NCBI RefSeq assembly: GCF_033153115.1
Contig: NW_026889777.1
Coordinates: forward strand, 13,640,001 to 13,704,000
Direction of reading: 5' to 3'
Source of the DNA: Saccostrea echinata
Taxonomy: Eukaryota
DNA length: 64,000 nt
Under the pieces are notes generated by a model. That model was not told the origin of the DNA and did not search any database. It saw only the letters and a list, made by a program, of their open reading frames with translations. Below are positions 1-64,000 of this stretch, piece by piece; within the stretch, counting starts at the first letter, position 1, and every line of letters starts with the position of its first letter. The position numbers and the translations under genes were made by a program.

Positions 1-150
1 CTTCGCCAAACTGTTTTAACACACAGCACTAGAAGTGAAAGTCATGGGTCTTTCGGTTGAGATTTTAAAAAACCGATCGCAAGGCCCCGTGTCACGGTAG
101 GCATTGGCACGATAAAGAACACTCACTGCTCAATGGCCCTGAGTATAGCA
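1..150 (+). mobile_element. tRNA-derived SINE, body fragment (bivalve type)
   Basis: GGCCCCGTGTCACGGTAGGCATTGGCACGATAAAGAACACTCACTGCTCAATGGCC recurs, diverged, at ~8370-8430, ~24750-24800 and inverted at ~47447-47500. Confidence 0.7.
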
Positions 151-501
151 TGTCAAACGTTGCAATATATTATCTTTTCCATTTGTATTGTATAATTTTC
201 CATTTGTATTGTATAATTTTCCATTTGTACTGTAAAATTTTATATTTGTATTCTATAATTTTTCATTTGCATCGTAAAATTTTATATCTGTATTCTATAA
301 TTTTTCATTTGCATTGTACAATTTTTATTCGTATTCTATATTTTTTCATTTATATTGTAATTTTTTTTATTTGTATTCTATAATTCTCCATTTGTATTGT
401 ATAAGTTTTATTTGTATTGTACATGTATATTTTTTTATTTGTATTGTATTTGTTTGTATCCTATAATTTTCCATTTGTATTGTATGTTTTTTATTTATAT
501 T

Positions 502-2840
502 GCTTCTGCTTCTGCCAAGTATTGCCCACAATCAATAAGCTGATTATTATGGCAAATGTGGTGCGCATGATATGATCAAATTAAAACTTTAAAAGGTTAA
601 AAGATTAAAATGATATTTCTTATTTATGGCTGGAAGGCGATCACCTGAGACCTGAAGGTCTCAGGTGTATTCGCCGAGACTATCCCTGATGGTAGTTTAT
701 TCCACTCTTGGATGGTACGAGGGAAATAGGAATACTTTTGATAATCGCTCTTACAAGATGGTATTTGGTAGGCTTTATGATGAGTATGTCGTGATCGACG
801 TAATGATGGAATGAGTCGATGGCACTTGGTGATGGCAACTTCGTCATGAACAATTTTATAAAATAGGACGAGTCTGGATATTCGCCTACGTTCTTCAAGT
901 GACTGCCATTGTAAGTGTTGAATCATGCTGTCTACACTCGATCTGTTGCCATGCCTGTTGCTTACGTATCTTGCAGCACGTCGTTGTACCATTTCTAGGT
1001 TATGGATATCTTTTTGGGAGTAGGGATCCCAGACAGGTGCCGCGTACTCCAACAGGGGTCTGACTAACGATTTGTATGTGCTCTCCTTTATTGAAGTTGA
1101 GCTGATGTTCAAGTTACGACGGAGGAATCCCAAGGTCTTATTTCCTTTACCACAGATGTTATTTATGTGGTCACTCCATTTCAGGTCAGATGTTATTAGA
1201 CAGCCAAGGTATTTCGCCCTCTTTACGTGCTCAAGAGTATGGCCATGTAGCCTATATTGATGATGTATCGGGTTGGACTTCCTGCTGACCGATAGTACAT
1301 TACACTTGTCTGGGTGGAATTCCATTTTCCACCTCCTTTCCCACATGCCCAATTTATCTAGGTCGGCCTGGAGTGTCTGGGTATCCAATTCTGATGTGAC
1401 AGTAAGATAAGCAATAGTGTCATCAGCAAATAGTCTTACTGTGGCATTGAGGCCTTCTGGCATGTCATTTATGTAGAAAAGGAATAAGCATGACCCAAGG
1501 ACTGATCCTTGGGGCACGCCAGACTCGACACTAACATAGCTGGACATCTCTCCATCAACAACTACGGCTTGTGTTCTGTTAAAGAGGAAGCTAGAAATCC
1601 AGTTGTTCACGTTGCCCTGGATCCCATAATGTCGGAGTTTATGGATGAAGAGGCTATGGCTAACTTTATCAAAAGCCTTAGAAAAATCCATAATCAATAC
1701 ATCTGTCTGCTTTCCGGCAGCCATGTGGGTGGTTATGTCATCTATAAACTCAATGAGTTTGGTTTCACAGGATCTTTTGCTACGGAAACCATGCTGGAGT
1801 GGGTACAGTATGTTGTTAAGGTCAGCATGCTGCATGATATGGCTGGTGACAATGTGTTCCATAAGCTTGCAGCAGATACATGTAAGGGAAATGGGTCGAT
1901 AGTTCTCGTCCTTGTATCTGTCACCCTTCTTGAAAATCGGACTGACATGTGCTTTACGCCACTCAGATGGAACCTCTCCACTTTGTAGAGATTTCCTGAA
2001 GATGATGGTGAGGATGGGGGATACACTGTCAGCCAACTCCTTCAGCACTCTTGGTTTAATCCCATCTGGACCCGCTGCTTTATATGGATTCATATTTTTC
2101 ATTAGTCTTAGAATTCCATTATGGGTGATGTGCAGATCTGGAGCAACTGGGTACTTTCCACTCATAGGACAGTCGCGCATGAATTCTTCAGTACTGATTT
2201 GCGTCTTCTCTGAGAATACCGACTGGAACTGTTTGTTCAGAACATCTGCCTGGTCAATGGGATTGGCATGTAGCACTCCTTCACTGCGTATCAGTGAAAT
2301 TCCATTGTTGTCAGTTCTTTGATGTTTTATATACGTCCAAAAGCGTTTTAGGCCACTATATTGGTCATTTTCTACTTTATGTGTTACTATTCCCTCGATG
2401 TAGTTCCAGTATGCTCTTCTTAACCCTCTTTGTACCTTCCCCTTAATTTCTTTGAAGTGTTCTTTATCTCTGTTATCTCCAGATTTCTTCTTCTTTTTGT
2501 ATAGTCTATTTCTCTTATGGATGAGTTTCTTGAGTTCTGGTGTTATCCATGGTAGACCATCTTTAGTTCTGGCATCTTTATGTGGTATATTTTGTTTTAT
2601 ACTTTTTTCCAGGTTGGTTTTAACGCACTCCCACATTTCATCTACACTATGATTATCATCATCCATCATTGTTATTGTGTTGAGAGTTGATGTCATATCT
2701 TCTTTCATTGAATCCCAGCTGGCTTTGTGATATAAGGGGATTCTTCGTGGCTTTTGGGGTTTCTTTAAGATGTTGGTATCTATTTCAGCAAAGACAATGT
2801 CATGGTCCAAGATGCCTAGAATGGTTTCTACTCTGTTAAA
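502..2840 (-). mobile_element. Non-LTR retrotransposon (LINE; RTE-X/CR1-group-like), 5'-truncated
   Basis: RT ORF, ~110-nt 3' UTR and (GCAGAA)n tail at 502-514. The 5' end breaks inside the last APE motif (GILDHDIV). Confidence 0.9.
624..2810 (-). CDS. LINE ORF2 reverse transcriptase, uninterrupted 728 aa, endonuclease mostly deleted
   Basis: Motifs KAAGPDGI, NYRPISLT, QHGFR, DFSKAFDKV, GVPQGSVLG, FADD, KYLG and C-terminal FPRTIQEWNKLP. Confidence 0.93.
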   Translation of the reverse strand: MDHDIVFAEIDTNILKKPQKPRRIPLYHKASWDSMKEDMTSTLNTITMMDDDNHSVDEMWECVKTNLEKSIKQNIPHKDARTKDGLPWITPELKKLIHKRNRLYKKKKKSGDNRDKEHFKEIKGKVQRGLRRAYWNYIEGIVTHKVENDQYSGLKRFWTYIKHQRTDNNGISLIRSEGVLHANPIDQADVLNKQFQSVFSEKTQISTEEFMRDCPMSGKYPVAPDLHITHNGILRLMKNMNPYKAAGPDGIKPRVLKELADSVSPILTIIFRKSLQSGEVPSEWRKAHVSPIFKKGDRYKDENYRPISLTCICCKLMEHIVTSHIMQHADLNNILYPLQHGFRSKRSCETKLIEFIDDITTHMAAGKQTDVLIMDFSKAFDKVSHSLFIHKLRHYGIQGNVNNWISSFLFNRTQAVVVDGEMSSYVSVESGVPQGSVLGSCLFLFYINDMPEGLNATVRLFADDTIAYLTVTSELDTQTLQADLDKLGMWERRWKMEFHPDKCNVLSVSRKSNPIHHQYRLHGHTLEHVKRAKYLGCLITSDLKWSDHINNICGKGNKTLGFLRRNLNISSTSIKESTYKSLVRPLLEYAAPVWDPYSQKDIHNLEMVQRRAARYVSNRHGNRSSVDSMIQHLQWQSLEERRRISRLVLFYKIVHDEVAITKCHRLIPSLRRSRHTHHKAYQIPSCKSDYQKYSYFPRTIQEWNKLPSGIVSANTPETFRSQVIAFQP

Positions 2841-3165
2841 TTGTATTGTATAATATATATAATATAATATATTGTATAATATTTATATGTATTCTATAAT
2901 TTTCGATTTGTATTCTAAAATTTTCCATTTTTATTGTATAATCTTCCTTTTTGTGTATAATTTTCAATTTGTATTGTATACTTTTCCATTTGTATTGTTA
3001 AATTATACAATACAAATGAAAATTTATAGAATACAAATGGTAAATTATACAATACAAATGGAAAATTTGGACCTCTCGATCCTTGCAACAGATAAAGGCA
3101 TGCACTGCAAGTATCAATGTTAGCTCTTTTGTCTCATTTTTCCAGTAAAAATGGTTGCTCGTTTA

Positions 3166-3567
3166 TTAAAGGACACATAACACGTCAAACAAACTTAATG
3201 CATGGATTGATATATTTTTTAAAACTGATTTTGAATAGAAATGAAAGAAATAATAAATCCCCTAAATATAAAGAAATCATAAGTTTTCTTTGGTGCTCTG
3301 ATATGCGACTGACTTTGTGTGGTTTTCTATATTCTACAAAACACTTTGCACCCACTTTTAACACAGAATTTTCCCACTTTACTTGGCAAACATTATTCGG
3401 GTTATCTATTTTATTATAAATCTATCAGAAATATTGCTGATTTCTGGGAAAAAAAGTTTGTTTTATTTATCTTTAATTGAAAATTATTTTCTTCTGTTTC
3501 AAAGCACGTTCAAGTTTTCGCTTTATTTGCGTAGAAAGAGAAGTAACTCAGGATTCTATATCCTTTA
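3166..3567. mobile_element. TTAA-flanked non-autonomous DNA transposon (Kolobok-like MITE), same family as 23265-24667
   Basis: TTAAAGG...CCTTTAA ends. Internal sequence aligns with 23265-23303 joined to 24382-24650. Confidence 0.6.
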
Positions 3568-5599
3568 AAAATGACTTTTTTTTTCTTTAAAAAATGTGTT
3601 CTGCCAACAACAGCTAGAGATTTTTTAAAAAGTAGTGTTTATTACTGTGTACTACATGTTCAGAAGTAAAATTCTATAAGTGACATTTTTCAAGAAGTAC
3701 CCCTGCGTGACTTCCAGGACAGACACGAGATATTAATAAAACTGTAGCACCAAAACTGGCAGACGAAATACATTCAGTTGTGTTGTTTATCATTTGGTAA
3801 GAAAAACAGTCGTAGCATTCTGTATACAAGTACACCGCCTTTTTTCTTCCAGAAACTGAAACTTAAACCGATAGTCAATTCAGGTATTTCATTTTTATTA
3901 ATTGCATTCTATGCCATGTATGATAGGAAATATACATGTGTAATAACCAGTCATGAGTGATATGCAATACAATAACTTTTTGGTTAGTAAGAGTTCATAA
4001 AAAGCCTCAAAAATTTAAAGTTACTGGCAAGATGTACATGTACAGCTAAATTCACTAGGGAGGGCCTCACAAACCAGCAGATTATGAATTTCAAGTAGAT
4101 ACAGATACGTAAAATAAATATTAACAAAGCTTCTTTGTACATTATTTAACAGAAAACGTGTACAGGAAATATATTAACACTTCAAATATGGCACAATGCA
4201 AAATTTAACATTATTCCTGAAAGACAAATGACCTTAAATGGGTTCATTACAATGAGGAATCGAAAAAGCTGATAGAACAAGAGCTTTCCTTAATAAGACT
4301 ATTAACACCCCCTCCCCCTGGGGTACACTCTAAACATCGCACGCTTGGAACTTTTATATTGTGAATCCATACGAGACTGATTTGGATTCATGAGAAACTC
4401 GATCATACACAAATTTTGTCAAAATGATCTGTTAATTATACTCATTTCCAAAATCAGGTAACATTTTTAGTAACCGTTACACAACAACAAGACCGATCAA
4501 TTTCTGCTAATGAAGACTATAAAGTTTGCAATAAAATCTGCAATTTTTAAATTAGTGTAATTCAATCAATTTTCAAAGTATTTGTCCATATGTATTCTAG
4601 GACGGTACAGACAGAACAAAAAATACCCTGCGATCCTCCATCTCTAGGGGCAAAAAGTTTTAAAAGTATTGTATACAGGATATTTTCGACACTTTTTCCT
4701 TCTATGCAAGTGGACGAATTTAAAATAGGGCGAATGCAAACACGACAGCATTATCCCTTTAACATAATCTGGACATAATTAAAATGGCACAAACTTGATT
4801 CAGGTGTGAAAAGACAAAAAAATACACGGGGCGAAAATAACCCTGTATACAATACTAATCGGCTTAATATACATGTTTCTGTTTAGGAGTATATAGGTTC
4901 TCAACAACAGCTAAAGATAATGCTTCAAAAAATGAATGACCGTGGTCTCAGGCGCATTGCGTTTACATTATATTATTTTCTTACGTCTAATTTGTTTTAT
5001 ATACTTACATTTCAAACAATTAACATTCCTTCAAATGCTTTACATTTATGAAATGTAAAAAAAAAAAATAAAAACGGGATAAAGTGAGGCAAAAATCAAT
5101 ATTAAATGATAAATAAAAATCATATAAAAAAACAAAGTATTCAAGGAAAACATAATATTAATATAAATATTAATGTTTGATAAAATATAAATAAATGTGT
5201 ATTTGATATAAATGTATAACATTTCAAAAGCTAACAATATTGTGTTCTAAGAGTATTTAAGAATATTTGTAAATAAAATTCTATGAAGTATAGCATTACA
5301 CCTTGTAACAAATAGACTATTATACAAGTGCTGAATAATACTCTGTCAATTTCCCAAATTAAGCCTACATCCAAATAAATATACACAAGTACACATTTAC
5401 TGCGAATAAAAAAAACCGCATCAACTTTTTTCTTATGCATATCCAAGTGTTCATTGTGACCAGTGGTTGTTCTTGCTAAATTTCAATGATTTCATCTTTT
5501 ATAAATGTGTATTTTGCATCTGTTGATGATGTTTTCAATTTACATACATTTGAGAATTCAACAGTAATTTATTAACTAAAAAAAAAAACATACATGCCC

Positions 5600-6223
5600 T
5601 TGTTTCACACAGACTAATACACCAAAAGAAGTTATAAGTGAGTGATGGAGTTACTGAGTTCCGGATTCACACAAAGGTGCATATACATGTACCCAAAGAA
5701 TTGAATGGAGCTACTGAAATCAGCTGATTTCACAGAGGATACCAGAAGAAGTTAAAGGTCACAGTGATGGCGTTATTGAGTTCTGATTTCACAGAGACTA
5801 ATTCAAGGTGCATACTCCACAAGTGGATACCAGAAGAAGTTAAAGGTCACAGTGATGGCATTATTGAGTTCTGATTTCACAGAGACTAATTCAAGGTGCA
5901 TACTCCACAAGTGGATACCAAAAGAAGTTAAAGGTCACAGTGATGGCGTTACTGAGTTCTGATTTCACAGAGACTAATTCAAGGTGCATAAACCACAAGA
6001 GGATACCAGAAGAAGTTAAATGTCACAGTGATGGCGTTATCGAGTTCTGATTTCACAGAGACAAATTTACGGTGCATACTCCACAAGTGGATACCAGAAG
6101 AAGTTAAATGTCACAGTGATGGCGTTATTGAGTTCTGATTTCACAGAGACTAATTTAAGGTGCATACTCCACTAGAGGATACCAGAAGAAATTAAAGGTC
6201 ACAGTGATGGCATTATTGAGTTC
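5600..6223 (-). repeat. 88-bp tandem array copying the last 22 codons, stop and 19 nt of 3' UTR of WFS1
   Basis: ATACCA(G/A)AAGAA at 5739, 5827, 5915, 6003, 6091 and 6179 (period 88). Degenerate copies at 5600-5730. Confidence 0.95.
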
Positions 6224-9200
6224 CCTTTTTACCATCTCCTCTACGCTCTCCTCTTCCAGATCCATCATCAGGTCTAGCGGCCTGCTGGTACATGTAATGT
6301 GTCTCAGTGCCAGTTTTGGGTTCCTTGTGCCAAGATCTTTTATCAGTGTACCAGTAAACTCTACTTTGTCGTTAGTTTGCAAAGCTGACAATGTCTCTCT
6401 GAAACTGTGACCTGCATCTAGTTCTGCTGTTACATAATCTGGCATTGTAATGTAAACTTCAAATGTGTACGTGTCCAGATTCCTCAGATGACATTCGTGA
6501 CCTAGATCATCCATGGTTCTACACAGTTTGTGCTCTGATTCTGTTTTATTCACATCGTCACAATCTCCAAACCTTTGTCCATATAAACAACGAATTTCGT
6601 TTGCAATAAAAACAGGAAATGCACTCAGGAGCGGCTCAATGTTATTTGTTACACTCTTAATTTCAGCACGTGCAAATTCCCCATTCCATGTAACTTTTTG
6701 TCCTTGAAGGTGTAGACATTTAAAGCTTTTATCAAGCTCATTGTCTCCACAAAAATCCATATATTCTGAAAAAGACATATTAAATGGTTTTGGGCTTTTT
6801 GTTGTAGGTAATCGGATAAAAATTAGCGGGAGGATTGCCAAAACACCAAATACAACCATTATGGCAATCTTCACAGGTTTCATTTTGCTTTCTAACTTCT
6901 TTCCAACAAAGACTTTTGTCTGGGTCATCAACAAAGGTACTGCAGCAAAGATCAAAGTGATCAGAAGCTTTCCAAATATCTGTGTATGGAGGAGACTGTA
7001 AAACATATAGATGATGCCTCCAGCAATTAGCAACAAAGCAAGGGGGATCAGAAATGGCAAGAGGAAATAGCCCAGTGTGGCTCTTATCAAGCCTTTCCAA
7101 GAAGAAAATGGAAAGAAACTTAACATGAGGTTGAACCAGAAATAACAGACAAGGTGTGGAACAAGAACTCTGTACACACCTTTCCAGGACTTCTGTGCTG
7201 CCATTACTACAAAGATAAGAGGGATCAACAGAAAAGCAATGGATGGGATTCCAAAATGGATCTTAAACCCTGATCCACAATCTATAGTAAATATTGCATC
7301 TGTAAAAATATGAAGTAGTGTTGTGAAAACTGGTATTTGTGGAAAATGATGAAAGAAAGTTGGTAAGGCAGACAGGAGATTGCAAAAAAGAGACAACAAT
7401 GTCAGTAAATCATAATGATCACTAAGGGCAACAAAGCACACGGCTGAGAGGGCTCCGCAAAGAACACAGATTTCAGAACAAGGGACGTAACTCTTGTTTG
7501 CAAGTGAAAAACTGACCACCATTAAAGGTAGAGCACCAAAAAAGACTAGATACGGTGTCAAAGAGTTCCATGTGAACTGAGACTTTGTCTGCTCTACGTC
7601 AACTCCAACGTCGTATGTCTTAAGCACATCAGCAAGCTTGCTTGCTTCCTTCAGTTTCCTCTTCTTGTAGAACATCTGTAGTGTTGTGACCCCCATGACT
7701 CCCAGGGTGAGGTAGAATATGACAAGGGGGACAACCTGGAAGATGAGGGCAGCACTGATGAAGCTGTAGAGGAAGAAGACTGAGAGGAGGTAAATCTGAT
7801 TGGTGGGAATCATCTTCATCACAAAGTCCAGGCCTTCTTTGGAGACATACTCTAACCCAGTCTCATACAGGGCAACTGCTGTCTCTTTTGGATATCTGGT
7901 TACCTAAAGAGAGGGAAAAAACCTTCAATATAAAGCTGAAAAATATATCTTGAGATGTTAACTTATACATGTATACTTGAATTTAGTTTAACTATTCTTG
8001 TTAAAAAATAAGTTTCATCCACCTAGAATTAAAAGGAACAGAACCATTATCAAATGAGTAAACCAATTATATGTGTAACCCTAAGTCATAATGAGTAAAT
8101 GATAATGCCTTATTGATATTACAGGTTCAGTAAGAGAGAGCAGGTCCCCAGCAGTAACTACATGTACCTCTTACATCATACAGATCACTGTCACCTGACC
8201 ATACGACTGAGAATTAGTGAGACTCTTAAAATATCATAGCACTAAGTTGCAAATGTGCTAGTGTGGTTAGAATGTTCTAGAATCACGGAGTAAGGAGTCG
8301 ATTCTCACATCAAGGGTTTGCATCCATTGCAGGACGTGGAGCTCAGTCCTTAATATGAGACTGTATGAACCAACATCCCATGCTGCAGTGTATGTTAGCA
8401 CAAATAAAGACCTCTCACTGCTAAATAGCAATAAGTGCCTAGTTTAGGTAGACCTACATTTTCACCCTCCTCCAACAACTGGTGGCAGAATAACAGCCAG
8501 ATATAAAAATATAGGAAAAAACCAAGGTCTTGATCCCTTCCCATTAACAAGAGGCCTTTGTGTAAACAGCTCTGAGCAATATTTATTCTATATTACAGTT
8601 ACTTTTGTTTTATGTAATATGTATCTTGAGCATACCTTTTCATACAGACCAGCATGCTTGTACTCAACTGAGCCTTCACCCATTTCATCAGGAGATAGAG
8701 TTATCTGCCCTTGAATCTTCTTTGACAGGACTTTGACAAATTCTGTTTCACTGATCGTATCACCAATTTTCTTCCCTGAAAAAGAAAGTTTTAATAAATT
8801 TTTAATGTACCATGTTAATTGATTAATTGATCATCTTAATTTTCCTATCCTGATACTCTGAGGTGCAAAATTCTAGTTACAACATAAAACTGTATGTATA
8901 TAGACATTGGTAAGGTTGCAAATAACCACTCGTTAATGCACCAATGGGAGTACATGTTATTTTTTCTTTGTCTGACAAACTCTTGAGAATTTATCGCCCA
9001 CATGGCGAGTTAAGATTTATCAGAATTTTTTTCAGTACCCAACCTTGTTTTGTCTCTACTTTAAAACACACTTTGATTTTCATTATTTTCTACCTATTGA
9101 ATATTTTCATGCCAACATTATAAGAGGTCTTGAAGTGAAAGAAAATGTGGAATTTTATATAAAGGGTGTCAAAATCAACAGAAAAAGAACTGATGTTTTT

Positions 9201-12061
9201 TAAATGTTATCTGCAACCCTGATTAGTTAGGTAAAGATAAAGTGACTTGCATATGAAATAATTAAGTTGGATGCATTTAATAGGTTTAAAAGAAATTAGG
9301 CTTGGATTTTTTTTTTTAGCTTTAATGCAAAACTACATGTAAGGATGAAAATCTGCATAACCATGATCTTTGGAAATAAAGTCTATAAACAGAAGATTAG
9401 TGTGTATATCGCACTTTCTATTAATATATACTTGTCTGGTATAAGAAAAGGAAACATAAAGAGAACAGAGTAGATAGATTAGATGTTGCTGAAATATTAA
9501 TTGTAAAGTTAAAATAACCTTTGTTGGTTCAAGTTCGTATTATTATCAAAAATTGAAATAAAGTGTAGCAGTGCCTGCATTTTTATCTGGGTGCACATTA
9601 TTCTTGTTCTACATTTTCATGTGCTCCTGGTCCTACATGTACAAACTCAGTCTGCATTAGAGGAGAAGATACAAAATATATCATAGTGGTTTGGGGAGTT
9701 CATGCAGTGATACATGTGTATATCTTTGTTTTACATGATCTCTGAACATGTACCTGCTGCCAGGAGCAGTTTCTCCTCCAGTTTATCACCCCCTGCAAGC
9801 TTTTTCACAGATTCTATGTAATCAGCACGAGACAGAACTTCCCTCTGAGTGCCGTTTATGGCTCGGAACATATTTTTGGCAGCTCGACGAATCTTTTTCT
9901 CAACATCTGAGGTCTCGAGGCACCAGTCAATTACCTCTCTGTTGGAATCATCCACACCTGGAATCAGTTCAGTCTTATATTACTTCAATGAAAATTTAAG
10001 CAAGTAGTTAAACCTGATTTAAGTGACTTATCAATGGAAATTCTTAAATGGTCTCATAAGTCAGGTAGACTTATACAGGTAAAGCAAAGAAATCATATTC
10101 TAGCAATTTTCGTAGAAGATGCATAAATACTACATAGTAATATATGTACTTGTTTGTTTTCGATGTGTTTTACACTATTATGACTGTCACAGGTTTAGGT
10201 TAAAAACGCTCAGGAAAATAATAAGCTCAAAAAGGAAAAACAAACCAATATAATGACAATCAGAAAAAAAAAACGAAAGGATTTTATGCAAAAATGTATA
10301 CAAGTTTTATACACTTCTTGTCAAAACCATTTCAAAGTTTATCTTTATTTTATGCTTTTAATTTGCTTTTTTTTTTTTATTTTTGGATAAATTTGCTTCT
10401 TTACAAATTGCATTCAAACCTCATTATCTAGAACTCAATGGGACTGAGAACAAACTTCGAGATATCCGAGGATTCGAGATATCCAGGGTAAGGGACTTCA
10501 AATTCACTTTGACATACACAGGGTATTCAAAATACCGAAGTTCAACTGTATCTACATTGTCACATTTATTTATGTTCATTAAGCCTATACAAACTAATAT
10601 AGTATGAATTTATATGGTTTCTGCATTTTACTTCTCTAAATTCAATGAAATTTTCAAAAATTGTCAATTTAGGGGACATGGAAATTCAATGAATTATTTC
10701 TTAAAGCGATATATATATCAGACAGTAATTTAAAATTTCATACAGGAATAGATTTTTCATAATGATCTCTGAAACATGTTTATATAATGTGCCAGCTATT
10801 ATACTCACATATTTTTCATCTCCTATATGTATGGTTATCCACCAGAAATCACAGTTCATATACATATTGGGAAAATAACTTGAATATCTCTTATCTTTCA
10901 TGTTTATGAATACACCATTGTGGAGTGTATTGTGGACCATATTGACATTTGTATGAAATCATTATTACAGTACCAAGGAAAATATGAATGCAAACTTTAA
11001 CACCTAAAAACTTATGTCTCAATCTATATGGTATAATACTTTATAACACAAAAATTATCCTTTTCGCCTATTTATACCTGTTTTAGTTTGGAGACATTTG
11101 TTCAAGAGTTCATCTGCTTTCTCATTTCCTTGTTTGGAAGCCTCAATAAGCCAAGTGACAGCTACTTTCCCGTACTTTTGTCGATCTTCCTCAGAACCTG
11201 AGTCTGCAAGCTTTAGATAGTGCTCGCCTAACCGAACCTGACTCGCTTCATCCCCGTCCGATGCCAGCTTCTCCCACTTCTGAATGTTTTCCACACTCCC
11301 TAAAACAATGCAAGGTGAATAATTTTAGATGCATGTAATACATGTGCATGCAACAAGGAATATTTTGCATTGAGGTAACACTCCTCCTAAAAAAGGACAA
11401 ATTTTATGATTTAATGGACTTCATTCCAATTAATCCGAGATTCCTCTGGCTCTAACCCCTGCTTTTATATTTTGACATGTGCACATGCCCCTGCACATGT
11501 CAAAATATAAAAGCAGGGGTTAGAGTCAGGGGAATCTCGGATTACATTCCAGTCATCCTTAAATGTCAAACACTACTCAGTTTTTTGTTTTTTGTTGTTG
11601 TTTTTTTTTTCAACTTTCTAGTCATTGTCAATGTAATCTACGTTTCTTTTCCTTGGAAATTTGTAAACCAAAACTTTTTTAGGTTCGTGATTTGAATGCA
11701 GGATGTTACCTGAGGGATACATCTTTTGCTAAAGTTTCAAAAGCAGCAATGTTTAAATTATCTCTACTCTGGGTTTCTTCCTAGTATATCTAAAGAAAGC
11801 TACTTCAATTAGCTAAATAGAGCTACAGTATGTAATTCAAGGTACTGATTCTACTGAACCTGCTAATTTAGGGACCCCATTCACTGATTTAGGACCCTCC
11901 ACAAACAGGGAATCTTAAGTTTGCTGCCAAAGCATGCAAAGGCACGGGCAATGAGTACGTCATTTTTTCATATGCATGATTTATTATGATTGTCAGAATA
12001 GCCAGTGCAAGTAAGGCTTTTAAAAGTTTATTATCTTACCTGATGAATCGCCTTCCGCCAT
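6155..12061 (-). CDS. WFS1: Wolframin (ER membrane glycoprotein), ~778 aa. Exons 12040-12061, 11078-11299, 9754-9957, 8636-8775, 6155-7903
   Basis: All introns GT-AG with matching phases (1,1,1,0). Sel1-like N-terminus (QVRLGEHYLK...AVTWLIEASKQG), IPTNQI, multi-TM region with HLVCYFW, Cys-rich and OB-like luminal domain (CLHLQGQKVTWNG, RCLYG), long last exon. Confidence 0.92.
8257..8520 (+). mobile_element. Degenerate tRNA-SINE in WFS1 intron 4
   Basis: A-box-like TAGTGTGGTTAG, B-box-like GAGTCGATTC and body TAAAGACCTCTCACTGCT shared with the other copies. Confidence 0.5.
11431..11544. mobile_element. 114-bp hairpin MITE with 9-bp TSD
   Basis: 53-bp near-perfect arms TAATCCGAG.../...CTCGGATTA, flanked by CATTCCAAT and CATTCCAGT. 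Confidence 0.8.
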
Positions 12062-12079
12062 TTTTGCTTTTTTTTTGTG

Positions 12080-12119
12080 ATCACATGACTTTAAAGTATA
12101 CTTTTTTCATCACGTGACT
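12080..12119 (-). promoter_or_regulatory. Paired extended E-boxes (AGTCATGTGAT, AGTCACGTGAT) just upstream of the WFS1 ATG
   Basis: ATCACATGACT at 12080-12090 and ATCACGTGACT at 12109-12119 match the USF/MiT-TFE consensus GTCAYGTGA. Confidence 0.45.
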
Positions 12120-12485
12120 GCTGTGAAGGCATGGATCCAAAAAAAGGAAAGTACATTAAAAAAATCCAAACAAACAAAGCAGAGAAATGTAAAAATAAAA
12201 ACAAGATTAGCTTTTTTTTATACAAGTAATATCAATTTTGTTTAATTGTTTGTTTTGGGCTTCCTCCTCTCAGATTCATAATGGATCCGCCACTTGATGA
12301 TCAATAAATCGTCAGTCTTTCAGTGATAATAAAAATAGAAACAATATCACTAGCCATTCGGAACACTACTGTTCTTTACTCACAGTAAGAAAGGAAAATC
12401 TTTAATTTAAAGGGTCACGAACGATCGATAACGTAAGGGAATTCCACAAATTACTGACAAGCAAGAACAGGCAATTTACAAAGTC

Positions 12486-12578
12486 TATATATATATATAC
12501 ATACATACACCGGCCGACGATCAGTCAATTACCTGTATCAGCAGTGGCATTTACATTCTGTTATCATTGCTTAGCAAG
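12486..12578 (+). promoter_or_regulatory. Probable PARP3 core promoter and non-coding exon 1
   Basis: TATATATA at 12486-12499, Inr-like TCAGTC at 12521, consensus donor AAG|GTAAGT at 12579. The PARP3 ATG exon begins with an acceptor at 14182. Confidence 0.55.
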
Positions 12579-25250: not shown

Positions 25251-28140
25251 GATATGGTCAAGTACATTTATTTCGAAAATCTTCCGCACGGTACGATAAT
25301 CAGTGTGTAGGATTCTACCTTTTATTAATGAATTGTCAATTACACATAAGTTTATATCACAGCAGGATTTTTTTTTTCATTTAAACTATCAGAGTACATG
25401 TAAAATCAAAGTTATTAGTCTACATACAGGGTGTTTCAGAAAACATGCAACTATTTTCATTAGTTACATTTTACTCGTGTTTCATCCAATACCATCCACC
25501 AACGTTAAATTAAAAGGTACAATTTCAAAATTTATTCTTGTAAAAATAAAATTAATCTGGCAAATAGATAATGAGTTACGAAAGAATAAAGAAAACCTTT
25601 AAAATTTCACCTAGTTACAAAATATGTTCTGAATAGGGTCATTTTTGCTGAATGAATAGATGTAATTGATGCAGGAAATTTCTGTATGTACATGTATTTG
25701 AAATTGGGAGTTCAAAATAAGCACATGTACTGTAATCGCCAACAAAAATAAATTTTAGATTTTTATTATCATGTTTTGTATATACATTGTATAAATCAAA
25801 CATCACATAGAAAATATATATTTACATACTTTATTGCAGGGGGAGATCCCAGTATTTTATATCTTTACTGGGTTATCACAAATATCACAAAATATTAACA
25901 ATCAGGCCTAATAAAAATAATCTTTTCCCTTGGACACCTTCCATTATCATCTATGGTATTCAGCCAAGAAATTCACACAATGAAACAATGAAAGATCAGT
26001 AAACATGTAAATCTAATTGGACACTTCATAGTTGAAGGAAAATTATTTCATTTAACATCAATATTATATCTATCATTTTTCTGTGGGGTCATTTTTTTCT
26101 GTCAATCACTTTGGGAAAACAATGGAGATTTTAGGCCTATGACCAGCTGGCACACATTAAAGACAATTTTTGCCCCCCCCCCCCTCCAAAAAAAAAATAA
26201 ATTATCCATTATAGAGTTAAAATCATTAATAAATCATTACATATGCATAATTATATATACTAACGGTACTTTTCAATAAAAAAGGACAATTTTTAGAAAA
26301 ATATACATTTTTGGGGCAACCATTTACTCTGAAAATACACAACTGACTAATTCAAACAGCACAGTGTGATAAGTTCAGGACACCTATGCTTAAATTGGAA
26401 TTCAAATACATGTACATGTGAATTGTACAAGTGAAAATATATATGGTAATACCATTGGTCCAAATATAATATTTCATCATTTAATCTAAAATCAATACAA
26501 AATAATTTGAGACAGAAACGAACACATATATGTTATCACAGGAAAAAAAAATTGAGAACAATTTAAACACATTCAAAGTGCCTCCCTTATTTAAAGAATC
26601 TGAGACTTCTGTTAAAAGAAGTTTGACAATTAGGAACATCATATGACTGTAAATTTCTGTGGCACCCAAGACTGAAGAGACCATTTTCCATCCACTTTCT
26701 TTGTTGGAAAATGTTTTTTTTTAATGTACCCAAGAAAAAGCATTAAAAAACTAGAAAATTTTGCTTTGAAATTGATAATTAATCTACACAATACATGTAA
26801 AAAAAAAAAAAAACCTATTTCCTTGAATGCATACACCTTGAAGTCCAATTGATAAAACTAATAATTTCCCTGTAATATATTTCTTTTACATTAAGTGATC
26901 ACAATAAATGACAAAACATTTCTCTGCATGTGTCAGTTTAGCACATTTCCTTAGTTTCCACTCCTCTGAATTTTCCTGCTTTCTATTACACGAGAGTTAC
27001 AACAAGGGAAGTACACGTAATATGAACATTTTTACAGAATTATTTTTACACTTTTATCAAAATATCTCATGAAAAAATTTTTCAAAAATCAATTATTTGT
27101 ATTCTGCATGGCCAAATAAATAGATGTACGAGTTTATAAATGTTTTAAAGTTTTGGTGTAGAAATACGAGGCAGCACATTAAAAAAGTATACCATGAAAA
27201 GCAGTTGAAAACAATATACACAGTAGCTACACATTTGTTCATGGCACATAAAGATTCAAAATCTCATTTAGCAAACAATTCATTTGATTATATTTTGTAC
27301 ATGCCATCTACAATTTTTCAATCAAAATTGTATAAATCATGAACATGGTCAAGAAAATTGCACTTCTATGAAACTTCCTTACAGGAATATGTTACCAATT
27401 CTTAAATGATTCTTACATTTACAATGTAAAAACAACTAATAAATATATGTTTTTGATAAATGTCACTTAATCAATTTATATGATAATTAAATTTTACTTT
27501 CAATGCAAAGACTAACTTATTAATCAAAACATGAGGACAACCTTGATTCTGCAGTGTATATTGTGAATCCCTATAAATATTGCTGATGGTTCTTGTGATT
27601 TTGATATTTAATTCAGTGTTTGCTAATTGATGGTTTTTCTTAAATAAAGGTACATGTATTATATATTAGAACATACATGTAAACCACAAAAATCAAATCT
27701 ACTGAATTAAAAATAAGCTATCGGTACTTATTATACTGTTTTGTTTAATGTAGGCACTGCAGTATTTCTACCAGGGTGATCAATGAACATTAATAATCAC
27801 AAAAGAAATGTGATGGCTTTTGACAAATTTCACTTGGTGACAATGCAGATAATATAAATTGTTACTGATGTACATGTGTACAGGAAAAAGAACCTCAATC
27901 ATGTAATGTACAAAAAGGAATATTATGCTATCAACCTGAGCTTTAGGATGTACAGTACAAGCAGCACTCTCTTTAAACCCTTGACAAACTTCACATACTT
28001 ATCATGTAAACACATGTACAATTTACATGTACTTCAATCACTTCCTAGAATTTAATAATATCGTTTTCTGGTGTATATTTCATAAAATATTAACTTTATT
28101 GCACATGCTGGAGAAAACCAAATTGTAAGGAAAAAATTGT

Positions 28141-28753
28141 TCAGTTTTCCATGGCTTCAAAGTCACAGGTCCATGACCGAGGAATGAGATAATCCAAAAA
28201 GTTGTCCTGGAAAGTATCAAGAATGAGTGTAAAGATTATCATAAAATATCCCCTCAGGTTGGTTTTATGTCCTTACTGTTATAATCATGAACAATTTCCT
28301 CAGTCTTGTACACCATTGAATTTCTTTGTGTTTTTGAGCCCCCCGCCCCTCCCCTCATTTTAACTGTTTAAGGAGTGGTAAAACTAACCGTATTCTCTGG
28401 ACACCTCTGTCGAGCATACCATTCTAGGCTGTACAAACACATCAACATTCCATTTCCCATGATCAACATCAGCCACAGAAACACATTCCAACCCCTACCC
28501 ACGCCTTTAAAGAAGATGAAGCCAACTGAAAACGAAAAGAAATCATTTTCGATCAAACATACATGTAAGTGAACATATGTACCACTGGAATATTTTGTAA
28601 TGATTATGTCAACAAGTACAGCTACCTTTAAAGATATAAAACAATATAGCAATAAAACATGTCTATAAAAAAACAGAACATAGACAGAATTTAAATATTT
28701 GGCCAATCAGTTATTTTTTCCTAGCTATAAATTGCCTAGAAAAATAATATTCA

Positions 28754-28812
<59 letters not shown>

Positions 28813-31800
28813 TCAAGTTTCAAGATGAAAAAAAATATCTTTGTGGTATGAAACTGGTATTAAATCAACAAATTGAGGAGAAAGGAAAGATAAAATTCAT
28901 CAAAGTTATATGTACATGTATGAGCAAAGTCAAAAACAGAAAAATTCAGGTGCCCAAAACTTTACTACACAATTGACTACACAATGCCAACAGTTGTATA
29001 TTCAGAATGAAGTCTCATACTTACACCCAGCTCCCATGAACATGACGAACAAGACGGGATAGAAAAACTTGAAGCACATGATCAACACGTACTCGTGGGC
29101 AACAGCCGAGATCAAAAACACACAAGCCATGGCAAGGGAACGATTGTTGGGGAAAAGCTGTGAATTATCAATTCAATTAATTATGTATTTATACATAATG
29201 TACAAAATACATATATGTACTTCAACAGTATTTTTAAATACTGTTGTACAATAGTTTCACATCTTTCACAGACTAAGGACTTCATTTTCTTAGTACATGT
29301 ACAAGTATATTACATGTACTTAAGCAAATGAGTGAATTTTATTCCTTAATGAATGCCTACATGTATATGAACACTATAAAATATACAAATTGAGTTTCAT
29401 TTTCTTGCCTTTCTCAGAAACCTAAATAAATGACTCATCTACATTCTGTATATTAATACTCTATATTCATGCGCGATCCTACATGTTAGATATTTGGTGA
29501 GTAGAAACTAAGACAGTTCTACTAGTTATCAACTACCCGGTATTAATTAATACAAGATGAATGGAAAAACTAACAACATATTTAGCAAATCATCAGTGTT
29601 TAAAAATTATCAATTTTAATAGAGTTTAGCAATTGTGGATAGAGATTACAAGGCTGTACAGATGACCTCAAATAAAATACATGTAAGATTAGTTTATACC
29701 CTAGTGTCTCTATAAAAAAAAATATAAATCAAAATAGGAAATACCTTGAAAGCATCCTTGTAGATGTAAGTGTACAACCAGTCATGTACAACAATATTCC
29801 AAGTCCTGTAGTAGCTAGCAAATGATGTGGAATTCCACCAGTCCTATGGAATTATATAAAATAAGCAAATATTTTAATAAAAGTAACAATTTCCATTAAT
29901 AAATTTTAAATAAAGCTATCTCCTGTAAATGATAGTTATCAAAAAAATGTTTAAAGGTAATTAATATAGATTGATGCTCATGGAATGTGTTAAAAAAAAT
30001 CTTTTCAGAATACAATTTGTATTTATGTGGTATACAACAATAAAAGTAACATAACTGATACACAGTGCAATGCTGAACAAACCTTGTAAAACATTCTGTC
30101 TGCAAAAGTCATCATTTCAGCAAAGGCATTAAACCAGGAATGAAGAATAGCAAAGAAACCTAGAACAAAATGGAAATGTTCAATTAATCTAAATATAAAC
30201 TAGATCATTACAGCCCTCATTTATACATGATTGTATAATCAGTCTGCTATTCATGTTCATATGTATAAAAAATTCAAAACTTCTATACTCCCATTTAAAC
30301 ATCACTTACCCAAAACTAAGACTAGAGTGGCAGGCAACATGGATCCAAACACTGACAGGATCAAAGCTTTGGCTGTTATGTGTTCACGGCCAAAGTTACG
30401 GAACACGGGCACTAGGAACCTCTCAAAGATGTAATATGTGTAGAACAGACAAGCAAGCACCTGTCCCAAGTTACTGACCACGTAACTCCAGCGAATCTTC
30501 TGTGTCCTGTAGAGTAGTCAATTATTTTTAATACATGTGTAACTAAGGAGGAGAAAAAAATGCAAATGACCATACTAGGATTAGAACCTAGGCCCCCTGA
30601 ATCAGTAGTCAAGTGTTCTACCAACTGAACTACATGGGCAATGGTTATCAAACCTGCCTGATCACTACACATGTTTTTGTTTCAATTCAGTTATTAAGAG
30701 GTAGAGAAAATGATGTAACTGTTGAACAATCTCTACTGTCTTTTACATTTATGGAATACTATTTTAGTTGTTGTCAAAAAATATCAATGAAATGACGCTA
30801 AGTACTAAATGGACATGTTCCTAACAGTGAAAAGGAAAATCTTTTGTTTTATTCAGAGAAATGTCTCTGTTGATTAAATATATGCTATGAATACTTCTCC
30901 AATTCAGGGCTCAAGCAGTAGCCTATTGTATATAGTCCTTGACTCATTTTATCAATATGTAATATTTGGTTATTCTTAAAAGAATTTGAAGAAATATTAT
31001 CTGAGTGTATATATATCACAGTTTATTTTCATTGCTGTTTTCAAAAGTAATTCCCAGAGACTAACCTGAAATTTGACACAGAGAGAACTAGTTTTTTTGA
31101 GTTAACATTTCTCATTTATTACCTTGGATACGCGTCCCTGTAGATAAGGGTTGGGAGGAATTACCTTGGATACGAGTCCCTGTAGACAAGGGTTGGGAGG
31201 AATTACCTTGGATATGAGTCCCTGTAGACAAGGGTTGGGAGGAATTACCTTGGATATGAGTCCCTGTAGACAAGGGTTGGGAGGAATTACCTTGGATACG
31301 AGTCCCTGTAGACAAGGGTTGGGAGGAATTACCTTTGATACGAGTCCCTGTAGACAAGGGTTGGGAGGAATTACCTTGGATATGAGTTCCTGTAGACAAG
31401 GGTTGAGATTACCTTGGATACGAGTCCCTGTAGACAAGAGTTGGGATGAAGAGGAAATACAGATACTTGGAGAAATCAGGACAAACGTGATCCTCAGAAC
31501 TATCATCTGTAAAACATACACAATGCTCCATACAAAGATTGTATCCATTGCAAATATATACAGGTATACAGAGATAATGAGGACCTTATTTTGAAGCAAA
31601 TCAATTGGGTATGAAATGCTTAATCACAATTTTTTTGGTCAAAAGAAAATTCCATATGAAAAAGAATTTTATTTAATGATTTTCAGCAATTTGTCCTCAA
31701 AAATCAGCATATATTTTTGCAATACCCAGAAGTAATATTAGCTACTTATAATGCAAAGAAAAGTAACTCTTACACTCTGATGCAGAATGAATTGTTGGCA

Positions 31801-34800
31801 ATTTTAATTTTAGCAATCTCAAGACTCATTAATAATGCCAATATTGAATCCTTGCTTGAAATTATAGGACAGAAAAAAAGTGAATGTTAGTGTACTACCT
31901 TTTTTGAATGCTAAAACTTTAGCGGCATTTTCTCTCACAAAAGCATGGACTTTCATCATCAATCTGATCTGAAATTGGCAAATTTGCTATTTATAGCATA
32001 ACCTCTCATCAAAATGTCAGGTCTACAAGGACAACTCATTTTAGGGAATGGTTTCACAAACATTTAGGTTACATAAAAGGGGACAGCACAAATAACAACT
32101 TGCACATTTTTCTAAAAATCTATATAATGTCCTTAGTGAATACACATTGTCAGATTCCTGATTCCTAAATCCATGCTAACAGATTTATTTTTTTCCCCTA
32201 CATGATATAGGTCTAACATATGAAGAATTTTCAAAGCCAAATCTATAGTTGACAATACAGAATGATGCTTTCTGTACTACATGTATACAGTACATAAGGT
32301 CATATACTTATATATCCAGGACCTTACAAGTATTAACAGAAATTATTTTTAAAAGCATTTTCATGTGTGTAAAAAAAAATTCTCGTTGTCATGAGAAAAC
32401 CCTTGCCTGTTCAGCTGTGACAATGATACTGGACCCTGGGGGTAAGGCATTGTCTGTGATGTACTTAACGGGCCACACAAGAAAAACCAGCTGATAGAGA
32501 ATGTAGACACATCCTGCAGCGATGTCATATCCACCTAAAAGGGAAAAAAAATTGTAAATCAATCAAAAATGATTGAAATTTCCTCCACTCAAATGACCTT
32601 CATTCTAAGTGTACTCATGTGAAATATCATGTCATTTTCACTGATACATGTACTATGGAATTTTGAGTGTTGCTGACAAACAAAATGATGGTGTCAGATA
32701 ATCTTAATGACCTAATGCACTGACCAATCTATGTGAAATTTTCTTCTTTTTTTCTTTTTCATTAGTAACATTTGGTTTGATGTGAAATGTACAGCATATG
32801 TCATTGTTTGAAAGTCACAAGTACAGTAAAACCTGTCTAATCCAGACACCAATTATTTCATAGAAATTTGCCAGATTACACAACATTCGGGATCAGACAA
32901 CATTTGTTTTACTGTATAAGCTCAAAATGTATTGAAATTCAAAGCTATTGATGAAAATGTACTTAAGATTCTAAGCCATACTAATGTAACAGTTGAACTG
33001 ATGACATGTACAGGTACTAAAGATTTCGGGTTATGTTATTATATAAATGGTGGGTGTGTCTGAACCACTCAAAATGTAACACTCTGTTTACTGACCCACT
33101 CTGCCTGGTTTTCTGTGCATTGACCAGTAGTAGAAGCCGGGGTAGACCACTAATAATGTAGACAAGGTCATGCTGACCCACAACTCCATGACTTTAGAGA
33201 ACTTTCCCATTCCATACTGTATCAGGTCAAAGCTGAGATTTAACCTACAACAGATTTCTGAGCTCTGTAAATTACACATTACAATATCAGCATATTTCAA
33301 ATAAGTTGACAATACAGATAACATATCAATATCCCTTTACATGACATTTTATTATTCGTATTGTTTATTGTAAAATATCATTATTTTTTGGTTTTTCAGT
33401 ATTTAAGATGTGTTCTGGCATCTACAATAAATTTTTGAACTTGACTATCTTAGTTCTTGCTGCAATTAATACTATAATATTACAGTCGAGTCTTTTTAAA
33501 GTATTTTACCAATTATACATGCATGCATGAATCTAACACTGTTAAACATAAACCACTGACTATCTGAATATGACTTACCTCCCTTCATTGATGAGATCAT
33601 ACACTAGAGTATTGAGACTGAACACAATCAAAATAGCCACAAAAATATGGTAGATGGTCTTCACATCTTTTATTCTAAACAAATCTCTGAAATATAAATC
33701 ATAATTTAACATTAACATCAATTGTCAAAAAAATTCTGTGTTTGCTTGATTTTTTCTCAATTGTTGTCTGTTTGATTAAATAGAATATAAGAACATAAAT
33801 TCACTTTTTTTTAAAAAAAATGTCAAAATTGAAAACAAAAAAACTCTTGTTTCCAAATTTGCCAGATTAGTCAACATTCAGGATTATGTGTACAGCGTTG
33901 TTAAAACTTGTTTTCTGAAAAGTACTACTGTAAAAGGGAAGATTTCAGAATACACAGTATCTGGATTAAACAGATTTTACTGTATACTTTTAACAAAAGT
34001 ATACATTGGTAAACAGAGGTCTTCATGGGATAACAATTTCATGTTACCCTTAAAAATCAATGCCATGGAATATTTTTTTGTTATACTGAATGTATTTAGA
34101 ATGAATTTAAAGTAAAATGTCAGTGTGAACCGTACTTGTCAACATTCTGCAAAGTTAACAATTTTTATACTGTTACCCATTGTCTTGCATTTTCAACTGT
34201 TGCTATGTAATGTTACCTGGAGGGTGTGGTTGATGCACAATGGTAAGGTAACAGTACTTTTTGGCAAATGTTTTTAAACCAATCAAATTTGACCTTTAAC
34301 GTGAAAGTTGCTATGAAAGTAAAACAAATAATACTTCTCATCAATTGACAGCAATATTAAATTTTGTAACATTCAGATCTTTAAAAAAGGTCTATCAACT
34401 ATGTGATTTTCAATTAAATATCTAAACTCTGAAGTGATATAATCTGATTTTCAATGAAAATTGTGAAAAATGTTGACAAAACAAGGATATGTCCTGAACG
34501 AATTAAAACAAGGTAATGCCCTGAATGAATTCTTTAAGTGGAGACTTGATGTATATCATGCTTTAAGGAAATCAGAAGTTTCCCCTACTTAGTGATATTA
34601 TTCAGATAAATTTCCATCCAAGTTACTAGTATTATATTGCTAAATCAGATTCTTTAGTATTAAAGATTTCAATCAGTGCTGGGGCGAGCTGAGTCATTAG
34701 AATGTCACTTCCTTTTTGATCTGTAACTTGTATAAAAACACAATGGTCAGATGATCCTACTTATTGTGTATATGTAGTGACATGTACAAACCAAAAGAAG

Positions 34801-37800
34801 GAAATAAACACTAGACAGTTTTCTCAATTTTAACTAATCATTTATGTAATGTAATATTATTTCTATATGTTTCAGGTATCAGTCATCCTTAGTTAATTAA
34901 AGAGTTACTCATTGGATGATGGTTATCATTTATGACTGATACCATATAACCGTCCTTCTGTATTAGCAAGAGATTTTTTTCCTACTTGTCTACTGCAAAA
35001 TGGGGATTCAATGGTTCCTGCAGAGAATAACTGATTATTGGACAGTTCAATTGATCTTTAATTACTAGTGACTGAAGTACAGTTGTGATATGAAACATTC
35101 CGTAATTTGATATTTGATTTATACAGACCTTTTAAGTTTTATTAATGCCTAAAAAACTTGTCCCCGGGGGAGGAGATAACTAATCATTTATGTAATGTAA
35201 TATTATTTCTATATGTTTCAGGTATCAGTCATCCTTAGTTAATTAAAGAGTTACTCATTGGATGATGGTTATCATTTAAATTTATATATACTTGTATACT
35301 TGAATGAAATACAAAATCTAAAAGGAAATGTTAAATATGAAAGCATTTGTTAGTTTGTTACCTCATATGTGTGTATGAATGCTTAAATGTTCAGGAACTT
35401 CAAGAATTAAAAAAAATAAAGCATAAATGATTAGAAGTATATTCAAATCATACATATTTCAAATGTAACATCAAATGGATTGATACATTTTTGACATAAG
35501 TCAATGTGACATAGGCAACACAGATTAAACAATATAAAATAATTTTTTACCCAATCAAATGATGCGTTACAACCAAAATTAAATTATATACATTATTGAA
35601 CCTTTGGGAGATACCTACGTTAACACTGAATTCCTGGGCATAAATTCCTTATCTGGAAGTTCACCTCCCTCCCTCTTCTTTTTGCTACAATGTACATATG
35701 ATATATGTATATTATATATTAATATTAATGCAATATATTACACAATTTTTTATTATCCTGGTACAAATTTAATATTTCTTAAAAATCTCTCCTAAATCTA
35801 CCATTGTAGAGGATCCCTGATTTTTCACCCATTTATAGTACTATATCATTCTAGCATGATAAACAAGTAAACATGCAGTCAATGCAATATAATTAACATT
35901 TCAACATGTCTTTTCAATACAAGTGCAACGTACTATAATGAAGAGCTACAAGTGTATAACTGAAATGAAATAAGAATGTACTAAATATTATAATGAAAAT
36001 GTTTATCATTCAAACTAAATATGTTCATGGCAGTTAATTTTTTACTATAGAGGACAGATTGAACAGTTAAATGCACAGTTCATATTAAAACTAATATAAA
36101 AATAGAAATGCACCTATTGTATGCTTATCCCTATGTATATTTATTTAACATGGTACATTGACATGAAAAGTAAACAATTGATGAAATACTAGATAGATAT
36201 GAAAATTCCCTTCATAAAAATGAGAGTGAAATTCTACCTATACAGACAGATAAGTCAATACAGACATCTGAAATTATCAACCTAATCTCTGTTGAGTCAC
36301 GTCATACGACATTGAATGTACAGGTACACGTACAGGTATTTCTTTCCTGTCAATGTGACTAAGATTATCACCCTCGTTAAAATCAGCAGTCTAACACCCT
36401 TTCGGACAGTAATATACCCTGTCAGGTATTAACCTACAAATGAGCTGCTGTCTACAGAAATATATCGGGTTGATTGACTGATAAATGGTTCCTAAGATTT
36501 TTTGATTTATGTCAATGAACTCTTGGTTATTTAAATACATTGCATCATCCTGGAGAATTGTCAGTGTCTTTAAACATTATAACATATAAAATTTGTCAAT
36601 ATATGAATTTATTTTAAAAGAAAACAATAGATTTTAGAGTAAATTTCTTCGCCGCTATAACATGTAACATGTAAATTTTTCATATTCATATTCGTAAATA
36701 GATGAACATCATTGGATATTTTAAGACTGCATAAAGCAAAAAAAAAAAAAAGTAATCTACAGATACTGAATCAGTTAATGCTGTTGAAATTGTTAGCTAT
36801 ATAAATGTATCTTAATGAACATGGGGTTAGAAAATTGGGATAATCATGATAAATAGTGATTTATTTTATGGTAAGTATAAGCATGGTAAGTTATAGAAAA
36901 TTCCACAGAGATGGACATGCAACTGTGGTATTTACCCCTTTTAACAGAATTAATATTATTATTAAATATTATATAATAACATCAATGCGGTGTATACATG
37001 ATACATACCAGTAATATGCATTTGTTTTTTTGTCCATTAAGATGTGCTTGTTAAATATAATTACAGTACAGTAAAACTCGTTTAGAATGAACACGGATAT
37101 AGCAAATTTACGGATATAGAGTTTTGCAACCCCCAGCGAAATTCTTAAAAATTCCTTGTAATATTTATGGATATAACGAACTCGGATATAGTGAATTTAC
37201 TGTTAAAGCGAACTGATTTTGTGTCCCCTAGAAGAAATTACGAAATTTACAACTCTAATAGCAAATTTTTCAAAGATCTAAATTTAGATCTTTGAAAAAT
37301 TTTGCTATTAAAGTTGTAAATTTCGCTATAACCGAGTTTTACTCTAACTCCTTACTAATTTTTAATTAAATATATATATAATTATTATACAATAATTAAC
37401 AATTCAATGATTTACATTAGCAATACCAATTAACAGTGGCCATCACCTGCTGCAAAATGAAAAAAAAGGAATCCATGTCTAACAAGTCTACTTGATTAAA
37501 AGTAATTCTAACATCATGCATTTAGGTTGGGAGGACTCAGGAGTAGTCTGAAGAATGAAAATTAATAAATAAATACAGGAAAATGAATTAATCAAACTCC
37601 CTCTTATTTGAAATTTACATATTATATAAAAATGTATGAAATGTTTCAAAGAAGTGCTACATACATTACATTTTCATGCCTTAAGTCTGAAACACTGTAA
37701 AAACAACAGAAATCAGGCATTATTCTGATATCTAGATCTATACAGTGGCTTCCATTTTATCGGATAGCGGTTTAACGAATATTTCGGCTATTTCAATATA

Positions 37801-40800
37801 ATATCAGAGCACAAAACCATTTCTTATATATTTATTAATAATTTCACCTGATATTCTGATGAGAAAATATTGGAATTTCGTTTTATCTGATACAAAAATT
37901 TGGACTATCATAGTGTTTCTTGATAATCAGCACCTTGTTCACACCTCCAACTTCGTATGTGAGGCCTTTGTTTACACAGTTTGACACCAATTACCTTGAC
38001 TGGCTTGAGTACGATAATGAGGGGATTAGTTACGGCTGGATGCACACAGGCACCTTATCTGTGTCAATAGTGGGCATAGTAAATAGATATGTTTTGATTA
38101 CAGTTGTGATGATCAGCTTGGATTCAATGATGCACTTGTTAATTATGACAGTTATTTGTAATTTTTTCAGCGTGAAATTTTAATTATTGAACTGATTAGC
38201 TTGTGTATGACAATTTGCTTGGATAATGAAATAAGCCTATTCAATCGTTTAACTTGGTCAATTGGCTTAATATTTACTCACTTTTCAGTGCAAAATTTAC
38301 GGTAAAAATCACAAATGGCCCATTCTATAAAAATACGTCTCAAAATTCATACCATCTTTCTCCACATGGCTCTCAAAATCTCTCTTCAGCAGACAAGAAT
38401 AAGACTGGTAAACTCACACACAGTATAAAATATGTAACCGTATTAAAGAAACAAATAAAAACGAAACAATTACATATATTTAATATTTTTGTTTATTTTT
38501 AATTTACAATCTATCCAGGGAAAAATAGTTTACGGTTATTAGTCAAGCATTTAGTCTACTTCCGTTTCCAAAATGGCGACCATCGAAGAAGGAATGTAAA
38601 CATGTGCTGAAGAAAGATGGCAATAACTATCAAAGAATATATTCTATACGTCAATTTATTTGAAAAAAGAATTCACATTAAATTCATAGGTAAGTGAAAT
38701 AAATTATTTTTAGTAAAGTCATTAAGTAAACATGTCAAAAGAAAACGAAAGTGCAAGCTTGAAATTTGCTACGATGTATTATCAATACATGTAGCTCTAT
38801 ACATCTATCTTTGGACTCGGTATGGAGCAATCGGTTATTCTAATTTTCGGCTATTCGGCTAAAACTAGGCTGACAACTTGACTATTCGATAAAACGGGAA
38901 CCACTGTACCAGTGTAGGCAGGTTAGAGATATATTGAGGGTACTGAGTACAGCAATGAAAAGGCATACAAATTCATCATAATCAGTTGATGCGCACATTT
39001 TTTGAGACACATGGGACATTTGGTCTTGTGTACTTGAGAAACACACAGGACAGAACTAAATTTTCTCACTCCGAAAAACCTGATGTAAGAAAGTGAAACG
39101 TAGATATGCAGAACCAATGAAATATCTCATAATACTTGAATACTTGAGATGGTACATGTAGTTATAATCACACTGAGTCTCATTTACATACAGTGTACTT
39201 GGATTTGTGCAATATTTTTAGTTTAATTTAAAAAAAAAGCGTTTTTATGACTCCATGTCAAAATAGTAAATTCTCAAAACTGGACACTGGGACATCATAC
39301 ATTCCAGTCTGGTGCAGAGTTGTCAAAATTTTTAAATCACTGTCAGACATTTGGTCTGATTTTTGTGATTTTTATGACTTTTTTCAAAACACATCACGTA
39401 AACATTCAAATGAGTTGCATCACTGAATAATAAAGGATTGTAACATGCGTAACATGGTCATACTGCCAATTTTACAGAAAAACTCAATTTGAGCAGGAAA
39501 CATATCAAATGCATTTCATTTTAGCAACTTCCTTCTTGAGTACAGACCTGTATTAAGACTGATTTTGATCAATTAAAGGTCAAGTAAATTTACATTGTCA
39601 GGCCCCTGCCCCCTTCATGTCCTACAATATCTACAACCCACTAGAATGTAGCTCTTTATAAATGCTCTCAATGGGTGTATCTCAGATCTTCTCGGGAGTG
39701 AAAGGGCTCAAATAGGCACTGTTGCCTGGCATCCAGTCTTAATTCCTTTTTTTAACTAAATATTGTTTAAAAAACTCAGACCATACCTGGAGCGAAGATC
39801 TGAGAAGCTGACATTGTTAGACAGACCCTCTTTTCCCTCCATCTGTTCCACTTCCTCTATAAACCCATCCACAAGACTGTCCAGTTCCTGGGTAAAAGCC
39901 TGCTGGAGTTCCTGCTTCAGTTGCTGAAATCATAACATCGACACGTGATTATGGTAACGCTCGAACAGTAAGATTGTACTAAGAACAGCATAAATTAAGT
40001 CACATTCAAGTTAACATATAATCATGTGAAATCAATTTCTTTTTTGATTTTTGATTTAACATTTGCATGTTCAAACATTTCTGTATCATATAATAATGTA
40101 CTGTAGATGTACTTTTTTTCTGCGTGGGATTAATTAAGACACGTATGCGGTGATGTCACAGTATCTAATTTTCCGTGGAAATTTGTCACAGCATACTAAA
40201 TGTACATAAGACATACAAAGGCAATCCAAAAAATTCCATTTGATTTTCTACTCATGGATTAAACTGAAACTGTGACGCCCAATGGACAAAGTATGTTTAT
40301 AGTATAAATATAAGTTACTGAAATATGAGTTGATATATATAATTTTTGTATTAGTGTGCTGTACATTTCACAACAATAAAGAAATCATGTATTTATAACC
40401 AGTGTCATACATACCTGAGCTTGAGACTTTATCTTCTGGTAGCCGATTTGAGAGTTCATCTTATTTATCCAAGTTATATCTGAGCAAAATAAAAGAACTT
40501 ATGAAGTAAAAGTTTTTCTGTATCAACAACAAACATAAATATACATGTAATATATTTCAAGCCACCACCACCCCCCCTCCCATCCCAAACACACAAATTA
40601 CTATGTGCCATTACAGGTGATTAGTTGACTGAAACTTCGAAGTGTTGCAAAAGTTCTTTGGGTTTTCATGTGCTTAACATAGGTAATCAAAGATTACATA
40701 GCTTACCTCAATGAATATTATCCTTAACTAAACTACACTAAAAATCTAATAATATATATGATTCCAAAAATGTGTTTGGTCCAGGTTGGGTTTATAGTTA

Positions 40801-41607
40801 CTTGGAAATGGAGTTGTTCTAAAAACGTCAACCTGGTCACTTAATATCTAAAAAGTGAAGGTCAGATCTAGCATCCAAATCAAGTCTGTTTGTGTGCATG
40901 TATTGATGCATAATCCATACATGTTTGGTCCAGGTAGGCCTTATGATTTATAATGTTTATACATACATGTAGCTATTTAGGAATGGATCAGATCAAAAAA
41001 CTTAACATGGTCACTCATCCGGAAATATGTAGGTCTGATCCAGCATACAAATCAAGTCCAGTAGTCTAGAATACCTAGCTGTATCACCACACAAGTTTGC
41101 TCTAGGAAGGGCTTAAATTCAACTGAAATGAATGTGCTCCAAAATCTTTAACTTGGTCACTACTTGGCCTTTCATTCTCCAATCGCCAATATTAAAATAT
41201 CGTGAATTAACTACAGATACAGATAGTACATACGTCCCGGTAGATGTTAGATACTTGAACTTTAAATACTTTTGTGGCCATTGACCTTCGACATTTGAGC
41301 ATCATATTAAAAAAAAAATACGTTTCAAAATTACATAATAAACACGTTTTTATTCATCATAATCGTAGGCCTAGTGATTTTTCTCGGAGCGTTTAGGTTA
41401 GTAAATATTGGTTGTGGGAAAATAAAATATATAATTATGAAGCTAAAATTACGCAGTTAATAATGTTGAACACATCATCTTGTATCCTCAGTATGTTGAT
41501 CACGATGTAGGAAAAAATCCTGTTAAAAGATACAGACCATCTACATTTTCCGCTACCGGACGGTGGAAACCATTTTCCAGTGGTCTATTAATGTCCCCCT
41601 CACTCAT
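28141..41607 (-). CDS. SOAT1: Sterol O-acyltransferase (ACAT, MBOAT family), ~531 aa. Exons 41538-41607, 40415-40479, 39787-39923, 35619-35684, 33579-33686, 33096-33244, 32407-32534, 31899-31968, 31413-31506, 30310-30506, 30083-30159, 29745-29843, 29025-29157, 28389-28525, 28141-28206
   Basis: Spliced translation gives [33 protein letters not shown]|[75 protein letters not shown] (catalytic His), EWYAR and PRSWTC. All phases consistent. The first exon is the least certain (weak GTCTGT donor). Confidence 0.92.
28757..28810. repeat. (TA)n microsatellite
   Basis: Direct reading. Confidence 0.95.
30570..30639 (-). mobile_element. tRNA-derived SINE head or tRNA pseudogene
   Basis: GCCCATGTAGTTCAGTTGGTAGAAC...GGTTCTAATCC: A box present, B box mutated, acceptor stem poor. 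Confidence 0.55.
31119..31450 (-). repeat. 42-bp tandem array duplicating the SOAT1 exon-9 3' end and splice donor (7 extra copies)
   Basis: TTACCTT(G/T)GATA at 31119, 31161, 31203, 31245, 31287, 31329, 31371 and 31409. Confidence 0.95.
34831..35278. repeat. 102-bp direct duplication (34831-34932 and 35177-35278)
   Basis: Copies look identical by eye. Confidence 0.85.
37069..37344. mobile_element. pogo/Tigger-like MITE containing an 85-bp palindrome
   Basis: TA-CAGTAAAACTCG ... CGAGTTTTACTC-TA, with the palindrome at 37241-37325. Confidence 0.7.
40740..41160. repeat. Degenerate ~170-bp tandem repeat (HINE-type satellite)
   Basis: AAC(C/A/T)TGGTCACT recurs at ~40830, ~41004 and ~41150. GTTTGGTCCAGG recurs. 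Confidence 0.5.
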
Positions 41608-41929
41608 TTTCAATGTGTTTTCCACACAGTTTTCTACTCAACAATCATACAATGATTTATAAAACTTTCATCACCGTCATTATAATGATTGGTCCTCACG
41701 TGGTGGACTAGGAACCAGTTAAATAAAATGTAGTGTTGGAAATCAACACGGTCTGTCGGCAATTTTCCGTCTGTAATTATCATAGTGCAAATGTTTTGAT
41801 AATTTGTATGTTTAATGTTTGTTGTATTCTGTATTCATGACAATTATCCAACGTTTGTGTTGTAAATAAATGAATTTAATTGAATAATCAAATTTCTCAA
41901 AATACATAAAACCTATTCATATGTGTGTG

Positions 41930-42085
41930 TAGCTGCAGAACTGCATCCTGACAAATTCAGAGGTCCTGAGTCAACACGTTGCCGTTGGACAGCAACGTAA
42001 TGACTCAGGATCTCTGACGGTGCTGGACGGCAACGTGTTGACTCAGGGCTCCTGATGCTGTGAGGATGGCAGAACTGTCTGTAGC
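41930..42085. mobile_element. Hairpin MITE upstream of SOAT1
   Basis: CCTGAGTCAACACGTTGCCGT is the inverse of ACGGCAACGTGTTGACTCAGG, with outer CATCCT/AGGATG arms. Confidence 0.6.
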
Positions 42086-42769
42086 GTTATGGTTTTACAT
42101 ATTTTTTGTCTTTGACCATAACGCTACAGATGCCGCAATGCAAATGTATTTCTCTACTGGCCAGCATTGGTCAATCAAGTACCTTTCATTCCTTAATTCT
42201 AGACATATCCTATTACCAACCTGTATTTTTTATTCATTTAATATCCGAAACTACAAAAAAATCCGGAGTAAAAAATGGTAGGGGCAAAACCCCTGGCCCT
42301 ACAAGTTTTTTTTTCTATCCGCCTGTACATTAGTTTCCACGCTGTATTATTACTAGGTTTTGTTGGCTTCTAAAATATGAAATACAGAAAATATGCTGTT
42401 TTTGAGTGAAATTATTTTGAAAGGGACATAAAACTACAAACAGTCGATTAGTCAATCAAGACGTTCACTATACACAAGTGCAAATATGCTTAATTTTTAA
42501 TGCAGAGATATGGATAAAAGAACAATTGGAAGTCCAAAAAGTCATGACATTTTTTTCCGTTACCGTCATCATCTGTCCTCAAATAAATCAAAGTTGATAA
42601 ATTTACAACGGATTCAGTGCTGATTTCTTTTCCTATAAACATGATAAAACAAAAAGAAATCTAAGATTAACAACTTTACAAAATTAAACATGTTAAAGGA
42701 GTAAATGTAGTTCATTTCTTTTACTTGTATTTTGCAATGGTCCTTTTGTTTTTCCAAGAAATATTATCA

Positions 42770-43270
42770 CATCTAATTTTGTATTCATATGAATCAGAAT
42801 TAATTCCAAATCGTATGTATATACACAAGAAGAAGAAAACACTTGCTGTGGTCTTCAACTCGACATTTAGACTTGTATATATCGACCAAATTACTATCTA
42901 TATCAACAATAGTTATTTGCTTTCATATGTCTACTCAATATATCCCAGCGAGCTTGAAATAAAAGATACCACAGAGTCTTACACATCTATTCAGCAAATA
43001 CAATCTATCATTAAGTCAAATGCTGAATCACCTTTTTCATGATAATTGTTGGCCATTTTTACACACTGAATTGTCTACAGATTTTTCCGTTTTTCCCGAT
43101 CATGACAATGAGCACACGGTGGGTGTGACCGGTCAGTAGGGGATGCTCTCTCCTCAATGGCACCTGATCCCATGCACCTCTGATGTTTTAGAGGTCCGTG
43201 TTTGCTCTGCTCCCGATTTGTATTGTTTAAATGGACTTGTGAGCTTGTAAACTGTTCGTTATCTTCATAA
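42770..43270 (+). mobile_element. Naiad PLE 3' fragment (RT remnant and 3' end)
   Basis: Colinear with 56150-56930, with an internal deletion. Confidence 0.8.
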
Positions 43271-43694
43271 CTTATCTAGTTAATTCTATTTACGCATAGG
43301 TTTCTATTAAAAACCCAGAGAATTCTCCTATTTATTCCTCATAATGAGGTCGACTTCTAAAACGTTAGACTCTGCTCATTTAAATACATGACTGTATAGT
43401 CAGTACAAAGCAGGCAGGTACTATCAGGGTAGGGCATAAAATAATAATAAAGGCTTTAGCCTTTATTTATCATAGATGGCATAGTCTAACAACAATGCTA
43501 GTTCTTCTTACAGGGTCTGAAAGGCCATATTTCAAACAATATGGGCAAACATGTATGGTTGAATTTCTTTCATATTACATATAAAGAGAGGTTTTATACC
43601 CTGGAACAAAATGTCAAAGTTTGAACAGAATTGAATTTGAGGAAAAGTTTGGCCTATCTATTGTGTACCACCTTAATTCTTAAAATATGTCTTG

Positions 43695-43782
43695 GGTGTT
43701 TATAAGATTTGCCTTGGATGTTCATAAGATATGCCATGAGTGTTCATAAGATATGTCTTGAGTGTTCATAAGATGTGTCTTA
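43695..43782. repeat. 22-bp minisatellite (GTGTTCATAAGATATGTCTTGA), about 4 units
   Basis: Direct reading. Confidence 0.75.
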
Positions 43783-44692
43783 AAATATAAATGTTAGGAC
43801 TTCTCTTATGAGGAAGGATCTTAAGGTGCCCTTTTGAACATTATATATTATTCTTTATTTTCTAAATACATATGTATTATCACAATTTTCTAACATTATA
43901 CACAGAAAAATCAGAATGGTGTGGTATGACGCTTCTATACATGAAAAATAGCGCATATGTTATAGAACAAATTTGCATGGTATGACGCTTCTATACGTGA
44001 TGAATAGTATGAACATTGTAACACATTATAAATACATGTACTTATATACATATAATTATAAAGATAAGACATACAAAGAATGAATTACTCTTTTTTTCAT
44101 TTCTTAACTTATATAATTAAAAGCTAAGTGAAAAAAATTCCTATAATTATAAAACATGTTAAAAAACTGTTTTCAATAATGAACAATGTATCTGAGTGAT
44201 TAGATTAAAAGTTCTGTGATAAATTATCGAGTATTTAGAAACTGTATATTAGCTGCTTGTCATTCACATGAAAAAAAATGGTTTTGCAATTATTAAACAT
44301 GTAACAATAGCATTAGGTTTTTGCTTACAGTTATTCAATCTAATTAATGAATAAAATTAAAAAAAGAAAGAAAGAAAGAAATTCATGCTCAGATTTGACA
44401 TTGAAAATGAATAACCAAAGTTTAGAAAAATCCATTTTTCTTCACGCCACAATCCATGATACGCTAAATATGTAATGAACTATTATGCTAGATCAACTAT
44501 AATTCCAAATAGATAAATAGTTGAAATAACATTCTACGAAATTTAAATCACTGTGTTTATTGAAGGGCAGTCCTCGAACTTGTAATGAATTATGCGGAAA
44601 CTATTAAACAGAACACGGAAGAAGCTTTTTCTTCCTGATAGATCCAATATTTCATGCCTTTATTAAACTTTTTTTTACATTCGTGTGATAAA

Positions 44693-45018
44693 ATGAAATC
44701 TCTTTTAAATCTGTTTCTGTTTTTTGGACATTTATCATTTTTATTAGCGTACAATATGGATGTTGAAAAACCCTTAATTTATTTTGGTGTCGCAGGAGAC
44801 CAGTTTGGATATTCCACAGAAATCTTATCTAACAACGAAGAAAAGCGGTGAGTTTACGTGTTTTTGTTTTGTGTTGTTTATAAGGCATTTGATAGAATGA
44901 TTCTGAACAATGCAAAGGGAGTGGGGTGAGAAAAACATCTATCAGTGTACAAATTATTACATTAGTAAGTAAATAAGTGAGTAAGTAATTATGTAAGAAA
45001 GCAAGTAAGTAAGTAAAT

Positions 45019-45068
<50 letters not shown>

Positions 45069-48000
45069 GTGTCACCTGCCAAATATTACAAATAAAACAA
45101 TACAGTTACAATTGCATGTAAAATACTGGCATCCTGCCTCAACGACATATGAGACACTAAAAAAAAAACCTAAAATTTAAAAAAATGCATATAAATTATA
45201 TCTTTTTCCACAATTTAAAAACCCTTAGATACCCCAGGGCTCATTTAAAACATTTGCTTGTCTGTTTCCTTCTTTTGTAGATTAGAAATGTTTTGGCTAC
45301 CAAAGCTTGTACATTAGTGTATGCGAAACACGACTGAAAAAAGTTCAAACTCAATGTTTAGAGAAATGTCTTTCAGTTCAGAATGTACATAAAGGCACTA
45401 GCTGATAGATTATAACTTACTGATGTTATCGTTTTTCATTTAAAGAAGTACGTTTGGGTGAAAAGAATCGGATCATAAACTTTTTAAACAGAAATGCTTT
45501 AATTATATTTACATTTCAATGATTTATTTATCCTATGCACAAACTATATTGACAGACTGTCTAGGGTTTATTTCCCGATCTTAGCTTAAATAGTACTGCA
45601 TGACTTCAATATGAAATATGAGGACAATGGATAACAATCAAGCTCAAAAGTCTTATATAAATTTTAATAAAAACCGAAAGCAGAGCAAACTCGAACCCCG
45701 AAAACACCAGATGTGGGATCAGGCGCCGTGAAGGAGAAACATCGCCTGTCGACCGGTCCCGCCCGGCGTATGCTCTTTGTCTGAATCGAGTAAACGGAGC
45801 AATCCGTAGACATTTATGAAAATACTGGCCAAAAAATTTGTATTCAAAACGTTAGTTAACATTCGACCATTGTTTTGAAATAAAGATCAATATCACAAAC
45901 ATGTCGCAAAGTAGACTTCTGCGTTAAAGCTAATCTTTTTTAAGTTTTTCTATGGACAACATTACAGGTAGAATTAGTTTGCAAAGTATATCACAATATG
46001 TAAACTATTAATAGAATAGTATTTGTCAAGAATAGTGAATATCAGATAATATTGTTTTTTTTTTATTTCCCACTGGTTGATTTATTTTCCTAAAATAAAT
46101 ACCAACAATTTCTAGGAAATAAAACTTCTTCCTTTTCGCGAAGTAATTTAAGCACATTTTTATATTGATCTGTCAAAAAATTCATATGAATAATATAACT
46201 GAGGTAAGACGTACAAAATAGTAATATGTATACATGTATATGTATATGTCATTTATAACAGCTGCACTAAAGCTGATCGGAAAGATGAGACCAAAAAAAG
46301 GTAAATTGTATATCCAAACCTTACAATTTAAAATAGATAGTGGTTTGTGTCCCAAAATCGCCACTGAAAATTGCCATTGTCAGCTATAAACACGTGATGA
46401 TGCTACAGAATAAGAGAATAATGAAACCCCTTCCTGGTCATGAAGATATTTGATCACACTTACATGGAATTACCAAAGTAATACAATAGAAAGAGTTTGA
46501 AGTAATGCCATCTTTAAAAAAAATTGTTTGTTTGCCCTCTCCCTACCGATTGACTAAAATGTGCCCTACTTAAAAAACTTTTTTTAACCTCTAGGAAACT
46601 ATTATTTATTTATCATTCATTCCGAAAATTTTTGTCCCGTACACGGACATTTTAATTTTAATAATACCTTTAATTTTGATAGAGTTTAAAAAATTCAGCA
46701 TTGATGTTGAAATTTTCTTGGGAAAAAAATTTCCCACCTACCTACCGACCCATTATTTTATCCTGGGTCGGGAGAGGGCAAACAAACATTTTTTTTTAAA
46801 TATGGCCTGAAATTAAACTAACACCACTATCAACAACAACTCTCTAACATGTTTGAGTAGACGTTAGTTTGATACACTGTCCTGGCGTATGACTGTAAAT
46901 AATAGAAAGTTGATGCACATAATAATGTGCAAAATCCAAAAAAGTGTACTTCTTGTAAGTCAGATAAACCAAACAATCATTTATTGAAATTTTCTAATTA
47001 ATCATTAATCAGAATTTATTTTGATAAAAGGGGATAATCTCAATTCATAGATGTACATTTCGCGACATCAACATAATAAGTATTTAATATGATACATATA
47101 TTGTTTTCACCGCAACATTAGAGATTTTTGATTCATCAAAATATTCTATATCGGTACAAATCTTTATTTAATTCGATGAAATAAAATAATTGTAATACCT
47201 TTAAGAATTTCCTTTATAGTTCTTTGCAAAAAAATTCAAACATTTTTTTATTTTATTATTTTTATTGAGCGATCTAAAAAGTACCATATTGAACCAGTCG
47301 GAGGGATTTTTGACCTAGATGACGTTTTAAATACATAATGAACAATTGGATAAATATTAATATACACGTAGGTTCCATAATTTGTGCGAGCGTTTTAGAG
47401 GTTACTTCCAGCTCGAATTCCTTAATTGTTTCGAGTGTCTAAAGGGACGTGGCCAGTGAGGGTTCTTTATCGTGCCATTGCCTACCAAGACACGGAGCCT
47501 CGGTTTTTAAGGTCTCCTCCGAAGGACCTGCAACTTTCACTTCAGAGTGCCGAGCGCTTGGTGAAGGAACAGTTGCTATCTATTTTTTATCGACTTGGGT
47601 CAGTCGAGGTCATGATTCGAACACACATTATTAATCAGAATTTATTTTGATAAAAGGGGATAATATCATTTTATAGATGTACATTTTGTCGACATCAAAA
47701 TAATGAGTATTTAATGTACTCATTATAACATTTGTTCTAATTTGTTATATAATATTTGATATTTATGATTTATCAAAATATTCTACATCAGTACATTTCT
47801 ATGAAATAAAATCATTAAAAAAATTCCTTTATAATTCGATGCAAGAAAAGTTTAGCATTTCCTATATTTTTATTGAGCGGTCTAAAACGTGGCGTGTTGG
47901 ACCGGTGGGTGAGATGTTGTACGCGTGTTGGACCGGTCGGTGAAATGTTGGACCGAGCTCTAGACGACGTTTTTATTAGGCGGGATTAATAAATATATAA

Positions 48001-51000
48001 TAATATTACACCCAAATTACATGATGAACAATTGGATAACCGTAGGTTCCGTAATTTGTGCGAGTAATTTAACTCGAGTTCCTTATTCGTTTCAATATAT
48101 CTAAAGTGATGTGGCCTGTTGGTTTTAATCCATATTACTTTAGGAGCATATATAAACAATCAAGTTTTTGATACAGCATGTGATGTACATTTCAAATTAT
48201 TGAAAGATCAGGATAAAGTTTATAAAGTATTAATCCTTTGGTATTGTTTGTATTCAAACAATGGCGTTTTAAATTGATTGGCACTAATTTTGTAAGCTTG
48301 TACTGGCCAAATGGATCCAACCTTTCCTTTTAAACCAGGTTCCACCAGTAAATTAGTTTTCCCCAAAAGCAATGCATGATCCCATGAGTTTATAGCTAGT
48401 GTGTTTTTAGAGCAGCAAATACAGAGTCTACCAAACTGCTTACTCCATCATTATTAGTGAATATTTCGTTGCTCTCCATCAGTAAAATAATAACATAGAA
48501 GGCATTTGGAGTCGAATGAATCCCGACAGCGATGACCGAAATTAAAATAGGTAATCATTCTATATATGTCGTAAGTTGTATGTATTCAGACTGACTAAAA
48601 TGGTCTAGAATTTGAAGTTATTTGCTTTCAAGACTAATTAAAACTGTATTCATAATTATTATTTAAAGGATTGTGATCGGTGCACCAGCAACCTCTCTAT
48701 TGCCTGAATCCAACCGTAGTGGACTCCTTTTTTCATGTCCAGTAGAACCAATGGAGCCGAAAACAAACTTCTCTGGCTGTGTAAAAGTACAACCTGAAAG
48801 TAAAATACTTATTATACATTATTTATATTTTTTATTTTCTTTATTAAAATGACTGATGTAAATGTATCATTATGTTTAGAAATTTAAACAAAAAAAAAGT
48901 TTTCTTTAGTTGTTAGTACTTGAATTAATGTCACAGCTGTTGCAGAAAAAATACATAAGCCGCGTAAGTGGGTTATGTAAATTTTTTTTCTGCAAAAGGT
49001 GCGACGTCAATTCACGTACTAAAAAACAAAGAGAGTCATTTCATTGTTTATATTTATATCTTTATTGAAAAAAAACATTCAAAGTAAATTAAATATGTTA
49101 AAAATTGTATTATAGATGTGTATGTCATTGTATGCATAATTGACGGAAAAAAGCCATTGCTGAAGAAATCTATGCAAGGGGGCTTGCTTAGTATTGTTTA
49201 CTGACTGATTAACGGCAATGTATTTTATAAGTCATAAAGGAAATAATATTCTGTGGATGTAAATATATGACAATTAAGAGGCCCATGGGCAATAATGGTT
49301 CCCTCATATACTATGGTCCTGCTCTTCTTCGTCAGCAGATTTTCCCCCATTATATTCCTATGTGGCTCTATTCCATCCCCGGGGTCATGATTTAAACAAA
49401 CTTGATTCTACACTACATGAGGATGCTTCCTTATAAATTTGATATCAAAACTTTGCTGTTCTTGAGAAGAAGATTTTCAAAGATCTTTTCCTATTATTCC
49501 TATATATATATAAAACTTTGATCGGCTATTGTGGACCCACCCTACCCCGGGGTCATGATTCTAACAAACTTAATCTACACTACCTCAGAATGCTTCCATA
49601 TAAATATGACTAATCATGGTTTTTTTTAATTCTTACAGAAAAAGATATTTAAACATTTCTTCCTATGTATATATTCCTATGTAAAACTGTGATCGCCCAT
49701 TGAGGCACTATTCAACCCCCGGGGGTCATTATTTTCACAAACTTGAATCTTCACTATTTAATGAGGCTATTACATAAGTTTCATCTTTTGGCCCTGTGCA
49801 CGTGGTTCTTGAAAAGAAGATTGTTGAAAGATGCCATTAAAATTGCACTAATTCTTAATTACACGTATATTCCCTTGAAAAAAGGCACGTCCATTCATTT
49901 GGGGAAAAAATTGAATCCCCTTCACCAAATAATGCTCTAAGCCATGTTTGGTTGAAATTGGCCCAGTGATTCTGGAGTAGAAGAAGTTTAACGTTTACAA
50001 TGACGACGACGACAACGACAACGACAACAACGACGAATGGACGTAAGACAAGGGATGAATTCCGATCAGAAAAGCTCACTTAAGTTTATGGCAAAGGTGG
50101 GCTGAAAAAAGGGATTGAAAAATATTATAATACATGTATTTCCATTTCTTTGCTATTATTGATCGTCGCTGAGGCAAAATTATACTTTATACAAAATAAC
50201 TTACATGTACGAAAATTATTTTGCCTCAGTGGTAAATAATGTATTTAAAGATCAATTGAATAAGTGAATTATATGTAAGAATTTTGATAATATACTGAAA
50301 GGAAAAAGAAACGCAGGGTAACATAATATGCGAACATTTTTTGACTGTATAACCGAAAATTATGAAAATTGTTCAAAGGGATATCTTGGTTACTGTGCAT
50401 TAAAATCAGTGTTCAGAACTACTCAACCGTGAAATGTATGACGTCACAGAAGAAAAGTGGTAAAAAGCCGAAAACACGTGCATATCGATGACGACATGTT
50501 TTTCAAAACATCTCGTAGTACCATTTGCTGCACTTAAGTTATACACATCGTTTTTCGATATTAACAGTCGATTTGCATTTCTTGAAATCAGGGTACGGTT
50601 GACGGAAGTACCATGGGGTCTTGCTATTGCATTGCCTAAGTAAGGACAAAGGCAACGACAGGTTTCTGTACAGTTTGCTGCGAATTTTTCCACAATAGTA
50701 GGTCTTACCCGTCCTCAGAGAGGGCGTAGAAAGGTTTCCAACCAACCGTGACGATGACGTTGAAGCGTAACAGCGCCACGTCAAGATCGGGCTATTCATC
50801 CTGCCACCTGTATAATCACCATCACATTACCCTAAAACTGCTGTTAATACAGCAGGCTATCATAATCGTTACATTCATCCCAAAACTGAAGGAAATCGAT
50901 AACGCGATTTTGATTTGTGAGCTCGTCAACTGTACGTAAGTGTTCCTCTAACTCGCGCATGTGTGCGTCGTTTGCCTATTTTTTTTTTATGTTAACCCAC

Positions 51001-54000
51001 CTCCCAATGCTGCCAGGGTTTGTCAAGATTTTCTCGGAAACAATCACATTTATTCACTTGACTGGTCTCTGTCAAGTCCATCTTTTTCGCATCAAACGTC
51101 TGTGGGACTACGTGGACGATAGAGTTTAAAATGTCCAAGTTGGTCGATCTCAATCAACTAAGGGCTGCCTTCTCGGAAGGGTTGAATAATATCCCTTTTA
51201 GAAGGATAAACACACTGATGAACTCCATGCATAGGAGAATCAAGGCGGTGACAGATGCGCGAGGGAGACATGTGAGATAATGAGAATTTTCATTTTTCAC
51301 TTTTGGGGTGTACCGTCATATGAGTTTCAATAACTCATGAATTCTTGGGGAAAATCAAATGAGATTTTTTAAAGTACACATACAGTAAGTAAAAGCATTG
51401 CTACATGCCATTTTAAGAAGCTTTATGCTAATTAAAATTAAAATGCTAACTGAAGATACAATATTTTTCTTTTAGTGGCATTAGCAGAGAGATTTGGTTC
51501 CACAATTCATAGGTATGGAGGATCTGTTGTTGTGAGTATTCCTTTGAGAGTCAAATTTAAAAAAAAAGTCAGTGTAATGCATTTGAAATTTTACATTACG
51601 AAAGTTTGCAATGTCCTTTAAGAGGGCTGGGTGGTTGTGGCCATTTTTTTTTTAGACTATATTGATCTCCTTTAGAAGAAGAACTCCATATAAAGATATA
51701 CAAAAAGGATCAAATTTTAAAACTAAAATGTATGAAATTTTTCTTTGCCAATTGATATTTGACAGCTTAAGATATCATATCTAAAAAAAATAAGTTATAT
51801 CTGATGGTTAATTTGTTGACCCCCCAGCCTCCTTAACGAAAGTATACATTCAAAATTACGAAAATAGATAAACTTAATCTAAATTAATTTAATTAAAATC
51901 AATGTTTAACCAGTTCATTTTTTCAGAGAAATATTTCTTAATATTTGATGATAAAAATGATAAAAAAAAAAACTTGTAAAAAATTATAAAGGCAACGACA
52001 AAGGGTGAAAATTATGATCATCATAGAATGAAATATGGAGATAACGAACAGTATTCAAGCTCAAAGTCCATTTAAACAATAGAAATTGGGAGCAGAGCAA
52101 ACACCGACCTCCAAAATCATTAGAGGTAGGATCAGGTGCCATGGAGCACCATTTAAAAGTCAAATTTAGTCTAAAAATATATACTAATCTATGCATTAAT
52201 TTTTTCGGTGTAACATGTGTCCGAAGAAAAATGTAGAAATTCACCCGGGAGCCTTAGAAAATCTTTAAACCACTGTCTATTTCTGCTTAATGTACGAGTT
52301 CCAATAGATTTTTTTTTTTACATGCTTTCCTATTTGGGACGCATATAATGTTTAAACATAAAAGAACTTGATAATGTTAGATAATTGCATAGTATATATC
52401 ATAAGATAAGCTTTATCTACCGATAACAAACGGATTTGATATTATGGCAGAACTCTATCTAAAGTGTATGAGTTTTATTTTCTTCTTTACAAATGAACTT
52501 GGACATATCTTTTAAAAAATCCATTGGGGAAAAAACCTATATTTTCCACCAGAAAGTGAAAACGCAAGAAGCATTCCACTTTGATTGTTCCATATAATAA
52601 TAGCAAAATTAGAAGTTGAATGAAAGACGTTTGTTAAATATTTCATTGTAAGGCGTTGAATAAAAAAATTCCATGTTCAATAAAATATGGCATTATGTAC
52701 ATGTACACTGTAAAGAACATTACCTGTTAAAAATTTCTACCCATTGGTAGCCCAGCCTTGAGAACCAAGGTTACGTGCTGAAAACGTACATGGGTTCGAA
52801 AGACCACAATTCACAATTTTGAATTTGTAGAAATGTTTTGATTTTGTAATATTCAACAAATTCAATATGGGGTCAAGGTAATGCACATTGAATAAGGTAT
52901 GTTTCTTGAACACAAAAATAAATATCATTGAAAGGAAATGACAAGGTCCATTTTTTAATGTCTTTCTTTATACACTATGAAGTGTATTACCATTTAAAAT
53001 TTCTAATTTTTCTACACATAGATACTACGTATTTCTTCTGGAAAGGAACCTATCCTCTTTTAATTAATACAGGCTCGCACACTCGTATGCAAGCATTCAC
53101 GTGTGTATGCGCGTAAATGAGAAAAAGAGAGATTTCTTTTTTCCTCCAGGTATGCTCCCCACTCAGAGGACTTTTCTTAGATAGAGACGTCACGGCAGGA
53201 GGATGTGACTTATTCTTTAAAAATATGACTTGGCAGGGATATCTTAATATCAGAGCCGGAAAAGTAAACGACAAGTACCCGGAACATGCCTCAGGGATGT
53301 ATGGATTCTCAATAATTGCTGAGGTTTGATTTAAACAGGTTTCTTACTAATATTATAACTTCCGATTGAGGCTAGGTTAACTCACTTATACATATAGTTT
53401 ATATAATTTAAAATATTTAGTTGATGATTGTTAGGCAAAATAAAATCCTAGTAAGTTAGTGACAGCAAAATGATGATTATTTTGGATGATTGTCAAACTT
53501 TAATCCTTTCTATTTTACCAATCTAATTATAAAGTATAATGAAATATTTATTTAATTCCATTTTAGAATGACTCGTCAGTCGTACTCGGTGGACCAAATG
53601 CATGCGGGAATGATGGTATAATTTATTAATCGTTAGAGATAAAATGCAAAATAATTTTCTACATTTATTTTTAAATTGTGTGAATATTTAAATAACCAGT
53701 GATGAGCGTAATTCAAAAAAATAACAAAAGATATTTTCCCTGTCGGTATTTTAAGCTTCACTAAACTTTATTTCCTCACAAATTCTTGACATTTTCATTG
53801 GTGCAAGAATGGTATATTGATATAACATACCCTATTTTTGTTCGATAAACAACTTTGACGTGTCAAAAGTTTGTCAAGAGAAAAAAATTAAACTAGGACA
53901 GGTAGAAAATAAACAATTTAATTTAATGATGTACAGTAAACTTGTAAATATCCAATTATGCGAATTAGTAGCAAGCACATTACAAAATGGGGGTTACTTT

Positions 54001-57000
54001 CACGTTAGCGGGATTATAAATAGTTAAAGGTGAAAGGCGTTGGTACTCATGGGGATGGGGAGACTTGGGTGAAGGTTTTTTATTGTGCATTTAGCGTAAA
54101 TTACACCCACCCCTAAATTTCAAGCTTACAGTATTAAAGTTGGTATTGAATTTTCATTTTTACAGGAGGTCTGGCGTTATTTACCAATGTATCAGAGACA
54201 GCAGATTATCTGTACAGTAGCAATTGTTCCCGTTTCTTTGGTGGATATTATTATGGTACGTTCTTGTTAATTTATTATCTGATTCTGTCTATTATGACCT
54301 TCCGAACATTTCTAAAACTAAGAAAAAGAGATTTTTATATAATTGCAAAGATATTTAATAGGAAACTTGATACAATTTTCATAAAATCTGCGATTACAAG
54401 AGAGAATGGAATAAAGGAATTGTATTCAACGAATGGAAGGAAAAGGTGTTGTTCAAAATGAATGTAATACATCTTCAATAAGGTGAATTTGCTTCATAAT
54501 GAGTGTGTTTATATTATGACTTTATTTATATTAATGTTCTAATGTTGTCTACGGAATAGAATGTAATCTTTGTGGACTTATTTATGTTGGTGAAACCAAG
54601 GGTTCACTTCATAAAAGAATATCGGGTCACAGATTTCAAATCAACAACGGGGGCCAGCAGCTTCTATACAAGCACTTTAATTTACCAGATCATTCAATTT
54701 TGTCAATGAAAGTTAGAATTCTAGAAAAGATTTACCATCATACAAAAATTCCATCACTGAGTACACCTATCCGTAGACAACGAGAAGAATTTTGGATTAG
54801 AAAACTAGGGACGGCCTTTCCCTATGGAGGCAATGACAATGTCGATAGTGTTGGGAATCTTTCCAGTCCACAGTGTAACAAAGTCAATGTGATGAGACTT
54901 TTTAACCTTACACAGAGACATAAACGTAGTCATGGACATCGGTCTTACAATAAACCTTAAATACGCGATGTCTCTTTTGATTCGTTACTACGTTATGTAA
55001 ATCAACAGTTAGGTCTTCATCAAATCCAAACTTTACTCTGTCCTTTTGAAACTTTTGATTAGTCTACTTGAAAAGGTCAAGGAAAGTTTTTTTTTTTTTG
55101 ATTCCTCGACACCAGAATACAGACTCGGATCTGTGATTATGGATATTGCAAATCATAGGCTTTTTAAACCGCCACGTTTTAAGGAGGAAAATGCAGCTAA
55201 AACAACCCTTTTTTCCCCTTAAACTCCAGTATACCAACAAAGGAATTGATGCGGTTAATATAAGTAATATTCTTAATCATAAAAGGGTCCAGTCTTGTAT
55301 TCCAACATGTTTCAAGTTGAAGACTACACCTTGTATTTCCTACAAATATACATCGACTATTGCTTCCAAACTTTTTAATTACAAGAAAACTTTACAGGGC
55401 CTGGATATCGAATATCGGAAACATAATCCTCCTTCGTGTTCATTTTCTTATTCACCCTGTAACTATAGTCCTGCTGGACACGTTATTACTGGTGACGTAA
55501 ATATAGTTAATGATGAGGACCTTAGATCACAAATTTTAAAAGGTCCTAAATATAGGGAACCCCGATCCTTTAACTGGCATCGTAATTTCATACATATTAT
55601 GGATTCTGCCAGGATTACGCCAGGCGTTGGGTCAGACATGAAAAAAAGACCTTGACACTTTGTCAGAATGGATTAAATGTATCAGATATATGTTAAAATC
55701 TCACATTAAGCGATTGAGGGGCAGTATGAAAACTATCTATCCTTCGGTATTTAGTAACTCAGAAGTGAAAAAAGAATTAGATAGATTACAAGTACGTACT
55801 GGTCCCTGCTGAAATCACAAAATTTTACCAAAATCAACAACATAAAAACTTACCCTTTTCAACTTTATATACATATTCCCCACGATAAATTAAAGTCCAG
55901 ACTTTCTGATATCGTTGACAGCTGCTTTGTCAATAAAAATGGAACTCGTTAATTTACTTACCTTGTCATTGGTCATTTACAAAATTATTTTGTTAAAAAG
56001 CACTCTGATTGTACACATAAGTACTCTGAAGTTGACATTAAAAAGATGCTCGAGTGTCTGATTGACAATATCTATGTGGTTTTTGGAGACCAGATCTTCC
56101 AACAATCTATTAGAATTCTTATGGGTACCAATTGCGCCCCGTTATTAGCAGACCTAATTTTGTATTCATATTAAGCAGAATTTGTCAAAAGTCTTTTACG
56201 TGAAAAATAGAAAACACTTGCAGTGGTCTTCAACTCGACATTTAGATATATCGACGACGTATTGTCAATTAACAATGGCTATTTGCATTCTTATGTCGAC
56301 ACGATATATCCCGCTGAGCTTGAGATAAAAGATACCACAGAGTCTAACACATCTGTTTCATATTTGGATATTTTATTAGAAAATGACGTTAATGGTAATC
56401 TAACAACCAAGCTTTATGATAAACGTGATGACTTTAACTTTTCAATCGTCAATTCCCCCTACTTATGCAGCAATATACCCTTATCACCTGCATACGGGGT
56501 TTATATCTCTCATTTGATTCGATACGCCAGAGCATGCTCTACGTATGAACAATTTCTAAAACGAGGTAAGTTACTGACAAAGAAATTGATGAAACAAGAA
56601 TATGAACAGTCTCGTTTAAAGTAAGTTCTATGGTCGATACAATGACCTTGTCAGCAAATACAATCTATCATTAAGTCAAATGCTGACTGACTTTTCTCAT
56701 ACTATTTTGTTAGGCCATTATTTACACACTGAATTGTCGACGGATTATTTCCGTTATTTCCCGATCATGACAAGGAGCACACGGCGGTTGTGACTGGTCT
56801 GCAGAGGATGCTCACTCCTCCATGGCACCTGATCCCACCTCTGAAGTTTTAGAGGTCCGTGTTTGCTCTGCTCTTATTTTGTAATGTTTAATGGACTTTT
56901 GAGCTCTAATACTGTTCATTATCTCCCCATATTTCATTAGATAACCTAATCTATTATCTGCTAACAATATTTTTATTACACTTAATGCATTTTTCATTTC

Positions 57001-57095
57001 ATCAGATGCCGAGCTCTCAAAATTTCATTTTGATTTACTGACAAAGATTGGGTAAAGAAAATAAAATAAAACCCATTGTATTGTTGGTATTTTTC

Positions 57096-57173
<78 letters not shown>

Positions 57174-60100
57174 GCAAAGTTAGAGTTTAAAGGGCTTATC
57201 ATATAAAGTTGCTTAGGCTTCATCTTGTTCTATCCAATGACCGAGTAACCATGTGAACAGTAAGATAGATGAGTGAAACACATCTCTTTAAACGCATGTA
57301 TATAATATAAAGATGTTTTCCTTGCTTTCAGGATATGCCCTAAATGTGATGAAGTACAAAAATGAGACTCTGTACGTTGTTGGATCACCTGGTTTTTCCA
57401 ACAAAAAGGGCGTCATAGGACTGGTTTTTATTTTTTTTTTAATAGCAGTATAAATCTTATTACTTTTGTTTATTTTGTCAGATTTTTTTCCTGGAAAATC
57501 GACTGAAACAAAATAAATTAATTTCAATCTAACAATTTATAAAACTGGAATGCATTATTCAGAAATATTCGAAGGCATTACGAGTTAAAAATCCTTGTAG
57601 TGCCTTTCTAAAATTCTATATCCAACTGTTGAAGAAATGCTTACTTCCTTTGTTATTTTTTAGATGGAGGTCGTAAAAATTGTAACTAAAAGTAACAAGC
57701 CTTCCCTGGCGCCTCAAAAACAAATAACTGGGCTTCAGGTAGGACAAGGCGATCATATCTATATATTTTGTATATTCCTCCTTTTTTCTAAAGATGTCAT
57801 ATATATATGCCGGAGGTCGCAATTAATAGTAGTCGCAATTTAAAAAAAAAATAAAATTCATTAAAAGCAGTGTAATGAATGGGTGCGGTTTGTAACAATA
57901 AGTACTGGCTGCAGTCTTAATCTGCAACTTGTATTTAGGCAAGAACAAGTACCTGGATTGTACACTTTAGGGTGAAAAAACTGTAAATGTAGAATTCCTA
58001 ATAAATTAAATTAAAAAATACAATTCAATGTTTCCAACTTTCTTTTTTTAAAAAAAACTTAAGAATGGAGGAGGATTTGGACAATCCCTGAGTGTCATTG
58101 ATGTCAATGGAGATGGTTTAGATGATATCATTGTTGGAGCACCTTTAGAATACATAAATGTGTCCAGTAAATCCTCTGTAATAATTGACGTTGGCAATGT
58201 GTATGTCTATCTAGGATATAATGGAGTACGTATACTTATGTCCAATACATTAAATGCAATATCTCAGCTATCATGTAAACCATTTAACACATGAGATATG
58301 TAATAAGATTGATACATCATGTATTTATAAGTGTACTTTTTCTCACAAAACTGTCGTTAGAGCTAGGAACTAACTAAATTTAAGCTACATTCCGGTGAAA
58401 AATAAAGATTACAAGTCTACAAGTTTAAAACAACCTTTGAAAATTGAAATACTTGTTTTACAGCAAGATATTATTGTAAAGTTTATTTTTAAAATAGACG
58501 ATTATTCATGACATCGGGATACGTATAACAGGGGACCTTATAGTATCAGGACGGTTTGGATCAGCGGTAGGCAGCATAGGGGATATCAACGACGACTCGT
58601 TCCAAGGTTTGTTACAATTGATCGAATTATTTTATTTTTTAAAATTGAAATACTGAACGATTTATATTATTTATCTGAAAAAGCCATAACTAGAAATGAA
58701 TCTCACAGAATATAATAATATGTGAAATACTGTTGATAAAAAGATGTTGCGGTCGGAGCACCCTTTGAAAACGACATGAGAGGTGCCATTTACATCTTTA
58801 ATGGATGTTTAAAGGGATGTGTGGAGAAATGGAAATATACGCAAAAGATTCATGCTTCAACCATCAATATTAACCTGAGAGGGTTTGGTTTTTATATCTC
58901 ACGGTCACAAGAAGATATAGATAACAACGAGTATAAGGGTGAGTTTTGCAATATAGACTAATCATAATATTTTAAATTTGATTTCGATCATGACTTCTGT
59001 CAACAAATAAACTATTTAACTAAATAGAAATCTCTTGAATTCAGAATTCTCTATAGCACAATCTGCATTTTTTTTTCGACTTACGTACAAAAATTTATGA
59101 TTAGAATCCCTAGACAAATTTGCTTAGTCCCCTTGACAGGGCCAAGAACTTAAACCTATATACAATTAAAAACAATAGCCTTGCTAAACAGACGAATGGG
59201 AATTAAAAGTGTATTCCATCGAGTCAGCCAAGATGGTTTAGATCTGTTGTTATTAAATCAGTAGGTCGGCTTATAAAAAATCAAACCTAGATTTAAAGTC
59301 AAATTGTGAAATATTAAAAAATATATATCTTATTGTTTTTTTTGCAAAGAATGCCCATCTATTAATGAATTGAAGAAAGTCTTAAAATTGATCTCTTAAG
59401 AAAATCAAAATGAACATGCTTTTTAATTTATCCGGAAGAATAATTAAAGCAGGTTTATTAAGGTTATATGCTGGAACTCATGGGATGCGATGCCTTCATC
59501 TTTTCCCTTTTCAACCTCCCACATTTATGTATCACGCAGTACAGTTAAGGTGTCAAATGGAAATATCGGTGATTTTTTTAAGGTATAAATGCATTCTTTG
59601 CAGGGATCGGCGATTCTTTTTGTGACTTTAATGATATCTGACAAATGCAATGTGGTTCAAAACTGCATCTTGAGGACGATTAGATTTTTTATTTAGACTT
59701 GTCACGTGATGTGACAGTCACGTGATTTTAGCAAACATACTTGCAGTATTGAGATCATCTATAAAATCCAATATTGCAAGGGCATAACCAAGTTTAACTT
59801 TTAAATCTTTTCAACACCCTTTGTATAGTTTTTGAAAAATGCTGTGAACCTAAATAGATTCTACTATCTCATTGCTAAAATCCCATTTGCTAGACCGCAT
59901 GTTGAATATTTTGCTGGTCAGCTACATTAAATATGGATATACTTAATTTATTTGCGAGATTTCATCAGGTTCGCAGCACTTTTCACATATCTGAATACTT
60001 CTTGAGTTTTTGTGTAAAAGCTTGTCACGATCCATTGAGGGTATGCCCTTGCAATATTTGGATTTATTAAATTAAGACCCTTTTTTACCCTCCACTGAAT

Positions 60101-63048
60101 CTGCATACAGATATACGGCAGTATCAGTTGTCTAGGGAATATACAGAAAGTATATGAATAAAATCGTGAGACAGACATCGCATCTAAGTTAATGGCCTCT
60201 TATATATCTTCAAATAATATTTTACTTGATTATAAAATACATTTTTCATTGTATAAAATATGACTTGATCTTCCTCTCACTGCATAAAAACTGCGTAAAA
60301 TTTTACGTCACATTGTGAAGTTCATTGCGATCAGTGAATTGTTTATATCTTGTTGTGTGGAATTTAACTAACGACACAACTGCATGTAATATTAAGTGTT
60401 GATGTAGTCAAGAGATACCCAACAGTTTAAAATAGCAAATCATTTCATTTTGTGGTAATTTGAAGAACTGATGTTTTTGTGTGATGTCATAGTAAACATT
60501 TCCCGTATGAATTAGGCCTCGCCTACTTTTTGTAGCCTTAACTGTGCTGCTCAATATTCAACTATCAACTGATTCTGCATGTACACAAGAGTACATGTAT
60601 GTTCTGTGTACAACTAATTTTTAAACCATTACAGACTAATGACAAATAAGACGATGTTTAAGGGTTTATAGATGTCTCATTTGAAGTCAGTATTTCATTA
60701 ATTCTATGATAATTTTAGTGTCCTTGTTTGAACATGCAACTTACGTTGATTTGAACTTTAACTGACAAGTTTTATACCAATGGTAAGGTCATTGCTTTCG
60801 TATAAGTTTTGGCAGATTCTACCGGATCAATTCAGAAGGGGCGCTAATTTTAACTTTTTGGGTTCTAGTGTTACCAGGGGTCCATCTTTTTCTTATTTCA
60901 ATTTGTATTTTTATAGGATTTATGAGATTAATATCTGTTCGATATCTTTACCTTTTCCATGTACCAAAAAGAGCACCTAAATTCAGATAACAAGGGGATC
61001 TCTTTGGCTCTGGTGCTTTTGTGGTCAAATAAACTTGCATTAACATAAAGATTTTTAGCAAATATACATAGTCTTTATATTACATGTATAAATATATTTC
61101 TTGAAAGAATTATCAGTTCTCATACATTGAGAATTAAAGAGTAAGTAGAAAACTAGCATTTGTTAGAAAGGTTTTGTTTTGTTCACGTAGTTTTTTCTTC
61201 TAGAAATTGCACATTCTTCTTTTTCATTTTACTTTTTTACTCCTATTTTACCATCAAAACTGTATTCCATAAATTGTACTTGAAAAAAAAAAACGTATTT
61301 TTTTAAACTAGGATGAATGATATTGTTAAATATTGTTAGATCATCTTTTGAAAAAAAGGTCGGAATCGCAATATTTTCACATGTCAGATGTAACTTGCAG
61401 ACTTTGCCGTTGGGTCGTATAAATCTGGAATGGCTGTCGTGTTAAGATCCCGACCAATTATATCCATAGAACCTAAAATTATCTTCCAACAAAATCCCGT
61501 ACCTTTGAATTCCTCAGGACTGAACTGTTCTAAAGGAAACGACTATCCTTGTCTGGATATAAAAGTTTGTTTCAATCTCACAGGGAAAGGAATTCAGTCA
61601 GTCACCTGTAAGTATAACTAATACTTTCTATACATATATAAGTTAATTATATAAGTTAATTAATTTCGTCAAGTCCCAAGAATATGAATTGGCGACTTGG
61701 CTATTGATTAAGGTTTGTATTTCACGAATAGAAGAATAAGCGAAGTATTTTAGTTAGCGAGGTGTTTCTCGCGAAAACACGCTATAATAAATTTATTGCG
61801 CACAAATATAAATCAACAGTAAATCTTCATATTCAGTCAGAAAAAATCTTATTTTCATTTATTAGGTGGATTTTATTCAATGTGCATTTACCCATAATGT
61901 ATATCTGTATTGTTTCGTTTTTGAAATCATCAAGATGTCAATTTCACTCTTTGGGGTGACGTATCAATGACCAATAAAAGGATTAATATGGATGGAAATG
62001 AAAGCAGTGTTGATATCTCGGATTTCATGGTATACGGAAATAAATCGTCCTGCAAAACTTTACAAGCAGTCGTATCGGTATGTCTTGAGCTCATCTTGAT
62101 TATGACTACTGTTTCCATTTTTTAAAGAAACTGCTGCTTTCTCTCTCCCCCTTTCTTTTTATACAAATAATCAATTACCAAACTTGCAAAATAGAATAAA
62201 TTGTTGAAACTTATTTCAGAAAATTGGAATGTCTTTCTTTAAATCCATAATTGAACCCCTAGAGTTCAAGGTCAATCTTTCTCTGAGTGGAAGAACACCA
62301 GAATTTGATGTTTTGCCGATTTTGAGAAAAGGTTCCGTGACTTCTCACCAAAACAATGTAAGTCTTCTGTGTTTTTATATTTAGTTGAAATTTCTATCCA
62401 ATGCTTTTTGCGTTACATCATAAAATCAGATTAAATATAGGGATTTAAAGATATCATATGAAAATATCGAATTCCATGCTATTTCCTTTTTTATGGCGAA
62501 AAGATTAGCACTCTATACAAATACAGAATTGTATTTTAAACTGGTATGATAAAATGTTTTTAATGGCCCTTTGATTTATTTTAGGTAACGTTCAGAACAT
62601 CATGTGCACAAAATGAAAAATGTCAGCCAAAGTTTTCTGGAAATGCTGAAATCAATGATCATAAGGACAATGGAGAATTTGAGACCTTTAAAATGGATTT
62701 CATTCTTAGAAACCATGGTGACCCAGCCAGTGCAACTACGATAGAAATTCTGAAAACTAAAAAAGCAGTGTATTCTGGTCTTGTGATATCTGTACATTCA
62801 GAAAAGGTTATTTGCAAGGAAACTAACTCAACCATAATTCTATGCAATGTCACAACTGATCCGTTCTATCAACATATGCTGGTACAAATCAGTCTAGATT
62901 TCAAAATTGATCCACAAAACAATGATGCTACAGGTTATGTTGATTTTAATATCTCGGTGCAGTATGTTCCAAGCGGTCGGAGTACTAGAGAAAGATCTAA
63001 TATTACATACGAAGTGCTGAAGCAGCTGGCTGTTGTATCAGTCGGTGG
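44693..63048 (+). CDS. Integrin alpha subunit (no I-domain), 3' part outside the window. Exons 44693-44847, 48669-48799, 51476-51531, 53150-53323, 53567-53615, 54166-54255, 57332-57423, 57664-57738, 58064-58225, 58498-58606, 58744-58938, 61401-61607, 61935-62077, 62220-62357, 62585-63048
   Basis: Signal peptide then YNMD. FG-GAP repeats (FGYS...IVIGAP, VCSP, YGFS...LGGP, YGYA...VGSP, FGQS-DVNGDGLDDIIVGAP, FGSAV-GDINDDSFQDVAVGAP, FGFYI-DIDNNEYKDFAVGS), VVLRSRPII, thigh cysteines and genu CAQNEKC. Phases consistent. Alternative in-frame ATG at 44654. Confidence 0.88.
45600..45810 (-). mobile_element. Naiad PLE 3'-end fragment
   Basis: Reverse complement matches the GACCGGTC...CCTGATCCCAC motif of 56780-56875. 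Confidence 0.65.
46505..46808. mobile_element. MITE
   Basis: TGTTTGTTTGCCCTCTCCC is the inverse of GGGAGAGGGCAAACAAACA. Confidence 0.7.
47003..48115. repeat. Diverged ~450-bp direct duplication (47003-47445 and 47629-48115) with a SINE fragment between
   Basis: ATTAATCAGAATTTATTTTGATAAAAGGGGATAAT starts both copies and CGTAGGTTCC-TAATTTGTGCGAG lies near both ends. Confidence 0.75.
47447..47625 (-). mobile_element. tRNA-SINE fragment
   Basis: Reverse complement of the SINE body, with a B-box-like GTTCGAATC. Confidence 0.65.
49275..50108. mobile_element. Helentron-associated non-autonomous element (HINE) with ~170-bp internal satellite
   Basis: AAGAGGCCCATGGG end, about 3 tandem units containing CCCCGGGGGTCATGATT, a (GACAAC/GAC)n microsatellite and a terminal AGCTCAC...GGTGGGCT hairpin next to an A-tract. 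Confidence 0.75.
50292..51350 (+). pseudogene. Decayed Tc1-family transposase element
   Basis: Broken frames read AARVCQDFLGNNHI-LDW-SP, LWDYVDDRV and INTLMNSMHRRIKAVTDARG (Tc1 C-terminus), with stops and frameshifts. Confidence 0.7.
51622..51832. mobile_element. TTAA-flanked Kolobok-like MITE
   Basis: TTAA-GAGGGCTGGG ... CCCAGCCTCC-TTAA. Confidence 0.55.
54535..56930 (+). mobile_element. Penelope-like retroelement with N-terminal GIY-YIG endonuclease (Naiad type), decayed
   Basis: NVVYGIECNLCGLIYVGETK-RISGHR...EEFWIRKLGTAFPYGGND precedes the linker CSF...YSPAGHVITGD, KGPKYRE and RT motifs (MGTNCAP, FRYIDD, YDKRDDFNF, AYGVYIS-LIRYARAC). Frameshifts, stops and a deletion near 55810. Confidence 0.85.
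57100..57172. repeat. (TA)n microsatellite
   Basis: Direct reading. Confidence 0.95.
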
Positions 63049-63102
63049 GTATGTACAAGATTATCATTTGAAGGATATACTAAATAATGATATAATTAAT
63101 AC

Positions 63103-63999
63103 ATTGTTACAACGCAAAATGTAATAACAACGCAAAATGTAATAAACTGAGATTATTACATTTTTTTACAGACCAATGCAGAATGTAGTGACGTAAACTA
63201 TAGAAACATACTTTTTGGATTATTACATTTTGCATCGAGGTTAACGCAAAATGGAATAACACATTCGATGTACTTAATATTTAAAGTAAGATGTCGTTGG
63301 AGACGATTTTAAATCACATTTCCTGATGTCTCAAAAATCTTTCAATACTACACGACATTGAAAAATATAATTACATCAAAATTAACATTTTGTGTTCCTA
63401 ACATTCTGTGCCGAACCAAAATTTACACAAATGTTATCAATGCTTATTGAAATAATTTTCTGTGTTATCAGAGGTAAATACATACCTCTTCAAACTGAGG
63501 GAGGCACAATTTCCCGAGGCGAAACAAGTTATAGAATTTACAATAAAATTTAACAGAAACGCTTTAACATATAAGCTATAGATAAAATGTAATCTTATTT
63601 CATCGAATTATGTAAACATATTTTTTAGGGTCAAAACAATGATTCAAAACAAGAAAACTTCTAAAAGTTCGAAAATATGGTTATCATTTATTATGGCAAC
63701 TAACAAGGATGAAGATATTTTGTTTTAATAAACTTTGCCTTCAGAATCAATGTAAAACGTATACCGAAGGACATTTAAGAATATTGTGGATAAGGTAGTC
63801 AAATTTGAATAAAGATTGATTGCAATTTCTTCCCATTTTTTTCTGTGAAAAATGCATTTATTTGTTGAGGTAAAAGCGATCATCATATACTGCGATATTA
63901 CATTCTGCGTTAACTTTTAGACCAAATGAAATAACACAAAATATAATGATCTCAGTTTATTACATTTAGAGTTGTTATTATATTTTGATTTGTAACAAT
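63103..63999. mobile_element. Foldback-like DNA element, apparently complete copy
   Basis: ATTGTTACAACGCAAAATGTAATAACAAC ... GTTGTTATTATATTTTGATTTGTAACAAT imperfect TIR. Confidence 0.7.
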
Positions 64000-64000
64000 T

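What the first reader, a model, noticed from the sequence alone, without database searches (positions are those of the whole stretch)
5600..6223. WFS1 3' UTR is an array of copies of its own C-terminus, varying mostly at silent sites
Seen: after the WFS1 stop lie four full 88-bp copies (6067-6135, 5979-6047, 5891-5959, 5803-5871), one truncated copy and older decayed copies of ELNNAITVTFNFFWYPLVEYAP*. Copy 1 differs from the coding copy at 6 positions and all are synonymous. Across the full copies I count 7 synonymous sites plus a stop-to-stop change (TAA>TGA), against 3 altered codons (N>D, N>S, E>V) that are each confined to one copy. Every variant shared by several copies is silent. Untranslated DNA should not show this bias. 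Inference: (a) units exchange with the constrained coding copy by unequal crossover or conversion, so the array archives past coding alleles and acts as spare C-termini, or (b) units are translated. Each copy is preceded by ...AAATCAG|AA CTC, a phase-1 acceptor-like site that would be in frame with the phase-1 (G|GT) donors of exons 1-3. Its pyrimidine tract is weak. Plain readthrough fails because 88 = 3n+1 and a TAA follows 9 codons later.
Basis: partly seen in the sequence, partly recalled or inferred. Interest (0 to 1): 0.8.

Follow-up and report, generated by a model that had tools for sequence, protein, structure and literature searches.

The report
Stop-codon minisatellite in oyster wolframin gene
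The end of an oyster's wolframin gene, stop codon included, has been copied head-to-tail about seven times into its own untranslated tail; this looks like an ordinary unstable repeat of a kind common in this genome, and its excess of silent differences is real on paper but rests on thirteen sites.

Summary
On the minus strand an 88-bp unit (last 22 codons of a wolframin/WFS1 homologue, stop, 19 nt of 3'UTR) is repeated: the coding unit, four full copies, one copy with an internal deletion and two decayed copies. The gene is 100% identical to NCBI 'wolframin-like [Saccostrea echinata]'. Transcriptome contigs from 3 studies carry array junctions; the array lies inside a long 3'UTR.

Of 13 variable sites, 8 are silent (nominal p 0.0003-0.02). 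Against a functional reading:
- The 19-nt UTR tail is as invariant as the replacement sites.
- Replacements hit conserved residues, and one (Asn>Ser) is shared by three copies.
- Distal copies carry stops and indels.
- No contig splices into the array.
- Four comparator arrays from the same genome show no bias (12 of 38 silent, 9.4-11 expected).

A mosaic pattern, one structural variant and two silent states shared with a relative's coding copy fit exchange among units and silent change on the coding lineage.

Verdict: a stop-codon-spanning relative of the 'mirage' junction minisatellites, which earlier notes of this scan report as frequent on other DNA of this genome. The 'spare C-termini' and 'translated units' readings are not supported. 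Interest is modest.

The parts
6155..7903 (-). Last exon of the wolframin (WFS1) homologue, coding part: 582 codons in phase 0, stop TAA at 6157-6155.
   Evidence: ORF. Pfam WC-rich (78.9 bits, cut-off 24) and WCOB (73.4 bits, cut-off 23.4, residues 450-553 of 555). 100% identity to a 778-aa NCBI 'wolframin-like [Saccostrea echinata]'. Acceptor and frame.
6136..6223 (-). Unit u0, the coding unit: ELNNAITVTFNFFWYPLVEYAP, TAA, and a 19-nt tail ending ...GTGAAATCA.
   Evidence: The tail motif VTFNFFWYPLVEY is the majority consensus of 25 mollusc wolframins; N767, F768 and P772 are invariant.
6048..6135 (-). Unit u1: same peptide, TAA. It has 6 silent differences from u0 plus one in the tail.
   Evidence: The u0>u1 junction is carried by a contig of run X1 lying at 6135-6221 with 0 differences.
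5960..6047 (-). Unit u2: N>D and E>V (2 nt), stop TGA.
   Evidence: The u1>u2 junction is carried by a contig of X1 at 5993-6100 with 1 difference.
5872..5959 (-). Unit u3: N>S (AGT) and silent TTT, stop TGA. Both variants recur in decayed copy u7.
5784..5871 (-). Unit u4: same peptide as u0, stop TGA.
   Evidence: A contig of X6 at 5758-5844 with 0 differences spans u4>u5.
5724..5783 (-). Unit u5: a unit with a 29-nt internal deletion. It is absent from one contig of run X6.
   Evidence: 59 of 59 aligned nt identical to the majority unit; joint 5723>5783 skips 59, with 14 letters fitting either side.
5598..5723 (-). Units u6 and u7: decayed copies with deletions, replacements and in-frame stops.
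   Evidence: 80% and 89% identity over 60 and 61 aligned nt, several gaps. One search finds 5621-5671 at 83% identity.
5715..5732 (.). Perfect 18-bp palindrome at the junction of u5 and u6.
5568..5573 (-). The only AATAAA between 5000 and 6160 on the gene's strand, about 25 nt after the last decayed unit.
   Evidence: Contigs nevertheless run on to 5350 and beyond.
5350..6154 (-). 3'UTR as far as it was laid. It contains the whole array.
   Evidence: contigs of X1 (5350-5737, running 149 nt further), X5 (5431-5737) and X6 (5364-5723). Contigs break at 6194 and 5737, the array's edges.
6067..6165 (-). First of five ATG-started downstream ORFs (32 codons, MHLKLVSVKS + the 22-residue tail). The ATG in one unit reads the next unit in the coding frame. 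The others end at 5979, 5891, 5803 and 5730.
   Evidence: There is no evidence of translation.

Best explanation
This is a minisatellite made by tandem duplication of an 88-bp piece that spans the end of the wolframin coding sequence, its stop codon and the first 19 nt of the 3'UTR. Translation ends at the first stop, so every further unit is untranslated 3'UTR and the array is tolerated. It turns over like other minisatellites. The central units exchange sequence by unequal crossover, slippage or conversion and stay 91-97% alike (3 to 8 differences per 88 nt), while the distal units escape and decay. The silent-site excess among the units is not a sign of function. I read it as a mix of three things: silent substitutions on the constrained coding lineage, which are captured or left behind by duplication and exchange; some mutation bias, including one CpG site and GC-rich third positions; and chance in 13 sites, sharpened by the array having been picked for this pattern. 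Shown: the array, its transcription within the 3'UTR, the absence of splicing into it in contigs, the counts, the mosaic, and the comparators. Inferred: the turnover mechanism and the origin of the bias.
For: - Structure and register.
- This is the only copy of the unit and of the C-terminal domain in the 923-Mb assembly. All 4 DNA matches and all 6 protein matches lie at this locus.
- The array is transcribed as 3'UTR, and 0 joints into it are seen in 4 runs, all of which show the normal introns.
- Copies are not kept as protein. Unit u2 changes N759 and E775 and u3 changes N759. Both residues are majority-conserved in 25 mollusc wolframins. Unit u7 has a 2-nt deletion and an in-frame stop. 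The Ser variant is shared by u3, u6 and u7.
- The non-coding tail is no more variable than the replacement sites: 1 of 19 against 4 of 52, Fisher p = 1.0. It is far less variable than the silent sites (p = 0.005). The oddity is therefore an excess at silent sites, not protection of the peptide.
- Turnover is supported by the mosaic (5 of 6 site pairs with four gametes) and by the structural variant in X6.
- Coding-lineage share: position 33 is T only in u0 and C in u1-u5 and in the relative's coding copy.
- Four comparator arrays not chosen for silent bias give 12 silent of 38 variable coding-like sites against 9.4-11.0 expected (p = 0.21-0.42). One of them is a second stop-spanning array, at the PRMT5 C-terminus, with 4 silent and 13 non-silent sites.
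- The class is known. Amphioxus 'mirages' show concerted evolution inside the cluster and exclusion of the cluster boundaries (PMC3087553, passages read). Human F7, CBS, LMNB2 and PDGF have junction minisatellites (PMC1557585, passages read).
Against: - The nominal bias is strong: 8 silent of 13, p = 0.0003-0.02. It stays at p = 0.002-0.05 after removing the two u0-private changes.
- A simple 'snapshots of one coding lineage' tree, in which at least half of the tree length is non-coding, gives only p = 0.006-0.012. So the benign sources do not fully account for the bias without chance.
- In unit positions 14-57, u1 differs from u0 at 4 silent sites, as many as the relative's coding copy does, yet u1 has 0 replacements.
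- Two of the three replacement events sit in the first 8 of 66 columns (p = 0.04, post hoc). Selection through unequal crossover with the coding unit would predict exactly that.
- Earlier notes of this scan report 'synonymous-only' proximal copies in three other genes of this genome. I did not test them.
- The comparator sample is small: 4 arrays, 38 sites.
Confidence: 0.62

Rival explanations
1. The downstream units are under real, second-order purifying selection because unequal crossover or conversion often moves their 3' parts into the coding position. Haplotypes whose copies carry replacements keep spawning defective alleles and are removed. The array would then be a reservoir of silent variants and of usable C-termini.
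For: - Silent excess.
- A mosaic that involves u0.
- A structural variant.
- Two silent array states equal to a relative's coding states.
- Replacement events concentrated at the unit's 5' end, where a crossover with u0 would rarely expose them (2 of 3 within 8 of 66 columns, p = 0.04).
- Recombinant units built from u0 with u1 or u4 would encode the same peptide as u0; those built with u2 or u3 would do so only where the crossover leaves their replacement sites out.
- By inference, in a species with large effective population size an exposure rate above about 1/(2Ne) would be enough.
Against: - By inference, the same exchange would homogenise silent sites. Yet the units differ at 7 of about 14 silent sites, and pairwise by 3 to 8 positions. 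That implies exchange slow relative to mutation, too slow to impose effective selection.
- A replacement variant (Ser) persists in three copies.
- Comparator arrays show no bias.
- WFS1 loss is recessive in humans (my own knowledge), which would weaken selection on rare recombinants.
- 'Spare parts' is not a selectable function.
Confidence: 0.2
2. The units are translated. This could happen through splicing into the CAG|AA sites. It could also happen as 32-codon downstream ORFs that start at the ATG formed by the Tyr-Ala codons of each unit and read the next unit in the coding frame.
For: - Four complete ATG-started ORFs of 32 codons and a fifth, truncated one of 27 codons exist, because 88 = 3n+1 puts the ATG at unit positions 59-61 in frame with the next unit.
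- The first ATG has A at -3.
- The four full copies have no indel or premature stop.
Against: - No joint into the array appears in 4 runs, all of which show the normal introns. These are contigs, so rare forms are not excluded.
- The pseudo-acceptor lacks a pyrimidine tract, unlike the real acceptors.
- The spliced product would lack all membrane and lumenal domains.
- In the downstream-ORF frame the three variable sites of the leader (positions 66, 68, 73) all change the residue: MHLK, MHRKF, MHLE.
- Units u2 and u3 replace conserved residues.
- By inference, a cytosolic 32-mer of a lumenal OB-fold strand has no obvious role.
- NCBI lists one product ending at the first stop.
Confidence: 0.05
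3. Assembly artefact: haplotypes or reads were stacked into a false or inflated array.
For: No genomic DNA run was available. All 4 runs laid are spliced, so they are transcriptomes. The junctions u2>u3 and u3>u4 were not among the rows shown. Copy number cannot be read from contigs.
Against: - Contigs carry u0>u1 and u1>u2 with the assembly's own variant combinations (X1), and u4>u5 (X6).
- Long exon contigs of X1, X5 and X6 all break at 6194, where u0 and u4 become identical over 31 nt.
- Summed contig depth in 5750-5949 is about 4 to 9 times that of the exon in three runs from three studies.
- By inference, a 487-bp array is easily spanned by long reads in an assembly of 425 contigs.
Confidence: 0.03

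Closest known systems
[quoted passage not shown] PMC3087553 and PMC3902484, passages read.
   Same: The first unit is the genuine end of a coding segment and the further units are non-coding echoes. Normal mRNA processing is undisturbed. Units are 81-100% alike, with concerted evolution inside the cluster and divergent boundary units. Copy number differs between haplotypes.
   Different: Here the unit spans the stop codon inside the last exon, not a splice site, so the echoes are transcribed into the mature mRNA as 3'UTR. The host is a bivalve, not a cephalochordate.
Human junction minisatellites whose first monomer spans an exon-intron boundary (F7 IVS7 37-bp VNTR, CBS, LMNB2, PDGF, interferon-induced 6-16). 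PMC1557585, abstract and passages read.
   Same: They are polymorphic VNTRs seeded at the 3' end of a coding segment. Only the first signal is normally used.
   Different: Those repeat a donor site and lie in an intron. This one repeats a stop codon plus 22 codons and lies in the 3'UTR.
Silent-cassette systems that feed an expressed copy by gene conversion (Neisseria pilS/pilE, chicken pseudo-V genes). Recalled from my own knowledge; no call made.
   Same: Untranslated partial copies lie next to an expressed copy, with which they can exchange sequence.
   Different: Those cassettes diversify the product and transfer is documented. Here the variants are mostly silent, the product is conserved, and transfer into the coding unit is only inferred from a mosaic of 4 sites.
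A second stop-spanning array in the same genome, at the PRMT5 C-terminus (locus L033:7284-7537, period 73, 3.4 copies, 78% matches)..
   Same: The last 15 codons, the stop and 25 nt of UTR are repeated in tandem after the genuine stop.
   Different: It is older and decays like neutral DNA: 4 silent and 13 non-silent variable sites, and 14 of 28 non-coding columns vary.

Membership tests
Minisatellite / VNTR | Head-to-tail units of roughly 10-100 bp in several copies. | tested here: met
   Period 88, 5.5 copies, 93% matches, 0% indels, plus two decayed units.
Minisatellite / VNTR | Length or structural polymorphism among individuals. | tested here: inconclusive
   One contig of run X6 lacks the 59-nt truncated unit, while another X6 contig fits the assembly. 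Copy number cannot be read from contigs, and no genomic reads were available.
Mirage / junction minisatellite | The first unit spans an exon-intron boundary. | tested here: not met
   The unit spans the CDS/3'UTR boundary (the stop codon) within one exon. No intron lies there.
Mirage / junction minisatellite | The repeated signals are not used; the normal mRNA is made. | tested here: met
   All four runs laid show two of the three normal introns and three show the third; 0 joints enter the array. The annotated protein ends at the first stop. Contigs drop rare forms.
Mirage / junction minisatellite | Concerted evolution inside the cluster, with boundary units excluded. | tested here: met
   Units u1-u4 differ by 3-7 positions. 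The distal units are 80-89% identical with gaps. Unit u0 carries 2 private changes.
Silent-cassette donor array (conversion into an expressed copy) | Documented transfer from cassettes into the expressed copy. | not testable with these tools
   The only evidence is a four-gamete mosaic that involves u0 (5 of 6 site pairs). Population or pedigree data are needed.
Silent-cassette donor array (conversion into an expressed copy) | The cassettes diversify the product. | tested here: not met
   Units u1 and u4 encode the identical peptide. The tail is conserved across 25 mollusc wolframins.
Wolframin (WFS1) family (host gene) | Wolframin cysteine-rich and C-terminal OB-fold domains above Pfam cut-offs. 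| tested here: met
   PF20053 at 78.9 bits (cut-off 24) and PF19913 at 73.4 bits (cut-off 23.4). The Sel1-like repeat on the exon-1 piece scores 24.9 bits, under its cut-off of 27. The protein is 100% identical to an NCBI wolframin-like protein.

The most novel reading that the evidence does not exclude
The silent-site excess is real and general. In this high-diversity bivalve, tandem echoes of coding-segment ends (splice donors and stop codons alike) stay coupled to their constrained master copy by recurrent exchange. The non-coding copies then evolve under second-order purifying selection and store silent variants of the coding unit. The constrained master copy also keeps re-seeding the array, which would explain why such arrays cluster at the 3' ends of coding segments in this genome.
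Probability: 0.12. Interest if true: 0.7.

Novelty: new variant of a known kind. Interest (0 to 1): 0.3.

Why it matters
If the ordinary reading holds, the value is descriptive. It gives a clean, transcribed example of a minisatellite seeded at a stop codon, and so extends the 'mirage' class from splice junctions to CDS ends. It also shows that annotation and variant callers will meet repeated pseudo-C-termini in oyster 3'UTRs.

It is a caution as well. A striking synonymous-only pattern in a dozen sites can arise in non-coding echoes of exons. The exon lineage contributes only silent changes, and many such arrays exist from which to pick.

If the bold reading were true, it would show indirect selection on untranslated DNA through exchange with a coding neighbour. 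That would be testable genome-wide in a species with very large population size.

Tried and rejected
A scan of metagenome contigs with the last 211 residues gave 128 pattern matches, none confirmed. The only outgroup information is one contig of run X10. There, differences nearer than about 32 nt to a contig end are not listed, and 194 rows of the table were not shown. The states at unit positions 1-13 and 58-88 are therefore unknown. 'No difference' at positions 39, 48, 51, 56 and 57 rests on the assumption that all rows of that contig's depth were shown.
- Paralogue as donor of the silent variants: rejected. All 4 DNA matches and all 6 protein matches in the assembly lie in this array.
- Plain allelic diversity as the source. 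X5 and X6 differ from the assembly at 10 positions each in the 1707-nt exon contig. By my inference that is too little for 6 silent differences in 66 nt.
- Single-lineage 'snapshot' model: insufficient on its own (p = 0.006-0.012).
- Mutation bias alone. Transition bias, CpG and GC>AT bias raise P(silent) only to 0.30.
Only 4 comparators were analysed. Two further candidates were left out because their exonic part is under about 12 nt: L031:8638-8863 and L018:4553-4641. L032:524-743 was left out for lack of ORF evidence.
- Literature. A search for 'minisatellite' with 'spans the stop codon' returned 0 papers. A six-term search returned 68 papers, of which I read the 12 listed titles and abstract starts; none described this. 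These are narrow searches of the held library only. Additional files 4-6 of PMC3087553 (mirage alignments and trees) are supplements and were not seen.
Exon pieces were searched apart, and only the last exon was compared with P0001.
Full report
WHAT IS THERE

On the minus strand of the window an open frame runs from 7903 to a TAA at 6157-6155. Its product carries the wolframin cysteine-rich domain (78.9 bits, cut-off 24) and the wolframin C-terminal OB-fold domain (73.4 bits, cut-off 23.4, residues 450-553 of 555), as shown. It is 100% identical to a 778-residue NCBI protein named 'wolframin-like [Saccostrea echinata]'. The next hit is S. cucullata at 93%. In all, 58 proteins reached E <= 1e-10 among 8000 scored candidates.

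Tandem Repeats Finder reports one array at 5737-6223: period 88, 5.5 copies, 93% matches, no indels, score 855. Cut in register, the coding unit u0 (6223-6136) holds three parts:
- the last 22 codons, ELNNAITVTFNFFWYPLVEYAP;
- the stop codon TAA;
- 19 nt of 3'UTR.

Four full copies follow: u1 to u4, starting at 6135, 6047, 5959 and 5871. After them comes a copy with a 29-nt internal deletion (u5, 5783-5724). Two decayed copies end the array: u6 at 80% identity and u7 at 89%, over 60 and 61 aligned nt, both with gaps.

The unit and the C-terminal domain occur nowhere else in the 923-Mb assembly. All 4 DNA matches and all 6 protein matches lie here.

IS THE ARRAY REAL AND EXPRESSED?

The look-up of sequencing runs listed 12 runs, all kept as Logan contigs; 11 hold part of the stretch, from 4 studies. 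I laid four of the twelve on 5350-11340 at 85% likeness:
- X1, organism A;
- X5, organism B, 2018;
- X6, organism A, 2025;
- X10, organism C, share of words 0.05.

All four are spliced, including the one guessed to be DNA. All four skip 7901-8632 and 9956-11075, and three of them (X1, X5, X10) skip 8775-9752, with GT..AG ends on the gene's strand and no depth inside those introns apart from a high-copy repeat at 10414-10491 (see 'Seen in passing'). All four are therefore transcriptomes, and no genomic reads could be consulted.

Contigs of X1 lie on 6135-6221 (0 differences) and 5993-6100 (1 difference), so they carry the u0>u1 and u1>u2 junctions with the assembly's own variants. A contig of X6 lies on 5758-5844 (0 differences), across u4>u5. 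The long exon contigs of X1, X5 and X6 all stop at 6194, which is where u0 and u4 become identical over 31 letters. 3'UTR contigs resume at 5737 or 5723 and run to 5431, to 5364, or beyond 5350. Summed contig depth over 5750-5949 is 51, 150.9 and 30, against about 9, 17.5 and 7.4 over the exon.

So the array sits in the mature mRNA, inside a 3'UTR that runs past the only AATAAA (5573-5568). An assembly artefact is unlikely, but copy number is not verified. One X6 contig joins 5723 to 5783, skipping the 59-nt truncated unit, with 14 letters fitting either side. That is a structural variant.

THE COUNTS

Among the five full units 13 of 88 columns vary:
- Seven are synonymous: unit positions 12, 27, 33, 39, 48, 51, 66.
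- Four are replacement nucleotides in three codons: Asn>Asp and Glu>Val in u2, Asn>Ser in u3.
- One keeps the stop: TAA in u0 and u1, TGA in u2-u4.
- One lies in the 19-nt tail.

1. The Ser codon of u3 is also present in u6 and u7, and u3 shares the silent T at position 39 with u7. A replacement variant is therefore shared by several copies.
2. The three coding donors have phases 1, 1 and 0. The donor before the last exon is AAG|GT, and the last exon starts in phase 0.
3. An ATG formed by the Tyr-Ala codons at unit positions 59-61 is in frame with the next unit. Each copy is therefore the end of a 32-codon ATG-started downstream ORF.

IS THE SILENT EXCESS MORE THAN CHANCE?

A random mutation in the unit is silent with probability 0.16 under a uniform model. 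The probability rises to 0.30 with transitions x3, CpG x10 and GC>AT x5. The tests give:

| Test | Result |
|---|---|
| 8 silent of 13 variable sites | p = 0.0003 to 0.02 |
| 6 of 10, without the two changes private to u0 (positions 33, 51) and with positions 56/57 counted as one event | p = 0.002 to 0.05 |
| 7 silent of 11 within the 66 coding-like columns | p = 0.003 to 0.010 |
| Model in which units are successive snapshots of one coding lineage (non-silent sites evolve on at least half of the tree) | p = 0.006 to 0.012 |

The excess is nominally real. It rests on 13 sites in one array that was picked because it looked like this.

WHAT KIND OF EXCESS IS IT?

The 19-nt tail is non-coding in every unit, and only 1 of its 19 columns varies. 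That is no different from the replacement sites (4 of 52, Fisher p = 1.0) and far below the silent sites (7 of 14, p = 0.005), both. The pattern is 'too much variation at silent sites', not 'a peptide protected amid neutral decay'.

The replacements that do exist hit residues that are majority-conserved in an alignment of 25 mollusc wolframins. Its consensus tail reads N.A..VTFNFFWYPLVEY.P, and N767, F768 and P772 are invariant. The distal copies carry deletions and in-frame stops. None of this fits copies maintained as protein.

EVIDENCE OF EXCHANGE AND OF A CODING-LINEAGE SHARE

The four parsimony-informative sites (12, 27, 48, 68) form six pairs. Five pairs show all four gametes when u0 is included, and none does without u0. 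Either u0 is a mosaic of states found in different copies, or the copies recombined among themselves. Site 12 is a CpG and may be recurrent, but the three pairs without it remain incompatible.

The relative (X10) has a contig of depth 21.1 over about 6135-6242. It differs from u0 at four places:
- 6191 and 6197. These make AAC at position 33, as in u1-u5, and ACA at position 27, as in u1 and u2.
- 6200 and 6203. These make GTC and ACA, which are seen in no unit.
All four changes are synonymous.

The T at position 33 is therefore best read as a silent substitution on the S. echinata coding lineage after the copies were made. Gene/pseudogene comparisons always contain such a contribution.

X10 gave no depth over 5350-5949, and its u0 contig has the same depth as its exon contig (21.1 against 19.8). 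The relative thus shows no sign of the array in its transcripts, though contigs cannot prove absence.

COMPARATORS

Earlier notes of this scan say that arrays anchored on exon ends are frequent in this genome. They gave me the word 'mirages' and the PRMT5 lead. I fetched 200 kb beside the window and 30 kb around PRMT5, found through PF05185.

In the window plus the 200 kb, TRF gave 14 rows with period >= 30, at least 2.8 copies and at least 80% matches. Three of these arrays begin in an exon end: WFS1, SOAT1 and an ankyrin-like exon. The PRMT5 stretch has 9 arrays in 30 kb.

Four arrays not chosen for any silent pattern were counted in the same way as the WFS1 array:

| Array | Silent | Non-silent |
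|---|---|---|
| PRMT5 C-terminus plus stop | 4 | 13 |
| PRMT5 exon end | 4 | 4 |
| Ankyrin-like exon end | 2 | 2 |
| SOAT1 exon end | 2 | 7 |

Pooled, 12 of 38 sites are silent against 9.4-11.0 expected (p = 0.21-0.42). The second stop-spanning array, at PRMT5, decays like neutral DNA. Three further candidates were left out; the reasons are given under Tried and rejected.

By inference, about 3 exon-anchored arrays per 264 kb over the 800 windows already read in this genome means several hundred such arrays. A handful at p of 0.001-0.01 is then expected by chance. The scan's notes list about four 'synonymous-only' cases, which I did not test.

MECHANISM

The most likely sequence of events is as follows.
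- A slipped or unequal duplication of 88 bp across the stop codon was harmless, because translation ends at the first stop.
- Further unequal exchange expanded the array.
- The central units keep exchanging, and the distal ones have dropped out and decay. The amphioxus clusters are described in the same way (PMC3087553, passages).

The 'translated' readings fare poorly:
- No joint into the array is seen in four runs.
- The pseudo-acceptor...GTCTCTGTGAAATCAG|AA, lacks the pyrimidine tracts of the three real acceptors.
- Any such product would lack every membrane and lumenal domain.
- In the downstream-ORF frame the three variable leader sites all change the residue.

The strong form of reading (a), indirect selection through exchange, has three points in its favour: the mosaic, the structural variant, and two of three replacement events lying in the first 8 of 66 columns (p = 0.04, post hoc). 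By my own reasoning it is nevertheless hard to sustain. Exchange frequent enough to expose the copies to selection would also homogenise the silent sites, and those are the most diverged part of the unit.

COMPARISON WITH WHAT IS KNOWN

Minisatellites whose first monomer spans an exon-intron boundary are described in two places:
- amphioxus 'mirages' (PMC3087553 and PMC3902484, passages read);
- human F7, CBS, LMNB2 and PDGF (PMC1557585, abstract and passages read).

This array works like them but fails their defining feature, since it spans a stop codon and not a splice junction. I therefore file it as a variant of that kind and not as a member. My two narrow searches found no description of a stop-spanning case. 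That is weak evidence of absence from print.

VERDICT

- Observation: confirmed.
- Interpretation: partly supported. Exchange and some archiving of coding states are supported; spare parts and translation are not.
- Best explanation: an ordinary stop-codon-spanning junction minisatellite whose silent excess is part coding-lineage history and part chance (0.62).
- Interest: 0.3.
- Boldest reading not excluded: real second-order selection on exon echoes in this genome (0.12).

SEEN IN PASSING

- The SOAT1 array is an exon end plus GTAA.
- A high-copy repeat lies at 10414-10491.
- An 18-bp palindrome sits at the array's distal edge.
- A T-run of variable length lies at about 5578.

Noticed in passing
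window 31118-31450 (minus strand): A 42-bp x 8 array whose unit is the last 38 nt of a SOAT1-like exon (...[13 protein letters not shown]) plus GTAA of the donor. Its copies show 2 silent and 7 non-silent variable sites. I read it as an exon-end junction minisatellite, not as acceptor-microexon cassettes.
   Followed up: partly
L033:7284-7537 (G000:C54:59607284-59607537, plus strand): A second stop-spanning array. The last 15 codons of PRMT5 (...LPIHNPKGRSYTIGL), the stop and 25 nt of UTR are repeated 3.4 times at 78% matches. It decays like neutral DNA: 4 silent and 13 non-silent sites.
   Followed up: yes
L031-L033 (G000:C54:59580001-59610000): There are nine tandem arrays of period 24-99 in 30 kb around PRMT5. 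At least two begin in an exon end...YQQYLDHLWQ|GTAAC at L031:9570, and ...TWKW|GTAAG at L031:8638.
   Followed up: partly
L027:8356-8710 (G000:C28:13872356-13872710, minus strand): A 52-bp x 6.8 array at 94% matches. It is made of the last 22 nt of an ankyrin-like exon (...CILSNLLA) plus GTAAGT and 24 nt of intron.
   Followed up: partly
window 10414-10491 (inside the first coding intron of the WFS1 gene): A short stretch with very high summed contig depth in all four transcriptome runs (169 to 1512) and many loose ends on both sides. It looks like a dispersed high-copy repeat present in many transcripts.
   Followed up: no
window 5715-5732: A perfect 18-bp palindrome where the truncated unit meets the first decayed unit. 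It could favour hairpins and slippage at the array's distal edge, or it could be a by-product of decay.
   Followed up: partly
window 5577-5578 and 5407: Run-length differences between individuals in the T-run just after the array (+1 in X1, -3 in X5 and X6) and in an A-run at 5407. 3'UTR contigs continue past the AATAAA at 5573-5568.
   Followed up: no
window 14164-22000 (plus strand): Exon-like ORFs of a PARP-like gene, head to head with the WFS1 gene: a lysine-rich N-terminus, a WGR-like piece and a regulatory-domain-like piece. A run of N lies near 18.8-19.0 kb and was left untouched. The gene name is from my reading of the peptides and was not tested.
   Followed up: no
runs X1-X4: These runs are guessed to be DNA in the listing. 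Only X1 was laid; its contigs skip the gene's introns and give no depth inside them apart from the high-copy repeat at 10414-10491, so it behaves as a transcriptome.
   Followed up: partly
L018:4553-4641 (G000:C28:13778553-13778641, plus strand): A 39-bp x 2.3 repeat begins at the end of a CDK-like exon (...LTLVFEYCDQDLKKYFDSCNGEIDQDIVK). It is too short for any count.
   Followed up: no
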